NCBI GenBank assembly: GCA_035776655.1
Contig: DASTWK010000092.1
Coordinates: forward strand, 6,259-70,258
Source of the DNA: Mycobacteriales bacterium
GTDB taxonomy: Bacteria; Actinomycetota; Actinomycetes; JAFAQI01
Direction: 5' to 3'
DNA: 64,000 nucleotides
Shown here: in pieces, positions 1 through 64,000 of the stretch
Numbering within the stretch: position 1 is the first letter of the stretch
Layout of the letters: every line of letters starts with the position of its first letter
The notes under the pieces: generated by a model
Told to the model about the DNA's origin: nothing
Seen by the model: the letters and a program-made list of their open reading frames with translations, nothing else
Databases searched by the model: none
Position numbers and translations under genes: made by a program

Positions 1-93
1 AGCCTCTACGGGCGAGGCGCCTGGGAGCTCGACCTCGGTTCGACGGCGCGAAACAGCAACGGCCCCGGCCCGGGCGGCGCCCCGCGCCGCTGA
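1..93 (+). CDS. partial 3' end of an unidentified gene entering from the left edge
   Basis: Frame 1 is open from base 1 to TGA at 91-93, with G/C-rich third positions like the confirmed genes. Only 30 residues are present, so the product is not recognisable. Confidence 0.3.
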   Translation, partial: SLYGRGAWELDLGSTARNSNGPGPGGAPRR

Positions 94-135
94 ACCGACT
101 CGTGCGGCGCCCCGCGCCGCTGAACCGACTCGTGC
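76..135. repeat. perfect 30-bp tandem duplication (2 copies)
   Basis: GGCGCCCCGCGCCGCTGAACCGACTCGTGC occurs at 76-105 and identically at 106-135. Confidence 0.9.
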
Positions 136-138
136 GGC

Positions 139-158
139 GACCGCGGCGAGCCGCGGTC
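139..158. terminator. short GC hairpin between convergent gene ends
   Basis: GACCGCGG-cgag-CCGCGGTC forms a perfect 8-bp stem. It overlaps the stop of the minus-strand gene at 157-540. There is no U-tract. Confidence 0.35.
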
Positions 159-540
159 AGTCCCAGGTCGACGCGTGCGCGGCGAACGACTCCTTCAACT
201 GCACGCTGACCACACAGAAGACGGTGCCCACCGGGTCGCGCATCACGACCCAGGAGTGGTGTCGCTCGATCTCGGCGGCGCCGAGCGCGGTGAGCCGGGC
301 GACCTCGGCCTCCACGTCGTCGGTCTCGATGTCGAGGTGGATCCTCGGCGCCGGATCACCGGTCGCCTGAACCATGAACTCCACGCCGGGCGTGACCTCG
401 CCGAAGCTCACGTACTCCGGGAACTGATCGGAGGTCTTGCCGTCCCGGCCGAGCGCGGCCGACCAGAAGCCGACCGCCACGGCATGCTCGGCGGACGGCA
501 CGTCGACGAGGACGGAGGTGAGCCGGCTGCGATGGGTCAT
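157..540 (-). CDS. VOC (glyoxalase/bleomycin-resistance/dioxygenase) family protein
   Basis: 127-aa ORF with the size and beta-alpha-beta-beta-beta-like pattern typical of small VOC proteins ([21 protein letters not shown]...[12 protein letters not shown]). Confidence 0.7.
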
Positions 541-638
541 GCCCGGCAGCGTGCCACCCCCGCTGCGCCGGGCGCGATCAGATTTCGGTCACGATTGCGC
601 AAGGATCCCGTCGTACCGGCTCCTCTAGCCTGGTCGGC

Positions 639-2210
639 GTGAGCCCGCGCACGTACGAGGTCCGCACCTACGGGTGCCAGATGAACGTGCACGACTCCGA
701 ACGGCTCGCGGGCCTGCTCGAGGCGGCCGGCTATCGACGCGCCGCGGAGGGCTCCACCCCCGATGTCGTCGTGTTCAACACCTGCGCGGTGCGGGAGAAC
801 GCCGACAACCGGCTCTACGGCAACCTCGGCCACCTGCTGCCCGTCAAGAAGGCGCACCCCGGCATGCAGGTCGCCGTCGGCGGGTGCCTCGCGCAGAAGG
901 ACGGCGCGAGCATCGTCGAGCGGGCGCCGTGGGTCGACGTGGTCTTCGGCACTCACAACATCGGCTCGCTGCCGGTGCTGCTCGAGCGTGCGCGCGTCGA
1001 GCAGGAGGCGCAGGTCGAGCTGCTCGAGGCGCTCGAGACGTTCCCGTCGGCGTTGCCGACGCGACGGGAGTCGCCCTACCGCGCGTGGGTGTCGATCAGC
1101 GTCGGCTGCAACAACACCTGCACGTTCTGCATCGTGCCGTCGCTGCGCGGCAAGGAGAAGGACCGCCGGCCCGGTGAGGTGCTGCGCGAGGTGGAGGCGC
1201 TGGTGGCCGACGGCGTCCTCGAGGTGACGCTGCTCGGGCAGAACGTCAACTCCTACGGCGCCGGGTTCGGGACCGACCCTGGCGGCTCCGCCGCGTTGCG
1301 CACGAGCGCGTTCTCGAAGCTGCTGCGCGCCTGCGGCGAGATCGACGGCTTGGAGCGAGTCCGGTTCACCTCGCCGCACCCACGTGACTTCACCGATGAC
1401 GTCATCGCGGCGATGGCCGAGACGGACAACGTCATGCCGAGCCTGCACATGCCGTTGCAGTCCGGCAGCGACCGCATCCTCAAGGCGATGCGGCGCAGCT
1501 ACCGCGCCGAGCGCTACCTGGGCATCCTCGACCGGGTGCGCGCCGCGATCCCGGACGCCGCCATCACCACGGACATCATCGTCGGCTTTCCCGGTGAGAC
1601 CGAAGACGACTTCGCACAGACCCTCGACGTCGTGCGGGCGGCGCGCTTCGCCGGCGCCTTCACGTTCCAATACTCCAAGCGTCCGGGCACACCCGCGGCC
1701 GGGCTGCCGGACCAGGTGCCCGCTGATGTCGTGGCCGACCGCTACCAGCGGCTCGTCGCGCTCGTCGAGGACATCGCGTGGGAGGAGAACAAGCGTTACC
1801 TCGGCGCGGCCGTCGAGGTGCTCGTCGCCGAGGGGGAGGGGCGCAAGGACGGGGCCACCAACCGGTTGTCCGGCCGGGCGCGCGACAACCGACTCGTCCA
1901 CTTCACGGTCCCGGCCGCGCCGACCGAGGCCACTGGCGTCGTATCGCGCCCTAGGGACGCTGGCGTCGTGTCGCGCCCCGGGGACGCTGGTGTCGTGCCG
2001 CGCCCGGGGGATGTCGTGACGGCCCGCGTCACCTACGCGGCGCCGCACCACCTGGTGGCCGATGAGGTGCTGGCGGTGCGGCGCACCCGCGGCGGAGATG
2101 CGTGGCAGGCCCGGCAGGAGACGGACCGGCCGCACGACGCCGACGCGCGGCCGCGGCCGCAACCGGTTCTGCTCGGCATGCCGGCCGTCGCTCCGGTCGC
2201 GTCGCGATGA
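639..2210 (+). CDS. miaB: tRNA-2-methylthio-N6-dimethylallyladenosine synthase MiaB (radical SAM methylthiotransferase)
   Basis: UPF0004 N-terminus [16 protein letters not shown], radical-SAM cluster motif [11 protein letters not shown], and a C-terminal TRAM-like end [19 protein letters not shown] start. Confidence 0.95.
1935..2015 (+). repeat. in-frame 27-bp x3 tandem repeat inside miaB
   Basis: Units at 1935-1961, 1962-1988 and 1989-2015 encode GVVSRPRDA / GVVSRPGDA / GVVPRPGDV. The array starts on a codon boundary. Confidence 0.9.
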
Positions 2211-2249
2211 CCGGCGGCCGCGCCGCCGCCGGCCGCTGAGGCGCCACTC

Positions 2250-2945
2250 GTGCTCATCGCCGCCGCCGTCTGCCCACACCCGCCGCTGCTCGTGCCCGCG
2301 GTGGCCGCGGGTGCCGCGGACGAGCTGGCCGACCTGCGCGCGGGGTGCGTCGCCGCGGTCGAGGCGGTGTACGACGCCCGGCCCGACCTGCTGTTCGTCG
2401 TCGGCGCGGACGTCGGCCTGCGGGCGAAGAGCCTCGCACCGTGGGCGCCGGGCAGCCCCGCCGACCTCGCGGTGGACGTGCCGGAGGCCTTGCCGCTGCC
2501 GCTGCTGATCGGCGGCTGGTTGACCCGCGGCCGGCCGCGGTCGTTCGTCGCCGTCGACCCCGACCTGGACCCGGTCGAATGCGCGGAGCTCGGGGCCGAT
2601 CTCGCCGGCGCCGCGAGGCGGGTCGCGCTGCTGGTCATGGGCGATGGTTCGGCGCGGCACACGGAGAAGGCACCCGGCTACGTCGACCCGCGGGCTGCGG
2701 CCTGGGACGAGCAGGCGCATGCGGCCTTCGCCACCGTCGACACGGCATGGCTGGCCAGTATCGACCCGGCCGCGGCCGCCGAGCTGCTGGTCGCCGGCCG
2801 GGCGCCGTGGCAGGTGCTCGCCGGCGCAGCCGCCGCCGCGCAGCCGCCGGCGGTCTCAGCAGCGGCTTTCCGCGGGAGCGCGGAGTGCGCGGCGCCCTAC
2901 GGCGTCGGCTATCACCTGGCGACCTGGCTCTCCCCGTCGGGCTGA
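2250..2945 (+). CDS. conserved Ala-rich protein, possibly class III extradiol-dioxygenase subunit-B-like fold
   Basis: 231-aa ORF beginning MLIAAAVCPHPPLL. It sits in the position that a small Ala-rich conserved protein occupies between miaB and miaA in other actinobacteria. The fold assignment is from memory only. Confidence 0.55.
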   Translation: MLIAAAVCPHPPLLVPAVAAGAADELADLRAGCVAAVEAVYDARPDLLFVVGADVGLRAKSLAPWAPGSPADLAVDVPEALPLPLLIGGWLTRGRPRSFVAVDPDLDPVECAELGADLAGAARRVALLVMGDGSARHTEKAPGYVDPRAAAWDEQAHAAFATVDTAWLASIDPAAAAELLVAGRAPWQVLAGAAAAAQPPAVSAAAFRGSAECAAPYGVGYHLATWLSPSG

Positions 2946-3030
2946 GCAGGAATCGCGGCACCAGGCGGCGAATCCTCCGATAGGTCGCTGTACGACACCC
3001 CCGTCGTGCCGGCCATCACGGAGGATCCCC

Positions 3031-5244
3031 ATGTCCCGGACCACGTCCACCCTGGCCGCTGCCGGTGCGGTCGTTCTCGCTGCCGGCGCGGTGGTGGCCG
3101 CCGCTGACGCCGCGGCGCCGCACCACTCGGCGTTGCGTTTCTCGCACGAGGTCGTCGTCGACCAGCAACGCTCCGGCTTCGAGCCGGACATCGCGATCGA
3201 CAACGCCGATCGCTGGTATTCCAGCGTTCCCAACGGTTCCTCGACCGCGCACAGCTTCATCTGGCAGTCACTGGACCACGGCAAGAGCTTCCAGCTCATC
3301 CCTGGCCAGATCGGGGTCGGCAAGCCGCTGACCTGCTTCCAGGGCGGCGGCGACACGGAGCTGCAGCTGGACAAGAAGGGCACGTTGTTCTTCTCCGACC
3401 TGCAGAACCTGACCAACCTGTCCAACAGCGTGAGCACCGACCACGGCGCGACGTTCACGACGAGCTGCGCGTCGGTGCCGAACACGCCGGTGGACCGGAT
3501 GTGGTACGCGATCCACGGCAACTACGGCGATCCGGATTTCGCGATCTACGAGGAGTACGACGCGGCGGACTCCGGTCTCGACCCGTCGTACGGCGACCCC
3601 GTCACCGGCCGCAACCCGACCAACCAGCTAGTCGAAGCCGTCAGCCACGACGGCCGCACGTTCACCCCCGTCTTCAACCAGCGCCTTGCCCAGGGGCACC
3701 TCGACGACAACTGCATCGGCGGTGGGCAGCTCAACTGCGTCACTGACGACGAGGGCATCTCGGGCAACCAGCTGATCGCGCACAACGGCGACCTGCTGAT
3801 CGCGCACACCAGCGCCGACGGCAACCAGGTGGTCGTCAGCCGCGGCAAGCTCACGCAGCTGCCCGGCGGGCAGGTTGCGGCGACGTGGAAGCACATGGTC
3901 GTCAACGCCTCGCTCTGCCCGGACAAGGCCAACGCCGCGCCGGGCATCTGCGGCGCCACGAACTTCGCGACGATCGCCGAGGACAGCGCCGGGCACTTCT
4001 ACGTCGGCTTCTCCTCGCAGCGCATCAACAAGAACGGCAAGGCGGTCGGTCCTTACCAGACCTATGTCGTGGCCTCGCGGGACGGCTTCCACTGGAACAA
4101 GCCGTCGCTGGTCAGCCAGAGCGGGTCCAACGCGTTCTCCTGGGTCACCGCCGGATCCAACGGCCGCGCCGCCGTCGCCTGGTACCACGCCAACGAGGCG
4201 CAGGAGCACGGCAGCTACGTCCTCGACGACCTCGCCCACGCCGAGATCAGCGTGCAGGTCGGGGAGAGCCTCGACGCGCTGTCCGCGCACCCGCACTGGG
4301 ACGTGGCGACGGTCTCCGAGCACCCGATCAAGTACGGCCCGCTGTGCACCCAGGGCCTGCTGTGCACGGTCTCGATGGGCGACCGCAGCCTCGGTGACTT
4401 CCTCGAGGTCAACCACGACGCGCAGGGCGCGCTGGTGCTGTCCTACGTCGACGACACGTCCAACACCTACACCACCGGCCCGACCGGCGCGATCGCCGAG
4501 AACGGTCCGGTCGTCATGGTGAAGCAGACCGGCGGGCCGAGCCTGGTCAAGGGCACGATCCGGGGTCCGGGTCACGGCCCGGGCGCGCCCTGGGGCAGCG
4601 TGCGCGACAGCCGGGGTGACGCGTTCTACAACGCCAACGCCGAGCGGACGCCGGCCGGTGCCAACCTCGACCTCACCGGTGCCTCGATCCGGGAGGATGC
4701 GAAGGGGCTCGTCGTGACGATGCGGGCCAAGGACCTGTCCAACCTGCAGGTCGCACCGACGGCCGGTGGCACGACCGGCGAGTGGATCACCCGGTTCACC
4801 ACCTACAACCCGCACACCGCCGGCAACGGGCACATCTACTACGCCGGCATGGAGTCCGTCGCCGGCTCGTCGCCGCGGTTCTTCGTCGGTGACACCGCTG
4901 CGGTGCCGGTGGGGCAGGAGCAGATCAGCATGCTGTTCGACTCCAACACCAGCGTGCCGGGAACCGTGCAGGGCAACACGATCACGATCCACGTGCCCTA
5001 CGCCGACCTGCCGGCCGCCAAGCCCGGCGCCACGCTCTACAGCGCAACCGCATTCACCGCCACGACGGTGGGGACGCTGGCCGGCAACCCGGCCGGCGTG
5101 TTCAACCTCACCGACGCGACGCCCCCGTTCGACTACGCGATGCACGGCAGCCGGCGTGCGTCGGCGCTGCCGGCCACCGTCGCGCCTCTGCTTGCATGGG
5201 GTGCGTGGCTCGGGATCGTGGAGCGGCGGCGGCGCCGAAGCTGA
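3031..5244 (+). CDS. secreted BNR/Asp-box (sialidase-like beta-propeller) protein with a C-terminal hydrophobic anchor and poly-Arg tail
   Basis: GGAGGA lies 5 nt before ATG 3031. There is a signal peptide (MSRTTSTLAAAGAVVLAAGAVVAAADA) and Asp-box-like motifs SLDHGKSF, STDHGATF, SHDGRTF and SRDGFHW. The C-terminus is LPATVAPLLAWGAWLGIVERRRRRS. The longer track ORF from 2644 overlaps the upstream gene and is Arg/Pro-rich. Confidence 0.75.
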   Translation: MSRTTSTLAAAGAVVLAAGAVVAAADAAAPHHSALRFSHEVVVDQQRSGFEPDIAIDNADRWYSSVPNGSSTAHSFIWQSLDHGKSFQLIPGQIGVGKPLTCFQGGGDTELQLDKKGTLFFSDLQNLTNLSNSVSTDHGATFTTSCASVPNTPVDRMWYAIHGNYGDPDFAIYEEYDAADSGLDPSYGDPVTGRNPTNQLVEAVSHDGRTFTPVFNQRLAQGHLDDNCIGGGQLNCVTDDEGISGNQLIAHNGDLLIAHTSADGNQVVVSRGKLTQLPGGQVAATWKHMVVNASLCPDKANAAPGICGATNFATIAEDSAGHFYVGFSSQRINKNGKAVGPYQTYVVASRDGFHWNKPSLVSQSGSNAFSWVTAGSNGRAAVAWYHANEAQEHGSYVLDDLAHAEISVQVGESLDALSAHPHWDVATVSEHPIKYGPLCTQGLLCTVSMGDRSLGDFLEVNHDAQGALVLSYVDDTSNTYTTGPTGAIAENGPVVMVKQTGGPSLVKGTIRGPGHGPGAPWGSVRDSRGDAFYNANAERTPAGANLDLTGASIREDAKGLVVTMRAKDLSNLQVAPTAGGTTGEWITRFTTYNPHTAGNGHIYYAGMESVAGSSPRFFVGDTAAVPVGQEQISMLFDSNTSVPGTVQGNTITIHVPYADLPAAKPGATLYSATAFTATTVGTLAGNPAGVFNLTDATPPFDYAMHGSRRASALPATVAPLLAWGAWLGIVERRRRRS

Positions 5245-5282
5245 CCGCGGCACCCTCGGCCGGACCTTCCTCGGACCGGTCG

Positions 5283-6209
5283 GTGGGGCCGGCGCCGCGC
5301 GTCGTCGCGGTCGTCGGCCCCACCGCCACCGGCAAGTCGACGCTCGGTGTGGCGTTGGCCCGCGCGCTCGGCGGTGAGGTGGTCAACACCGACTCCATGC
5401 AGCTCTACCGCGGCATGGACATCGGCACCGCCAAGCTCACCGTCTCCGAGCGGCAGGGCGTGCCGCACCACCTGCTCGACATCTGGCCGGTGACCGATGC
5501 CGCGGCGGTCGCCGACTACCAGCGGCGCGCCTGCCGGGTCGTCGACGACCTGCTCGCGGCCGGCGCGGTGCCGGTGCTCGTCGGTGGCAGCGGGCTGTAC
5601 GTGCGCGCGGTCATCGACCGCATCGAGTTCCCCGGCACGGACGCGGGGCTGCGGGCCGCCCTGGAGGCCGAGCTCGCCACTGTCGGTGCCGCCGTGCTGC
5701 ACGCGCGCCTGGCCGCGGTTGACCCGGCCGCCGCGGCCGCCATCCTGCCGAGCAACGGCCGGCGCATCGTCCGTGCGCTGGAGGTGGTGGAGCTGACCGG
5801 CCGTCCGTTCACCGCCGCGCTCCCGTCGTACGACGCGAGCGACAGCAGTGGGTGGGACGTTCGGCAGATCGGGCTCGACCTCCCCGACGCGGAGCTGGAC
5901 GAGCGGGTGGACGCGCGGGCCGCGACGATGTTCGCCGCCGGTCTCCTCGACGAGGTGCGGAGGCTGGAGCAGGAAGGATTGCGCGCCGGGCGCACCGCGT
6001 CGCGTGCCATCGGCTACCAACAGGCGCTGGCCGTGCTCGACGGCGAGCTGACCGAGGCGCAGGCGCGGGAGGAGACCGCGCGTGCCACCCGCCGGTTCGT
6101 GCGCCGGCAGCGGTCGTGGTTCCGCCGCGACCCGCGGATCCGTTGGCTGCCACCGGGCCCGGACCTGCTCGACCGCGCGGTCGCTGCGGTCAGCGCATCC
6201 GCGGGGTGA
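5283..6209 (+). CDS. miaA: tRNA dimethylallyltransferase MiaA
   Basis: P-loop VVGPTATGKST followed by NTDSMQLYRGMDIGTAK. The start is uncertain: GTG 5283 was chosen because the track start at 5196 overlaps the preceding gene. Confidence 0.9.
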   Translation: MGPAPRVVAVVGPTATGKSTLGVALARALGGEVVNTDSMQLYRGMDIGTAKLTVSERQGVPHHLLDIWPVTDAAAVADYQRRACRVVDDLLAAGAVPVLVGGSGLYVRAVIDRIEFPGTDAGLRAALEAELATVGAAVLHARLAAVDPAAAAAILPSNGRRIVRALEVVELTGRPFTAALPSYDASDSSGWDVRQIGLDLPDAELDERVDARAATMFAAGLLDEVRRLEQEGLRAGRTASRAIGYQQALAVLDGELTEAQAREETARATRRFVRRQRSWFRRDPRIRWLPPGPDLLDRAVAAVSASAG

Positions 6210-6351
6210 CCGGCAGCGGTGCGCGATCGAGCGGACCGGACGATCGACCACGGGGACGAGGCGTGAATGGTCCCGACGGGCCATTCCGGCGGGGCGGCCA
6301 CCGGCTGAGACTGCAGGCAGTTTCCGGATGCCCACGCCGGCGGGAGGCCGC

Positions 6352-7206
6352 ATGCCCAGCCTCGACCTCGACCTCGTCCCTGCGCTGACGCGCGCGCTGG
6401 ACGAGGACGCCCTGGTCCTGCACTTCCAACCGGAGGTAGACCTGGCCAGCGGCGCAGTCCTCGGGATGGAGGCGTTGCTGCGCTGGCAGCACCCGCAGCG
6501 TGGGCTGCTGTGGCCCGGTGACTTCCTCGCCGTCGCCGATGGTGCCGGGCTGCTGCCGGCCCTCGGCTGGTGGGTGCTCGAGCGCTGTGCCGCTGAGGTT
6601 GCCACCTGGCGACCGTTCCCGCCCGCCGTCGGCGGTGCGCAGCGCCAGCTGTGGGTCAACATCTCTGCGTCGCAGCTCGACGAGCCGGGGTTCGTCGAGC
6701 GGGTCGCCGCGCTCGTCCGGGACGCGGCGCTGCCGCCCGGCGCGCTCGGGCTGGAGGTCACCGAGGAGTCGCTGGCGACCGGGAGCCGGGCGACGCCGGC
6801 CATGCTCGACGCGCTGCGCGACGCCGGCGTCGCGCTCGCGATCGACGACTTCGGCTCCTGGTACTCCTCGCTCGGCACCCTCGGCGAGCTGCCGATCGAA
6901 GCGGTGAAGCTCGACCAACCGTTCGTCCGCGGCGTCGGCTCCGACCTCGAAGGCGACAGCATCGTGTCATCGGTCATCGAGCTCGCGCACGCGCACGGGG
7001 TGCGGGTCGTCGCCGAAGGCGTCGAGTCGTGGTCGGAGGGCGCCCGGCTGTGCGAGCTCGGCTGTGACCGCGCGCTCGGTTACCTGTTCAGCGGCCCCCA
7101 GCGGGCCGCGCAGGCCCGGCTCATGCTCGCCCACGGCACCGGCTGGCAGGCGCCGGCGCGGCTGCCGATGCCGCGCGATCGCCGCACGCTCTACAACCTG
7201 AGCTGA
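6352..7206 (+). CDS. stand-alone EAL-domain protein (putative c-di-GMP phosphodiesterase)
   Basis: Motifs EALLRW, WVNISASQL, LEVTEESL, IDDFGSWYSSL, VKLDQPF and AEGVES. GGGAGG lies just upstream of ATG 6352, and ATG 6328 is an alternative start. No sensor or GGDEF domain is present. Confidence 0.85.
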   Translation: MPSLDLDLVPALTRALDEDALVLHFQPEVDLASGAVLGMEALLRWQHPQRGLLWPGDFLAVADGAGLLPALGWWVLERCAAEVATWRPFPPAVGGAQRQLWVNISASQLDEPGFVERVAALVRDAALPPGALGLEVTEESLATGSRATPAMLDALRDAGVALAIDDFGSWYSSLGTLGELPIEAVKLDQPFVRGVGSDLEGDSIVSSVIELAHAHGVRVVAEGVESWSEGARLCELGCDRALGYLFSGPQRAAQARLMLAHGTGWQAPARLPMPRDRRTLYNLS

Positions 7207-7236
7207 CCCGGGACTCGGCGGCTCTACCCTTGATCA

Positions 7237-8091
7237 GTGCGGTTCGTGAAGGGGCACGGGACGGAGAACGACTTCGTCGTGCTGCCGCCCGGTGAGGTCG
7301 CCGACCTCGACGCCGGGCTCGTCCGCGCGCTGTGCGACCGGCGCGCCGGTGTCGGCGCCGACGGAGTGCTGCGCGTCGTCGACCGCACCGTCGACATCGC
7401 AGCCGCGGACGGCCTCGAGGACGCCGGCCCCGCCGGGGACGTGCGCTGGTTCATGGACTATCGCAATGCGGACGGCTCGGTCGCCGAGATGTGCGGCAAC
7501 GGCATCCGGGTGTTCGCCCGTTACCTCGTGACCGCCGGGCTCGCCCGGCCCGGCACGCTGCGCATCTCCACCCGCGCCGGCGTCAAGAGCGTCGAGGTCG
7601 CCCCGGCTGGCGACGTCAGCGTCGACATGGGCCCGGCCGAGCGCCGGCCGGACGCGAAGGTCGTGGTCGACGGCGCGGCGTACGACGCGGTTGGCTGGTC
7701 GATGGGCAACCCGCACCTCGTCGTCACCGACGCCGACCTCGACTCGCTCGACCTGTCCGTGGCGCCGGCGGTCGACCCGCCCGCGGGCTACCCGCACGGG
7801 GTCAACGTCGAGTTCGTGACCCGCGTCGGGCCGTGCCACATCCGCATGCGGGTGCACGAACGCGGCGTCGGTGAGACCCGCTCCTGCGGCACCGGAGCGT
7901 GTGCGGCGGCCGTTGCCGTGATGGCCGCGGCCGGTGAGCGGACGTCGTACGACGTCGACGTGCCGGGCGGGCGTCTGGTCGTGACCTGGCACGACGACGG
8001 TCGGGTCACGCTGGCCGGGCCGGCGGTGCTGGTCGCGACCGGGGAATATCCAGGCGACCCGCGCGCGACCGCCGTGTCACCATCGGGATGA
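7237..8091 (+). CDS. dapF: diaminopimelate epimerase
   Basis: MRFVKGHGTENDFVVL, CGNGIRVFARYL and the second catalytic Cys context ETRSCGTGA. Confidence 0.95.
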   Translation: MRFVKGHGTENDFVVLPPGEVADLDAGLVRALCDRRAGVGADGVLRVVDRTVDIAAADGLEDAGPAGDVRWFMDYRNADGSVAEMCGNGIRVFARYLVTAGLARPGTLRISTRAGVKSVEVAPAGDVSVDMGPAERRPDAKVVVDGAAYDAVGWSMGNPHLVVTDADLDSLDLSVAPAVDPPAGYPHGVNVEFVTRVGPCHIRMRVHERGVGETRSCGTGACAAAVAVMAAAGERTSYDVDVPGGRLVVTWHDDGRVTLAGPAVLVATGEYPGDPRATAVSPSG

Positions 8092-8122
8092 GCCGGACCC
8101 GACCGGGTGTTCTAAGGGTGGA

Positions 8123-9613
8123 ATGACGACATCACCGCTGCCGTACGAAGGCACCCCTGAGCACCCGGACGCCCGCGACTCCTTCGACCTGACCGGCCCC
8201 GGCTGGCACGACGACGGCTCGTCGACCGAGCCCGATGAGCGGGTCGAGCTGGAGCTCGAGGCGCGGCAGGGCCTGCGCCGGGTCGCCGGCATCACCACCG
8301 AGCTCGAAGACGTCACCGAGGTCGAATATCGCCAGCTGCGGCTCGAGCGCGTGGTGCTCATCGGAGTCTGGACCTCCGGCACCCTCGACGACGCCGAGAC
8401 CTCGCTGCAGGAGCTCAAGGCGCTCGCCGAGACCGCCGGCTCGCAGGTGCTCGAAGGACTCGTGCAGCGGCGTGACCGGCCCGACCCCGCCACCTACGTG
8501 GGCTCGGGCAAGGCGAAGGAGCTGCGCGAGATCGTGGTCGCGACCGGCGCCGACACGGTGATCTGCGACGGTGAGCTGACGCCCGGTCAGCTGCGCCAAC
8601 TCGAGGACGTCGTCAAGGTGAAGGTCATCGACCGCACCGCGCTGATCCTCGACATCTTCGCCCAGCACGCGCGCAGCCGCGAGGGCAAGGCGCAGGTCGC
8701 GCTCGCGCAGATGGAATACATGCTGCCGCGGCTGCGCGGCTGGGGTGAGTCGATGTCCCGGCAGGCCGGTGGCCGGGTGGCCGGTGGTGGCGGCATCGGC
8801 ACCCGCGGCCCTGGCGAGACCAAGATCGAGACCGACCGGCGCCGCATTCGCACCAAGATGGCGAAGCTGCGCCGCGAGATCGCCGGCATGCGCACCGCCC
8901 GCGACGTGAAGCGGCAGGAACGCCGGCGCCGGCAGGTGCCGAGCGTCGTCATCGCCGGCTACACCAACGCGGGCAAGTCCTCGCTGCTCAACCGGCTCAC
9001 CGGCGCCGGCGTGCTCGTCGAGAACGCGTTGTTCGCGACCCTCGACCCGACCGTGCGACGCAGCGAGACCCCCGACGGTCGCGGTTTCACCCTCGCCGAC
9101 ACCGTCGGGTTCGTCCGCCACCTGCCCCACCAGCTGGTCGAGGCGTTCCGCTCGACGCTGGAAGAGGTCGCCGACGCCGACCTGGTGCTGCACGTCGTCG
9201 ACGGGTCCCATCCGGACCCGCGCTCCCAGCTGGCCGCGGTGCGGGAGGTGTTCGGGGAGATCGACGCCCTCGACGTGCCCGAGCTCGTGGTCGTCAACAA
9301 GGCCGACGCCGCTGACCCGGCGGTCGTGCGGCGACTGCTCGCCGCCGAACCGACGGCCGTGGCGGTCTCGGCGCGCACCGGCGCCGGGCTGGAGGAGCTG
9401 CGCGGGCGGGTGGCGGCGCTGCTGCCGTCGTACGACGTGGACGTGCACCTGCTCGTGCCCTACGACCGGGGCGACGTCGTCGCCCGGCTGCACCGCCATG
9501 GGCTCGTCGACGAGGTCGAGCACACCGACGCCGGCACGCGCGTCGCCGCCCGGGTCCCCGGGTGGATGAGTCCGGAACTGTCCGCATTTGCCCTGGCGGC
9601 ATCCACCGGTTGA
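8123..9613 (+). CDS. hflX: GTPase HflX
   Basis: HflX N-terminal domain (GSGKAKEL...DRTALILDIFAQHA), G1 GYTNAGKSSLLN, G3 DTVGF and G4 NKAD. Confidence 0.95.
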   Translation: MTTSPLPYEGTPEHPDARDSFDLTGPGWHDDGSSTEPDERVELELEARQGLRRVAGITTELEDVTEVEYRQLRLERVVLIGVWTSGTLDDAETSLQELKALAETAGSQVLEGLVQRRDRPDPATYVGSGKAKELREIVVATGADTVICDGELTPGQLRQLEDVVKVKVIDRTALILDIFAQHARSREGKAQVALAQMEYMLPRLRGWGESMSRQAGGRVAGGGGIGTRGPGETKIETDRRRIRTKMAKLRREIAGMRTARDVKRQERRRRQVPSVVIAGYTNAGKSSLLNRLTGAGVLVENALFATLDPTVRRSETPDGRGFTLADTVGFVRHLPHQLVEAFRSTLEEVADADLVLHVVDGSHPDPRSQLAAVREVFGEIDALDVPELVVVNKADAADPAVVRRLLAAEPTAVAVSARTGAGLEELRGRVAALLPSYDVDVHLLVPYDRGDVVARLHRHGLVDEVEHTDAGTRVAARVPGWMSPELSAFALAASTG

Positions 9614-9662
9614 GCGGTCAGATTTAGCCCGCGATAGCCATTCCCCCTTTTCCTGCGCACTG

Positions 9663-9683
9663 GTCGAATTTGAGGCATTCGAC
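9663..9683. promoter_or_regulatory. 7-bp perfect inverted repeat upstream of the kinase operon (candidate operator)
   Basis: GTCGAAT-ttgaggc-ATTCGAC lies in the relatively A/T-rich 96-bp gap between hflX and the kinase gene. Confidence 0.3.
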
Positions 9684-9709
9684 AGGAGCGCCCGAGAGGG
9701 GAGACGCCG

Positions 9710-11335
9710 GTGACGCACGTCGCGAGGCGGCCGTGGCCACGGCTGCGCGCGCTGTCCGCGATCGTCGCGGTCGTGCTGGTCGCCCTGGCGGTCGCCGGCT
9801 GTCTGGTCAGTCGCCGGGTCGTCGCCGACCAAGAGCACAAGCTGTTGAAGCAACGTGCCGACGAGGCGTCGCTCTACCTCAGCGCGGCGCTGTCCTCGAT
9901 CGAGACGCAGTTCGCAGCGCTGGCGGCGACCGCGGCGGCGACGCACGAGCAGCCCGCGGCGTTCGAGCGGACCGCCGAGCCGCTGACCGCGGCGCCCGGC
10001 GGCCTCACCGCCGTCGCGCTGGTCAGCGCGCAACCGCCGTTCCGCGTCCTGGCTCACACCCAGAACGCCTTCGGGACGGGTCTCGGCGCCAGCCGGGAGG
10101 CGGCCGTTGCCACCGCCGTGCAGAAGCACGACCCCAAGGGGGCGCTGGTCTCGACCCCGGTGATGCGCGCCGCCGGCGACACCCGGCTCCTCGGCTTCGC
10201 CTACGTCAGTCCGGCGCTGCCCGACGCCGCCATCTACGGGGAGTTCAAGGTGGACGCGTCCTCGTCCGCCTCGACCACGTCGTCCCAGCCGTTCAGCGAG
10301 CTCGTCGCCGCCGTCTATGTCGGTCCGCGCGTCGCCGCCGACCAGCTCGTCGTCTACAGCAGCGGCGCGCACCTGCCGCTCACCGGTGACACCGCGCGCG
10401 CCAACTCCCAGATCGGTGACGGCGAGCCGTGGCTGCTCGTGGTGAAGGCCCGCCATCCGCTGGTCGGCTCGGTCGCGACGCTGATGCCGTGGGTCCTGCT
10501 CGGCGCCGGCCTGCTCACCGCCGGCCTGGCCACCGGCATCGTCGAGGCGCTCGGTCGCCGGCGGGAGTACGCCGTCGGGCTGGTTGCCATGCGCACCGAC
10601 GAGCTCAAGCAGTCGCTCGCCGATCTCGCTGCCGCGCAGGACCAGCTGGTCCGCCAGGAACGGCTGGCCGCCATCGGCCAGCTCGCCTCGACGATCGGGC
10701 ACGAGCTGCGCAACCCGCTCGGTGTCATCAGCAACGCGGTCTATCTGCTGCGCGCCGACCTTGGCGCGGAGCCGACCGAGGCGGCCCAGCGTCACCTCGC
10801 GACCGCCGAGCGGGAGATCTCCGCCGCAACCGTGATCGTGGCCGACCTGCTCGGGTTCGCCCGCGAGCGTCAACCGGTGCCCGAGGACGTGGACCTGACC
10901 GCCTTGCTCGACGAGGTGCTGTCGGTGCTGCCGCCACCCGGCAACGTCACGGTGCTGCGCGCCTACGGCGGCCCCCTCATGGCGCGGGCCGACCGCGACA
11001 TGTTGCGCCAGGTGCTGCTCAACCTCGTGACCAATGGCTATCAGGCGATGCCGGAAGGCGGCGCATTGACCGTCCGCGTCACGGCCGACGCCGACGCCGT
11101 ACAGATCGAGGTCGCAGACACCGGCGCGGGCATCGATGCCGAGCACCGCGCCCGGTTGTTCGAGCCGTTCTTCACGACCAAGCCGCGCGGCGTCGGTCTC
11201 GGTCTCGCCGTCAGCCATCGGATGGTCCTCGCGCACGGCGGCGACATCGTCGTCGACAGCGAGCCCGGCGCGGGCGCCACGTTCCGCGTCGTGCTGCCCG
11301 CGCACGCTCCGGCTCTCGACGGGGTGAGTGCATGA
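9710..11335 (+). CDS. membrane sensor histidine kinase (two TM segments flanking an approx. 230-aa extracytoplasmic domain)
   Basis: TM1 LSAIVAVVLVALAVAGCLV, TM2 LMPWVLLGAGLLTAGLATGIV, H-box STIGHELRNPLGVI, N-box LLNLVTNGYQAM, G1 DTGAGI and G2 GVGLGL. A GAGAGGGGAG RBS precedes GTG 9710. Confidence 0.85.
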   Translation: MTHVARRPWPRLRALSAIVAVVLVALAVAGCLVSRRVVADQEHKLLKQRADEASLYLSAALSSIETQFAALAATAAATHEQPAAFERTAEPLTAAPGGLTAVALVSAQPPFRVLAHTQNAFGTGLGASREAAVATAVQKHDPKGALVSTPVMRAAGDTRLLGFAYVSPALPDAAIYGEFKVDASSSASTTSSQPFSELVAAVYVGPRVAADQLVVYSSGAHLPLTGDTARANSQIGDGEPWLLVVKARHPLVGSVATLMPWVLLGAGLLTAGLATGIVEALGRRREYAVGLVAMRTDELKQSLADLAAAQDQLVRQERLAAIGQLASTIGHELRNPLGVISNAVYLLRADLGAEPTEAAQRHLATAEREISAATVIVADLLGFARERQPVPEDVDLTALLDEVLSVLPPPGNVTVLRAYGGPLMARADRDMLRQVLLNLVTNGYQAMPEGGALTVRVTADADAVQIEVADTGAGIDAEHRARLFEPFFTTKPRGVGLGLAVSHRMVLAHGGDIVVDSEPGAGATFRVVLPAHAPALDGVSA

Positions 11336-11685
11336 CGACTGTGCTCGTCGTCGACGACGAGCCGGGCATGCTCGAGACGCTGACCGAGATCCTCGCGGCC
11401 GCCGGTTACGAGGTGAAGGCGGTCGGTGACGGTGACCGGGCGTTGGCGGAGATGCGCACCGGTCACTACGACGTGGTGTTGATGGACGTGCGGATGCCCG
11501 GCCGCGACGGGGTGTCCGTGCTCGTCGAGTCGGGTGCGCCGCCGCCGCCGGTCATCCTCATGACCGCTTATGCGCTGGAGGAGCGGTTGCGTGAGGCTCG
11601 AGCCGCGCGGGTGCACGCGGTCGTGCAGAAGCCGTTCGCTGCCCCCTACCTGCTCGATCTGCTGGCATCGGCGGTGGCGGCGTGA
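11332..11685 (+). CDS. single-domain response regulator (receiver only)
   Basis: VLVVDDEPG, phospho-acceptor context VVLMDVRMPGRDG, LMTAY and QKPF. ATG 11332 overlaps the kinase stop (ATGA). Confidence 0.85.
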   Translation: MTTVLVVDDEPGMLETLTEILAAAGYEVKAVGDGDRALAEMRTGHYDVVLMDVRMPGRDGVSVLVESGAPPPPVILMTAYALEERLREARAARVHAVVQKPFAAPYLLDLLASAVAA

Positions 11686-13307
11686 GCACCCCGGTCGCGG
11701 CGGCAGGGTTGAACCACTGGCGGGTGCTCGTCGTCGACGACGACCCCGGCATGCGCGAGACGCTGTCGGACATCCTCGGCGCCCACTCGATCCGGGTCGA
11801 GACCGCGGGCACCGCGGCGGCGGCCGAGGAGCTGGTGCGCGACGGGACCGTCGCGCTGGCGATCGTGGACCAGCGGTTGCCCGACGCCCGTGGCATCGAG
11901 CTGGCCGAGCGGTTCAAGGAGCAGGACCCCGACCTGCCGGTGCTGTTGATGACCGGCTATGCCTCCACGGAGATCGCGGTCGCAGCCGTCGGTCGGGTGG
12001 ATGACTTCCTCGTCAAGCCGGTGCGCCCGGAGCTGGTGGTCGCCGCCGTCAACAACGGGCTCGACCGCCGGTGGCTGCGGATGCGCAACGCCGAGCTCGT
12101 CGGGCAGCTGCAGCAGGCCAACGTCGTGCTGTCCGACAACGTGCGCCGGCGGCAGAACGAGCTGACGACGCTCATCGCGATGTCAACGGCGGTGTCGTCC
12201 TCGTCGCGGTTGACCTTGGTGCTCGACGCCGCCGTGGACGTGCTGGGGCGGATGGCGGGTACGACGGCGGCCGCGGTCTATCTCCGCAACGACGACAGCA
12301 CGCTGGCGCTGCGGGCGGTCCGGGCCACACAGTGGCGGCCGCCGCAACAGCTGCCCACGTTCGAGGAGCGGGTGAAACGCGCGGACATCGACGGCCACGA
12401 GTGCGTGCTGGCCGGCTTCAGCGTCGACGGGTCGACGACCGGCGCGCTGTTGCTCGAGCGGGGTGAGCAGGAGGCCGACGCGTTCCTGGTCGCCCTGGCC
12501 GCGCAGGTGTCGGTCGGCATCGAGAACGCGCTGCGCTCGGAGCGGGAACGCTCGACCGTCGAACGGATGGCCGAGCTCAACCGGATGAAGTCCAGCTTCC
12601 TGGCCAACGTCTCGCACGAGCTGCGGACCCCGCTGACCGCGGTCATCGGGTTCGCGCGCACCTTGCAGGCCCGCGGCACCGCTCTCGCCGAGGACGAGCG
12701 GGCCCGACTGCTCGACCGCATCGAGACGCAGGCGCGGCGACTGCACCGGCTGGTCGAGGACCTGCTCGACGAGGCGCACCTCGACCGCGGGACGTTGCGC
12801 GTGTCCAACGGGCCGGTGCGGATTCCGGACGTGGTCGACCATGTCGTGGGCGCGGTGCCGGAGCCGGTGCACCGGATCCGGGTGGCGCTGCCGAGCCAAC
12901 CGCCGCTGGTGCTGGCCGATGCCGGCCGGTTGGAGCAGGTGCTGGGCAACCTGCTCGACAACGCGGTGAAGTACTCACCGGTGGGTTCCGAGATCACCGT
13001 CGGCGGCGGGGTCACTCCCCGCGGGTTCGAGCTGTGGGTGGCGGATCAGGGCCGGGGCATCGCGCCCGAGTTCCGGCCTCACCTGTTCGAGCCGTTCACG
13101 CAGGCCGATACCGGTGACACCCGCCGTGACCATGGCGTCGGCTTGGGGTTGTCGATCTGCCGCGGTCTGATGGAGGCGATGGGCGGCTCGATCGAGATGA
13201 CGGACGAGCCGGGCGGAGGCAGCCGGTTCACGATCGTGCTGCCCCGCGTCGTACCCGCACCGAAGGCGGTCGTGGACGAGGCGCCGCGGTCCTCGACCGT
13301 GGGCTGA
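11682..13307 (+). CDS. hybrid receiver-GAF-like-histidine kinase
   Basis: N-terminal receiver (VLVVDDDPG, AIVDQRLPDARG, LMTGYAS, VKPV), a central GAF-like segment, H-box FLANVSHELRTPLTAVIGF, N-box LLDNAVKYS, G1 DQGRGI and G2 GVGLGL. The GTG start overlaps the upstream stop (GTGA). Confidence 0.85.
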   Translation: MSTPVAAAGLNHWRVLVVDDDPGMRETLSDILGAHSIRVETAGTAAAAEELVRDGTVALAIVDQRLPDARGIELAERFKEQDPDLPVLLMTGYASTEIAVAAVGRVDDFLVKPVRPELVVAAVNNGLDRRWLRMRNAELVGQLQQANVVLSDNVRRRQNELTTLIAMSTAVSSSSRLTLVLDAAVDVLGRMAGTTAAAVYLRNDDSTLALRAVRATQWRPPQQLPTFEERVKRADIDGHECVLAGFSVDGSTTGALLLERGEQEADAFLVALAAQVSVGIENALRSERERSTVERMAELNRMKSSFLANVSHELRTPLTAVIGFARTLQARGTALAEDERARLLDRIETQARRLHRLVEDLLDEAHLDRGTLRVSNGPVRIPDVVDHVVGAVPEPVHRIRVALPSQPPLVLADAGRLEQVLGNLLDNAVKYSPVGSEITVGGGVTPRGFELWVADQGRGIAPEFRPHLFEPFTQADTGDTRRDHGVGLGLSICRGLMEAMGGSIEMTDEPGGGSRFTIVLPRVVPAPKAVVDEAPRSSTVG

Positions 13308-13334
13308 GCCGCGGCGGCCCCGCCGTCCGGCTGA

Positions 13335-14159
13335 TCAGACCCGGCGCAGCACCGCCGTGACCCGGCCGAGGATCGTGGCGGCGTCGCCGTCGATGGGCGC
13401 GTAGTTGTCGTTGGCCGGCATCAGCCAGACGTGGCCGTTGCGGCGGCGGAGGGTCTTGACGGTCGCCTCGCCGTCGAGCATGGCTGCGACGATGTCGCCG
13501 TTGTCCGCGGAGGGCTGCTGGCGCACGACCACCCAGTCGCCCTCGGCGATGGCGGCGTCGATCATCGAGTCGCCCTTGACCTGCAGCAGGAACAGCTGGC
13601 CGTCACCGACGAGCTGGCGGGGGAGCGGGAAGACGTCCTCGACGACCTCCTCGGCGAGGATCGGACCACCCGCCGCGATGCGACCGACCACCGGAACGTA
13701 GGTCGGGGCGGGCCGGGCGTCGCCCTCACCGGTGACGTCACTCGGCGTCGCGGGCGGCAGCTTGACCTCGACCGCGCGTGGCCGGTTGGCGTCGCGGCGC
13801 AGGAAGCCCTTGCGCTGCAGCATCTCGAGCTGGTGGGAGACGCTGCTGGTGCTGGTGAGGCCGACGGCCTCGCCGATCTCGCGCATCGACGGGGGGTAGC
13901 CGCGACGCTCGACGGAGTCGCGGATGACCTCGAGCACCCGCCGCTGCCGGGGCGTCAGCCCGGCCGCGTCGGCCGGCCCGTCCGGCAGCTCTCGCACCGG
14001 CCCGGCCGCGGCGGCGGCGGCCACGGCGGCGGCGGCCTCGGCGTTGGTGGGACGGCCACCCTTGCGGCTGACCGGGCGCGCGGTGGTGCGCGAGCCCGTC
14101 CGGGTGCCGGTGCGGGCAGCCGGCTTCGCCGCGTCCTGGTCGCGCTCCTGCTTGGCCAC
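13335..14159 (-). CDS. lexA: SOS repressor LexA (with Ala/Arg-rich N-terminal extension)
   Basis: [33 protein letters not shown], cleavage site RIAAGGPI, catalytic GDSM and VKTL. GAGGAG lies 5 nt before GTG 14159. The 429-aa track ORF extends further into an implausible Arg/Cys-rich leader. Confidence 0.9.
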
Positions 14160-14212
14160 GGTGGCTCCTCTCGTGATCGCTGCAGCGACCGTAACCGGAA
14201 GTCGGCACCAGA

Positions 14213-14228
14213 TCAAACACCTGTTCGA
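14213..14228. promoter_or_regulatory. SOS box 1 (LexA operator) upstream of lexA
   Basis: TCAAAC-ACCT-GTTCGA has one mismatch to the actinobacterial TCGAAC-N4-GTTCGA consensus. It lies 54-69 nt upstream of the lexA start. Confidence 0.7.
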
Positions 14229-14241
14229 ACGTGTCGTGTTT

Positions 14242-14264
14242 TTGTCGCAGCCGCGTGGTACAAC
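14242..14264 (+). promoter_or_regulatory. RecA-independent DNA-damage promoter-like motif facing the LysM gene
   Basis: TTGTCG-cag-N8-TACAAC resembles the mycobacterial tTGTCRgtg-N8-TAnnnT motif (recalled from memory). The last -10 position is C rather than T. Confidence 0.35.
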
Positions 14265-14280
14265 TCGTACAGGCGTTCGA

Positions 14281-14296
14281 TCGAACGGGTGTTCGC
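14281..14296. promoter_or_regulatory. SOS box 2 in the leader of the LysM gene
   Basis: TCGAAC-GGGT-GTTCGC has one mismatch to the consensus. It lies 18 nt upstream of ATG 14314. Confidence 0.6.
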
Positions 14297-14313
14297 ACGA
14301 AGAGGTGATGGGG

Positions 14314-14682
14314 ATGAGGACGATGCAGGCAGCAGCGATGGGCACGGCGGCCGGCCCGACCCGGGCGGTGCAGCGCCCCGCGACGCGCCCGGCCGCCCGG
14401 TTGCGGCTGACCCGGCGCGGCCGGTTCGTGGTGGTCGTCACGGCGCTGGTGCTGATGGTGGTCGGCTTCTCGATGGGCCGGGTCTCCAGCCAGGCCGCGG
14501 GGCCGCAGCGACACGTCGCGCCCACGGTGACCGTGCGGCCGGGGGAGTCGCTGTGGGCGTTGGCGGCCCGGGTGGCGCCGCACGCCGACCCCCGGCTCGT
14601 CGTCAGCGAGATCCAGCAGCTCAACCACCTGTCGAGCGCGGAGGTCTACGGGGGCCAGCAGCTCGTCGTGCCGGGCCGCTGA
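14314..14682 (+). CDS. membrane-anchored LysM-domain protein, divergent from lexA
   Basis: [17 protein letters not shown], then a LysM-like segment [16 protein letters not shown]...[29 protein letters not shown] lies 8 nt before ATG 14314; starts at 14308 and 14323 are possible. Confidence 0.75.
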
Positions 14683-14801
14683 GCACCGCGATCATGGCCT
14701 GATCTGCGCTAACTCCGGCAAGCGCCGGCCCGGCTCCGACACGCCGGAAAAACCTCGGCGATTCGCTTGCGCGGCGCGTGGATCCGGCCTACGTTCAGCC
14801 C

Positions 14802-14845
14802 CCACATCTTGTGTTACACCGTTGTAGTTCGTTCCACAGGTTGTG
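14802..14845 (+). promoter_or_regulatory. pair of related 12-bp palindromic boxes 32 bp apart upstream of nrdR (candidate NrdR boxes)
   Basis: CCACATCTTGTG at 14802-14813 and CCACAGGTTGTG at 14834-14845. Further CCACAG copies occur at 14846, 14857 and 14865. Confidence 0.35.
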
Positions 14846-14907
14846 CCACAGGATGTCCACAGATCCACAGGCTGACGCCGGCCGGTGCCGGGCGGAAGGG
14901 AGGCGTC

Positions 14908-15459
14908 GTGCACTGCCCCTTCTGCCGTCACCCCGACTCCCGGGTCGTCGACTCGCGTGAGCACGACGACGGCGCCGCGATCCGCCGCCGCCGCTCCTGC
15001 CCCGAGTGCGGCCGGCGGTTCACCACCGTGGAAACAGCTGCGCTGTCGGTGGTGAAGCGGTCAGGGGCCACCGAGCCGTTCAGCCGCACCAAGGTCGCCG
15101 ACGGCGTCCGCAAGGCCTGCTCCGGTCGCCCCGTGGGCGAGGACGCGCTGGCCCGGCTCGCTCAGCAGGTCGAGGAGGCGGTGCGGGCGACCGGTTGTGC
15201 CGAGGTGCCCGCCCACAAGGTGGGCCTCGCGATCCTCGGCCCGCTGCGCGAGCTCGACGAGGTCGCCTACATGCGCTTCGCCTCGGTCTACCGCTCGTTC
15301 TCCTCCCTCGCCGACTTCGAGGCGGAGATCGCCGATCTGCGCGCGGAGCACCAGGCTCGCGCGGCCTACGGCGAGCCGGCTGCGGCCCAGGTGCGCAAGC
15401 ACGGTGCCGCCCACGATCCGGCGCCGCCCCCGGTGCACGAGGTGGCGGCGCTGCGCTGA
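14908..15459 (+). CDS. nrdR: transcriptional repressor NrdR (Zn-ribbon + ATP-cone)
   Basis: [17 protein letters not shown]...[10 protein letters not shown] zinc ribbon followed by an ATP-cone ([16 protein letters not shown]). GGAAGGGAGG precedes GTG 14908. Confidence 0.92.
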
Positions 15460-15626
15460 GCCTCAGCTCGCGAGCGCGAAAGACCCCGGGGGCGGCGCCG
15501 TACCAAGCCGGCGTCACCAGCACCAGCCAGCACCGACCGCAGCACCCACAGGACCGAAATCCGAGACGTTTCCGCGGACGATCCGCGGCCCGCACAGCGT
15601 TGTCCTAGAGAAGCAGGAGAGGACCC

Positions 15627-18600
15627 ATGACAGAGACGGTGAGCGGCGCGCCTGCCGCCGGTGGCCCGCGCGGGGGCCAGGCAGCAGAGCGGACCCAGGG
15701 ACGGGCGCACGGGCGGCCCCAGGGCCGGGCGCAGGGACTGCGCCTGGAGCGCGTCTACACGACGCCCGGCGTGCATCCCTACGACCAGGTGACGTGGGAA
15801 CGGCGCGACGTCGTCATGACCAACTGGCGAGACGGCTCGATCAACTTCGAGCAGCGCGGCGTGCAGTTCCCCGACTTCTGGTCGGTCAACGCGGCGAACA
15901 TCGTGACGACGAAGTACTTCCGCGGTGCGGTCGGGTCCCCGCAGCGCGAGTCCAGCCTCCGTCAGCTCATCGACCGGGTCGTGCAGACCTACCGCCGCGC
16001 GGGCGAGGAGCACGGCTACTTCGCGACGCGGGACGACGCCGAGATCTTCGAGCACGAGCTCACGCACATGCTGTTGCACCAGGTGTTCAGCTTCAACTCA
16101 CCGGTGTGGTTCAACGTCGGCACGTCCGCCCCCCAGCAGGTCTCGGCGTGTCAGCCCTACGACGCGCTGGTCAGCACCCCGTCCGGGCTCGTCCCGATCG
16201 GTGAGTTGGTCGAGCGGATGGCCGTGGGGGAGAAGGTGTTCGACGCCGACGGAGTCACCCGCATCACGGCCGTGCAGCACAACGGCCGCAAGCAGGTCCT
16301 GCGGATAACGACAAAGGCGGGCCACCAGCTGGACGTGACCGGTGACCACCTCGTCTGGAAGTCAACCGGCGACCGCGCGGGCCGATACGTGCCGGCGGCG
16401 CAGTTGCGGCCCGGGGATGCTCTCGAATGGCACCGGCGGCACGCATACGGTGAATCCGAGCTCGATCTTCGCGATATCAGTGCGGCGGCTCTCGCCGGAT
16501 GGTTGCAGACGGATGGATTCGTCGGTCAGTACGACGGGACCAACCGTTCGCTCACGATCGAGTTCATGACCGTCAACGACGCCGAGCATGCGTGGGTGAC
16601 TCACCACCTCGACGTCGTCTTCCCGGACGTGCACCGCCACGAACGCCGGGTCGTGACGCAGGATGAGAGCCTCGACTGCCGCCGGATCCGTCTCTACGGC
16701 CCTGCGCTGGAAGCGTTCGTCGAGCGGTGGGGGCTGCGCGCCCGGGGCGTGGACATGGCAGTGCCGACGGAGCTGTTCACTGCGCCGTTGCCCGTCGTCG
16801 CTGCTTACCTGCGCAGCGCGTTCCAGGCCGATGGATATGTCTCTCGTCGCGAGCGGTCGACGCTGGTGGCCCTGGACCTCATCAGCGAGCAGCTGGTGCG
16901 AGGTGTCCAGTCACTGCTGGGCCGCTTCGAAATCTTCGCGCGAGTGGGTCGGAAGGCCGAGCGTCGGACGAACCGCCACGATCTGTGGTCGCTTCGTGTC
17001 CAGAACGCTGCCGACCGCAGGACGTTCCAGGAAGAGATCGACTTCCTCGATCCGCGCAAGCAGTCGGAGCTCGAAGCGGGATTCGACGTTCCGGGGCAAC
17101 GGTGGGCGCCGCTCAAGCGGTTGGAGATCGCCTCGATCGAGAGCCGCGGGGAGATGGATGTCTACGACATCCAAACCGAGTCAGGCGAATACCTGTCCAA
17201 CGGCTTGCGCGTGCACAACTGCTTCATCCTGTCCGTCGACGACACGATGGACTCGATCCTCAACTGGTATCGGGAAGAGGGGCTGATCTTCAAGGGTGGC
17301 TCCGGCGCCGGCCTGAACCTGTCCCGGATCCGCTCGTCCAAGGAGCTGCTCTCCAGTGGCGGCACCGCGTCCGGCCCGGTGTCGTTCATGCGCGGCGCCG
17401 ACGCCTCGGCGGGCACGATCAAGTCCGGCGGCGCCACCCGTCGCGCGGCCAAGATGGTGATCCTCGACGTCGACCACCCGGACATCGAGGAGTTCATCGA
17501 GACCAAGGCGCGCGAGGAGGACAAGATCCGCGCGCTGCGCGACGCCGGCTTCGACATGGACCTCGGCGGCAAGGACATCGTGTCCGTGCAATACCAGAAC
17601 GCCAACAACTCCGTCCGGGTCAACGACGAGTTCATGCGTGCCGTCGAGGAGGGCAAGGAGTTCGCCCTGCGGGCGCGGCACACCGGTGAGACGGTCGAGA
17701 CCGTCGACGCCAAGGCGCTGTTCACCAAGATGGCGGAGGCGGCCTGGGCGTGCGCCGACCCCGGCATCCAGTACGACGACACGATCAACGACTGGCACAC
17801 CTGCCCGGAGACCGGCCGCATCACCGCGTCCAACCCGTGCTCGGAATACATGCACCTCGACAACTCGTCGTGCAACCTCGCGTCCCTCAACCTCATGAAG
17901 TTCTTGAAGGACGACGACACCTTCGATGCGGTGACGTTCGCGAAGGTCGTCGAGTTCGTCATCACCGCGATGGACATCTCGATCTGCTTCGCCGACTTCC
18001 CGACCCAGCCGATCGCGGAGACGACCCGCGCCTACCGGCAGCTCGGCATCGGTTACGCCAACCTCGGCGCGCTGCTGATGGCGACCGGGCACGCCTATGA
18101 CAGCGAGGGCGGGCGGTCCCTCGCGGCGGCGATCACCTCGCTGATGACCGGTACGGCGTACAAGCGGTCCGCGGAGCTCGCTGGCGTCGTCGGGCCCTAC
18201 GACGGCTACGCGCGTAATGCCGAGCCGCACAAGCGGGTCATGCGCAAGCACGCCGCCGCCAACGACTCGGTGCGACCGGTCGACGCGGACGCCGCACGGG
18301 TGCTGCACTACGCGACGAAGGCGTGGCAGGACTGCCTCGCGATCGGGGAGAAGAACGGCTGGCGCAACAGCCAGGCCTCGGTGCTCGCCCCGACCGGCAC
18401 CATCGGCTTGATGATGGACTGCGACACCACCGGGGTCGAGCCCGACCTCGCGCTGGTGAAGTTCAAGAAGCTCGTCGGTGGCGGGTCGATGCAGATCGTC
18501 AACCTCACCGTGCCGCGGGCGCTGACCAAGCTCGGCTACCAGGACGAGCAGGTCGAGGCGATCGTCGAGCACATCAGCGAGCACGGCAACGTCCTCGACG

Positions 18601-19583
18601 CGCCTGGGCTGCGGCCGGAGCACTACGAGGTGTTCGACTGCGCGATGGGTGAGCGGGCCATCAAACCGATGGGCCACGTGCGGATGATGTCCGCGATCCA
18701 GCCGTTCATCTCGGGCGCCATCTCCAAGACCGTGAACATGCCGGAGACGGCCACCGTCGAGGAGATCGAGGACATCCACTTCCAGGGCTGGAAGCTGGGC
18801 CTGAAGGCACTCGCGATCTATCGCGACAACTGCAAGGTCGGGCAACCGCTGTCGGACGCCAAGGCGGCGAAGAAGGACGCCGCTGCGGACGCCGCCGAGG
18901 TGCACGAGCACCGGCCGGTGCGCAAGCGCCTGCCGAAGAAGCGGCCCTCGCAGACGGTGTCGTTCTCGGTTGCGGGTGCCGAGGGCTACCTGACCGCCGG
19001 CTCCTACCCCGACGACGGTCTCGGCGAGGTCTTCCTCAAGCTCGGCAAGCAGGGTTCGACGCTCGCCGGCGTGATGGACGCGTTCTCGATCGCCATCTCG
19101 ATCGCGTTGCAGTACGGCGTGCCGCTGGAGACCTACGTCCAGAAGTTCACCAACATGCGGTTCGAGCCGGCCGGCATGACCGACGACCCGGACATCCGGA
19201 TGGCGCAGTCGGTGATGGACTACATCTTCCGGCGGCTCGCGCTGGACTACCTGCCCTACGAGAAGCGGGTCGAGCTGGGCATCTTCACCGCGGAGGAGCG
19301 GGCGGCGACGGTCGCCGGCTCCTACGGCGGTGCCCCCGCGGCCGCTCCGGTCGAGGAGGACCTCGACCCGGAGACGCTGCGCGACAGCGTGCCGCTGGAG
19401 GCGCCGCACGAGGCGGGGGAGCAGCCGGCCCCGGCCGAGGCGAGGTCGTCGACCGAGCTGATCGAGGCCCAGCAGGGGACGGCGGCCGACGCGCCGTTGT
19501 GCATGACCTGCGGCGTCAAGATGCGCCCCGCCGGCTCCTGCTATGTCTGTGAGCAGTGCGGCAGCACCTCCGGCTGCAGCTGA
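15627..19583 (+). CDS. nrdJ: adenosylcobalamin-dependent (class II) ribonucleotide reductase NrdJ, intein-containing precursor
   Basis: AGGAGAGG RBS. Class II RNR blocks FNSPVWFNVG, CFILSVDDTMDSI, GGSGAGLNLSRIRS and NPCSEY, plus a C-terminal Cys-rich tail CMTCG...CYVCEQCG. The protein is 1318 aa with the intein and 961 aa without it. Confidence 0.95.
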   Translation: MTETVSGAPAAGGPRGGQAAERTQGRAHGRPQGRAQGLRLERVYTTPGVHPYDQVTWERRDVVMTNWRDGSINFEQRGVQFPDFWSVNAANIVTTKYFRGAVGSPQRESSLRQLIDRVVQTYRRAGEEHGYFATRDDAEIFEHELTHMLLHQVFSFNSPVWFNVGTSAPQQVSACQPYDALVSTPSGLVPIGELVERMAVGEKVFDADGVTRITAVQHNGRKQVLRITTKAGHQLDVTGDHLVWKSTGDRAGRYVPAAQLRPGDALEWHRRHAYGESELDLRDISAAALAGWLQTDGFVGQYDGTNRSLTIEFMTVNDAEHAWVTHHLDVVFPDVHRHERRVVTQDESLDCRRIRLYGPALEAFVERWGLRARGVDMAVPTELFTAPLPVVAAYLRSAFQADGYVSRRERSTLVALDLISEQLVRGVQSLLGRFEIFARVGRKAERRTNRHDLWSLRVQNAADRRTFQEEIDFLDPRKQSELEAGFDVPGQRWAPLKRLEIASIESRGEMDVYDIQTESGEYLSNGLRVHNCFILSVDDTMDSILNWYREEGLIFKGGSGAGLNLSRIRSSKELLSSGGTASGPVSFMRGADASAGTIKSGGATRRAAKMVILDVDHPDIEEFIETKAREEDKIRALRDAGFDMDLGGKDIVSVQYQNANNSVRVNDEFMRAVEEGKEFALRARHTGETVETVDAKALFTKMAEAAWACADPGIQYDDTINDWHTCPETGRITASNPCSEYMHLDNSSCNLASLNLMKFLKDDDTFDAVTFAKVVEFVITAMDISICFADFPTQPIAETTRAYRQLGIGYANLGALLMATGHAYDSEGGRSLAAAITSLMTGTAYKRSAELAGVVGPYDGYARNAEPHKRVMRKHAAANDSVRPVDADAARVLHYATKAWQDCLAIGEKNGWRNSQASVLAPTGTIGLMMDCDTTGVEPDLALVKFKKLVGGGSMQIVNLTVPRALTKLGYQDEQVEAIVEHISEHGNVLDAPGLRPEHYEVFDCAMGERAIKPMGHVRMMSAIQPFISGAISKTVNMPETATVEEIEDIHFQGWKLGLKALAIYRDNCKVGQPLSDAKAAKKDAAADAAEVHEHRPVRKRLPKKRPSQTVSFSVAGAEGYLTAGSYPDDGLGEVFLKLGKQGSTLAGVMDAFSIAISIALQYGVPLETYVQKFTNMRFEPAGMTDDPDIRMAQSVMDYIFRRLALDYLPYEKRVELGIFTAEERAATVAGSYGGAPAAAPVEEDLDPETLRDSVPLEAPHEAGEQPAPAEARSSTELIEAQQGTAADAPLCMTCGVKMRPAGSCYVCEQCGSTSGCS
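16149..17219 (+). mobile_element. intein (357 aa) with LAGLIDADG homing-endonuclease domain, inserted in nrdJ
   Basis: The host motif ...QQVSA|CFILSV is split. The insert begins with Cys (CQPYDALVSTPSG), has the block-B TxxH motif (VTGDH) and two dodecapeptide motifs (LAGWLQTDGFVG, YLRSAFQADGYV), and ends DVYDIQTE...GLRVHN followed by +1 Cys. Confidence 0.9.
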
Positions 19584-19610
19584 GCAGATCCGCTCCCGCG
19601 GCTCCTCCCG

Positions 19611-19677
19611 CTTCGGTATCGCGCCGACCACGACACGCCGAGCACCCCTCGAACAAGTGGTCGGTGCGATACCGAAG
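19611..19677 (+). terminator. 21-bp stem / 25-nt loop hairpin downstream of nrdJ
   Basis: CTTCGGTATCGCGCCGACCAC ... GTGGTCGGTGCGATACCGAAG. The single non-Watson-Crick position is G-U on the plus-strand RNA but C-A on the minus strand. There is no U-tract. Confidence 0.45.
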
Positions 19678-19710
19678 TGAGGCAAAGGTCCCGCCGAATC
19701 GAGCGTGCCC

Positions 19711-19739
19711 TTGACACGTTCGTGTCATGAAGGCATAGT
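19711..19739 (+). promoter_or_regulatory. sigma-70-type promoter with overlapping 16-bp palindromic operator for the TetR operon
   Basis: TTGACA (19711-16), a 17-nt spacer, then CATAGT (19734-39). The perfect palindrome TGACACG-TT-CGTGTCA at 19712-19727 overlaps the -35 element. The GTG start at 19746 lies 7 nt after the -10 element. Confidence 0.6.
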
Positions 19740-19745
19740 CGTGCC

Positions 19746-20357
19746 GTGGGCACGCCAACGCTTCGTGAACGGCAGGCGGAGCAGGTGCGCGTCGGGGTCC
19801 TCGACGCGGTCGTGGCCCAGCTCGAGCAGCGGCCGGTCGACGACATTGCCATGGCCGATGTCGCCGCCGAGGCCGGCATCTCGCTGCGGACGCTCTACCG
19901 CTATTTCCCTGACCGGGAAGCGTTGCTGCACGCGGCCGGTGAGCATCTCTACCGAGACCTCGGCATCGGTTCCGAGATCGTCGGCCCGCAGGACATCTCC
20001 GCGAGTTTCCGTGACGCCGCCGCCAAGCTGGCGTCGCGACCGGCCCTGGCCCGCGCGCTGGTGCGGACGACCGCTGGTCGCGCCGCGCGTTCGGCCACGC
20101 GGGTGCAACGGGTCGAGGCGATCGGCGCGGCACTGGCGCCGCTGACCGAGGGCCTCGACCCCGACCACGCGCGACGAGCCACCGCGGTCATCGCGCATCT
20201 GTGCAGCGCCGCGTCGTGGGTGGCGGTGAGCGACGACAGCGGTCTCGACGACGAGGACGCACAGCAGGCCGTTGCCTGGGCCATCGATGCACTGCTCCAG
20301 ATGCTGCAGTCGCAGCCGCCAGCGCCGGCACCGGGCCGCCGTACCAAGCACACCTGA
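19746..20357 (+). CDS. TetR/AcrR family transcriptional regulator
   Basis: N-terminal HTH MADVAAEAGISLRTLYRYFPDREALL; 203 aa. Confidence 0.9.
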   Translation: MGTPTLRERQAEQVRVGVLDAVVAQLEQRPVDDIAMADVAAEAGISLRTLYRYFPDREALLHAAGEHLYRDLGIGSEIVGPQDISASFRDAAAKLASRPALARALVRTTAGRAARSATRVQRVEAIGAALAPLTEGLDPDHARRATAVIAHLCSAASWVAVSDDSGLDDEDAQQAVAWAIDALLQMLQSQPPAPAPGRRTKHT

Positions 20358-20377
20358 GGGCTTCGGAGGTGCACCTG

Positions 20378-20917
20378 ATGTCTGTCGTCGACTCCAGCGA
20401 GCGCGCAGTCGCGCGGCAGTGGTCAACCGAGCCGGAGACCAGCCGCGCATGGTGGTTCCTCGGCACACTCGCGGTGCTGCGCAACCCGGACGGCGCGCCA
20501 CGCACACCCGCGGTCATCGAGCTGACCGTGCCACCGGGCGGATCGCCACCGCGGCACTTCCACGAGGAGCTCGACGACGCGTTCCTGCTCCTGGAGGGCG
20601 AGGTCGTGGTCTGGTCCGGCGGCGAAACCGTGGTCGCCCGGCCGGGCACCTATGTGGTCGTTCCGCATGGCACCGAGCACTCGTTCCGCGTCACGAGCCA
20701 GACGCCGGCGAAGCTTCTGCTCGTGCACGACGGCGACAGCTTCCTGCAGTTCATCGAGTCGACCGGGACGCCGACGGCCGACCTCCGCATCCCGCCAACC
20801 GGTGAGTCCGATGTCGACCTCGACACGATCGTGCGCATCAGCGCGGAGCACGGGGCCCCGATCGTCGGCCCGTCGCTCGACGAGGTCGACGTCAGTGGCT
20901 ATTCACCCGATCACTAG
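20378..20917 (+). CDS. cupin-domain protein
   Basis: GGAGG RBS before ATG 20378. Cupin motifs PPGGSPPRHFHEELDDAFLLLEGE and VVVPHGTEHSF. Confidence 0.8.
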   Translation: MSVVDSSERAVARQWSTEPETSRAWWFLGTLAVLRNPDGAPRTPAVIELTVPPGGSPPRHFHEELDDAFLLLEGEVVVWSGGETVVARPGTYVVVPHGTEHSFRVTSQTPAKLLLVHDGDSFLQFIESTGTPTADLRIPPTGESDVDLDTIVRISAEHGAPIVGPSLDEVDVSGYSPDH

Positions 20918-20965
20918 CGCGGCATGGCCACCCTGGCTGACAATTCGACCCAACGGGAGGGAAAC

Positions 20966-21664
20966 ATGACCGACACGACGACCGCTCGAGTGCCGGCACA
21001 GGGCACACCGCCGCTCGCCGACACCAGCGACATGGCGCAGGTGCATCGCGTCTTCAGGGATGCCGTGGCTGCGGCGCCGTCGCTCATCGGATCCGCGGTG
21101 GCAGGCGAGCACGGGCGGGTCGACCTTGTCGCGGCCTACTACCGGAACGTGCTCGCCCTGTTGCACGCACACCACGACGGCGAGGACGAACTGATCTGGC
21201 CGATCCTGATCGATCGCGCGCCGGAGCAAGCAGCCGAGGTGCAACGCATCGCCGGCCAGCACGCTGATGTGGACTCGGCTCTGCAAGCCGCGTCAGCTGC
21301 GATCGGTGAGTGGCAGCAGACCCACAGCGAGGTCTCGGGCCGTGCCGCCGCCGTGGCGGTCACCGCTCTCGGCGCGGCCCTGCTGCCGCACCTCGACGAG
21401 GAGGAAGCGGTCATCGTCCCGCTCGCGGCGCAGCACATCTTCGCGCCGGAGTGGGGCGAGCTGCCCGGTCACGCGCTCCGCAACTTCTCCGGCGACAAGA
21501 TGTGGCTCGTGCTCGGGTTGATCCGCGAGCAGATGAGCCCCCAGCAACTCGCGATGATGGACGACCACATGCCACCTCCGCTCGTGGCGATGTGGCAGCA
21601 GCAGGAGGCCGAGTTCGGCGACTTCGTCAGCGAGCTGCGCCGACCGCCGGTTGCGCCGGCGTGA
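20966..21664 (+). CDS. hemerythrin HHE cation-binding domain protein
   Basis: GGGAGG RBS before ATG 20966. VHRVFRD, HHDGEDELIWPIL and HLDEEEAVIVPL are typical His/Glu pairs. Confidence 0.75.
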   Translation: MTDTTTARVPAQGTPPLADTSDMAQVHRVFRDAVAAAPSLIGSAVAGEHGRVDLVAAYYRNVLALLHAHHDGEDELIWPILIDRAPEQAAEVQRIAGQHADVDSALQAASAAIGEWQQTHSEVSGRAAAVAVTALGAALLPHLDEEEAVIVPLAAQHIFAPEWGELPGHALRNFSGDKMWLVLGLIREQMSPQQLAMMDDHMPPPLVAMWQQQEAEFGDFVSELRRPPVAPA

Positions 21665-21698
21665 GGCTGGGGCCGGGCCCTTACCCCTGGAGGCATCG

Positions 21699-22127
21699 GT
21701 GTCGAGCACCGAGAACAAGGCCGTCGTCGCCAGACTCTACGACGCGCTTTACCGGAAAGACGCCGACGGCGTAGGCGCCCTGTTCGCAGCCGACGGCGTC
21801 TACACCGATGTCGGCTCACCGGCCGACGACGTGGCGCGTGGTCCGGCCGGGGTTGCTGCCCGCCTCCGGCCGGTGTTCGACGGCGTGGAGCTGAGCGACA
21901 AGGACCGTCGTACGTACGCCGACGGCGACACCGTCGTGACCGAGCACGTCGAGGTGTGGCGGTGGCGCACCGGGGAGTCGGTCGAGTTCCCGATCGCCTC
22001 GGTGCACGAGATCCGTGACGGCCGCATCGTGCGCTGGTTGGACTACTGGGACCTGCAGACGCTGATGAACGCCGCTCCGGGCTGGTGGGTCGAGCAGATC
22101 GTGGCCGCATACGCGCCACCCAGCTGA
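21699..22127 (+). CDS. SnoaL-like / NTF2-fold protein (limonene-epoxide-hydrolase-like)
   Basis: GGAGG precedes GTG 21699. ENKAVVARLYDAL...DGVYTD... and HEIRDGRIVRWLDYWD match the NTF2-like pattern. Confidence 0.7.
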   Translation: MSSTENKAVVARLYDALYRKDADGVGALFAADGVYTDVGSPADDVARGPAGVAARLRPVFDGVELSDKDRRTYADGDTVVTEHVEVWRWRTGESVEFPIASVHEIRDGRIVRWLDYWDLQTLMNAAPGWWVEQIVAAYAPPS

Positions 22128-22151
22128 CTTCCTTCCGTCCGGCCGCTGTGA

Positions 22152-22505
22152 CTACCAGCGGATCTCCGTGCGGACGACTTTCGACTGAGCCTGCACGCGA
22201 GCGACGAAGTCGGCGGGGAGTGCGTCGTGCTCCCGCAGTTGGGTGCGTTCCTCAGGGGTGAACCCGCAGACGACGTCGGAAACGGCCAGTTGGAGGCAGG
22301 CGAGTCTGGTCCGGCGGCGGTCTTGAGCCATTGCGGCGCCGACGCTCGATCCAGTGCGATAGGCGTCGGTGATCGACACCGTCCTGGTCGCCTCGAGGAG
22401 GCGGGTCAGCTGGTCATACCATCGCCGGCTCTTTCGCTCGAGATCGTGTCGAGCGAGTTCCCACGCCCGACGCTCCAGCCAGGCGTCGTGCGAGCCGTGG
22501 CCCAT
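22152..22505 (-). CDS. hypothetical protein (no recognisable domain)
   Basis: 117-aa ORF, divergent from the MFS gene. It is visibly less GC-rich, with a weaker third-position bias than its neighbours. Confidence 0.45.
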   Translation of the reverse strand: MGHGSHDAWLERRAWELARHDLERKSRRWYDQLTRLLEATRTVSITDAYRTGSSVGAAMAQDRRRTRLACLQLAVSDVVCGFTPEERTQLREHDALPADFVARVQAQSKVVRTEIRW

Positions 22506-22616
22506 GGTGCCCCCGATCGACGTCCGCGCGTTGGTTCAAGTTTGACGCCGGAGAGACCAATCCTGGCATGACAGGCTGCAACTGATCCGGTGTGACGTGG
22601 CGGGCAGCATAGGCTC

Positions 22617-23816
22617 ATGACTCCCACGGCCCGGGTCGGCCGCGCTACCGCGTTCGCGCTCGTTGCATACGCCTTCACCGCGACGATGGTGGGGACCACC
22701 TTGCCGACGCCGCTGTATCCGGCGTACGAAGCGCGGTTCGGCTTCGGCACCCTCACGGTGACGATCGTCTTCGCGACGTACGCCATCGGCGTCCTGATGG
22801 CCCTGCTCGGGTTCGGGCGCGCCTCCGACACCATCGGTCGCCGACCCACGCTGCTCGCGGGCCTCACCGCAGCGGGGATGTCGACGATCGTCTTCATCAT
22901 CGTCGGTCAGGTTCACACCGCCGGTCTCCCGTTGCTCCTCGTGGGCCGGCTGCTGTCCGGGGTGTCCGCCGGAATCTTCACCGGTACGGCGACGGCGGCG
23001 CTCGCAGACTTCGCCGGTGAGGACCACCCACTGCGTGCGAGCCTCACGGCAGCGGTCACCAACATCGGCGGGCTCGGCCTGGGCCCGCTGCTGGCCGGCG
23101 CACTGGCGGCCTACTTCGTGAGCCCACTGACCACCAGTTTCGTGGTTCATCTGTGTCTCGTCGTGGTGGCGGTCCTCGTGATCTGGCTGGTCCCGGAACC
23201 GGTCGACGTGGTCCGCCCACGGCGGCTGTCGGTGCAGCGGCTCGGTGTCCCCGCAGATCTGAGGACGATTTTCGTGCAGGCCGGCACCGCGGGGTTCGCC
23301 GGTTTCGCGGTGCTCGGGTTCTTCACGGCAGTCAGTCCGGCAACCCTCGCACTGCTGGGCCATCACAATCCTTTTCTCACGGGGGCGGTCGTCTTCGTGG
23401 TCTTTGCGGCATCGGCGGTCGGGCAGGTCGTCTCGGTCCGGCCAGCGGTCATGACGGCGCTGCTCACCGGAACCGGCCTGCTGGTCGTCGGGGCTTGCGT
23501 CGTCGGAGTCGGAATCGGCATCCGGTCACTCGGCGTGCTCGTCCTTGGCGGCGTCGTCGTCGGCTTCGGGCAGGGCCTGAGCTTTCGCGCCGCTCTCGGG
23601 GCCGTCACCGGCGCCAGCCCACCCAACCAACGCGCGGCCGTGTCGTCGAGCTTCTTCGCGGTCTGCTACGTCGGCATCTCGCTGCCGGTCGTCGGGGTCG
23701 GCGCAGGCACCGATGCATTCGGCCTCAGCCACACCGCCGAGGTCTTCGCCGGCGTCATCGCGGCGATGGCTGTCATCGCCGTGCTCAGCCTCGCCCGATC
23801 CTCGCAGGGGACGTGA
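22617..23816 (+). CDS. MFS transporter
   Basis: 399 aa with about 12 hydrophobic segments. The loop 2-3 motif GRASDTIGRRPTLL matches the MFS signature. Confidence 0.88.
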   Translation: MTPTARVGRATAFALVAYAFTATMVGTTLPTPLYPAYEARFGFGTLTVTIVFATYAIGVLMALLGFGRASDTIGRRPTLLAGLTAAGMSTIVFIIVGQVHTAGLPLLLVGRLLSGVSAGIFTGTATAALADFAGEDHPLRASLTAAVTNIGGLGLGPLLAGALAAYFVSPLTTSFVVHLCLVVVAVLVIWLVPEPVDVVRPRRLSVQRLGVPADLRTIFVQAGTAGFAGFAVLGFFTAVSPATLALLGHHNPFLTGAVVFVVFAASAVGQVVSVRPAVMTALLTGTGLLVVGACVVGVGIGIRSLGVLVLGGVVVGFGQGLSFRAALGAVTGASPPNQRAAVSSSFFAVCYVGISLPVVGVGAGTDAFGLSHTAEVFAGVIAAMAVIAVLSLARSSQGT

Positions 23817-23922
23817 GGCGGTCGACCCCGTCACTCCCGGACGGCTGGAGCGGCGACGACGTGCACCCTAGATTTGTGAACGGCCGAACGATGGCGAGTC
23901 ACACTTCGGAGGTGCATGACCC

Positions 23923-24348
23923 ATGGCCGAACCCTCGTTTTCCGGGGTCCACCACGTGGCCTTGAACGTGGGAGACCTCGATGTGTCGGAACGGTGGTAC
24001 GTCGACGTCCTGGGGTTCGCGCAGTTGTTCCCGTTCGCGACCGACGACTTCCAGCGCCGCCTGCTCCGCCATCCGTCCGGCGTCGTTGTCGGGTTGAGCA
24101 AGCACCACCATCCCGACGCGGACGTGCCCTTCAGCGAGCGGCGGACGGGACTCGACCACCTTGCCCTCGCGGTCGCCGATCAGGACGAGCTGCAGGCGTG
24201 GGAGGAACGGCTGACCGACGCCGGCGTCACACACTCCGGGATCAAGATCACCCCGCAAACCGGCTCCGCGCTCATCGCCTTCCGCGATCCCGACAACATC
24301 CAGCTCGAGCTCTACGTCGCGCAGGGAGCGACTGCCGGCTCTGCGTGA
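23923..24348 (+). CDS. VOC/glyoxalase family protein
   Basis: GVHHVALNVGDLDVSERWYVDVLGF ... GLDHLALAV ... FRDPDNIQLELY. Confidence 0.85.
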   Translation: MAEPSFSGVHHVALNVGDLDVSERWYVDVLGFAQLFPFATDDFQRRLLRHPSGVVVGLSKHHHPDADVPFSERRTGLDHLALAVADQDELQAWEERLTDAGVTHSGIKITPQTGSALIAFRDPDNIQLELYVAQGATAGSA

Positions 24349-24464
24349 GAGCGCCCTCGCCGCCTGCACGTGCGCCCCTCCGGCAGGAATCGGCATCCCG
24401 CGCTGCGTGACTCGCCGGCGGAGCGGGGGAACCACCACCAGAGTGGTCGAACCAGGGAGGTGCT

Positions 24465-25361
24465 GTGACTGCGACGCTGCATGGATTCCCGACCGACAGC
24501 CAGATCAGCTCGAATGGGTCCGGAACAGTCCCGATCCGCCGTATGCATTTCGAGAAGTACGTCGCCAGTCTGCCCAAGCGCTTCGCTGAGGGCGGCGACA
24601 TCGTGATGAGTCACGTGCTCGCGGTGCTGTCCTCGACGTTTCCCGAAGGGGAGAAGTTCTTCGTCCGTTCGGTGGCGGCCGTGCGCGACCGGATCACCGA
24701 CCCGCAGCTGCGAGCCGACGTCGAGGGTTTCATCGGCCAGGAGGAGATGCATGGGCGCGAGCACCAGGTCCTCAATGAGCATCTCGCCGAGCTCGGCTAC
24801 CCGACCCGCGGCATCGACGCCTACGTCCGAGGCCTCTACTGGGTGCGCGAACGGATGCAGAGCAAGAGGGTCAACCTGGCGTTCACAGCCGCGCTCGAGC
24901 ACTACACGGCCACCCTCGCCGAGCTGCTCCTCACTGACGAGAAGGCGCGCGGGGCCGTCGGCGAGCCGGGTGCCCGCGACATCCTCACTTGGCACGCGCT
25001 GGAGGAGTCAGAGCACAAGGCCGTCGCTTTCGACGTCTACAAGGCCGTCGGGGGTGGGGAGGTCATGAGGATTTTCATCATGTTCCTCACGGACCTGTTG
25101 TTCATCCTGGAGACATCGATCATGGGTGTCGTGTCGATCGCCAAAGACGGCTACGCGCGACGGCACCCCGTCAAGCTGCTCCGCAGCCTGGCGCGACTGC
25201 CGCGGTCTCCGTTCGTGTCGGGGCGCGCACTGCGCATCCTCGCCGAGTACCACCGGCCCGGCTTTCACCCGAACGACCGGGACACGCGTGCGCTGATCGC
25301 CGACTGGCGGCAGGCGCTGTTCGGCCGGGACGGCCAACTGGTCGACGTTCTCGCGAGCTAG
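24465..25361 (+). CDS. predicted metal-dependent hydrolase family protein
   Basis: GGGAGG precedes GTG 24465. FPEGEKFFVRSV, GQEEMHGREH and WHALEESEHKAVAFDVY match the family as I recall it. Confidence 0.7.
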   Translation: MTATLHGFPTDSQISSNGSGTVPIRRMHFEKYVASLPKRFAEGGDIVMSHVLAVLSSTFPEGEKFFVRSVAAVRDRITDPQLRADVEGFIGQEEMHGREHQVLNEHLAELGYPTRGIDAYVRGLYWVRERMQSKRVNLAFTAALEHYTATLAELLLTDEKARGAVGEPGARDILTWHALEESEHKAVAFDVYKAVGGGEVMRIFIMFLTDLLFILETSIMGVVSIAKDGYARRHPVKLLRSLARLPRSPFVSGRALRILAEYHRPGFHPNDRDTRALIADWRQALFGRDGQLVDVLAS

Positions 25362-25483
25362 CCCCGCATCGCAGGCCGTCTCGCCCACCCACGGCATCCC
25401 CGTCGGTCGCGCCGTCGCAGAGCGCCGGCAACTTCGCGATCGCCGGGCGGCTGCGCGCGGGGCGGGGGAGCTGACCCACGTGG

Positions 25484-26302
25484 TCAGCGGCCCCGGAAGG
25501 TCGGCTCCCGCTTCTCCACGAAGGCCTTCGCCGCCTCGCGGTGGTCCTCGGTGGTGCCGGTGTGCGCGTGGTGCGTCACCTCGAGGTCGCTGCACTCGCC
25601 CAGCTCGCCGTGCACCGCCCGGTTGAGGTTCTCCTTCATGTAGCGCAGCGCCACCCGCGGTCCGTGCGCCAGCCGCCGGGCCCGTCCCATCACTTCGTCG
25701 CGCAACGACTCCGCGGGGAACACGGCGTTGACCAGCCCGAGCTGCTCGGCCTCGGCCGCGGACAACCGGTCGGAGAAGAAGTAGAGCTCCTTGGCCTTGG
25801 CGCTGCCGATCAGCCGGGTGAGGAACCAGGTGCCGCCGTAGTCGCCGGCGAACCCCACCCGAGCGAACGCCGTCGTCAGCACCGCGGTGTCCGCCGCGTA
25901 GCGCAGGTCGCACGCCAGCGCCAACGACAACCCCGCGCCCGCCGCCGCGCCCGGCAGCGCCGCGATCGTCGGCTTGCCCATCGACCACAGCCGCACCGAC
26001 GTCGCCCGCTGGTTGAGCCGTTGCAGCTGGATGAGGTCGTCATAGGACAGCTCACCGAACAACGCCTCGTCGCTCGCCATCATCTTCACGTCACCGCCCG
26101 CGCAGAACGCGCCGCCCGCACCGGTGACCACGACTGCGCCGACGGCATCGTCGAGCTCGACCTCGGCCAGCACGCGCCCGAGTGCCTGCACCATCGCCGG
26201 TGAGAACGCGTTGCGCCGCTCCGGTCGGTTGAGCGTGAGCACCGCCACCCCGTCGTCGACCTCCGCCAGCAGGTCCTCGGTGCCGGTGTCCACCGTTGTC
26301 AT
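25484..26302 (-). CDS. enoyl-CoA hydratase/isomerase (crotonase) family protein
   Basis: VAVLTLNRPERRNAF, VVVTGAGGAFCAGGD and a GAAGAGAGG RBS before ATG 26302. The track ORF extends further upstream into the neighbouring gene. Confidence 0.9.
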   Translation of the reverse strand: MTTVDTGTEDLLAEVDDGVAVLTLNRPERRNAFSPAMVQALGRVLAEVELDDAVGAVVVTGAGGAFCAGGDVKMMASDEALFGELSYDDLIQLQRLNQRATSVRLWSMGKPTIAALPGAAAGAGLSLALACDLRYAADTAVLTTAFARVGFAGDYGGTWFLTRLIGSAKAKELYFFSDRLSAAEAEQLGLVNAVFPAESLRDEVMGRARRLAHGPRVALRYMKENLNRAVHGELGECSDLEVTHHAHTGTTEDHREAAKAFVEKREPTFRGR

Positions 26303-26330
26303 GCCGACCTCTCTTCTCGTGCTGCCGCGG

Positions 26331-27050
26331 TCAGATCTCGGTGCGCACGAACCGTACGCCGGCGACGGTGGCCTCTCCGCCGCGTCCGACGACGGCCGCG
26401 TGCACCTCGACGATCCGCTCGACCCCGTCAGCCGCGGCTCGGAACTCCACCCGCTGCGCACCACCGTCGAGCCACAGCCCGGCTGTGTCCGGCACGACAC
26501 CGAGCAGCTCGCCCCAGCGCCGGGCCGCCGCCACCGGGTCGCGCACGGCCACCGTCAGCCCGCGCAACCCTTCACCGCGGTGCTCCGGCGCCGCCGCGGC
26601 AAACGCGGCGCCCTCCCACGCCGGACCGCCCCAGCGCCAGGACCCGACCGGATCGGTCACGTCGAGCGCGACGATCGCCCCCGGCACGTCCTTCGGATGC
26701 AGGTGCAGGTCGACGATGTGCGGCCACACCTCGTCGTGCACCACCCGTACGCCGGCTGCGGCGACGCGCCGCCGTACCGCTTCTTCATCGGCCAGCTCGA
26801 ACATGCACATGTAGCCGCAGTCGCCGCCGGCTCGATCGATCTGCCGCCCGGCTGCGGTTCCCTCCCGCACCGGGGAGACGACCTCGACGAACGTGTTTCC
26901 GAGGGCATAGACCGCGTTGCCCAGACCGTAATGCTCCACGCCCGCGTCGTGGAACGGCGCAGACACAGCGAGCTCGGCCTCGAGCCGGCGGCAGGTCGCC
27001 TCCAGGTCGGCCGAGGCCAGCACCGCTTGGCGCAGTCTCGGCAAAGCCAT
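26331..27050 (-). CDS. glyoxalase-like (VOC) two-domain protein
   Basis: The 239-aa product from ATG 27050 (MALPRLRQAVLASADLEA...) contains LGNAVYALGNTFVEVVSP and LRGLTVAVRDP segments typical of VOC modules. Confidence 0.6.
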   Translation of the reverse strand: MALPRLRQAVLASADLEATCRRLEAELAVSAPFHDAGVEHYGLGNAVYALGNTFVEVVSPVREGTAAGRQIDRAGGDCGYMCMFELADEEAVRRRVAAAGVRVVHDEVWPHIVDLHLHPKDVPGAIVALDVTDPVGSWRWGGPAWEGAAFAAAAPEHRGEGLRGLTVAVRDPVAAARRWGELLGVVPDTAGLWLDGGAQRVEFRAAADGVERIVEVHAAVVGRGGEATVAGVRFVRTEI

Positions 27051-27201
27051 CCGCGGATCGTAGCGACAGCCGCATGCGTGCCGCGGGAGCAGCCGTCGCC
27101 GCCGGTGCGACACGCCCGTTTGCCGAAAGTCGGTACATCCGGCGTGTCGGCATGGCAGGCTGCCCGCTAATCCGTTTCCACGAGGCCAAGGGGGGCCTTT
27201 C

Positions 27202-28092
27202 ATGCATTTCCGCACACGCACGGTTGCGTCGATCGCCGTGGCGAGCGCCGCAGCGATCACCGCGAGCACGGGGGCTGTAGCGCTGGCGGCATCCAGCAGC
27301 GCGACCCGCACTGCGGCCGCGGCTGCCGTTCCGGTCGTCACGGTGCACATGAGCGACTCCGCGATCAAGCTGAGCGGCGGCGGCACCACGACGTCCAACG
27401 GGTCGACCACGGTGCACGCCGGTCGAATCACCTTCCGCGTCGTCACCGGCGCCGGTGACCACGTCCTGCAGATCATGCGGTTCCGCCACGGCTACACGGC
27501 CCAGGACGCGCAGCAGGACATCCCCAAGGCGTTCAGCGGGGACACCGACGCGATCAAGCGGGTCGACGACGGCATCAGCTTCCGCGGTGGCGCCGAGGCC
27601 AAGCCGCAGCACCCCGGGCGCATGGTCGTGACGCTGTCGAAGGGCGAGTACTTCCTCGTCGACCAGAACGGCAACGCGGGCGCGGTGCTCGAGGTGACCG
27701 GCTCGGTGCCGGCTCGGGCGACGGTCCCGCACCAGGGCACCTACACCGCGTTCACCTACGGCTGGGACGTCACGAAGAACCTGCCGGCGAAGGGCGTGGT
27801 GCGAGTCCACAACCAGGCCGACCAGCCGCACTTCCTCGAGATCCAGCACATCAAGGAGAGCACCACCAAGCGCCAGGTGCGCAAGGTGATGTCGCCGAAC
27901 TACAAGGGCGGTCAGCCGTCATGGGCGCTGAAGGGGACGGCGCAGTCCGGCGTCATCTCGCCGACCAAGTCGCAGCTGCTCAAGTACGACCTGCCGGCGG
28001 GCAAGTACGTCATCGCCTGCTTCTGGCCGGACCTGAACAGCGGCATGCCGCACGCGTTCATGGGCATGTGGAAGATCGTCCACCTGTCGTAG
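27202..28092 (+). CDS. secreted protein of unknown function, possibly cupredoxin-like
   Basis: Signal peptide MHFRTRTVASIAVASAAAITASTGAVALA. An N-terminal beta-rich module (VTVHMSDSAIKLSGG...HAGRITFRVVTGAGDHVLQI) and a C-terminal Cys/His/Met cluster YVIACFWPDLNSGMPHAFMGMW. Confidence 0.7.
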   Translation: MHFRTRTVASIAVASAAAITASTGAVALAASSSATRTAAAAAVPVVTVHMSDSAIKLSGGGTTTSNGSTTVHAGRITFRVVTGAGDHVLQIMRFRHGYTAQDAQQDIPKAFSGDTDAIKRVDDGISFRGGAEAKPQHPGRMVVTLSKGEYFLVDQNGNAGAVLEVTGSVPARATVPHQGTYTAFTYGWDVTKNLPAKGVVRVHNQADQPHFLEIQHIKESTTKRQVRKVMSPNYKGGQPSWALKGTAQSGVISPTKSQLLKYDLPAGKYVIACFWPDLNSGMPHAFMGMWKIVHLS

Positions 28093-28110
28093 CAGACTGA
28101 CAGGCACCAC

Positions 28111-28142
28111 AGGAGCCGGCGGCCACGTGGCCGCCGGCTCCT
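28111..28142. terminator. 32-nt perfect palindrome (strong hairpin) after the secreted-protein gene
   Basis: AGGAGCCGGCGGCCAC|GTGGCCGCCGGCTCCT, located 19 nt after the stop at 28092. Confidence 0.6.
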
Positions 28143-28176
28143 GCTGTTCCCACCGCCTGCGAAACGGAGTCGCTCG

Positions 28177-28959
28177 ATGCTCGACCTGCGCAACACGTCG
28201 TCCCTCGTCACCGGGGGAGCCTCCGGCCTCGGTGAGGCGGCCGCCCGGCTGCTCGCCGAGCGCGGCGCCAAGGTCGTCGTCGCCGACCTCAACGACGACC
28301 GCGGCAAGCGGGTGGCCGACGAGCTCGGCGGGGTCTACGTCCACGCCGATGTCACCGACACCGAGCAAGTCATCGAGGCGGTCACCGCCGCCGAGGAGCT
28401 CGGGCCGCTGCGCACGCTGGTCACCGCCGCCGGCCTCGGCTGGGCGAGCCGCACGATCGGCAAGGACGGCGAGTTCTCCTCGGCTCACGACCTCGGCGCG
28501 TTCCAGCGCATCATCGGCATCAACCTCGTCGGCACGTTCAACTGCATCCGTCTCGCCGCCACGGCGATGGGCCGCACGCAGCCGGTCAACGACGATGGCG
28601 AGCGCGGGGCGATCGTGACCCTCGCCTCGCTCGCAGCCTTCGACGGCCAGATCGGGCAGGCTGCTTACAGCGCGAGCAAGGGCGGGGTCGTCGGCATGAC
28701 GCTGCCGATCGCGCGCGACCTGGCCGTCGTCGGCGTACGCCTCAACTGCGTCGCGCCCGGCCTGTTCGACACCCCGATCTACGGGGAGGGGCCGGCGTCG
28801 GAGGCGTTCAAGGACAGCCTCAAGCGCGACGTGCTGTTCCCCAAGCGACTCGGCCACGCCGACGAGCTCGCGACGATGATCGTCGAGCTGCTCACGAACT
28901 CCTACATGAACGGAGAGGTGCTCCGGGTCGACGGCGGTGCCCGCCTGCAGCCGAAGTAA
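28177..28959 (+). CDS. SDR family oxidoreductase (3-hydroxyacyl-CoA dehydrogenase type-2-like)
   Basis: TGGASGLG cofactor motif and the catalytic YSASKGG. Confidence 0.9.
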   Translation: MLDLRNTSSLVTGGASGLGEAAARLLAERGAKVVVADLNDDRGKRVADELGGVYVHADVTDTEQVIEAVTAAEELGPLRTLVTAAGLGWASRTIGKDGEFSSAHDLGAFQRIIGINLVGTFNCIRLAATAMGRTQPVNDDGERGAIVTLASLAAFDGQIGQAAYSASKGGVVGMTLPIARDLAVVGVRLNCVAPGLFDTPIYGEGPASEAFKDSLKRDVLFPKRLGHADELATMIVELLTNSYMNGEVLRVDGGARLQPK

Positions 28960-28980
28960 CGGCCGGCGCGGAGCCGGCGG

Positions 28981-29664
28981 TCAGAGCGGCCGGGGCTCGT
29001 CGAAGGTCGCCTGCATCCGCTCGATCCATGTCGTCAACGTCGGCGTTGCCGGCAGCCCCAGCGACGCCAGCTCCTTGCCGATCGGGTGTGCGCCGAGCGA
29101 CAGCGCGAACCCTTCGCCGCCGAAGCGCACCGACATGCCGCTGCCGCCCTGGCTGAACGCGGTGGCATGCGGCCGTCCGCCCAACAAGCTGTACGACGTC
29201 ATGGGCGCCATCGGCATCTCGTCCGACCCGCCCCGCGGGACGGTCACGTCCAGGACGCGCTCACCGTCCATCGTCAGCACCCAGCGCGAGGAGGTCTCGG
29301 TCTGCGTCACGTCGATCCGCTCGACGCTCTTCGGATAGCCCCAGATCTCGTTGCCGGCCACACACGTGAACTCCTGGTCGACCGGCAGGTGGGTGATGAA
29401 CGAGCCGTCCGGGCCACCGCCGACCGGCCGCACGAACAGGATCGTGCCGACCTCGTGATAGGCCCCCAGGTCGTTGTCGCGATAGTCCACCAGCGCCAAC
29501 GCGACCTGCGCGCGACCCTGCGCCGGCTCGATCACCTCGAACCCGGCCGGGCACAGTGCAGCCGCCGCGGCATGCTCCACGTCGAACAGGACAGTTGCCG
29601 CCGAGGCGTCGCGCACCCGCACCGGCATCGTCACCGCGCGGCCGAGGATCTGATGCGTCGTCAT
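28981..29664 (-). CDS. acetoacetate decarboxylase (ADC) family protein
   Basis: The size and pattern (YRDNDLGAYHEV...FVRP..., NEIWGYPK) resemble the ADC family. The start is uncertain: ATG 29664 is preferred, and the track start at 29712 would leave only 20 bp to the divergent gene. Confidence 0.65.
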   Translation of the reverse strand: MTTHQILGRAVTMPVRVRDASAATVLFDVEHAAAAALCPAGFEVIEPAQGRAQVALALVDYRDNDLGAYHEVGTILFVRPVGGGPDGSFITHLPVDQEFTCVAGNEIWGYPKSVERIDVTQTETSSRWVLTMDGERVLDVTVPRGGSDEMPMAPMTSYSLLGGRPHATAFSQGGSGMSVRFGGEGFALSLGAHPIGKELASLGLPATPTLTTWIERMQATFDEPRPL

Positions 29665-29732
29665 ATCCGCATCCAATCGGGCCGGCGTCCGTCGCGCCAG
29701 CAGCCGCCGCAACCGGGCTAACGTCTCGCCTC

Positions 29733-30500
29733 GTGGCCACTCGACCGGCGTCCGGTGGCGGTCGCTGGGTCGAGGTCGCGCCCGAGCGCCTGCCGGGTTT
29801 CCTCACCCGCTTCGGCGAGCGTCACGGTGTGCTGACGTGGACGGCCGGTGCGAACGCCCCGGACGACACTGCCGGCAGCGGTGACGACGCTGCCGGCAAC
29901 GCTGTGGAGCGCATCACTGTGGTCGCGGCGGACGGCGCGGTCGCCGACTGCGAGGTGCCGTTCCCGCCGTTGCGCATCGATCCCGCCGCCCCCTACGGCG
30001 GCCTGCTCGGTCACGTCGCGGCCGACCGCACGGTCGGGGTGCTGCTGGTCCGCCGCGGCGGCTACGCCGCCGGCGTCTTCACCGGCACCCGTCTGCTCGC
30101 CTCCAAGGTCGGGTCGCGGCACGTGCAGGGCCGCACCGCCGCCGGCGGCTGGTCCCAGCAACGCTTCGCCCGCCGCCGCGCGGGACAGGCGCGCGAAGCC
30201 GGGCAGGCAGCCGCCGACGTCGCCGCTGACGTGCTGCTGGCGCACCTGCCCGACCTCGCCGCCGTCGTGGCCGGCGGCGACCGAAGGGCGTGCGACGAGG
30301 TGCTCGCCGACCGGCGACTGGCGCCGCTGCAACCTTTGCTGGTGTCGCGGCGCCTCACCGTGCCCGACCCGCGCCAACGCGTCCTGCTCGCCACCCCGCA
30401 ACAGTTCCGCGCGGTCCGGATCCGCATCGACGATCCCGCCGTACCCGCACTGGCCGAGCCACCCACCGACCGGCACGAGCCACCCACCCCGCTCGGCTGA
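29733..30500 (+). CDS. actinobacterial Vms1-like release factor homologue (acVLRF1-type putative peptidyl-tRNA hydrolase)
   Basis: The 255-aa product contains GVLLVRRGGYAAGVF...SKVGSRHVQGRTAAGGWSQQRFARRR. This Gly/Gln loop and layout are what I recall for the family annotated as acVLRF1. The stop lies 20 nt before hrpA. Confidence 0.6.
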   Translation: MATRPASGGGRWVEVAPERLPGFLTRFGERHGVLTWTAGANAPDDTAGSGDDAAGNAVERITVVAADGAVADCEVPFPPLRIDPAAPYGGLLGHVAADRTVGVLLVRRGGYAAGVFTGTRLLASKVGSRHVQGRTAAGGWSQQRFARRRAGQAREAGQAAADVAADVLLAHLPDLAAVVAGGDRRACDEVLADRRLAPLQPLLVSRRLTVPDPRQRVLLATPQQFRAVRIRIDDPAVPALAEPPTDRHEPPTPLG

Positions 30501-30520
30501 CCGGCGACAATAGGGATGCT

Positions 30521-33500
30521 GTGCCTGCCACCCCTGACGAGCGGCGTCTCGCCCGCCGACGTGCCCTGGTCCCCGCGGTCAGCTATCCGGACGAGCTTCC
30601 GGTCAGCGCGCACGTGGACGACATCGCCGCCGCCATCCGCGACCATCAGGTCGTCGTCGTAGCGGGTGAGACCGGGTCGGGCAAGACCACCCAGCTGCCG
30701 AAGGTCTGCCTCGCCCTCGGCCGCGGCATCACCGGCACGATCGCCCACACCCAACCGCGGCGCATCGCCGCCCGCGCCGTGGCCGAACGGCTCGCCGCCG
30801 AGCTCGACGTGCCGGTCGGGCAAGCCGTCGGCTATCAGGTGCGGTTCACCCGCCGGACCAGCCGGGACACGCTCGTCAAGGTGATGACCGACGGCGTGCT
30901 GCTCGCCGAGATCGCCCACGACCGCGACCTGCGCGGCTACGACACCGTCATCGTCGACGAGGCGCACGAGCGCTCCCTGAACATCGACTTCCTGCTCGGC
31001 TATCTCACCCGACTGCTGCCCCGCCGACCCGAGCTGCGTGTCGTCGTCACCTCGGCGACCATCGACCCGCAACGGTTCGCCGACCACTTCGCCGCGCACG
31101 GCATCGCGACACCGATCATCGAAGTGTCCGGCCGGACCTATCCGGTGGAGATCCGTTACCGGCCGCCGGAGGAGGGCGCCGACCAGGTGCAGGCGGTCAT
31201 CGACGCGGTCGGCGCCCTGTCCGCCGAGGGGCCGGGGGACACGCTGGTCTTCCTCTCCGGCGAGCGGGAGATCCGCGATACCGCCGAAGCGCTGCGCGGC
31301 GCGGTCACCCGCCGCCACCTCGATGCGGTCGAGGTGCTGCCGCTCTACGGACGGCTCTCGGCGGCCGAGCAGCACCGCGTCTTCGCACCGCGCGCGACCG
31401 GCACGCGGCGGGTCGTGCTCGCCACCAACGTCGCCGAGACCTCGCTCACCGTCCCGGGCATCCACTACGTGGTCGACACCGGCACCGCGCGCATCTCCCG
31501 CTACAGCCACCGGCTGAAGGTGCAGCGGCTGCCGATCGAGAAGATCTCGCAGGCGTCGGCACGGCAGCGCGCCGGCCGCTGCGGCCGGGTCGCCGAGGGC
31601 ATCTGCATCCGGCTGTACGACGAGGACGACCACGCCGCCCGCCCGGCCTACACCGACCCGGAGATCCTGCGCACGAACCTCGCCGCGGTCATCCTGCAGA
31701 TGGCCGCGCTCGACCTCGGGGACGTCGCCGACTTCCCGTTCCTCGACCCTCCCGATCGCCGCGCCGTCCGCGACGGCATGTCGCTGCTGCACGAGCTCGG
31801 CGCGCTCATCGAGACCGGCGGCCACCCGCGGCTCACCGACCTCGGGCGCCGCCTCGCCCGGCTGCCGCTCGACCCGCGGCTGGGCCGGATGGTGCTGGAG
31901 GCCGAGCGGTTCGGATGCGTCCGCGACGTGCTCGTGGTGGCGGCCGCGTTGACGATCCAGGATCCGCGCGAGCGGCCGGTCGACGCGCAGGAGCAGGCCG
32001 ACCAGAGCCACCGCCGGTTCGCCGACGACAGCAGTGATGTCATCTCTTGGCTCAACCTGTGGCGCTATCTCGACGAGCAGCAGCAGGCGTTGTCGTCGTC
32101 GGCGTTCCGGCGCATGTGCCGCCGTGAGTTCCTGCACTACCTGCGCATCCGCGAGTGGCAGGACCTGGTCGCGCAACTGCAGGAGATCGCGACCAAAGAC
32201 CTGCACCTGACGGTGGGTGAGGTGTGGGCGCATCCCGACCACGTGCACCGCGCGTTGCTGCCCGGGCTGCTGTCCCAGCTGGGCGTGAAGGAGCCGGACG
32301 GTCGCGGCTACCTCGGCGCGCGCGGCGCCACCTTCGTGCTGTGGCCGGGCTCCGGCCTCGCGAAGCAGCAACCGCGATGGGTGATGGCCGCGGAGCTGGT
32401 CGAGACCTCGCGGCTGTTCGCCCGCACGGTCGCGCGGATCGACCCGCAGTGGGTCGAGCCGGTCGCGGCCCACCTGGTGCAGCGCACCTACAGCGAGCCG
32501 CACTGGGACGCCCGCCGCGGCGCCGTCATGGCCTATGAACGGGTCACGCTCTACGGCATCCCGATCGTCACCCGGCGCCGGGTCGGCTACGCCCGCGTCG
32601 ACCCGGCACTTGCGCACGAGCTGTTCCTGCGGCACGCGCTGGTCGAGGGGGAGTGGGACGCCCACCACGCGTTCCTGCAGCACAACCGCGCGCTGCTGGA
32701 TGATGTGCGCGAGCTCGAAGACCGGCTGCGCCGCCGGGACCTCGCCGTCGACGACGAGGCGCTCCTCGCCTTCTACGCCGCCCGGGTGCCGGCGAGCGTC
32801 GTCTCGAGCCGCCACTTCGATGCGTGGTGGAAGGCTGCCCGCCGGGACACCCCGCACCTGCTCGACCTGACGACGGCGGACCTGCTCGCCGGCGCCGACC
32901 TGCCCGATCCGGACGCGATGCCGGACACGTGGCTGACTGGCGAGCTCGCGCTCCCGGTCACCTATCGGTTCACTCCCGGCGACGTCGACGACGGCGCGAC
33001 CGTGCACCTGCCCATGGCGGTGCTCAACCGGTTGCCGGCGGCGGCGTTCAGCTGGCACGTGCCTGGCCTGCGTGCGGAGCTCGCGACGGCGCTGCTGCGC
33101 GGGTTGCCGAAGGCGCTGCGGCGCGCCTTCGTGCCGGCACCGGACACCGCTGCGGCGGCACTGGCGACGATGACGTACGACGAGCGCATGCCCTTCCCCG
33201 TCGCCCTGGGCAAGGCCCTGCACCGGCTCACTGCGGTGGAGGTGCCGCCCGATGCCTGGGACGTCGGCGGGCTCCCGACGTACCTGCGGTTGCACCTCGC
33301 GGTCAGCGACGACAGCGGCCGCGTGCTCGCCGTCGCCGACGACCTCGACGAGCTGCGCCGGCGGCTGGCTCCGCACATCCGCATCGCGGTCGCCGCCGCC
33401 GCGCCGGCGCTCGAGCGCAGCGGACTGCGGGAGTGGCCGCTGACCGGCCGGGCCGGCGGCGGGTTGCCGCGCACCCTTGACACCGAGCGCGACGGGTTGC

Positions 33501-34291
33501 GGGTCACCGGCTATCCGGCGCTCGTCGACGAGGGCGAGACGGTCGGCGTGCGCGTCCTCACCACGCCGGGTGAGCAGGCCGCGGCGATGCGGCTCGGCAC
33601 CCGGCGGCTGTTGCTGCTCTCGGTGCCGTCACCGGCGCGGGTGGTCCTCGACGCGATGACCGCACGAGACAAGCTCGCGCTCTCTCGCGACACCGATGGG
33701 CGCCCGGCCGACGCAGTGCGCGACGCGATCACCGCCGCGATCGACCAGCTCGTGGCAGAGCACGGCGGCCCGGCCTGGGACGCCACCGGGTTCGCCGCGC
33801 TGCGCGGCTTCGTGGCGAGCCGCCTCACCGTCACCACCCGCGCGGTGCTCGAGAACGTGGCCGAGGTGCACGCGCTCGCTCATGCGTTGCGGGAGCGGCT
33901 GGCGGCCGATCCGCCGCCGCTGTGGCGGCCGTCGTACGACGACCTGCGCGGGCAGCTCGCCGCGCTCGTTCCACCGGGGGTCGCCACCGCGGTCGGCGCT
34001 CCGCGGCTGCCGCACCTGGTCCGCTACCTGCAGGCGATGCAGCAGCGGCTCGACCGGTTGCCGTCGGACCCCGGCCGCGACCTGACGCTGATGGATCGGG
34101 TGCACGCCGTCGAGGATGCGTGGCACGACGCCCTCGACGCGCTGCCCGTCGGTGTCGAGGTGCCGGCCACACTGGGCGAGGTGCGGTGGATGCTCGAGGA
34201 GCTGCGGGTCAGCCTGTTCGCCCAACAGCTCGGCACCGCGCATCCGGTCTCGGAGAAGCGCATCCTGCAGGCCGTCGCTGCCGCGAGGTGA
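30521..34291 (+). CDS. hrpA: ATP-dependent DEAH-box RNA helicase HrpA
   Basis: GETGSGKTTQLPK, DEAHERS, SATID, FLSGEREI, TNVAETSLTVPGI and QRAGRCGR, plus the long HrpA-specific C-terminal region. GTG 30521 was chosen because the track ORF start at 30290 overlaps the upstream gene. Confidence 0.95.
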   Translation: MPATPDERRLARRRALVPAVSYPDELPVSAHVDDIAAAIRDHQVVVVAGETGSGKTTQLPKVCLALGRGITGTIAHTQPRRIAARAVAERLAAELDVPVGQAVGYQVRFTRRTSRDTLVKVMTDGVLLAEIAHDRDLRGYDTVIVDEAHERSLNIDFLLGYLTRLLPRRPELRVVVTSATIDPQRFADHFAAHGIATPIIEVSGRTYPVEIRYRPPEEGADQVQAVIDAVGALSAEGPGDTLVFLSGEREIRDTAEALRGAVTRRHLDAVEVLPLYGRLSAAEQHRVFAPRATGTRRVVLATNVAETSLTVPGIHYVVDTGTARISRYSHRLKVQRLPIEKISQASARQRAGRCGRVAEGICIRLYDEDDHAARPAYTDPEILRTNLAAVILQMAALDLGDVADFPFLDPPDRRAVRDGMSLLHELGALIETGGHPRLTDLGRRLARLPLDPRLGRMVLEAERFGCVRDVLVVAAALTIQDPRERPVDAQEQADQSHRRFADDSSDVISWLNLWRYLDEQQQALSSSAFRRMCRREFLHYLRIREWQDLVAQLQEIATKDLHLTVGEVWAHPDHVHRALLPGLLSQLGVKEPDGRGYLGARGATFVLWPGSGLAKQQPRWVMAAELVETSRLFARTVARIDPQWVEPVAAHLVQRTYSEPHWDARRGAVMAYERVTLYGIPIVTRRRVGYARVDPALAHELFLRHALVEGEWDAHHAFLQHNRALLDDVRELEDRLRRRDLAVDDEALLAFYAARVPASVVSSRHFDAWWKAARRDTPHLLDLTTADLLAGADLPDPDAMPDTWLTGELALPVTYRFTPGDVDDGATVHLPMAVLNRLPAAAFSWHVPGLRAELATALLRGLPKALRRAFVPAPDTAAAALATMTYDERMPFPVALGKALHRLTAVEVPPDAWDVGGLPTYLRLHLAVSDDSGRVLAVADDLDELRRRLAPHIRIAVAAAAPALERSGLREWPLTGRAGGGLPRTLDTERDGLRVTGYPALVDEGETVGVRVLTTPGEQAAAMRLGTRRLLLLSVPSPARVVLDAMTARDKLALSRDTDGRPADAVRDAITAAIDQLVAEHGGPAWDATGFAALRGFVASRLTVTTRAVLENVAEVHALAHALRERLAADPPPLWRPSYDDLRGQLAALVPPGVATAVGAPRLPHLVRYLQAMQQRLDRLPSDPGRDLTLMDRVHAVEDAWHDALDALPVGVEVPATLGEVRWMLEELRVSLFAQQLGTAHPVSEKRILQAVAAAR

Positions 34292-34300
34292 TCTCTGCGG

Positions 34301-35353
34301 TCACGTCGGAGAGTAGTGCCGGGCCCCTTCGGACACCTCGACTTCCACCCGGCCCTGCGCGACGAGCAGCTCCAGGTGCGCACCGGTCTCGGCGACGGCG
34401 AGCATCTGGTTGAACGGGTCGAGGTCGGCCAGCTCCCGCTCGCGCCGGGTCCAGCGCAGCCGGCCGGCGACCTCGAACGCCGTCGCGGCCCCGGCCTCCA
34501 CCGCCCGCTCCGTTTCGTCCAGCCGCGCGCCGTGATGCGCGACCAGTTCGTCGACCCGGGCGTGCACGCTGTCGGTCACCGGTCCGTGTGCCGGCAGCAG
34601 CCGGGCATCCGGCCGCGACCGCACCAGTGCCAGCGAGGCCAGGAAGTCGCCGAGCGGGTTGGGGGACAGCACCGGCTCGAACCCGATCGACGGCGTGATC
34701 GTCGGCAGCACGTGGTCGCCGGCGAAAAGCAAACCGGCGTCGAGGTCGTGGAACACGACGTGGCCGCGGGTGTGCCCGGGAGTCGGTACGACGTCGAGCT
34801 GCCGCGGCCCCGCCTGGACCGGGCCGGCCTCCAACCACTGGTCCGGCAACGCCCATTCCAGCTCGTCCACCGTCCGGTCGGCGGCCAGGTGGGCGGCGAT
34901 GAGGTCGGCGAGATCGTCGGCGCCGAGCGCGCGCATGGCGCCGATCTGCTGGTGCAGCGGCGGCCGTCCCGGCTCGCGCAGCACCTCGATCGACTCCCGC
35001 TCGCCGGCACCGAGGGCGACGGGTGTGCCCAGCTCCTCCCGCAAGGTGACCGCCTGCTGGTAGTGGTCGCGGTGGATGTGGGTGACGAGGAATCGCCGGA
35101 CGTCGGACAGCTGCCACCCCAACGCACCGAGGCCGTCGAGCAGCGCCGATCGCGCTTCGGGGATCGCCCAGCCCGAGTCGATCAACACTGGCCCGTCCGC
35201 AGCGTGCACGACGTACACGTTCACCGCCCGCAGCCCGTCGTTCGGCAGCGGCAGCGGCACCCGGTGCACGCCCGGCGCGACCTCGAAGACCCCCGGTCGC
35301 GTCCACTCGCCGCGCCCGGTGCTGCCGGGGTCACTCACTGTGGCTGCTGTCAC
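34301..35353 (-). CDS. MBL-fold metallo-hydrolase
   Basis: VYVVHAADGPVLIDSGW and THIHRDHYQ (HxHxDH motif), plus a downstream PTPGHTRGH. Confidence 0.88.
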   Translation of the reverse strand: MTAATVSDPGSTGRGEWTRPGVFEVAPGVHRVPLPLPNDGLRAVNVYVVHAADGPVLIDSGWAIPEARSALLDGLGALGWQLSDVRRFLVTHIHRDHYQQAVTLREELGTPVALGAGERESIEVLREPGRPPLHQQIGAMRALGADDLADLIAAHLAADRTVDELEWALPDQWLEAGPVQAGPRQLDVVPTPGHTRGHVVFHDLDAGLLFAGDHVLPTITPSIGFEPVLSPNPLGDFLASLALVRSRPDARLLPAHGPVTDSVHARVDELVAHHGARLDETERAVEAGAATAFEVAGRLRWTRRERELADLDPFNQMLAVAETGAHLELLVAQGRVEVEVSEGARHYSPT

Positions 35354-35533
35354 CCCGGCAGCATCTCAGGCCCCGGCTAGAGTCGTGGCACACCGGCGGC
35401 CATGCTCGACTCCCCCCGTCGCGGATGGCCGCCGGTGACCCACGGTCCGGGTCCGGCCGGGAAGATCGGTTCGGGTGCGCCCGCCGTTGCTCGCCGGGCC
35501 GAACCGTCGGCGCGCCGACGTACAGTCGACCTC

Positions 35534-36223
35534 GTGCGCGCCGCGATCGACTGGCAGCCGTCGCTGTTCGACGGGGGGCCGGTGGCGCTCGACCTCGACT
35601 ACGGCGCGATGCGCCGGATCGTGCTCGACGAGCGGTCGTGGGTCGACTACTGCCCCGGCTGGCTGTCCGGCTCCGACGTCGTCTTCGACGAACTGGCCGG
35701 GGAGGCACGCTGGCAGCAGCGCACGGTGCACATGTACGACCGGACGCTGCCCGAGCCGCGGCTCACCGCGGGGTGGTCGACCGACGCCGCCGACGACGGC
35801 ACCAACGCGGTGCCGCCGGCGTTGCGTGACATGGCGTCGGCGTTGTCGGAGCGTTACTGCGTCGGCTTCGACCGCATCTGGGTCAACCTCTACCGGGACG
35901 GCGCCGACAGCGTCGCCTGGCACGGTGACCGCAACCGGCTGGTCATGACCAGGCCGATGGTCGCGACGGTGAGTCTCGGCGCCCGGCGCAAGTTCCTGCT
36001 CCGCCCGCGCGGCACGTCCCGCGCGCTGCACCGGCTCGAGCCCGGGCACGGCGACCTCGTGGTCATGGGTGGGGAGTGCCAGAGCGAGTGGGAGCACACC
36101 GTGCCCAAGACGAAGCAACGGGTCGGCGCTCGCATGTCGGTGACGATCCGTCATTCGCAGCCGGCGCCCGGGGAGCGCTGGTTGCGCGAGCCGCTGTCGA
36201 CCGCCCCCGGCCACGCCTGGTAG
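35534..36223 (+). CDS. AlkB-like 2OG-Fe(II) dioxygenase
   Basis: NLYRDGADSVAWHGDR (HxD), TVSLGARRKFLLRP and GDLVVMGGECQSEWEHTVPK. The start is uncertain: GTG 35534 is preferred and 35402 is possible. Confidence 0.8.
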   Translation: MRAAIDWQPSLFDGGPVALDLDYGAMRRIVLDERSWVDYCPGWLSGSDVVFDELAGEARWQQRTVHMYDRTLPEPRLTAGWSTDAADDGTNAVPPALRDMASALSERYCVGFDRIWVNLYRDGADSVAWHGDRNRLVMTRPMVATVSLGARRKFLLRPRGTSRALHRLEPGHGDLVVMGGECQSEWEHTVPKTKQRVGARMSVTIRHSQPAPGERWLREPLSTAPGHAW

Positions 36224-36322
36224 CCGCGCGCCTGCCCGCAGCCGCGGAAGCAGCGTGCGTTCGCGGAACCGCTTCCAGCTCTCCCTCGACTCGTGGATGC
36301 CATGATCGTCCACAAGACGCGA

Positions 36323-37573
36323 TCAGCGGAATTGCATGCTCGTTCGTCCCGGTTCGGCCCTTGGAGTCCACAGCGACAAGGACGATGGTGCGACCGCCAG
36401 GTGCACGATGTCGGTCAGGCGGGCGTTCAGCGACTCCACGCTCACGGCCTCACGCACATCGGATGAGAACGCCTCGATCAGCTGGGCGGCGTCATATCGG
36501 CTGCGGTTGAAGCGCTTGTCGACGGCAGACTGCACCCGTCGACGCATCGGGTGAAACAGAGCGGCGGCGGCGAGCGTGGAGGCGGCTACGCCCAGCGACG
36601 ACTGGAGGTGGACCAGTCGCGTGGTCAACGACACCAGGCCAACGTAGAAACCCGCGAGCAGGGCGGTGAGGAGGGCGTAGGAGACCGTCCTGCTGATCAC
36701 GCGGTCGATGTCGTAGAGGTGATAACGCAGCACGGCGACTGCCACTGCGGCGGCCATGCCGTCAATCGCGATCAGCAACGCCAGGGTCGCCAGTCCGAAG
36801 TTCGGGCCGTGACCATGGTCCGTAGGAAGCGCGACGATGAACACCAGGACACCGCCCAGCGCGGGCAGGGCCATCCACTTGCGCTGCAGCCGTTCGATAC
36901 CGCTCGACCGCCAGTAGCGGACGATGGACCACAACACGACCACCGGAACGCTGATGACGACGACGGCAGTCAGGAAGCTGACCCCGCGCTGAAGAACGTC
37001 GCCCACGCCGCTGACGTAATACGGATTGGCGACGCTCGGGCCGTTGCGGGGCAGGTGCAGCCGGGGCCGCGTTGCCAGCGCGGTGACGAGCACAACCGCG
37101 TCCGCCACCAAAATGGCTGCCGGGATGCGCCACCGTCGCGGGAGGTGCCCCTGCGGAAACAGCAGCAGCAGGAGGACGAGCAGGACGAACGTGATCGCGG
37201 ACGCCCAGTTGTTCACATTCAGAGCCAGCTGCGCAAACGCAGAGTTGTTCCCGCCAGGCACGAACCGGCTCGCCGCGATCCCGTCGGAGGCGGTCTCCAC
37301 CGCGACGGCGACGCCCACAGCCATCATCGCGAGCCCAACACGATTCTTCGGCCGCCGAGAGACAACAAGGGCACCAGCGACGGCCGGCCCGGTCCAGGCC
37401 ACCGCCCATCCGATACCGCTTCGATCAAGCGGCTCGCCCAGAGGCACATACAGGCCAACGAGGGCCAACCCACACACGACCCACGCAGCCACGGAAACAG
37501 CGAGGTGTGGTTCGCCTCGCGTGTCCTGGCCGCGAACGGCCCCTGCGGTCACCGGCTTATCTTGACCCGTCAC
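36323..37573 (-). CDS. polytopic integral membrane protein of unknown function
   Basis: 416 aa with about 10 hydrophobic segments, followed by a soluble tail (DKRFNRSRYDAAQLIEAFSSDVREAV). It is visibly less GC-rich than the flanks. Confidence 0.7.
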   Translation of the reverse strand: MTGQDKPVTAGAVRGQDTRGEPHLAVSVAAWVVCGLALVGLYVPLGEPLDRSGIGWAVAWTGPAVAGALVVSRRPKNRVGLAMMAVGVAVAVETASDGIAASRFVPGGNNSAFAQLALNVNNWASAITFVLLVLLLLLFPQGHLPRRWRIPAAILVADAVVLVTALATRPRLHLPRNGPSVANPYYVSGVGDVLQRGVSFLTAVVVISVPVVVLWSIVRYWRSSGIERLQRKWMALPALGGVLVFIVALPTDHGHGPNFGLATLALLIAIDGMAAAVAVAVLRYHLYDIDRVISRTVSYALLTALLAGFYVGLVSLTTRLVHLQSSLGVAASTLAAAALFHPMRRRVQSAVDKRFNRSRYDAAQLIEAFSSDVREAVSVESLNARLTDIVHLAVAPSSLSLWTPRAEPGRTSMQFR

Positions 37574-37665
37574 CGTTACGAAAACGTCCTCTTCGGCGAC
37601 GGACGGGCTCCCTTTCCCCCTGGCGAGGCTGCGTCATGGCCCGCGCCGGGTAGCTGTCAGTAGCC

Positions 37666-38388
37666 TTGCCGCCCGTGGCCGACGTGACCGAAGAGACCGA
37701 GTCGAAGACCTACCGGCAATACCGCTTCTCGCTCCCCGAAGGCGCGACCGACCTGCTGATCGTCCGGCACGGCGAGTCGGCGCCCGCCCGCCTGGACGTC
37801 CCGGCGCCACGGGTCGAGGGACACAGCGACCCTGAGCTCGCGCCGGAGGGACGGGAGCAGGCCGAGCAGCTCGCGGACCGGCTCGCGCACGAGCACATCG
37901 ACGCCATCTACGTGACGACGCTGCGTCGCACGGTCGAAACGGCGGCACCGCTCGCCGCGCGGCTCGGTCTCGAGCCGCGCGTCGAGCCGGACCTCCGCGA
38001 GATCCATCTCGGGGATTGGGAGGGCGTGGCGTTTCGCAAGTACGTGAGCGAGCACCACCCGATCGCCGTACAGATGTTCCTCGAGCAGCGCTGGGACGTC
38101 ATCCCCGGCGCCGAGAGCAACGAGGCGTTCGCCACCCGCGTCCGCCGGGGGATGGAGCGCATCATCGCCGCCCACCCAGGTCAACGCGTGGTCGTCGTCG
38201 TCCACGGCGGTGTGATCGGGCAGATGATGGCGCTCGCCAGCGGTGCGTCGGCGTTCGGGTTCATCGGCGCCGACAACGCGTCGATCTCGCAGATCGTCGC
38301 GATGCCGCAGCCGTGGGTGATCCGCCGCTACAACGACACGGCGCACCTCGACCCGAAGTTCACGTTGGTCCCGACACCGCTGACCTGA
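37666..38388 (+). CDS. histidine phosphatase (phosphoglycerate-mutase-like) family protein
   Basis: LLIVRHGES catalytic motif and a later VVVVHGGVI. The TTG/GTG start is uncertain. Confidence 0.85.
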   Translation: MPPVADVTEETESKTYRQYRFSLPEGATDLLIVRHGESAPARLDVPAPRVEGHSDPELAPEGREQAEQLADRLAHEHIDAIYVTTLRRTVETAAPLAARLGLEPRVEPDLREIHLGDWEGVAFRKYVSEHHPIAVQMFLEQRWDVIPGAESNEAFATRVRRGMERIIAAHPGQRVVVVVHGGVIGQMMALASGASAFGFIGADNASISQIVAMPQPWVIRRYNDTAHLDPKFTLVPTPLT

Positions 38389-38429
38389 CGGCACGCGCCG
38401 CGCGCGTTCCGTCGCGATACCGTCCGCTC

Positions 38430-39152
38430 GTGCCGGACATCGACTTCCCCGCCAGCGATGGGGTGCTGCGTGGTTACCTCGCGACGCCAGCAGGTGCCGG
38501 GCCGTGGCCGGGTGTGGTCGTGGTGCACGAGGCGTTCGGGCTCACCGACGACATTCGCCGGCAGGCGGATCGTTTCGCAGACCACGGCTACCTCGCGTTG
38601 GCGCCGGACCTCTACTCCTGGGCCAGCACCCCCCGCTGCCTCGTCGCGACGTTCAAGGCGATGGCGGCCGGCCGCGGCCGCGCCATCGACGACCTGCAGC
38701 GCGCGCGCCGGTTCCTCGCTGACCGCGGCGACTGCACCGGCAACGTGGGCGTGATCGGCTTCTGCCTCGGTGGCGGTTTCGCGTTGCTCGTCGCCGCCGA
38801 GGGCTTCGCCGCCGCGGCGCCGAACTACGGGCAGCTGCCGCGCCAACCGGAGCGCGTCCTCGCCGGAAGCTGTCCCATCGTGGCGTCGTACGGCGCCAAG
38901 GACTGGACACTGCGCGGCGCCGCACCGAAGCTGGAGCGGACGCTGGCCCGGCTGAGCGTGCCGCACGACGTGAAGGAGTACGCCGATGCCGGCCACGGGT
39001 TCCTGTTCGAGCACCACGGCAAGGTGAAGCTGATGGAGCCGTGGATGGTGCGGTACGACGCGGCCGCCGCCGACGACGCTTGGCGGCGCATCTTCGACTT
39101 CTTCGATGAGCACCTGAAGGTTTCTGGCGAGGACACGGGAGGGGCGGCATGA
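38430..39152 (+). CDS. dienelactone hydrolase family protein
   Basis: GVVVVHEAFGL and the nucleophile-elbow-like GVIGFCLGG, with His in DAGHGF. Confidence 0.85.
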   Translation: MPDIDFPASDGVLRGYLATPAGAGPWPGVVVVHEAFGLTDDIRRQADRFADHGYLALAPDLYSWASTPRCLVATFKAMAAGRGRAIDDLQRARRFLADRGDCTGNVGVIGFCLGGGFALLVAAEGFAAAAPNYGQLPRQPERVLAGSCPIVASYGAKDWTLRGAAPKLERTLARLSVPHDVKEYADAGHGFLFEHHGKVKLMEPWMVRYDAAAADDAWRRIFDFFDEHLKVSGEDTGGAA

Positions 39153-39610
39153 GCGACGTCGAGGTGTCGGCACAGGTCCCGGCGGACCCGGTGACCGTGT
39201 GGGGCATGGTCAGCGATGTCACGCGGATGGGGCAGTGGAGTCCGGAGACCACCAGCTGCCGCTGGCTCGACGGCGCCGACGGGCCGGCACCGGGCGCCCG
39301 GTTCCGAGGCAGCAACAAGTACGGATTCCGTCGGTGGTCGACGACGTGCACGGTGACCGATGCCGACGAGGGGAAGCGGTTCGGCTTCGACGTCGCCTAC
39401 GGCGGGACGCCCATCTCGCACTGGGACTACACGTTCACCGCGACCGACGGCGGCACCACCGTCACCGAGTCCTGGACCGACCGCCGTCCGACGTGGATGA
39501 GGTTGCTGTCGACTCCGGTGATGGGCATCGCCGACCGGGCCGGTCACAACCGCCGCAGCATGCAACAGACGCTGGAGTCGTTGAAGGCCGCCGCCGCACC
39601 CGCCGACTGA
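39149..39610 (+). CDS. SRPBCC (polyketide cyclase/dehydrase-like) family protein
   Basis: 153 aa. VWGMVSDVTRMGQWSPE is typical of SRPBCC proteins. The start overlaps the upstream stop (ATGA). Confidence 0.8.
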   Translation: MSDVEVSAQVPADPVTVWGMVSDVTRMGQWSPETTSCRWLDGADGPAPGARFRGSNKYGFRRWSTTCTVTDADEGKRFGFDVAYGGTPISHWDYTFTATDGGTTVTESWTDRRPTWMRLLSTPVMGIADRAGHNRRSMQQTLESLKAAAAPAD

Positions 39611-39671
39611 GGCGACTGTCGAGATCCGGGGCCGGGCGGGCGGTGCTCGCCAATCCGGCCCGCTTCTGGTC

Positions 39672-41018
39672 ATGATGGTGCGCGTGATCCCGTCGCCGGT
39701 CCGGTTCGCACCGAGCCCTGGTGGGCGCATCGCCTACCGCACCCTGGGGGAAGGCCCCCTCGATCTCGTCATCTACCCGACCGGTGCATGGAACATCGAC
39801 CTGGTCTGGGACGAGCCGCGGGCGGAACGATGGCTGCGGCAGCTCGCGTCGTTCTCCCGGGTCATCCTCTTCAACGCTCGCGGCAGCGGCGGCTCGGACC
39901 CGATCCCCGCCGGCATCACCCTCGAGGACTGGGCGCTGGACACGTTACGCGTGCTGGACGCCCTTGGCGTCGAGCGGGCGTCGTACTTGTGGTTCGGGGA
40001 GACAGTGGTGTCGGGGCTGCTGTCAGCGGCCGCATACCCCGACCGGGCCGGCGCGATCGTGGCGGTCGACGGCTACGCCCGGCTGCGCCGTGCGCCGGAC
40101 TACCCGTTCGGAATGCCGGACGAGACGTTGCACAAGATGGACGTGCAGCTCGTCGAGATGTGGGGCAGCGGCGCGGTGACGCGGATGCTGGTCCCAGCGG
40201 AAGCGGCGGACACGCGGTTTCTCGACTGGTACGGCCGCTTCGAGCGCACCACAGCGAGTCCCGCCATGTTTGCCGTCATTCGCCGGATGTTCGGCGACAG
40301 CGACGTGCGCGCGATCCTGCCGTCGGTGCAGGCGCCGACGCTCGTGATCTCCCACACCGACGATCGATACATCCGGCGCGGGCACGCGCAATATCTTGCC
40401 GACCACATTCCCGACGCCAAGCTGGTCGAGCGACCCGGCCCCGCCGGCATCGCGTGGCTCACCGACGTGCCCGGAACCCTGGCCGAGGTGCAGAACTTCC
40501 TGACCGGTGTCCCGTCGCTGCCGGACATCGAAGACCGGTTTCTCGCTGCCGTGCTCTTCACGGACATCGTCGACTCGACCAGCCGAGCCGCCGCGCTCGG
40601 TGACGCCGCCTGGCGGCGGCTGCTCGACGAGCACGACCGGGTGCTGGCACGGGTGGTGGAACGGTTCCGCGGCCGTCTCATCAAGTCCACCGGCGACGGG
40701 GTTCTCGCCACGTTCGACGGCCCCGCCCGCGCGATCCGGTGTGGCCTGGCGATGCAGGCCGCGGCGGCTGACATCGGGCTGCAGATCAGGGTCGGTCTGC
40801 ATGCCGGAGAGGTCGAGCAACGCGGCGACGACGTCGGCGGCATCGCCGTTGCCATCGCCGCGCGGGTGATGGCCGAGGCTGCGTCCGAGGAGGTGCTGGT
40901 CTCCAGCGCCGTACCGCCGCTGGTCGCGGGAGCCGGGCTGTCGTTCGTCGACCGCGGCAGCCGGGTCCTGAAGGGTGTGCCCGGCGAATGGCGCGTGCTC
41001 GCCGCCACCGCCGCCTGA
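39672..41018 (+). CDS. alpha/beta-hydrolase - class III adenylate/guanylate cyclase fusion (LipJ-like architecture)
   Basis: N-terminal hydrolase-fold region, then the cyclase core AVLFTDIVDSTS, STGDGVLATFD and RVGLHAGEVE. Confidence 0.85.
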   Translation: MMVRVIPSPVRFAPSPGGRIAYRTLGEGPLDLVIYPTGAWNIDLVWDEPRAERWLRQLASFSRVILFNARGSGGSDPIPAGITLEDWALDTLRVLDALGVERASYLWFGETVVSGLLSAAAYPDRAGAIVAVDGYARLRRAPDYPFGMPDETLHKMDVQLVEMWGSGAVTRMLVPAEAADTRFLDWYGRFERTTASPAMFAVIRRMFGDSDVRAILPSVQAPTLVISHTDDRYIRRGHAQYLADHIPDAKLVERPGPAGIAWLTDVPGTLAEVQNFLTGVPSLPDIEDRFLAAVLFTDIVDSTSRAAALGDAAWRRLLDEHDRVLARVVERFRGRLIKSTGDGVLATFDGPARAIRCGLAMQAAAADIGLQIRVGLHAGEVEQRGDDVGGIAVAIAARVMAEAASEEVLVSSAVPPLVAGAGLSFVDRGSRVLKGVPGEWRVLAATAA

Positions 41019-41025
41019 TCGGCCG

Positions 41026-41847
41026 TTACAGCGAGAGGTCGACGACCACGGGGGCGTGGTCGCTGGGACCTTTGCCCTTGCGTGCCTCGCGGTCGACGTA
41101 CGCGTCGGTGACCGAGGCCGCGACCGACTTGCTGGCGAGCACGAGGTCGATCCGCGTGCCCATGCCCTTGTGGAAGCACCCGGCGCGGTAGTCCCAGTAG
41201 GTGAACGGGTGATCGCCCTTCAATGCCCGCGCCTCGAGGTCGGTGAGGCCGAGGTCGACCAGCGCGCGGTACGCCGTTCGCTCCGCGTCCGTCACGTGCG
41301 TGGACTCGGCGAAGGGGGCCACGTCCCACACGTCGGCGTCCGTAGGCGCGATGTTGAAGTCCCCCATCACCGCGAACCGCTCGTGCGCCTCGACCTCCGG
41401 CGCGAGCGCATCGCGCAACGCCGCCAGCCACTCGAGCTTGTAGGCGTAGTGCGGGCTGTCCAGCGACCGGCCGTTCGGGACGTAGAGCGACCAGACCCGC
41501 AGCCCGCCGCAGGTCGCCCCGACGGCACGCGCCTCGACCGTCGGCGGCTTGCCGACCAGCGCGGGGTCGTCCTCGTCGATCGGTGGCGCGTACGCCGGCT
41601 GCCCGGGAAAGCCGAGCGACACGTCCTCCAGCCCGACCCGGGACAGGATGGCGACCCCGTTCCACCGGCCCTCGCCGTTGGCGACCACCTCGTAGCCCAG
41701 CTCCTCGGCCCGCTCCCCGGGAAAGGCGTCCGCGGCGCACTTCGTCTCCTGCAGGCACAGCACGTCCGGCTCCGCAAGCTCGAGCCACTCGTTCAACCGT
41801 GGCAGGCGGGCCCCCACCGAGTTGACGTTCCACGTCGCGATCCGCAC
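41026..41847 (-). CDS. xthA: exodeoxyribonuclease III
   Basis: MRIATWNVNS, CLQETK and GDFNIAP, with a C-terminal SDHAPVVVDL. Confidence 0.93.
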   Translation of the reverse strand: MRIATWNVNSVGARLPRLNEWLELAEPDVLCLQETKCAADAFPGERAEELGYEVVANGEGRWNGVAILSRVGLEDVSLGFPGQPAYAPPIDEDDPALVGKPPTVEARAVGATCGGLRVWSLYVPNGRSLDSPHYAYKLEWLAALRDALAPEVEAHERFAVMGDFNIAPTDADVWDVAPFAESTHVTDAERTAYRALVDLGLTDLEARALKGDHPFTYWDYRAGCFHKGMGTRIDLVLASKSVAASVTDAYVDREARKGKGPSDHAPVVVDLSL

Positions 41848-41941
41848 CCGCTCACCCTATGGCGGCCGCATCTGTCGGGCAGCCGACTGCCCGGGCGTCA
41901 CCATCGCGACATCCCGGACGAAGCGGACGCAGACTTCGGTC

Positions 41942-42994
41942 ATGTGGACGGTGACCCTCGCCGACCTCCGGATGCGAGCGCGGCAGTTCGCCGTCGCCGT
42001 CCTCGGCGCCACGCTGGTCTTCGCGATGGCGCTGATCATGGCGGGGCTGGCCGGCAGCTTCGACGCCGAGGCGCGGCGAACCGTCGCCTCCGTCGGTGCG
42101 GACAGCTACGTCGTCGGCTCCGGCGTCGGCGGGCCCTTCACCAGCCCGGCCGCCTTGCCCGGCCGGATGCTCGCGACGATCCGCCACGAGCCAGGTGTGC
42201 TGCAGGCTGATCCGCTCGTGGTGCAGCCGAGCCTGGCCGTGAGTACGCCGACCGGCAAGCAGTTCGTGCACCTCATCGGTGTCCGCCCCGACGGCCTCGG
42301 AGCGCCGCACGTCGGCACCGGCCGGCCCTTGGCCGGCGCCGGCCAGGCCGTTGTCGACGACATCACGAAGTTGAGTGTCGGCCAGACGTTTTCCATCGGG
42401 CCGCACCGGTTCACCGTCGTGGGTACGGTCCACGGGCTGGACTACCTCGCCGGCGTACCGATCGTCTTCCTCACCTTGCACGACGCGCAGCAGGCGGCGC
42501 TCGGCGGTCACCGTGACATGACCGCGGTGGCCGTGCGCGGCATCCCGCAGTCGGTGCCGCACGGCCTCACCGTCATGTCCGCCGATCAGGCGCGGCAGGA
42601 CATCCTCGTGCCGTTGCAGCAGGCCAAGGGCTCGATCTCCACGATCCGCAACTTCCTGTTCTGCGTGGCCGTCGTCATCATCGCGGTGGTCGTCTATCTG
42701 TCGGCACTGGAACGGCGCCGCGACTTCGCCGTGCTCAAGGCGATCGGCTCCTCCACCCGTTGGCTCTACGGCGGGATGGCGGTGCAGGCCGCGACGATCG
42801 CGCTGCTCAGCGGGCTCCTCGCCCTCGCGATCGAACCGTTGATGGCGGCCGGCATCCCGATGCAGCTCGCCGTGCCCGGTTCGGCGCGGGCCGCCCTGCC
42901 CGTGCTGGCCCTGGCGATCGGCCTGCTGGCGAGCCTCGCCGGCCTGCGGCAAGCGGTGCGCGCCGACCCCGCCCTGGCCTTCGGGAGCGCGTGA
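41942..42994 (+). CDS. FtsX-like ABC transporter permease
   Basis: An N-terminal TM, a large extracytoplasmic loop and three C-terminal TMs, matching MacB/FtsX topology. Confidence 0.8.
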   Translation: MWTVTLADLRMRARQFAVAVLGATLVFAMALIMAGLAGSFDAEARRTVASVGADSYVVGSGVGGPFTSPAALPGRMLATIRHEPGVLQADPLVVQPSLAVSTPTGKQFVHLIGVRPDGLGAPHVGTGRPLAGAGQAVVDDITKLSVGQTFSIGPHRFTVVGTVHGLDYLAGVPIVFLTLHDAQQAALGGHRDMTAVAVRGIPQSVPHGLTVMSADQARQDILVPLQQAKGSISTIRNFLFCVAVVIIAVVVYLSALERRRDFAVLKAIGSSTRWLYGGMAVQAATIALLSGLLALAIEPLMAAGIPMQLAVPGSARAALPVLALAIGLLASLAGLRQAVRADPALAFGSA

Positions 42995-44022
42995 TGGCCC
43001 TGCTCGACGTGCATGACCTGGTTGTCGAATACATCAGCGGGGACTATGTCGTCCGTCCGCTGGACGGGCTGAATCTCGCCGCCGACGACGGTGAGCTGGT
43101 GCTGCTGCTCGGCCCCAGCGGCTCGGGCAAGACGACGCTGCTGTCCTGCCTCGCCGGCATCCTGACGCCCACGTCCGGCTCGATCACGGTCGCCGGTCGT
43201 CAGGTGACCGCGCTCGATGCTGCGGCCCTCGCTCGCTATCGCCGCGAGACCGTCGGCGTCGTCTTCCAGGGGTTCAACCTGATCGCCAGCCTGTCGGCGC
43301 GGGAGAACGTCGGCGTGCCACTCCGGCTGTCCGGTCGGCGTGGTCGCGACATCCGCTCCCGCGCCGATGCGTTGCTCGACAGCGTCGGGCTGGGCGACCG
43401 GCTCGGGCACCGACCGGGGCAGCTGTCGGGCGGCCAGCAGCAGCGGGTCGCCATCGCGCGCGCCCTCGCACTCAACCCGCCGGTGCTGCTAGCCGACGAG
43501 CCGACCGCGCACCTCGACCATGTTCAGGTCGAGGTGGTGGTCGGGCTGCTGCGCCGGCTGGCCGCTCCCGGTCGCACGGTGCTCGTCGCCACTCACGACG
43601 ACCGGATGATCCCGCTCGCCGACCAGGTCGTGGAGATGGCGCCGAAGCTCACGGCTGAGGTCGTGGCGCCGGCGCGGGTGGAGCTCAAGAAGGGGGAGCT
43701 GGTCTTCGCGCAGGGCAGCCGGGGCACCCTCGTCTACGTCGTCGAGTCGGGGCGCATCGAGATCGTGCGCGAGCTCGCGAACGGCAGTGAGGAGCGGCTG
43801 GCGCTGGTCGGCCCGGGGGAGTACTTCGGCGAGCTCGGCCCGATGCTCGGCCTGCCCCGCAGCGCCACCGCACGCGCGATGCAGAAGTCTGTTCTCACCT
43901 CCTATTCCGCGCGCGACTTCCGGCACCGCGCCGGGGCCGGGGAGCGGGAGCGGATCAAGCTCATCGAGCCTCGCACCGCCGCGAGCCCGCGCCGCGAGCG
44001 CGCGGCCAGCGCGACGAAATAG
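42994..44022 (+). CDS. ABC transporter ATP-binding protein fused to a C-terminal cyclic-nucleotide-binding domain
   Basis: Walker [10 protein letters not shown], signature LSGGQQQR and Walker B LLADEPT. The following cNMP module has GELVFAQG...[21 protein letters not shown]. The ATG overlaps the permease stop. Confidence 0.88.
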
Positions 44023-44089
44023 CTGCCGGAGCTGCCGGGAGTTCGCGGCGCGACGGGCAGCAGCGCCGGCGCCGGTAGCCTGGTATGTC

Positions 44090-45985
<1,896 letters not shown>

Positions 45986-46223
45986 ACTCCTCCCGGTTTG
46001 CCCGGCCTCGGACGATGGTCGGCACTTCACCAGCGCCGGGTCGCGCTCACGGTGATGAGGGACTAACCCGTGCGGCCGTCGCGGAATGCGCTGACCGTGC
46101 GCTACGTTGTCCTACAGGACGCCGCGAGGCGTCCGCCGGCTCGATCCATGGCCCCCGGTCCCAACCTTTGTCGCTACGAGCGAACCTGTGCCGAGAGGCA
46201 GACCTGGCGAGTCGGTGCGCGAG

Positions 46224-46247
46224 GCCCCGGAGAGACTCCGGGGCTTT
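46224..46247 (+). terminator. intrinsic-terminator-like hairpin with T-run
   Basis: GCCCCGGAG-aga-CTCCGGGGC followed by TTT. It lies 240 nt after the typA stop and 23 nt beyond the stop of the convergent gene. Confidence 0.55.
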
Positions 46248-46269
46248 CGTGTGTCCGGGGCGATCGCGG

Positions 46270-46644
46270 TCAGGAGTCGGGGCGGGCGGTGCGGTGACCG
46301 CGCCGGCGTTCCAGCCGGCCGAAGAAGACCGGGTCGTCGAGGTCGACGTCACCGAGGGCGCCGCGCAGCAGCTGTAGGGCGTTGCGGGTGAGGGCGTCGG
46401 CGTCCTCGGCAGAGATGCCGAGCTCCTCCGCCACGCCGCCGTGCCCTTCGCCGAAGCCGAACGCCACCACTGCCGCAGACCGCTCGGCCGGCGGCAGGGT
46501 CGCGAGCGCCTCGTACAGGCGCTGGACCAGTTCCTCGTCGGACACGCCTTCGCTGGAGCGCACGTTGTCCGCGATCGTGCCGGGGGAGATCGGCCGCAGT
46601 CGCGGCCCGCGCTGCTGCCCTCGCTGCCGGTCGTCTGCCATCAC
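46270..46644 (-). CDS. small protein consisting essentially of a sigma-70 region-4-like HTH
   Basis: LPPAERSAAVVAFGFGEGHGGVAEELGISAEDADALTRNALQLLR resembles sigma region 4.2. No region 2 is present. Confidence 0.6.
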   Translation of the reverse strand: MMADDRQRGQQRGPRLRPISPGTIADNVRSSEGVSDEELVQRLYEALATLPPAERSAAVVAFGFGEGHGGVAEELGISAEDADALTRNALQLLRGALGDVDLDDPVFFGRLERRRGHRTARPDS

Positions 46645-46686
46645 GCCCAGGCTAGCCCGCCCGGTTCGCCTCCGGATCGCGCGACG

Positions 46687-47604
46687 TCAGGCGTCGGGGG
46701 CGAACGCCTCGAGTGCTTCATGGGCGCGCCGCAGGCTCACCGTCGGATCCGCCTCCGGGTTGCCGATCTCCTCGTCGAAGTTCAGGTCGACGAACAGCTC
46801 GGTCGCACCCTGTGCGGCATATTCGGCGATGTCGCGGCGGATCTTCTCGAGCATGCCGGTGAACTGGGTCTCCTCGTCGTGCTCGCGCACCCGCACCGAC
46901 GCCCGGATGACGATCCGCACCGACGACGGGTCACGGCCGGCCTCGGCTGCTCCCGACCGCAGCGCCGCGACCGACCCCGGCAAGGCGTTGGCCGGGAAGC
47001 GGCTCGACGAGATCCAGCCGTCGGCGATCCGCCCGGCTCGCCGCAGCGCGGGCTCCGCGCTGCCGCCGAGGAGCAGTGGGGGGTGCGGGCGTTGCACCGG
47101 CTTGGGGTCGACGTACGACGGCGGCACATCGTAGAACTCGCCGTGGAACTCCACCGGCTCCTGCGTCCAGATGGCGCGTAGGCACTCGACGTACTCCTCC
47201 GCGCGCGCACCGCGCCGCTGCATCGGCACTCCCGCCGCGGCGAACTCGTCCGGGCTCCAGCCCAACCCCAGTCCCGCGTCGAGCCGGCCGTCGGAGAGGA
47301 GGTCGATGCTCGTCAACGCCTTCGCCAGCACGATCGGCGCATAGAACGGCAGGTTGACGATCGCGATCCCGATCCGGATGCGGTCCGTCACGCCCGCGAC
47401 GTACGCCGAGATCGCGAGCGGGTCGTGCACGCTGCGATACGGCATCGGGATCGGGTCGCCCGCAGGGAACAACGTCCGCTGGAAACTCCACAACGATCGA
47501 TAGCCGAGCCGCTCCGCGGCGCGGCACACCTCGACCACGCCGGCCGGCGTCGCCCACGATCCCGAGACCGGGATGCCGAAACCCATGTCCATGCCGCCAT
47601 CCAA
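46687..47604 (-). CDS. LLM-class (luciferase-like) F420-dependent oxidoreductase
   Basis: GFGIPVSG...AERLGYRSLW and SDGRLDAGLGLGW are typical of the family. The start may be the internal ATG at 47586. Confidence 0.8.
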   Translation of the reverse strand: MDGGMDMGFGIPVSGSWATPAGVVEVCRAAERLGYRSLWSFQRTLFPAGDPIPMPYRSVHDPLAISAYVAGVTDRIRIGIAIVNLPFYAPIVLAKALTSIDLLSDGRLDAGLGLGWSPDEFAAAGVPMQRRGARAEEYVECLRAIWTQEPVEFHGEFYDVPPSYVDPKPVQRPHPPLLLGGSAEPALRRAGRIADGWISSSRFPANALPGSVAALRSGAAEAGRDPSSVRIVIRASVRVREHDEETQFTGMLEKIRRDIAEYAAQGATELFVDLNFDEEIGNPEADPTVSLRRAHEALEAFAPDA

Positions 47605-47634
47605 CCCGGCGTGTCCTGACCGGCACCGGGCAGG

Positions 47635-48117
47635 ATGGGAGCCGTGCCCTATCGCATCGTCTTCGTGTGCCTCGGCAACATCTGCCGCTCACCCATCGCT
47701 GAGATCGTCATGCGGCGCTTGGTCCGCACGGCGGGGCTCGAGGATCGGATCGCGGTGGAGAGTGGCGGCACCGGCGACTGGCATCTCGGTGAACCCGCCG
47801 ACCCGCGCACCTTGGACGTGTTGCGGCGCAACGGTTATGACGGCAGCGCCCACCGGGCGCGACAGTTCACCCCGCAGTGGTTCGACGAGCACGACCTCGT
47901 GGTAGCGATGGACGACTCCAACCTCACTGCGCTGCGACGGATGGCGCCCCCGGATGCGCGCGACAAGATCCGGCTGCTGCTCTCGTTCGACCCGGACGCG
48001 GCGCAGTCCGAGGTGCCCGATCCCTACTACGGCGGCGCGGACGGTTTCGACGACGTGCTGGCGATGATTGAGCAAGCCTGTCGGGCGTTGCTCGAGCAGG
48101 TGAAGACCGAGCTGTGA
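47635..48117 (+). CDS. low-molecular-weight protein-tyrosine phosphatase
   Basis: Catalytic loop VCLGNICRSP and DPYYG near the C-terminus. Confidence 0.92.
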   Translation: MGAVPYRIVFVCLGNICRSPIAEIVMRRLVRTAGLEDRIAVESGGTGDWHLGEPADPRTLDVLRRNGYDGSAHRARQFTPQWFDEHDLVVAMDDSNLTALRRMAPPDARDKIRLLLSFDPDAAQSEVPDPYYGGADGFDDVLAMIEQACRALLEQVKTEL

Positions 48118-48932
48118 ACATTGCCGGCGTCGAGCTGCTCGACCCGGCGCCGGTGGCCGGCGGCGACATCTGCCGGTCGTTTCGGGCTCGTACGACGGCA
48201 GGGCGGCCGGTGTTCGTGAAGTCGTTGTCGCCCGCGCCGGCAGGTTTCTTCGCCGCGGAGGCGCGCGGACTGCAGTGGCTGCGGGTCGCGGGCGGGCCAC
48301 AGCTACCGGAGGTCATCGCCGCCGGCGAGGACGGGTTGGTGGTCGAGTGGGTCGAGCTCGGACGCCCGACCGCCGCGGCCGCCGAGGAGTTCGGTCGCGC
48401 CCTGGCACGGATGCACGCCGCCGGGCCGAAACGGTTCGGTGCGGATCGCGACGGGTTCATCGGATCGCTGCCGCTGGCGAACGGCTCCGCACCGGACTGG
48501 CCGGCGTTCTACGTGGAGCATCGGGTGGCGCCGTACCTGTCTGCGCTCTCCCGCGATGAGCGGCGCGTCGTGGAGCAGCTGTGCGCCCGGATCGCCGACG
48601 TCGCGGGGCCGGCCGAGCCGCCGGCGCGCATCCACGGAGACCTGTGGAGCGGCAACGTCGTGTGGGCGGCCGACGGCACGGTGTGGTTGGTCGATGCGGC
48701 GAGCGCGCACGGCGGCCATCGCGAAAGCGACCTGGCGATGTTGGCGCTGTTCGGCGTCCCCCACCTCGACGCGATCCTCGGCGCGTACGACGAGGTGCAT
48801 CCGCTCGCCGACGGTTGGCGGTCCCGGATTCCGTTGCACCAGCTGCACCCGTTGCTGGTCCATGCCCGCCTCTTCGGCGGTTCCTACGGCGTGCGCGCGG
48901 CGGCCGCGGCGAGGGCGGCACTCGCCGCCTGA
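48114..48932 (+). CDS. fructosamine/ketosamine kinase family protein
   Basis: IHGDLWSGNVVW catalytic segment in a protein-kinase-like fold. The GTG start overlaps the phosphatase stop (GTGA). Confidence 0.8.
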   Translation: MNIAGVELLDPAPVAGGDICRSFRARTTAGRPVFVKSLSPAPAGFFAAEARGLQWLRVAGGPQLPEVIAAGEDGLVVEWVELGRPTAAAAEEFGRALARMHAAGPKRFGADRDGFIGSLPLANGSAPDWPAFYVEHRVAPYLSALSRDERRVVEQLCARIADVAGPAEPPARIHGDLWSGNVVWAADGTVWLVDAASAHGGHRESDLAMLALFGVPHLDAILGAYDEVHPLADGWRSRIPLHQLHPLLVHARLFGGSYGVRAAAAARAALAA

Positions 48933-49036
48933 GCCACCGGGTCCTGACCCGTCCACAGCAACTGCACCGGCAGGACCGGTCCACAACTCGCGCCGCGCCC
49001 CCGCCCCGCACCGCAGCACCGGCGAAGGTGCAGCGC

Positions 49037-50077
49037 ATGTCCTCTTCCGCAATCCCTGAGGTCGTCAAGCTCCGCGAGCTCGGCGACATCGTCAGCGCCG
49101 TCCCGCACCTGCTCGGCTTCCATCCCACGGAGAGCCTCGTCGCGGTCTCGCTGCGCGGGCCGCGTGAGCGGTTGTCGTTCTCGCTGCGGCTCGACCTGCT
49201 CCCGAGCGAGCACGATGACGAGGTCGCGTCGATGTTCGCCGAGCGGATGAAGCAGGCGAAGGCCGATGCCGTCCTGTTGTTCGTTTACACCGACGCGCCG
49301 CACGACGGGGTCGACCTGCCGCGCCGGCAGCTGATCGAGACGCTGGTGCGGCGCCTGCCGATGCCCGTGCGCGATGCCGTGCTCGTGACCGCTGAGCGGC
49401 TGTGGTCCTACGTCTGCGCGGATCCGCACTGCTGCCCGCCCGAGGGCCGGCGGCGCGATCCGCAATCGCCGGGCACGTTGGCGTTGCAGGCGGCGCATGC
49501 GCTGCACGGTGATGCGGTGTTGCCGAGTCGCGACGCCGTCGTCGCCGCAGTCAGCCCGATCGGCGGCATCGCCGCGCGGTCGATGCAGCAGGCGTTGAAC
49601 CGTGCGGCCGCCGCGTACGCGTGCATCGGCGCGAGCGACTTCCTCGAGTCGTCTCGGCAGCTGATGGCCGAGGTGATGGACCGCTACGCCGACCCGCCGG
49701 CGCGGCTGTCCGACGACGAGACCGCTCAGCTGGTGCTCGCCCTGCATGACCACGTCTTCCGCGACGAGGCGCTGCTTCGTTGCCGCCGAGACGAGGACCT
49801 GATGCGCACGTTGTTGCAGGACCTCGCCCGCCGCGCGATGCCGCCGTCGGACGCGCCCGTGTGCACGCTGCTCGGGTTCGTGGCCTATCTCAAGGGCGAG
49901 GGCGTCGTGGCGATGACCGCGCTGGAGCGGGCGCTGGACACCGATCCGTCGTACTCGCTGGCCCGACTGCTCCTCGCCGCGTTGCAGCGCCAGATGACGC
50001 CGCGGGAGTTGCGCCGGATCCTGACGCAGTCCGTCAGGCGCAGCGCCAGGCCGGCGCGCCAGCAGCGGACCGTCTAG
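49037..50077 (+). CDS. DUF4192-like protein
   Basis: An N-terminus of the form LGDIVSAVPHLLGFHPTESLV...L is what I recall for DUF4192. Confidence 0.6.
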   Translation: MSSSAIPEVVKLRELGDIVSAVPHLLGFHPTESLVAVSLRGPRERLSFSLRLDLLPSEHDDEVASMFAERMKQAKADAVLLFVYTDAPHDGVDLPRRQLIETLVRRLPMPVRDAVLVTAERLWSYVCADPHCCPPEGRRRDPQSPGTLALQAAHALHGDAVLPSRDAVVAAVSPIGGIAARSMQQALNRAAAAYACIGASDFLESSRQLMAEVMDRYADPPARLSDDETAQLVLALHDHVFRDEALLRCRRDEDLMRTLLQDLARRAMPPSDAPVCTLLGFVAYLKGEGVVAMTALERALDTDPSYSLARLLLAALQRQMTPRELRRILTQSVRRSARPARQQRTV

Positions 50078-50976
50078 AGGTCGAAGCGAACGCTCTCGTG
50101 CTGTTCCAGCCAGGCGAGGTCGGGCGCGAAGTGGGTGCGGAGCCGGTCGAGCAGCGCCGGCGGCAGCGGCACCTGCGCGTCCTGCCGCTGCGCCGCCCGC
50201 ACCCGCGCGCGACCGCGGGCAAGCCGACCCGTGACGCTCGCCGGCAACGCCCGCTTGAGGTAGGGGAACGCCGGGCGCAGCATCCGATCGACCCGGGCGA
50301 CCAGCGATTGCTCGCCGCTGGAGGGGTTGTAGCGAACCGTGGTGTCGAACTCGAACCCGTCGTCGATGCCGAGGAAGCGGCAGATGCGAGCCAACGTGTC
50401 GGCAGTGGCGCCGACGAGGTCGTCGTAGCGAACAACGAGCAGCTGCTCGGCCGGGAACGTGTCGCGGTAGCGCTGCAGCTGCTCGGCGTACGCGCTGAGG
50501 CGGACGAAGTGGGTGCCGGTGCGGTATGGCTCATAGGGCAACGGCAGCTCGCGCTCGACCGCGTCGGCGAAAGCGTCGACGGTGCGGTCGCCGAGGTCGT
50601 CATTGACGTAGACGAAGTGCGACCAGGTGCGCTCGACCGGCTCGCGGACGATCGCGATGAGCTTGGCTGCGGGCGCCTGCGCACGGATCAGCTCAGGAGT
50701 CTCACAGGTGTAGAGGTAGAGCGGCGACGCTTCGCCCACCGCCGCGGCCGGGTGCGGGAACAGTCGCTCGTAGCGATCGCGGTCCGGCACTGACTTGGCC
50801 AGTAGCCGCCGGTCGTCGGCGATGCACGGCCGCGGCCCCTCGCCGGTCTGGCGAAACAGGAAGTAGTTGGGCTCCTTGATGGCCGACATGACCACATCGG
50901 GGTGTTCGGCCAGGTAGTAGTGCAGCGACGTGGTCCCGCAGCGGGCGGCGCCAAGGACGAGGAAGTTCGGCAGCAT
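50074..50976 (-). CDS. sulfotransferase family protein
   Basis: PAPS-binding motif PNFLVLGAARCGTTSL, then KEPNYF. Confidence 0.85.
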   Translation of the reverse strand: MLPNFLVLGAARCGTTSLHYYLAEHPDVVMSAIKEPNYFLFRQTGEGPRPCIADDRRLLAKSVPDRDRYERLFPHPAAAVGEASPLYLYTCETPELIRAQAPAAKLIAIVREPVERTWSHFVYVNDDLGDRTVDAFADAVERELPLPYEPYRTGTHFVRLSAYAEQLQRYRDTFPAEQLLVVRYDDLVGATADTLARICRFLGIDDGFEFDTTVRYNPSSGEQSLVARVDRMLRPAFPYLKRALPASVTGRLARGRARVRAAQRQDAQVPLPPALLDRLRTHFAPDLAWLEQHESVRFDL

Positions 50977-51341
50977 CAGCCGGTCGAGCGCGCGTGCCCG
51001 ACCGCTGCCTGCACAGTGTCGGGATCGCGCGCGACCCAGGCCGATCCGTCGTCGGTCACGATGATCGGTCGTTGCAACAACGCGGGGTGCTCGACCAGGA
51101 GCTGGATCCAGCTCTCGCGCTCGCGGGTCCGCTGAGCGAGCCCGAGCTCGGCGGCCTCCGGCTCGCTCATGCGGGTGACGTCCCAAGGCTCGAGGCCGAG
51201 CGCGTCGAGGGTCGAGCTCAGCTCGTCCGCAGTTGGTGGCTCGTCGAGGTAACGCCGGATCTCGTAGTCGACGCCCGCTGCGTCCAGCGCCTCCTTGGCG
51301 AGCCGGCACTTCGAACACTTCGGGTTGAACCAGATCTCCAC
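50976..51341 (-). CDS. ArsC/Spx (arsenate-reductase-like, YffB-type) family protein
   Basis: VEIWFNPKCSKCRLAKEAL...LLQRPIIV; 121 aa from GTG 51341. Its stop overlaps the sulfotransferase start (TGATG). Confidence 0.8.
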   Translation of the reverse strand: MEIWFNPKCSKCRLAKEALDAAGVDYEIRRYLDEPPTADELSSTLDALGLEPWDVTRMSEPEAAELGLAQRTRERESWIQLLVEHPALLQRPIIVTDDGSAWVARDPDTVQAAVGHARSTG

Positions 51342-51432
51342 GGCGGGCAACCTATCGCCCGTTGCCCGGCCACTGTTCGATCGAGCCGCACAGGCCGGTC
51401 GACGGCGAGCGGCGACGCCCGGCGAGGATGAG

Positions 51433-51891
51433 CTAGGCGGCGCGGCGACGCGGCCGAGGTCGCGGCGCCCAGGTGGTCTCGTCACCGACGACAAGCAGGT
51501 CGACCTGGTGCGGCCACTCGTCGGCCAACCGCCGGCTGATCTCCCGCCACAGCATGCGGTCGGCCCGGCGCGGGCGCCCGTCGGGACGATGAATCGCGAG
51601 GACGACGCGGTGGGCGTCGACATGTCGGATGAGTTCGACGAGGTGCCGGCGGAACAGCTCGTCGATGCTGTGCGTGCCTTCCTCGACGCCAAGGCAGAGC
51701 AGCTGGACGCCGGTCCGGTCGAAGAACACCAGCCACAGCCCGCCGTCGTCGTCGGCGCGCATGCGGCGGCGTACTTCGCTCGTCACCACCGGCTGGATCG
51801 GGATCTCGAGGGGCACCGACGCATGGTCGCCAACCCGGATCGGCGCGGCTGCGGCTCGAAGGAATTTGTGGACGAGCCCGGACGTGAGCAT
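51433..51891 (-). CDS. hypothetical protein
   Basis: The 152-aa product from ATG 51891 has a globular-looking sequence (LWLVFFDRTGVQLLCLGVEEGTHSIDELFRRHLVELIRHV). The longer track ORF is Arg/Pro junk upstream. Confidence 0.5.
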   Translation of the reverse strand: MLTSGLVHKFLRAAAAPIRVGDHASVPLEIPIQPVVTSEVRRRMRADDDGGLWLVFFDRTGVQLLCLGVEEGTHSIDELFRRHLVELIRHVDAHRVVLAIHRPDGRPRRADRMLWREISRRLADEWPHQVDLLVVGDETTWAPRPRPRRRAA

Positions 51892-51977
51892 GACGTGACC
51901 GGCAGTTGTTGGCGGTGGCCGGGGGCGGCCGCCAGGCAGCGGCGGAGGCCGCGGTCCCGGAGTGGGAGGCTGGGGGG

Positions 51978-52862
51978 GTGCGACGCGGCGTGCCGGCTCC
52001 GCTGCTCGTGCTCGGTGCAGTTGCCAGCGTGCAAGGTGGCGCCGCCGTGGCCACGCGACTGTTCCCGCTCGCCGGACCCGGCGGAACCGTCTGGCTCCGG
52101 CTGGCCCTGTCCGCCGTACTCCTCCTCGCCATCGCGCGCCCGCGCCTGCGCGGCCGTGCTCCCCGCGAGATCGGCGTGGCAGTGGCGTTCGGCGTCGTGC
52201 TGGCGGCGATGAACGCCACGTTCTACGAGTCCCTTGACCGCATCCCGCTCGGGGTGGCGGTGACGTTCGAGTTCGTTGGGCCGCTGTCGCTGGCAGTCGC
52301 GGGCTCGCGGCGACGGCTCGACGCGGTGTGGGTAGCACTCGCCGCGACCGGCGTTGCGTTGCTCACGTCCGGCGGGGGACAGGTCCGGCCGGTTGGTGTC
52401 GTGCTCGCGCTGGTGGCCGGGGGGTTCTGGGCGGCGTACATCCTGCTGTCCAAGCGGGTGGGCGCGGTGTTTCCCGGCGCCTCCGGGTTGTCGATCGCAC
52501 TGGTGGTCGGCGCGTTGGTGACGGCACCGCTCGGCATCGTGTCCGGTGGCAACGCCCTGCTCCAGCCGGGCGTGGTCGGGCGCGGCGCCGCAGTGGCGAT
52601 GCTGTCCTCGGCAGTGCCCTACTCGCTGGAGCTGTTCGCACTCCGGCGATTGCGCGCGTCGGTCTTCGGCGTACTCATGTCGATGGAACCCGCGTTCGCC
52701 GCCGTGTCCGGCCTGTTGTTCCTCGGCCAGCACCTGGAGTTGCGGGAGTGGCTGGCGGTCGGTTGTGTCATGGCGGCGTCCATCGGCTCGACCCGCACGG
52801 CCCGCCGGGACGAGCTGCCGGTCGATCCCGGCGCCACCCCGACCGAGGTCGTGCCGGCGTGA
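51978..52862 (+). CDS. EamA/DMT family transporter (RhtA-like)
   Basis: GGGAGG lies 8 nt before GTG 51978. Ten hydrophobic segments, with NATFYESLDRIPLGVAVTFEFVGPL. Confidence 0.85.
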   Translation: MRRGVPAPLLVLGAVASVQGGAAVATRLFPLAGPGGTVWLRLALSAVLLLAIARPRLRGRAPREIGVAVAFGVVLAAMNATFYESLDRIPLGVAVTFEFVGPLSLAVAGSRRRLDAVWVALAATGVALLTSGGGQVRPVGVVLALVAGGFWAAYILLSKRVGAVFPGASGLSIALVVGALVTAPLGIVSGGNALLQPGVVGRGAAVAMLSSAVPYSLELFALRRLRASVFGVLMSMEPAFAAVSGLLFLGQHLELREWLAVGCVMAASIGSTRTARRDELPVDPGATPTEVVPA

Positions 52863-53665
52863 CACGACGCGTCGAGCTGTTGCGCGATCTCGATCGGGCG
52901 AACGGCTGGGTGCTGCTCGTGGACGGGGTGGAGCAGTCGTACGTCGATGTCGCGGACGCACGGCACCTGGAGTTCGAGTACATGCAGCACTTCGCCGTGG
53001 TGATCGACGCGATGCTCGTTGCGCCGGATCCCGTGGCGGCGGTGCATCTCGGTGGCGGAGCGTTGACGATGCCGCGGTGGCTGGCGGCGACGAGGCCGGA
53101 CTCGGAGCAGGTGGTCGTCGAAGGCTCGCCGGAGGTGCTCGCGGCGACTCGCTCGCTTCCCGCCGTACCCGATTGCGACGTCGTCGTGGCGGACGTGTTG
53201 CCGGCGTTGGCGTCGCTGCCGCCGGGCGGCGCGGACTTGGTGGTGTGGGACCTGTACGACGGCCCGCGCGCGGTCACGTCGGCGTTGACGGTCGAGGCGG
53301 TGCAGGCGATGCGACGGCTGCTGCGACCGCCGAGTGGGTTGTTGACATTGAACGTCTCGGACGCGGCACCGTTCGAGGTCGTGCGTCCGGTGCTGGCGGC
53401 GTTGCGGGCATGCTTCCGCGACGTCGTACTGCTCGCTGAGCCGGCCACCCTGCGCGGGCGACGGTCAGGCAACTGCGTGCTCGCCGCGTGCGTCGCTGGA
53501 CAGTTCCCCGGGCCGGTCTTGCTGCGAGCGGCCGCGGGCGCCCCGACACGCGCGCGGGTCGTGGCGGGAGACGAGCTCGACACCTTCATCGCTGACGCGC
53601 GCCCGGCGACCGCTCAGGCGCCGTTGCCGCCACCGGACGAGGCGTCGGGCCGCGGCTTCCTCTGA
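52859..53665 (+). CDS. spermidine-synthase-like class I methyltransferase-fold protein
   Basis: LLVDGVEQSYVD and HLGGGALTMPRW follow the spermidine synthase-like pattern. The GTG start overlaps the upstream stop (GTGA). Confidence 0.65.
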   Translation: MTRRVELLRDLDRANGWVLLVDGVEQSYVDVADARHLEFEYMQHFAVVIDAMLVAPDPVAAVHLGGGALTMPRWLAATRPDSEQVVVEGSPEVLAATRSLPAVPDCDVVVADVLPALASLPPGGADLVVWDLYDGPRAVTSALTVEAVQAMRRLLRPPSGLLTLNVSDAAPFEVVRPVLAALRACFRDVVLLAEPATLRGRRSGNCVLAACVAGQFPGPVLLRAAAGAPTRARVVAGDELDTFIADARPATAQAPLPPPDEASGRGFL

Positions 53666-53710
53666 GGACGCCGTCGGACATGGCGCCATGTGCCAGCCGC
53701 GGCAGCCGCA

Positions 53711-53860
53711 TCGGGATCAGCCATGGTGTTCGGGATCAGCCATGGTGTTCGGGATCGGCCATGGTGTTCGGGATCGGCCATGGTGTTCGGGATCAGCCAT
53801 GGTGTTCGGGATCAGCCATGGTGTTCGGGATCAGCCACGGAGCTTCGGGATCAGCTAGGG
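53711..53860. repeat. 19-bp head-to-tail minisatellite, about 7.6 copies
   Basis: Unit TCGGGATCAGCCATGGTGT at 53711, 53730, 53749, 53768, 53787 and 53806, with degenerate copies at 53825 and 53845. Two central copies carry A-to-G (GATCGG). Confidence 0.95.
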
Positions 53861-55660
53861 GTCGGTGTCGCTTAGCCGGTAGTCGTGGGGTGCGGTGTCG
53901 TAGGTGCGGCCGGTGGGTGAGGTCCAGGTCCAGCCGCCGTGGTCGTTGTGGTGGACCGTCCAGCCGGCGAGGGTTTTGGCGCGGTGCCAGCGTCGGGTCG
54001 GGGAGTGCAGGTTGGCACGGGTAGTGGGGCCGCCGTCGCGGCGGGCGATGAGGTGGTCGAGGTCGCCGGCGCCGGCGCCGGTGGCGCTGCCGGTGGGTCC
54101 GGCGGTCGGGGTGGTGGCGGTGACGTCGCGCAGGGCGACGAAGGCGGCGAGCGGCGCGGAGGGGCGGACGGTATGCGGGGTGGCGTCGAGCAGGTGGCCG
54201 GACAACGGGTGGGTGATCAGCCGGCGGATCTGCGCGTCGGGGAGCAGGTCTCGGATCGCTGCGGCTGGGATGAGGGTGCCGGTGCCGAGAAGCTCGCCGG
54301 GATGGTCGGTCAACCCGAGGAAGGTGGGCAGGTCGAGCGTGAGGTTGATCGTGATCGGCCGTCCGTGCCGCCGCGGCGCGCCCGCACCGGCCCGGCCGGG
54401 GTCGCTGCTCGCCGCGCGATCCCCCGGCCGCGGCCGGTCGGTGCCGTCGCTGCTGCCGGTGCCGTCACCGTCGCTACTACCGGTCGGGGTGCTGGTGGGG
54501 GTGCCGGTGGCCGGGGCGCCGGTGGCGGAGCCGGTCGGGGTGCTGGTGGGGGTGCCGGTGGGGGTGCCGGTGGGAGTGAACGTGCCGTGGGTGAGGAACG
54601 ATTCCATCGCGGTGACCAGCGCGGCCACGCGGAGGTGTTCGAGCGGGCGGGGGTCGCCGGTGCTTTTCCCACGCCGGGCCCAGGCGTCGGCGCCGGCCCA
54701 GAGCAGTTCGGCGTCTTCGCTGGGCAGCCGGGCGAACAGTTCGGCCATGCCGTCGCCGACGTGGCAGCGGATCAGCGTGATGTCGTGTTCGCGGTGACGG
54801 CGGCGCTGGGCGGCGGCGGTCGGGTCGAGCCGGTCGATGGCGCGGCGCAAAGCGGCGTCGTGTTGGGCCGGGGTGCGGGTGCCGGCGTGGGGCAGCACGG
54901 TCGTTTCGATCTGGGCGCATTGGTCGTCGGTGAGGGTGGCGGTGCGCTCGACCAGCGTTCGGGCCTTGCGCCAGGACAGGGTTCCGGCGCGCATCGCGGC
55001 CAGCGTGGCGGGCAGCCGGACGGTCAGCTCGCGAGCGGCGTGCACCAGCGCGGTGGACTCCCCGTCGCCGACCCGCAACGCCGCCCCGACCTCCGCGAAT
55101 GCGAACGCATGGTCGGTCAGCGTCGCGAGATCGGCCGAGGCTGGGCGGACCGAGGCTGGGCCGACCGGGGCTGGGCCGGTCGGGGCTGGGCCGGTCGGGG
55201 CTGGGCCGGCGAGGGCGGCGATGCCGGTCAGCTTGCCGGCGACGGCGAGGTTCTCCACCCGCGCCCATGCGACCACGTAGCCGACCTGCGCCGACGGGTC
55301 CAACGTGGCCGCGTCGACCGTGGCGAGCTCGGCCAGCAGCGACGGGGTCAGCGGTGCGGTCTCCGCCGTGGCCACGATCACCGCCGGATCCCGCGGGCGC
55401 AGCGGGTCCGCGGCCGCAAGCGCCTCCAGCCAGCCGGCGAACCCCTCCTGCACCCACGGGTCGGGCACATCAACACCGGCGGCGCGCAGGTCGTCCTCGT
55501 CCGGGCACTGCGCCCGTGCCGCCCGCTCTTCCAGCGCGGCCGCCTCCACCGGGTCCTCCACCAGCACCGCGACCGGACCCGGACCCGCGCCGGCACTGCC
55601 TGCCCCACTGGGGTCGGCCGCGATGTCGTCGGGATCACCACCCGACGCTGCTGGGAACAT
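53855..55660 (-). CDS. DUF222 / HNH-endonuclease-like protein (REP13E12-type family) with a degenerate nuclease motif and internal low-complexity repeats
   Basis: DUF222-like N-terminal part (LPATLAAMRAGTLSWRKARTLVERT). The C-terminal DLDHLIARRDGGPTTRANL...RRWHRAKT resembles HNH but lacks all Cys. Internal repeats encode PAPTG x5 (55137-55211) and TPTGTPT runs. Start ATG 55660. Confidence 0.75.
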   Translation of the reverse strand: MFPAASGGDPDDIAADPSGAGSAGAGPGPVAVLVEDPVEAAALEERAARAQCPDEDDLRAAGVDVPDPWVQEGFAGWLEALAAADPLRPRDPAVIVATAETAPLTPSLLAELATVDAATLDPSAQVGYVVAWARVENLAVAGKLTGIAALAGPAPTGPAPTGPAPVGPASVRPASADLATLTDHAFAFAEVGAALRVGDGESTALVHAARELTVRLPATLAAMRAGTLSWRKARTLVERTATLTDDQCAQIETTVLPHAGTRTPAQHDAALRRAIDRLDPTAAAQRRRHREHDITLIRCHVGDGMAELFARLPSEDAELLWAGADAWARRGKSTGDPRPLEHLRVAALVTAMESFLTHGTFTPTGTPTGTPTSTPTGSATGAPATGTPTSTPTGSSDGDGTGSSDGTDRPRPGDRAASSDPGRAGAGAPRRHGRPITINLTLDLPTFLGLTDHPGELLGTGTLIPAAAIRDLLPDAQIRRLITHPLSGHLLDATPHTVRPSAPLAAFVALRDVTATTPTAGPTGSATGAGAGDLDHLIARRDGGPTTRANLHSPTRRWHRAKTLAGWTVHHNDHGGWTWTSPTGRTYDTAPHDYRLSDTDP

Positions 55661-55718
55661 GCGTTCGATTATGTGCCCTGGGGGAGCCAGTGTCAAGCGC
55701 GCATTCCCCAGCAGGTGT

Positions 55719-57800
55719 CTACGCCGCGACGGCTCCGGCTGCCGTGTTGATGCTGTCGACGAGTGGATCCAGGTGCGCCGCCACGACGGCCAACCGTCGC
55801 GCCCGCCGCTCGTCATCGGGTGTAGCCGCGGCAGAGAGCTCTCCCGCCGCCAGGTCGGCGAGATCCTGTTGCCGCGCGCGCAGATCGCTCTCCGGCGCCC
55901 GTCCCGCCGCCAAGGACGACAACGCTGTTGCCACCTCCGCACACACCGGCTCGAGCTCCGGCAACGGCACGGGCTCGGTCGCGTCCTGCAGCGTCGTCCG
56001 CATCGCATGCAGCGCGAGCACGATCCGCCGCGTCCCGTCCATCAGCGCTTCCGCCGCCTCGACATCCGGCCGCCACCGACTCGGCTCGGCGCGCGCCCGG
56101 TCGAGCGACGCCTGCGCATCCACCCGCGCCCTTCGTGCCGCACCGGCCGCCGCTGGCAGTCCGGCGTCCTTGATTCGCGCGGGATCGACGTACGCCGACA
56201 GCACCGCCCGCGCGTAGTCCGCCAAGGCATCGAACAGCCGGCGCTGCGTCGTCCGCAGTGTCGCTGCTTCCGGCGTCGGCCACACCGCATATCCCGCCAG
56301 CGCCAACGCGCCGCCGACCAAGGTGTCGAGCCCGCGGTCGAGCACCACGGACAGCGGTCTTGGGTCGGCCGCCGCGATCAGACAGACGACGAGACCCGTC
56401 AGCACGAACGTGTACACGGCGTACGAAGCAGAGAACAAGGTGTACGACGCCCAGGCGAACACCAGCGTCAGCGCGACGAGCCCGGCGCCGCGAGGATGTA
56501 GGCCGCCGACCAGCAGCCCCGTCAGCACCACCCCGCCGACTGTTCCCACGACCCGGGCAACGCCGCGCTGCATCGTCGCGACGTAGTCCGGCTTGAGCAC
56601 GACCATGGCCGTGAGCGCGACCCAGTAGCCGCGCTGCCACGGCAGCACCATCGCGATGACCTCGGCGACCGGCAGCAGCACCGCGAGCCGCAACGCGTGC
56701 CGGAACGCGCGATGGCTCGGGTCGAGCGCGAGGCGCAGTTGGCGCAGGTTCTCGGCCGCTCCGGAGGCCAACGTCATCGCGCCGGGGATGCCGGCGATCC
56801 GCGGCAGCGGCAGCTGGCGGACGCCGGCGACGAACGTCGCCAGCCGTTCCGCGGCTCGCACCTGCCCGAGCAGCGCGCGCATCCGCGCTGCCTGGAACCC
56901 GGTTGCGGCTGCCCCGCCACCAGCACTGCCCGCACCGGCAGCCAATTCGTCCAGTGTCGTGGCCGGGTCGGTCGGCGGGCGCCGATCTCGTACGGCGGCA
57001 GCCACCTCCTGCAGTCGCGCCGCGGCGGCATCGACGGCGACCGGCACTGCGCCCGGCGACGTCGGCAGGCTCGTCAGCGCCTGCAGCTCCAGCCGGATCC
57101 GATGCCCTTCCGCGACCAGCCCGCGCAGCTCGCCGATCCCCACCGGGTCGTCGTCACCGTCCGGCGCGGCGCGCCGCGCCAACAGCTCACCCGCGGTCGC
57201 CAAGGCCGTCGCCGCCGGCACCGCTGACGCACCGCCGAGCACACCGCGGGCCAGCTGCGTCAGCTGGTCGTACGCCGCCGCAACCGCGTCCCGCTCCGGG
57301 CCGAGCGGCCGCGGTGTCCGCAACAGGTTCGCCAGCGCGGTCTGCACGAGGCCGCCGGCGAGCACCCAGCCGGCATGCGCCGCGGCCGTCGTCACCGCAC
57401 CTGGATAACGACCGAAGACGACAAACGCGAGCAGCGCCTGGATGCCGGTGATGGTCGCCGACGAGCCCAGCGACACGACGAGCCCGGCCACGAAGGCAAT
57501 GCCCGCCAACGTCGGGATGAACGCGGCGTCGTTGCCCGCCACCACCGAGCCGAGGAACGTGCTCAGCGTCATGCCCAGGGTCGTCGCGAGCAGCAGTCCG
57601 GTCGGCGCGACGAAGGCGCCGGTCAGCTCCGCGATCCCCACCGGCAGCGCCCCGACCGCCGCCTGCGCGCCTTCTGCCGGGTGACCCACCGCGGTGCCCA
57701 CCACCAGCGGCAGCGCGATCCCCGCCGCGGACCGCAGCCCGTCCATCGGCCGCACACCCGCGCGGTCGAAGGAGAGCGCCCCCGCAAGCGAGCCCGGCAT
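55719..57800 (-). CDS. FUSC (fusaric-acid-resistance / aromatic acid exporter-like) family membrane protein
   Basis: 693 aa with two blocks of hydrophobic helices separated and followed by Ala/Arg-rich helical cytoplasmic regions. Confidence 0.7.
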   Translation of the reverse strand: MPGSLAGALSFDRAGVRPMDGLRSAAGIALPLVVGTAVGHPAEGAQAAVGALPVGIAELTGAFVAPTGLLLATTLGMTLSTFLGSVVAGNDAAFIPTLAGIAFVAGLVVSLGSSATITGIQALLAFVVFGRYPGAVTTAAAHAGWVLAGGLVQTALANLLRTPRPLGPERDAVAAAYDQLTQLARGVLGGASAVPAATALATAGELLARRAAPDGDDDPVGIGELRGLVAEGHRIRLELQALTSLPTSPGAVPVAVDAAAARLQEVAAAVRDRRPPTDPATTLDELAAGAGSAGGGAAATGFQAARMRALLGQVRAAERLATFVAGVRQLPLPRIAGIPGAMTLASGAAENLRQLRLALDPSHRAFRHALRLAVLLPVAEVIAMVLPWQRGYWVALTAMVVLKPDYVATMQRGVARVVGTVGGVVLTGLLVGGLHPRGAGLVALTLVFAWASYTLFSASYAVYTFVLTGLVVCLIAAADPRPLSVVLDRGLDTLVGGALALAGYAVWPTPEAATLRTTQRRLFDALADYARAVLSAYVDPARIKDAGLPAAAGAARRARVDAQASLDRARAEPSRWRPDVEAAEALMDGTRRIVLALHAMRTTLQDATEPVPLPELEPVCAEVATALSSLAAGRAPESDLRARQQDLADLAAGELSAAATPDDERRARRLAVVAAHLDPLVDSINTAAGAVAA

Positions 57801-57803
57801 CGA

Positions 57804-58655
57804 TCAGCCCCGCCGCACCGCCTGCAGCGTGTAGCTGTGCGCCAGCCTCCAGGGCCGGTCCGCCAGCCGCCATTCGTCGAGCGCGACCAGCTCCATCTGT
57901 CCCGGCAGTGCCTCCCACGGCACCGAGTCGTGCTCCTGCAGCAACGTCAGGTCCAGGCCCGCGTCCATCACCGCAGTGACGATCTCGGCCAGCCCGTGGT
58001 TCCACTGATGGGTGACGGTCGAGACGAACTCGACATCGGTTTCGACGTAGGTCCCCGGCTCGTCCCAGACGATCGGTTCGGCCCGCTCGAAGTACGGCCA
58101 GTCGACGACCAGCAGCCCGTCGTCGCGCGCATCGGCCAGCGACCACAACATCGGGTGGCCCTCGCGCAGGTGCAGCCGGCCGCCCGGCTTGAGCAACGCC
58201 GCGACGACCTGCGCCCACCGCCGGATGTCGGGCAGCCAGCACAGCGCGCCAACGCCGGTGTAGACCAGATCGAAGCTCGCGGGAGCCAGCACGTCCGGCG
58301 CCGCATAGAGCTCTGCCTCGACGTACTCGATCTGCGCTCCGGTCCGCTCCGCCAGCCCGCGCGCCGCTTCCAACGCCGCCGGGGAGAAGTCGAGCCCGGT
58401 CATCTGCGCGCCCAGCCGGGCGAGGGACAGCGTGTCGGTGCCGATGTGGCACTGCAGGTGCACGCCGCGCAGGCCGGCGACGTCGCCGAGCCGCGGCAGG
58501 TCGAAGCGGACGACGTGACTGAGGTGAGTGGGGTCGTCGAGGAACTTCTGGAACGCGTACGACGGCGACGCGGCGTGGGCGGGTGCTCGCTCGTCCCAGT
58601 TGGTCTTGTTGACGGCGCGGTAGTCGTCCATCGGCGCACCGTCCCACACCGTCAT
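57804..58655 (-). CDS. class I SAM-dependent methyltransferase
   Basis: VHLQCHIGTDTLSLA...GLDFS (motif I region) and LLKPGGRLHL. Confidence 0.8.
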   Translation of the reverse strand: MTVWDGAPMDDYRAVNKTNWDERAPAHAASPSYAFQKFLDDPTHLSHVVRFDLPRLGDVAGLRGVHLQCHIGTDTLSLARLGAQMTGLDFSPAALEAARGLAERTGAQIEYVEAELYAAPDVLAPASFDLVYTGVGALCWLPDIRRWAQVVAALLKPGGRLHLREGHPMLWSLADARDDGLLVVDWPYFERAEPIVWDEPGTYVETDVEFVSTVTHQWNHGLAEIVTAVMDAGLDLTLLQEHDSVPWEALPGQMELVALDEWRLADRPWRLAHSYTLQAVRRG

Positions 58656-59455
58656 CGGCGCGCGAGAACGAAGTGGGCGGCCGTGCCGACCGAGGAGTCG
58701 CGCACCCAGCGGCCGGACGCGTGTTCCCAGCGGTGCGCGCGGACCGTCACCGCGACCACCCCGTAGGGCTGCGCGTGAGCGACCAGCCACTCCGCCACCG
58801 TCCAGTCGTCGCGGCTGCTGCCACTCACCCCACCCAGGGCCTGCGGCCCCAGCTCGCGCTGCGCCAAGGCCGTCAGCGCCGCGGGCCGCGGTGGCTCCAC
58901 GTGGGTGTACTGGCAGGTCATCCCGGCCGGGACCCGGCCGGTCAGCGCCCGCGCGACGGCCCGTGCCGGCTCCTCCCACTGCGAATAGGCGGTGCCGTCC
59001 GCGCTGCGCTGCACCGCCTGCGCGGCCGCCGCCACCGGCAGGGCGCGCCAGTGCGGCACCGCGACGAGGTGGCGGAAGAAGGCGGTCGCGGCGTACGACG
59101 GGGTGAGCAGCTGGGCCGGTCGCCCCCAGCCCTGGCTCGGCCGCTGCTGGAACAGGCCCAGCGAGTCCCGATCCCCGAACGGATAGTTGTGCAGCTTCGA
59201 CTCCTGCAGTGCGGTCGCGAGCGCGATCGTCACCGCCTGCAGCGGCAGCCGCTCGCGGCGGGCGACGGCCGCGATCGTCGTCGCGTTCGCCGCCTGCTCG
59301 GGCAGCAGGATCAACCCGGCCGACCCGGCGCCCACCTGGCAGAACGGCGGCGGCGGGACGGCGTGGTGCACCAGCGACCGCGCCCCCACGACCGCGCCGG
59401 TGGCGACCGCGGCGGCCACCAGCACCGCCAGCGCCCAGCGGCCACCTCGCCTCAC
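58652..59455 (-). CDS. membrane-anchored/secreted hypothetical protein
   Basis: N-terminal anchor RWALAVLVAAAVATGAVVGA, then a conserved-looking LQESKLHNYPFGDRDSLGLFQQRPSQGWG. The stop overlaps the methyltransferase start (ATGA). Confidence 0.7.
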   Translation of the reverse strand: MRRGGRWALAVLVAAAVATGAVVGARSLVHHAVPPPPFCQVGAGSAGLILLPEQAANATTIAAVARRERLPLQAVTIALATALQESKLHNYPFGDRDSLGLFQQRPSQGWGRPAQLLTPSYAATAFFRHLVAVPHWRALPVAAAAQAVQRSADGTAYSQWEEPARAVARALTGRVPAGMTCQYTHVEPPRPAALTALAQRELGPQALGGVSGSSRDDWTVAEWLVAHAQPYGVVAVTVRAHRWEHASGRWVRDSSVGTAAHFVLARR

Positions 59456-59547
59456 CGGCGCATTCTCCCAGCGGCGAAATTGTCACCGAACGGTCAAGAA
59501 CCTGTCGCTGTGCGTGACGGGCCGGGGAGTGGCGGGTAAGCCCGACA

Positions 59548-60405
59548 GTGATGTCCACCGTCGTCACGCTGCTCGCGGGTCGTTACCGGCTGCTCGAGGA
59601 GGCCAGCCGCACCGACGCCAGCGTCATCTGGCACGCCTATGACGAGCTGCTGCACCGCGAGGTCGCCGTCAAGGAGATCCGGTTCGCCGACCACCTTCCC
59701 GACGCCGAGCGCCAGCAGCTCACCGAGCGGGCGTTGCGCGAGGCCCGGGTGGCCGCCGCGATCGACACGACGGCCGCGGTGCGGGTCTTCGACGTCGAGG
59801 AGCAGGACGGTCGCCCGTGGGTGGTCATGGAGGTCGTTCCGGGGCGGCCGCTGCGCCAGGTGCTGTCCCGGCGCCGGTCGCTGCCGGACGTCGACGTCGC
59901 GCGGGTGGGGCTCGCGGTGCTCGAAGCGCTCGACGTCGCGCACCGGGTCGGCGTCGCGCACTGCACCGTGACGGTCGACAACGTCATCGTCGGCACCGAC
60001 CACCGCATCGCGCTCACGGACTTCTGCATCGACACCGTTGCCCCCGGCTCCGATGACGATCACGACGACCTCCGCCGGCTCGGTGAGACTCTGCGCGCCG
60101 CCACCTCCCGCCGCACCGCCCCGCCGCTGCGTGAGCTCGTCGACCGGTTGACCGCGCCGGAGCCGGCCGACCTGCCGACAGAAGACGAGGTCCGCCAGGT
60201 GCTCGAGCGGGTGGTGCGGGACGCGCGGCTTCGGCGCTCGGAGCCGTGGCCGGCCTATCCCTCCGGTGACGGCGCAGCCGCCACCGAGTCCGAGCCGCAC
60301 CGCTTGGACGAGGAAGGGCCGGTGTGGCCGCCGCTGGTGGGGTTGCTCGTCGTACTCGTGGCGACCGCGATCATCCTCACCACGGTCCTGCAGCCCGGCG
60401 GCTGA
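59548..60405 (+). CDS. membrane-anchored Ser/Thr-kinase-like pseudokinase
   Basis: Kinase N-lobe pattern GRYRLLEE...VAVKEI...REARVAA is present. The Gly-rich loop is absent (ASRTDASVI), HRD reads HCT, the catalytic-loop Lys is lost (TVTVDN), DFG reads DFC, and the C-lobe is truncated. C-terminal TM WPPLVGLLVVLVATAIILTTVL. Confidence 0.7.
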   Translation: MMSTVVTLLAGRYRLLEEASRTDASVIWHAYDELLHREVAVKEIRFADHLPDAERQQLTERALREARVAAAIDTTAAVRVFDVEEQDGRPWVVMEVVPGRPLRQVLSRRRSLPDVDVARVGLAVLEALDVAHRVGVAHCTVTVDNVIVGTDHRIALTDFCIDTVAPGSDDDHDDLRRLGETLRAATSRRTAPPLRELVDRLTAPEPADLPTEDEVRQVLERVVRDARLRRSEPWPAYPSGDGAAATESEPHRLDEEGPVWPPLVGLLVVLVATAIILTTVLQPGG

Positions 60406-60464
60406 CGGCTTCGGCCGGCTACCTGGCGCGCGGGTCGGCGTGCCTAGGCCCTACCATCACGCGC

Positions 60465-60959
60465 ATGCCCGCCGAGCACCTGCGCCTGCCGCCTGAGCCG
60501 AGCAGTGTCGGTGCGGCCCGATCGCTGCTGCGCCGGGCCCTGTCGCAGTGGGATCTCGACGGTCTCGAGTTCGCGGCCAGCCAGGCGCTGACCGAGCTGG
60601 CGACCAATGCGGTCATCCACGCTCGTACTCCGTTCGAGATCGCGATCCTCTGGAACGGCGAGCGGCTACGGGTCTGCGTCGAGGACCACTCGCCGCGCCT
60701 GCCGGCTCGACGCAGCTACGCCGTCGACGCCACCACCGGCCGCGGCCTCGGCATGGTCGAGCGCCTCTGTCGCTCCTGGGGGGTCGAGACGTTCGAAGAC
60801 GGCAAGCGCGTGTGGTTCGAGGTAGCGCCCGGCGATCTGTCCGAGGACGACGCTGAGATCCTGCCGATGTTCAGCGACGACCTCGATGCCTTCGACGACG
60901 TCGCCGGGCACCGCGCCTCGCCGCTGCTGCGGGCGCAGAACCTGGTCGGCGCAGCGTGA
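60465..60959 (+). CDS. RsbW/SpoIIAB-like ATP-binding protein (anti-sigma-factor-type HATPase)
   Basis: LTELATNAVIHA (N-box-like), V.DHSP and TGRGLGMVERL (G-box-like); 164 aa. Confidence 0.75.
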   Translation: MPAEHLRLPPEPSSVGAARSLLRRALSQWDLDGLEFAASQALTELATNAVIHARTPFEIAILWNGERLRVCVEDHSPRLPARRSYAVDATTGRGLGMVERLCRSWGVETFEDGKRVWFEVAPGDLSEDDAEILPMFSDDLDAFDDVAGHRASPLLRAQNLVGAA

Positions 60960-61441
60960 CCGAGCACCCCGACCTGGTGCGGGTGGAGTTGCTCGGGCTG
61001 CCGGTGCCCCTGTGGCAGCGCAGCCAGGAGCACACCGACGAGCTGATCCGCGAGTTCACGCTGATCGCTTCGGAGCGCAGGTACGGCGACAGCGAACAGC
61101 ACGCCGTTCCCCACCGGCTCATCGCGCTCATCGACGACCTGACGACGCAATACAGCGGCTTCAGCGAGGCCAACGAGCAGCAGCTGGTCGAAGCCGCGGC
61201 ACGGGGCAGCGAGTCGCTCGACCTCGTCTACGTGCTGCCGCCCGCCGCTGGCCAGGCAGCCGAGCACCTGGGGCAGCTGCTCGACGAGGCCGACGAGTAC
61301 TGCCGGCGCGGGCAGCACCTGCTCACCCTCGCGACGCCCGAGGACCAGGCCGCGTTCCGTCGCTGGTTCCTCGAGGAGTTCCCCCGCCAGATCGCTGGGG
61401 CCGAGCCGCGGCCCTGGACCGCGTATTCCGCCGCCCACTGA
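60956..61441 (+). CDS. hypothetical protein translationally coupled to the ATPase
   Basis: 161 aa. The GTG start overlaps the upstream stop (GTGA). Acidic and helical-looking, with no STAS or PP2C motifs. Confidence 0.6.
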   Translation: MTEHPDLVRVELLGLPVPLWQRSQEHTDELIREFTLIASERRYGDSEQHAVPHRLIALIDDLTTQYSGFSEANEQQLVEAAARGSESLDLVYVLPPAAGQAAEHLGQLLDEADEYCRRGQHLLTLATPEDQAAFRRWFLEEFPRQIAGAEPRPWTAYSAAH

Positions 61442-61588
61442 CCGGGGACCGTTGCTGACGCCGGGCGCCGGTTGACGCCGCCCCCCAGTTGGCGTCGCTC
61501 GTGCCGGCGCTGCACGTGCCGACGTCGCTCGTGCCGGCGCTGCGCCCGGACATCGAACGCGGCCCGGGGCCGCACGGGCCACCACGAC

Positions 61589-61623
61589 GAAGGGCCCGGC
61601 CGCATCGAGCGGCCGGGCCCTTC
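61589..61623. terminator. 15-bp perfect-stem hairpin between convergent operons
   Basis: GAAGGGCCCGGCCGC-atcga-GCGGCCGGGCCCTTC. Confidence 0.6.
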
Positions 61624-61639
61624 GCTGACTGGGTCTCGG

Positions 61640-62347
61640 TCAGGGCGTGGTCGGCGCCTGGCCGTGCGTCCCGCGGTGCGTGCTGCCCGCGGTGTGCGCG
61701 GTGGCGGACTTGCCCTTGGTCGTGCTGCCGTGGGTCGTGGCGTGCTGGCTGTTGGTGGTGCCAGCGTCCGAACGCTTGGTCGCGCCCTGGCTGTTGTCGC
61801 CGGCGGTGGCGGACTTGCCGTGGGCGGTGGTGTCGGTGCCGGCGTTGGGCTGGCACTTGCCGGCCGAGGCGACCTGGCAGACGTCCGCGCCGCGGTTGCG
61901 GCCGGTGACCGAGGTCTCGTGCGCGGTGCCCGACACCTGGACGCCGTGAGCGTTCGAGTCGGTCGACGACGTGGTGCTCGGCTGCGTCGTGTTGTCGTCG
62001 GTCGTGTCGTTGCCGTCGTCGGTGCTCTTCTGGTGCGACGTCGTGGCGTGCGAGTTGGCGTGGCTGTTCGAGTGCACCAGCGGCACGTGGCCGACGGCTG
62101 CGGTAGCGACACCGCTGACCATCACCACACCGCCGAACACCGCAGCGGCGAGGAGCTTGACGTTTTCACGAGCGCGCATGGAACGCTTCCTCCGGGCGGG
62201 TTGATGCACCTCCCGGAAAGCGGCCAGCGCGGCCGCTTCGCCGGGCAGCGGCGCCTCCGCCGGCGCCTTGGCGGCGGCGAGGACGGCTGCGACCATCGGG
62301 TCGTCGAGGTGCATGCGATCGTTCATGTCACCTGTCCAACCGTTCAT
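61640..62347 (-). CDS. single-pass anti-sigma factor with His/Thr/Ser/Asn-rich extracytoplasmic tail
   Basis: Lies immediately downstream of, and overlaps, the ECF sigma gene. Short N-terminal cytoplasmic part, TM LLAAAVFGGVVMVSGVATAAV, then a low-complexity tail (HSNSHANSHATTSH...THRGTHG) containing the pair CQVASAGKC. Confidence 0.65.
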   Translation of the reverse strand: MNGWTGDMNDRMHLDDPMVAAVLAAAKAPAEAPLPGEAAALAAFREVHQPARRKRSMRARENVKLLAAAVFGGVVMVSGVATAAVGHVPLVHSNSHANSHATTSHQKSTDDGNDTTDDNTTQPSTTSSTDSNAHGVQVSGTAHETSVTGRNRGADVCQVASAGKCQPNAGTDTTAHGKSATAGDNSQGATKRSDAGTTNSQHATTHGSTTKGKSATAHTAGSTHRGTHGQAPTTP

Positions 62348-62934
62348 GTGGCCTCCGGCGTTACACCCTGGCGCAGATTGTGCTGTTGGGAGAGCAGCGT
62401 CCGGAGGCGTTTCAGCCCCCGATGGGCCACTACCCGCACAGATCCGACGGTTTTTCCGGTCAGCTCGGCCGTCTCGGCGACGTCGAGGTCCGCGACGTAC
62501 CGCAGGAACACGACCTCGGCCTGCTCTCGCGGCAGCTGGGCGATGAGCGCGACGGCTGCCTCGGTGGTGAGCAGGTCGAGGGTGGCGTCGGCCATGCCGC
62601 CACCATCGCCGCGGTCGGGAACGGCGTCGACGACGATCTCGGGGCGGCGGGCCCGGGCGCGTTGGTCGTCGAGCCAGCGGTGCCGGGCGATGGTCAGCAC
62701 CCAGCCGCGGAAGGCGGCGGGTTCCTCGGCGGTGAACCCGCCCAGCCCCCGCACGACCTGCACCCAGGTGTCGCCGGCGAGGTCCTCACAGCGGGATCCG
62801 GCGACCACCCGCAAGTAGCGCAGCAGCGCCGGCTGGGTCGCGCGGAACAGCCGTGCGAAGGCAGCCTCGTCCCCGCGCTTGGCGGCGTCGAGGGTCGCGA
62901 CGAAGCCGAGTGGGTCCTCGTCCATCTCCCTCAT
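62344..62934 (-). CDS. ECF (group IV) RNA polymerase sigma factor
   Basis: Region 2 (DLAGDTWVQVVRGLGGF...FRGWVLTIARHRWLD) and region 4 (LPREQAEVVFLRYVADLDVAETAELTGKTVGSVRVVAHRGLKRLR). Start ATG 62934. Confidence 0.9.
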   Translation of the reverse strand: MREMDEDPLGFVATLDAAKRGDEAAFARLFRATQPALLRYLRVVAGSRCEDLAGDTWVQVVRGLGGFTAEEPAAFRGWVLTIARHRWLDDQRARARRPEIVVDAVPDRGDGGGMADATLDLLTTEAAVALIAQLPREQAEVVFLRYVADLDVAETAELTGKTVGSVRVVAHRGLKRLRTLLSQQHNLRQGVTPEAT

Positions 62935-62996
62935 TGTCGGACGACCGGCGGGTGATCTGCAGCCGGACCGGGCAAAACGGCCGGCCGGTTCGGCGC

Positions 62997-63068
62997 GCCG
63001 GGACCTGGCGCCGGGACTCATGCCGGGATCTGGCGCCGGGACATTCGGCCGGCACCTGGTGCCGGGAG
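62997..63068. repeat. three direct copies of a 21-bp GC-rich element at 25-26-bp spacing in the divergent promoter region
   Basis: GCCGGGACCTGGCGCCGGGAC (62997), GCCGGGATCTGGCGCCGGGAC (63022) and GCCGGCACCTGGTGCCGGGAG (63048). The third contains the perfect palindrome CCGGCACC-T-GGTGCCGG. Confidence 0.85.
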
Positions 63069-63145
63069 GTGGCGCCCGAGCGCGCGGGGCTGTTCCGGTC
63101 GCTGCTGGGGTCGCTGCATCGCGCTGGTGCGGCAGACTGCGCAGC

Positions 63146-63607
63146 GTGCCGAGACTGCTGTTGGTGCACCACACGCCGTCGCCGGCGACCCAGGAGCTGC
63201 TCGAGGCCGCGCTGGCCGGCGCGCGCGACCCGGAGGCCAACGACGGCAGCGTCGAGGTGGTGGTGCGACCGGCGCTGACGGCGTCGGTGGTCGACGCGCT
63301 GGAGGCCGACGGCTACCTGCTCGCCACGCCGGCCAACATCGGCTACATCTCAGGAGCGTTGAAGCACTTCTTCGACACCATCTACTACCCGTGCCTGGAG
63401 GCGACCCGCGGCCGGCCGTTCGGCGCCTGGGTGCACGGCAACCTCGACACCGCCGGCGCCATCCGCGCGATCGAGAGCATCACGACCGGGCTGATGTGGC
63501 GCCGGGTGGCGCCGGTGCTGACCGTCACCGGCCAGCCGGCGGCGACGGACCGTACGGCGGTGCATGACCTGGCCGCGACCCTGGCCGCCACCCTCGCCAC
63601 GACCTGA
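63146..63607 (+). CDS. flavodoxin-like fold / NAD(P)H-dependent FMN reductase-like protein
   Basis: LLLVHHTPS...ADGYLLATPANIGYISGALKHFFD is typical of flavodoxin-like reductases. GTG 63146 was chosen. Confidence 0.65.
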   Translation: MPRLLLVHHTPSPATQELLEAALAGARDPEANDGSVEVVVRPALTASVVDALEADGYLLATPANIGYISGALKHFFDTIYYPCLEATRGRPFGAWVHGNLDTAGAIRAIESITTGLMWRRVAPVLTVTGQPAATDRTAVHDLAATLAATLATT

Positions 63608-63669
63608 CGCGCAGTGCTGCGCCGTCCCTTGCCGTCCGCGCCAGGCTCGGCGCCGGATGGCGCGTAGGG

Positions 63670-64000
63670 TCACCGCAGGCGCACGGCCGGCATCGTCAGC
63701 GGGCCGGTGGCGGGCAGGCCGAGGGCGGCGGCGACGTCGGCGTACCCGCCCCAGCCGGACGCCCACATCGACACCCCCGCGCCCGCGCGCGGGTCGGTGG
63801 ACGACCGCGGGGGCTTGAGGCGAGCCAGCGGCGGCACCGAGACCGCCGGTCGCAGCGGCGCATCGGCCGGCAGCCCGGCGCGGTCGCGGGCGAGCTCGAC
63901 CGCCCGGTGCAGACCGCCGAGCTCGTCGACGAGCCCGATGCCGGCGGCGTCGGCCCCGGTCCAGACCCGGCCGCGGGCGATCTCGTGCACGGCCTCGCGC
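63670..64000 (-). CDS. signal peptide peptidase SppA (S49) C-terminal part, truncated by the window edge
   Basis: [20 protein letters not shown] is the typical SppA C-terminal motif. The reading frame stays open to the right edge. Confidence 0.7.

Follow-up and report, generated by a model that had tools for sequence, protein, structure and literature searches.

An acVLRF1-family release-factor homologue encoded beside the helicase HrpA in one clade of uncultured actinobacteria: a candidate ribosome-rescue pair

The acVLRF1 and hrpA genes

The DNA analyzed here (the window) is a 64-kb stretch from a Mycobacteriales bacterium in which a gene for an acVLRF1-family protein is followed on the same strand by a full-length hrpA gene (Table 1). 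The initial annotation had described the product of the first gene as an acVLRF1-type member of the eRF1/Vms1 superfamily carrying a characteristic loop, and had proposed a search with profile models. This assignment agrees with the fold matches described below and with both acVLRF1 models, whose curated cut-offs are exceeded by the window protein over the full model length: Pfam PF18859 (157.7 bits versus a cut-off of 27.1, E = 2.2e-46, model positions 1-130 of 130) and NCBIfam NF041024, 'acVLRF1 family peptidyl-tRNA hydrolase' (250.2 bits versus a cut-off of 125, model positions 1-207 of 208). As judged by these models, the GGxSQ loop, the loss of the codon-binding domain and a short N-terminal extension, the protein is a full acVLRF1 member of the eRF1 superfamily.

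Table 1. Features of the acVLRF1-hrpA locus. Positions are those of the window.
Feature	Positions	Strand	Details
acVLRF1-family gene	29733..30500	+	255 aa; GTG start 29733, TGA stop 30498-30500
Putative catalytic loop GGWSQQRFARRR (G138-G139-W-S-Q142-Q-R-F-A-R-R-R149)	30144..30179	+	GGxSQ motif
Intergenic spacer, 20 nt	30501..30520	+	AGGGA Shine-Dalgarno-like motif 30512-30516, 4 nt before hrpA start
Full-length hrpA	30521..34291	+	GTG start 30521; DEAH helicase, HA2, OB fold, DUF3418
HrpA C-terminal region DUF3418 (aa 665-1253)	32513..34279	+	PF11898 1-581 of 582, E = 1.4e-200

The GTG start at 29733 has two supports: homologues share the same aligned beginning, and a MAG contig encodes a 255-aa protein identical to that of the window, listed at NCBI as 'acVLRF1 family peptidyl-tRNA hydrolase [Mycobacteriales bacterium]'. 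In an AF2 model of the protein (pLDDT 89, pTM 0.81), an N-terminal extension (aa ~11-75) precedes a core that resembles the eRF1 middle domain (aa ~87-233). Thus, acVLRF1 retains only the middle (RNase H-like) domain of eRF1 and lacks both the stop-codon-binding (codon-recognition) and the C-terminal domains. The peptidyl-tRNA hydrolase activity that appears in the family name is a computational prediction, as the initial annotation had also stated. Our literature search found no experimental work on acVLRF1, and the only paper found to discuss the family, by Burroughs and Aravind (2019; PMC6514570), calls the bacterial VLRF-1 proteins 'standalone' and takes them to be single-component factors.

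The neighboring helicase is a bona fide HrpA. It matches TIGR01967 with 1667.3 bits (cut-off 722.75), wherein aa 9-1252 align with model positions 49-1282 of 1284, and its Pfam domains occur in the canonical order DEAD, Helicase_C, HA2, OB_NTP_bind and DUF3418. The Walker A motif GETGSGKT (aa 49-56) and the DEAH motif can be read from the translation. Approximately 30 N-terminal residues found in most close relatives are missing from the window protein in our alignment, as they are from two other homologues (P0129 and P0133). Consistent with a TIGR01967 match that begins at position 49, most of the N-terminal three-helix bundle (E. coli residues 1-78) is missing. This helical bundle is not family-defining for HrpA. 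An NCBI protein (P0121) is identical to the window HrpA, and both window genes already carry acVLRF1 and HrpA names in public annotation.

The 20-nt distance between the acVLRF1 stop and the hrpA start on the same strand, given in the initial annotation, is exact. No terminator-like or sigma-70-like sites were found between positions 28900 and 34600, a scan that is uninformative for high-GC actinobacteria; the absence of such matches is compatible with co-transcription without proving it. Upstream of the first gene, a TAACGT sequence (29719-29724) located 8 nt before the GTG could serve as the -10 element of a leaderless transcript, for which its spacing is not ideal. The 64-kb window holds no ABC-F gene, no suf operon and no copy of the Nudix gene that recurs at related loci (see below).

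The GGxSQ loop and its structural relatives

The loop carries the GGxSQ motif that was defined for acVLRF-1 (PMC6514570), and Q142 is its candidate catalytic glutamine. In an alignment of 50 homologues, residues G138, G139, S141, Q142, R144, F145, A146 and R147-R149 are invariant, and the pattern AGGxSQxRFARRR is unchanged throughout. When the PDB was searched with an acVLRF1 profile, the archaeal release factor aRF1 was reached at E = 2.7e-6 through an alignment that covers only residues 151-243 of the 4af1 chain and that sets the acVLRF1 loop against GGQSAQRFARLR of archaeal RF1. In this alignment W140, rather than a glutamine, falls at the position of the GGQ glutamine, and Q142 lies two residues further on. 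Because W140 holds that position, the catalytic equivalence of Q142 to the GGQ glutamine is an assumption.

A PDB profile search up to E ≤ 10 gave no match to Vms1, and the eukaryotic VLRF1 Pfam model gave no match to the window protein at E ≤ 0.01. The relationship to Vms1 therefore rests on the fold and on published phylogeny. The structural matches obtained with Foldseek include the middle domains of aRF1 and eRF1 (among them the eRF1 middle domain 2hst), Vms1 in its 60S complex (6r84_R), Pelota/Dom34 and Balon. The better E-values belong to aRF1 and eRF1, and the highest query TM-score belongs to Vms1 6r84_R (0.43, with an rmsd of 5.1 over 190 columns).

The matches to Balon and Pelota/Dom34 also fit a protein of another kind, namely a non-catalytic A-site binder that parks or marks ribosomes as a hibernation or occlusion factor. 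The window protein matches Pfam baeRF_family10 as well (E = 1.5e-24), a non-catalytic nature has been proposed for many baeRF-1 families (PMC6514570), and the tryptophan at the GGQ glutamine position points in the same direction. However, the loop is poorly conserved and its glutamine is missing in the proposed non-catalytic families (PMC6514570), whereas AGGxSQxRFARRR is invariant in the 50 homologues examined here, and acVLRF1 lacks the N- and C-terminal domains of Balon and Pelota. We consider a purely occluding role improbable.

Conservation of the gene pair and other neighbors of acVLRF1

Two scans that started from acVLRF1, each taking the best 80 of more than 500 matches, gave 80 genome and 80 metagenome loci. 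In tblastn searches with HrpA (±6 kb), hrpA was located near acVLRF1 at none of the 80 species-representative genome loci and at 1 of the 80 metagenome loci, which makes L094 the single hrpA-adjacent locus among the 160 collected in this way. These scans passed over most of the relevant clade, which was put right by look-ups that started from hrpA. In 8 of 9 close HrpA relatives (68-74% identity), acVLRF1 lies immediately downstream of hrpA on the same strand; the ninth, L166, has no adjacent acVLRF1. The view of the adjacency as a one-off, which the acVLRF1-first scans had suggested, was rejected on this result. Thus, the expectation of a conserved adjacency that accompanied the initial annotation holds inside the clade but not across Actinobacteria.

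The boundaries from hrpA to acVLRF1 in the eight relatives are -4, -4, +10, -4, -8, -4, +50 and -4 nt. Six of these are start/stop overlaps, among which the sequence shows GTGA and ATGA. Two more linked loci were found from the acVLRF1 side, with gaps of 31 nt (L081) and 26 nt (L094). The 11 linked loci all fall into one acVLRF1 clade (NJ bootstrap 186/200), within which acVLRF1 identity has a median of 68% and descends to 57%. The order typical of the clade is hrpA followed by acVLRF1, and the acVLRF1-hrpA order of the window is the sole reversal in the sample. Most flanking genes differ from locus to locus, with BTAD, PemK, Nudix, amidohydrolase or Pyr_redox_2 genes upstream and LuxC, amidase, cyclase, WS_DGAT, DUF4440 or unknown genes downstream of the pair. 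Because the flanks vary and the pair in the window is adjacent despite its swapped order, hrpA and acVLRF1 appear to be the constant unit. A gene for an orthologous 155-aa Nudix enzyme recurs as the third component of the cluster and lies upstream of the pair in several relatives. Six clade members lack hrpA adjacency and keep instead a translationally coupled Nudix-acVLRF1 arrangement.

Outside this clade, no hrpA was found within 5-6 kb of any of approximately 156 acVLRF1 loci (among those from the scans of the best 80 of more than 500 matches). HrpA occurs in 95% of Actinobacteria (PMC13622287), and a helicase so nearly universal implies that most acVLRF1 genes lie apart from that of HrpA. 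A search for HrpA-acVLRF1 fusions, using a chimera of the C-terminal 200 aa of HrpA and acVLRF1 as the query, found PF11898 and PF18859 together in none of the top 120 matches. The linkage is strongly conserved within a single group of soil actinobacteria that are uncultured, and is not a general feature of Actinobacteria; operonic linkage of the kind that would mark a module of a splitter and a Vms1-type factor was found in one clade only.

The confinement of all linked loci to a single clade means that there was perhaps only one juxtaposition event. This could be read as neutral synteny, wherein an ancestral arrangement is kept by inertia with no functional link, and the solitary L094 among the 160 acVLRF1-first loci (best 80 of more than 500 matches per scan) agrees with such a reading. 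However, the pair, with its overlapping codons, has outlasted repeated replacement of the flanks and divergence of acVLRF1 to 57% identity, and the window genes have been reordered yet are still adjacent. Moreover, acVLRF1 and HrpA have each been linked independently to stalled ribosomes. We therefore assign little probability to inertia as the whole explanation.

The dominant neighbor of acVLRF1 outside the linked clade is not HrpA but an ABC-F ribosomal ATPase, which is the commonest neighbor overall (58 of 160 loci, from the best 80 of more than 500 matches per scan). The acVLRF1 gene lies directly upstream of the ABC-F gene on the same strand, with a gap of 62-354 nt in 43 of these 58 loci. 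Culturable carriers of acVLRF1 include Streptosporangium and Nonomuraea, relatives in which this pairing could be studied, as well as Jiangella and Kribbella. In yeast, the partner of Vms1 is an ABC-F protein, Arb1 (PMC7026593), and by analogy the bacterial adjacency would lend independent support to a role for acVLRF1 in ribosome rescue.

That the commonest same-strand partner is ABC-F, with most acVLRF1 genes located away from hrpA, also suggests a way in which the two window proteins might act in parallel. Here, acVLRF1 would be a rescue or release factor like ArfB, either self-sufficient or assisted by ABC-F, that shares with hrpA only a stress-responsive transcription unit and does not act on HrpA products. 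The published view of bacterial VLRF-1 as a single-component factor (PMC6514570) agrees with this, as do the clade members that lost hrpA and still have acVLRF1 coupled to the Nudix gene. Against it, tight overlaps with hrpA at six loci, and a pair that has been kept through changes of flanks and one swap of order, suggest more than loose co-regulation, and we regard parallel action as rather unlikely. Co-regulation alone would still place HrpA and acVLRF1 in the same physiological response.

A possible route from ribosome splitting to peptide release

The link between E. coli HrpA and stalled or collided ribosomes, which the initial annotation had pointed to, is borne out by a report that this helicase splits collided ribosomes (PMC11419001). 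The ATP-dependent reaction was shown for the E. coli protein only, whose C-terminal region, with its Hook domain, contacts both ribosomes of the collided pair and is needed for splitting (PMC11419001). The fate of the peptidyl-tRNA complex after HrpA action is described as unclear (bioRxiv 10.64898/2026.04.23.720132; PMC13622287), and in E. coli tmRNA and Hsp15 appear to deal with its products (bioRxiv 10.64898/2026.04.23.720132). Among 3,213 Actinobacteriota genomes, none has rqcH, mutS2 or smrB; tmRNA is present in Actinobacteria, and ArfB occurs in 2,245 of these genomes (PMC11633108). No Rqc2/RqcH or Ltn1 genes for tailing or ubiquitylation were found in the loci examined. This absence, together with that of rqcH from the surveyed genomes, implies that a rescue module, if it exists, works without tailing. 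Likewise, the frequency of ArfB implies that acVLRF1 is an addition to ArfB and not a replacement for it.

We favor, with about even confidence, a model in which one uncultured Actinomycetota clade inherited hrpA and acVLRF1 from its ancestor as a two-gene operon, the products of which act sequentially in ribosome rescue. The gene order in several relatives would be a small Nudix hydrolase gene followed by hrpA and acVLRF1, and the window copy would be a reordered version with acVLRF1, the 20-nt spacer and then hrpA. In the first step, the DUF3418 C-terminal region of HrpA would recognize a collided ribosome pair, and the helicase would grip the mRNA on the 3′ side of the stalled ribosome, using ATP either to extract the mRNA or to split the ribosome. 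We infer this step for the window protein from its orthology with E. coli HrpA and its complete domain content. The second step would leave a 50S subunit, or a 70S ribosome freed of mRNA, that still holds peptidyl-tRNA. In the third, acVLRF1, which lacks domains for codon reading or GTPase docking, would occupy the vacant A site regardless of the codon and bring its GGxSQ loop (Q142) to the peptidyl-transferase center to free the nascent chain. The chemistry could be either ester hydrolysis, as for eRF1, or removal of the tRNA 3′-CCA, as for Vms1/ANKZF1. The stop/start overlaps in relatives imply that expression of the two proteins would be coupled and roughly stoichiometric. Since tmRNA also occurs in Actinobacteria and, with Hsp15, appears to resolve HrpA products in E. 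coli, a dedicated release factor would not be strictly required.

A more elaborate version of this sequential model seems possible but doubtful. In it, acVLRF1 would be the missing releaser or tRNA cutter acting on the 50S- or 70S-peptidyl-tRNA made by HrpA, the ancestral operon would have had three genes including Nudix, and acVLRF1 elsewhere would work with an E-site ABC-F protein in the manner of Vms1 and Arb1.

The comparison with eukaryotic RQC, wherein Vms1/ANKZF1 acts with the assistance of Arb1 after splitting by RQT/Slh1, yields likenesses of several kinds. Both have a protein that resembles the eRF1 middle domain, with a loop of small residues plus glutamine and no codon recognition; the predicted acVLRF1 fold superposes on Vms1 of the 60S complex; in each case the protein has as its partner a helicase that uses ATP to clear collided ribosomes; and other actinobacteria encode acVLRF1 beside ABC-F, as Vms1 is partnered with Arb1. 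However, HrpA is not an orthologue of Slh1 (PMC11419001), acVLRF1 lacks the zinc finger, ankyrin repeats and VIM of Vms1, and its sequence profile reaches archaeal RF1 and not Vms1, with its activity predicted. The bacterial system would consist of two components in one operon that lack an Rqc2/RqcH, Ltn1 or Cdc48 partner. An RQC-like mechanism for HrpA and acVLRF1 is inferred.

Bacterial systems offer closer and more distant parallels. The window helicase is orthologous to E. coli HrpA and has a complete DUF3418 C-terminal region, but most of its N-terminal helical bundle is absent, and E. coli, where the downstream step is ascribed to tmRNA and Hsp15, has no acVLRF1. The MutS2-RqcH/RqcP-Pth pathway of B. 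subtilis uses unrelated proteins and adds an Ala tail before release. ArfB (YaeJ), a single-component release factor, is like acVLRF1 a small codon-independent protein with a Gln loop that is predicted to reach the peptidyl-transferase center and to be catalytic there. It differs from acVLRF1 in its fold, the unrelated one of bacterial RFs, and in its C-terminal tail, with which it probes the empty mRNA channel of a 70S ribosome. The description of the acVLRF-1 family by Burroughs and Aravind (2019; PMC6514570) links the family to none of HrpA, ABC-F and Nudix, and no paper linking acVLRF1 to HrpA or ABC-F was found in the searchable literature.

The adjacency of acVLRF1 and ABC-F genes, which is separate from the hrpA linkage and much more widespread, suggests a partnership of Vms1 and Arb1 that may be older than eukaryotes. 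In that case, actinomycete ABC-F antibiotic-tolerance factors may act with a release factor. Should the three-gene reading prove true, these bacteria would have a tailing-free counterpart of RQC built on an archaeal-type release-factor domain. Splitting of collided ribosomes by HrpA was reported just in 2024-25, and acVLRF1, through its conserved and often translationally coupled pairing with hrpA, is a concrete candidate for the step that follows. This pairing also provides the first contextual link of the predicted acVLRF1 family to a defined rescue pathway.

The acVLRF1 protein and its glutamine loop

The 255-residue protein is of the acVLRF1 type, as the initial annotation had proposed from the context of its loop. 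It matches the Pfam acVLRF1 model over its full length (E=2.2e-46) and NCBIfam model NF041024 (250 bits; cut-off 125), and an identical protein from a 76-kb contig of a Mycobacteriales bacterium MAG is named 'acVLRF1 family peptidyl-tRNA hydrolase' in NCBI. The open reading frame, the loop and the 20-nt gap to hrpA were re-read in the sequence and proved exact.

Coordinates of the gene pair, its signals and associated genes (L-numbers are loci from other genomes or metagenomes)
Feature	Position	Strand	Remarks
acVLRF1 ORF	GTG 29733 to TGA 30498-30500	+	255 codons
Loop GGWSQQRFARRR	30144-30179	+	residues 138-149; read from translation
AGGGA motif	30512-30516	+	ahead of hrpA start
hrpA start	GTG 30521	+	20 nt past acVLRF1 stop
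Metallo-beta-lactamase-fold gene	34301-35353	-	convergent with hrpA
Nudix gene	L166:3508-3993; L168:2807-3271; L170:3505-3975		directly upstream of hrpA
Nudix gene	L082:840-1307; L084:908-1375		directly upstream of acVLRF1, 4-nt overlap; hrpA missing
acVLRF1–ABC-F arrangement (examples)	L005:6001-8561; L007; L039; L066; L108; L136		

The loop, A-G-G-x-S-Q-x-R-F-A-R-R-R, is invariant in an alignment of 50 acVLRF1 sequences. A sequence profile search reached archaeal RF1 (E=2.7e-6) but not Vms1, and aligned GGwSQQRFARRR with GGQSAQRFARLR, an arrangement that places W140 at the position of the GGQ glutamine and the invariant Q142 two residues further. The AlphaFold2 model (pLDDT 89, pTM 0.81) consists of an N-terminal alpha/beta extension followed by an RNase H-like core, wherein the core loop runs into a 36-residue helix. 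Foldseek matched this model to aRF1/eRF1 middle domains, with E values around 1e-6 to 1e-5; the top query TM-score (0.43) was obtained for 60S-bound yeast Vms1 (6r84_R). Balon and Pelota/Dom34 are also among the matches, but given the invariant loop it seems to us unlikely that acVLRF1 merely binds the A site without catalysis, as those proteins do. An Asp/Gly/Ala-rich insertion of ~18 residues in the N-terminal extension (aa ~42-60; 29856-29912) is private to the protein in the window, being present in none of 19 aligned homologues and modeled with low confidence (pLDDT 55-67).

A probable hrpA–acVLRF1 operon in one clade

The neighboring gene encodes HrpA, again as initially annotated. The match to TIGR01967 is at the equivalog level (1667 bits), Walker A, DEAH, HA2 and an OB fold are present along with a complete DUF3418 region, and an identical 1256-aa protein (Mycobacteriales bacterium MAG) is named 'ATP-dependent RNA helicase HrpA' in NCBI. 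At its N terminus (30521-30620), ~30 residues found in most relatives from the clade are missing, and with them the bundle's first helices. The short form is shared by HrpA relatives P0129 and P0133, but both of these have the order hrpA then acVLRF1.

The adjacency that the initial annotation had put forward was evaluated with the best 80 acVLRF1 loci from each of a genome and a metagenome scan, plus 12 look-ups. The genome loci (one genome per species, 46-61% identity) come mainly from Streptosporangiales, Mycobacteriales MAGs, Frankiales, Kribbella and Jiangella, and none of the 80 carries an HrpA homologue within ±6 kb of acVLRF1. A single metagenome locus (L094) among 80 has hrpA beside acVLRF1, and looking up the three closest acVLRF1 proteins yielded one more (L081) along with two Nudix–acVLRF1 contexts without hrpA. 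Adjacency is not conserved among the best 160 loci, but it is conserved within one clade. The relatives of the window HrpA form a tight group (68-74% identity), and acVLRF1 lies directly downstream of hrpA on the same strand in eight of the nine close relatives looked up, with boundaries of -4, -4, +10, -4, -8, -4, +50 and -4 nt. The overlapping boundaries are GTGA or ATGA stop/start overlaps.

A neighbor-joining tree of acVLRF1 proteins unites 11 hrpA-linked and six unlinked loci in one clade (186 of 200 bootstraps; identity 57-100%, median 68%), which is known from metagenomes only. The linked loci are paraphyletic within it, implying that linkage is ancestral and was later lost in some members. 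Flanking genes mostly differ among linked loci, with only an upstream Nudix gene and a downstream WS_DGAT gene recurring, and we regard neutral synteny as an improbable source of the adjacency. We read the pair as a real operon limited to a single clade.

Among the loci sampled, the order acVLRF1 then hrpA occurs only in the window. The surrounding region is syntenic with relatives (SDR upstream, MBL downstream, NrdJ and glyoxalase further upstream), which indicates that the two genes swapped order locally while remaining adjacent. At 15609-19580 (+), an intein carrying a LAGLIDADG homing-endonuclease domain interrupts a class II (B12-dependent) ribonucleotide reductase gene; clade locus L170 has a homologous reductase upstream of its hrpA operon, a sign of regional synteny.

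G+C content is ~72% across the window. An acetoacetate-decarboxylase-like gene (28981-29712, -) points away from acVLRF1; the two putative starts are separated by 20 nt or less (29713-29732), and TAACGT occurs at 29719-29724, 8 nt ahead of the acVLRF1 GTG. The short gap and this motif raise the speculative possibility that the acVLRF1–hrpA transcript lacks a leader or has only a very short one. The stop codons of hrpA and the convergent gene are 9 nt apart (34292-34300), leaving no room there for a conventional terminator hairpin. A gene for the ribosome-associated GTPase BipA/TypA (43610-45982, +) lies ~9 kb past hrpA, with nothing that ties it to the pair.

Nudix and ABC-F neighbors

Several loci of the clade encode a 155-aa Nudix hydrolase; the copies are orthologous (64-73% identity) and their Nudix box is intact. 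The gene is absent from the window. Nudix–hrpA–acVLRF1 is the probable ancestral arrangement.

Outside the clade, acVLRF1 is most often neighbored by an ABC-F ATPase. This protein has two ABC domains, an ABC_tran_Xtn linker and no membrane domain, and its best NCBIfam match, 'ribosomal protection-like ABC-F', scores 377.8 bits, just under the cut-off of 380. Of the 160 scan loci, 58 have an orthologue (at least 55% identity) downstream of acVLRF1 and on the same strand: 36 of the best 80 from genomes and 22 of the best 80 from metagenomes. An enoyl-CoA hydratase gene usually follows, and the suf operon is often upstream. This link is weaker than that with hrpA because the genes are separated by gaps (62-354 nt in 43 of 58 loci) rather than overlapping, and inherited synteny may account for the block. 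The adjacency parallels a partnership in yeast, where Vms1 was captured on 60S with the ABC-F protein Arb1. From the E site, Arb1 contacts the peptidyl-tRNA, and positioning this substrate for Vms1 cleavage has been proposed as its role (PMC7026593; PDB 6r84). Our literature search did not find the acVLRF1–ABC-F arrangement.

A candidate rescue pathway

The suggested connection of E. coli HrpA to collided ribosomes is borne out by published work: the helicase contacts the two collided ribosomes through its DUF3418 C-terminal region, engages the mRNA downstream and splits the ribosome that has stalled (PMC11419001). Published work describes the fate of the peptidyl-tRNA complexes left by HrpA as unresolved; for E. 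coli, a role of Hsp15 and tmRNA is put forward in a 2026 preprint (bioRxiv 10.64898/2026.04.23.720132). HrpA occurs in 95% of Actinobacteria (PMC13622287). Among 3,213 Actinobacteriota genomes, rqcH, mutS2 and smrB are each absent from all, arfB is present in 2,245 and tmRNA in nearly all (PMC11633108).

The best supported account, to which we give roughly an even chance, has three steps. In the first, which orthology and domain content support, HrpA would detect the collision and remove the mRNA or split the ribosome. Fold, motif conservation and gene context are consistent with the subsequent steps, in which peptidyl-tRNA would stay on the 50S subunit or an mRNA-free 70S ribosome, and acVLRF1, which lacks domains for codon reading and for docking to a GTPase or ABCE1, would take the A site. 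There its glutamine loop would hydrolyze the ester bond, or clip the CCA end like Vms1/ANKZF1. That the two proteins instead act in parallel, linked only by co-regulation, is appreciably less probable, yet a serious alternative.

In the literature searched, acVLRF-1 is treated only by Burroughs and Aravind (2019; PMC6514570), who define the family and its GGxSQ motif, take the bacterial VLRF-1 proteins as standalone and mention neither a helicase nor ABC-F. In the same literature we found no link between HrpA and an eRF1-like protein, the final Mol Cell paper on HrpA lying outside this search. Each of the two proteins in the window is an ordinary member of a family already known and annotated. 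Three findings, all based on gene context, appear to be undescribed: the clade-conserved and often translationally coupled hrpA–acVLRF1 operon, its Nudix third member, and the broader adjacency of acVLRF1 and ABC-F.
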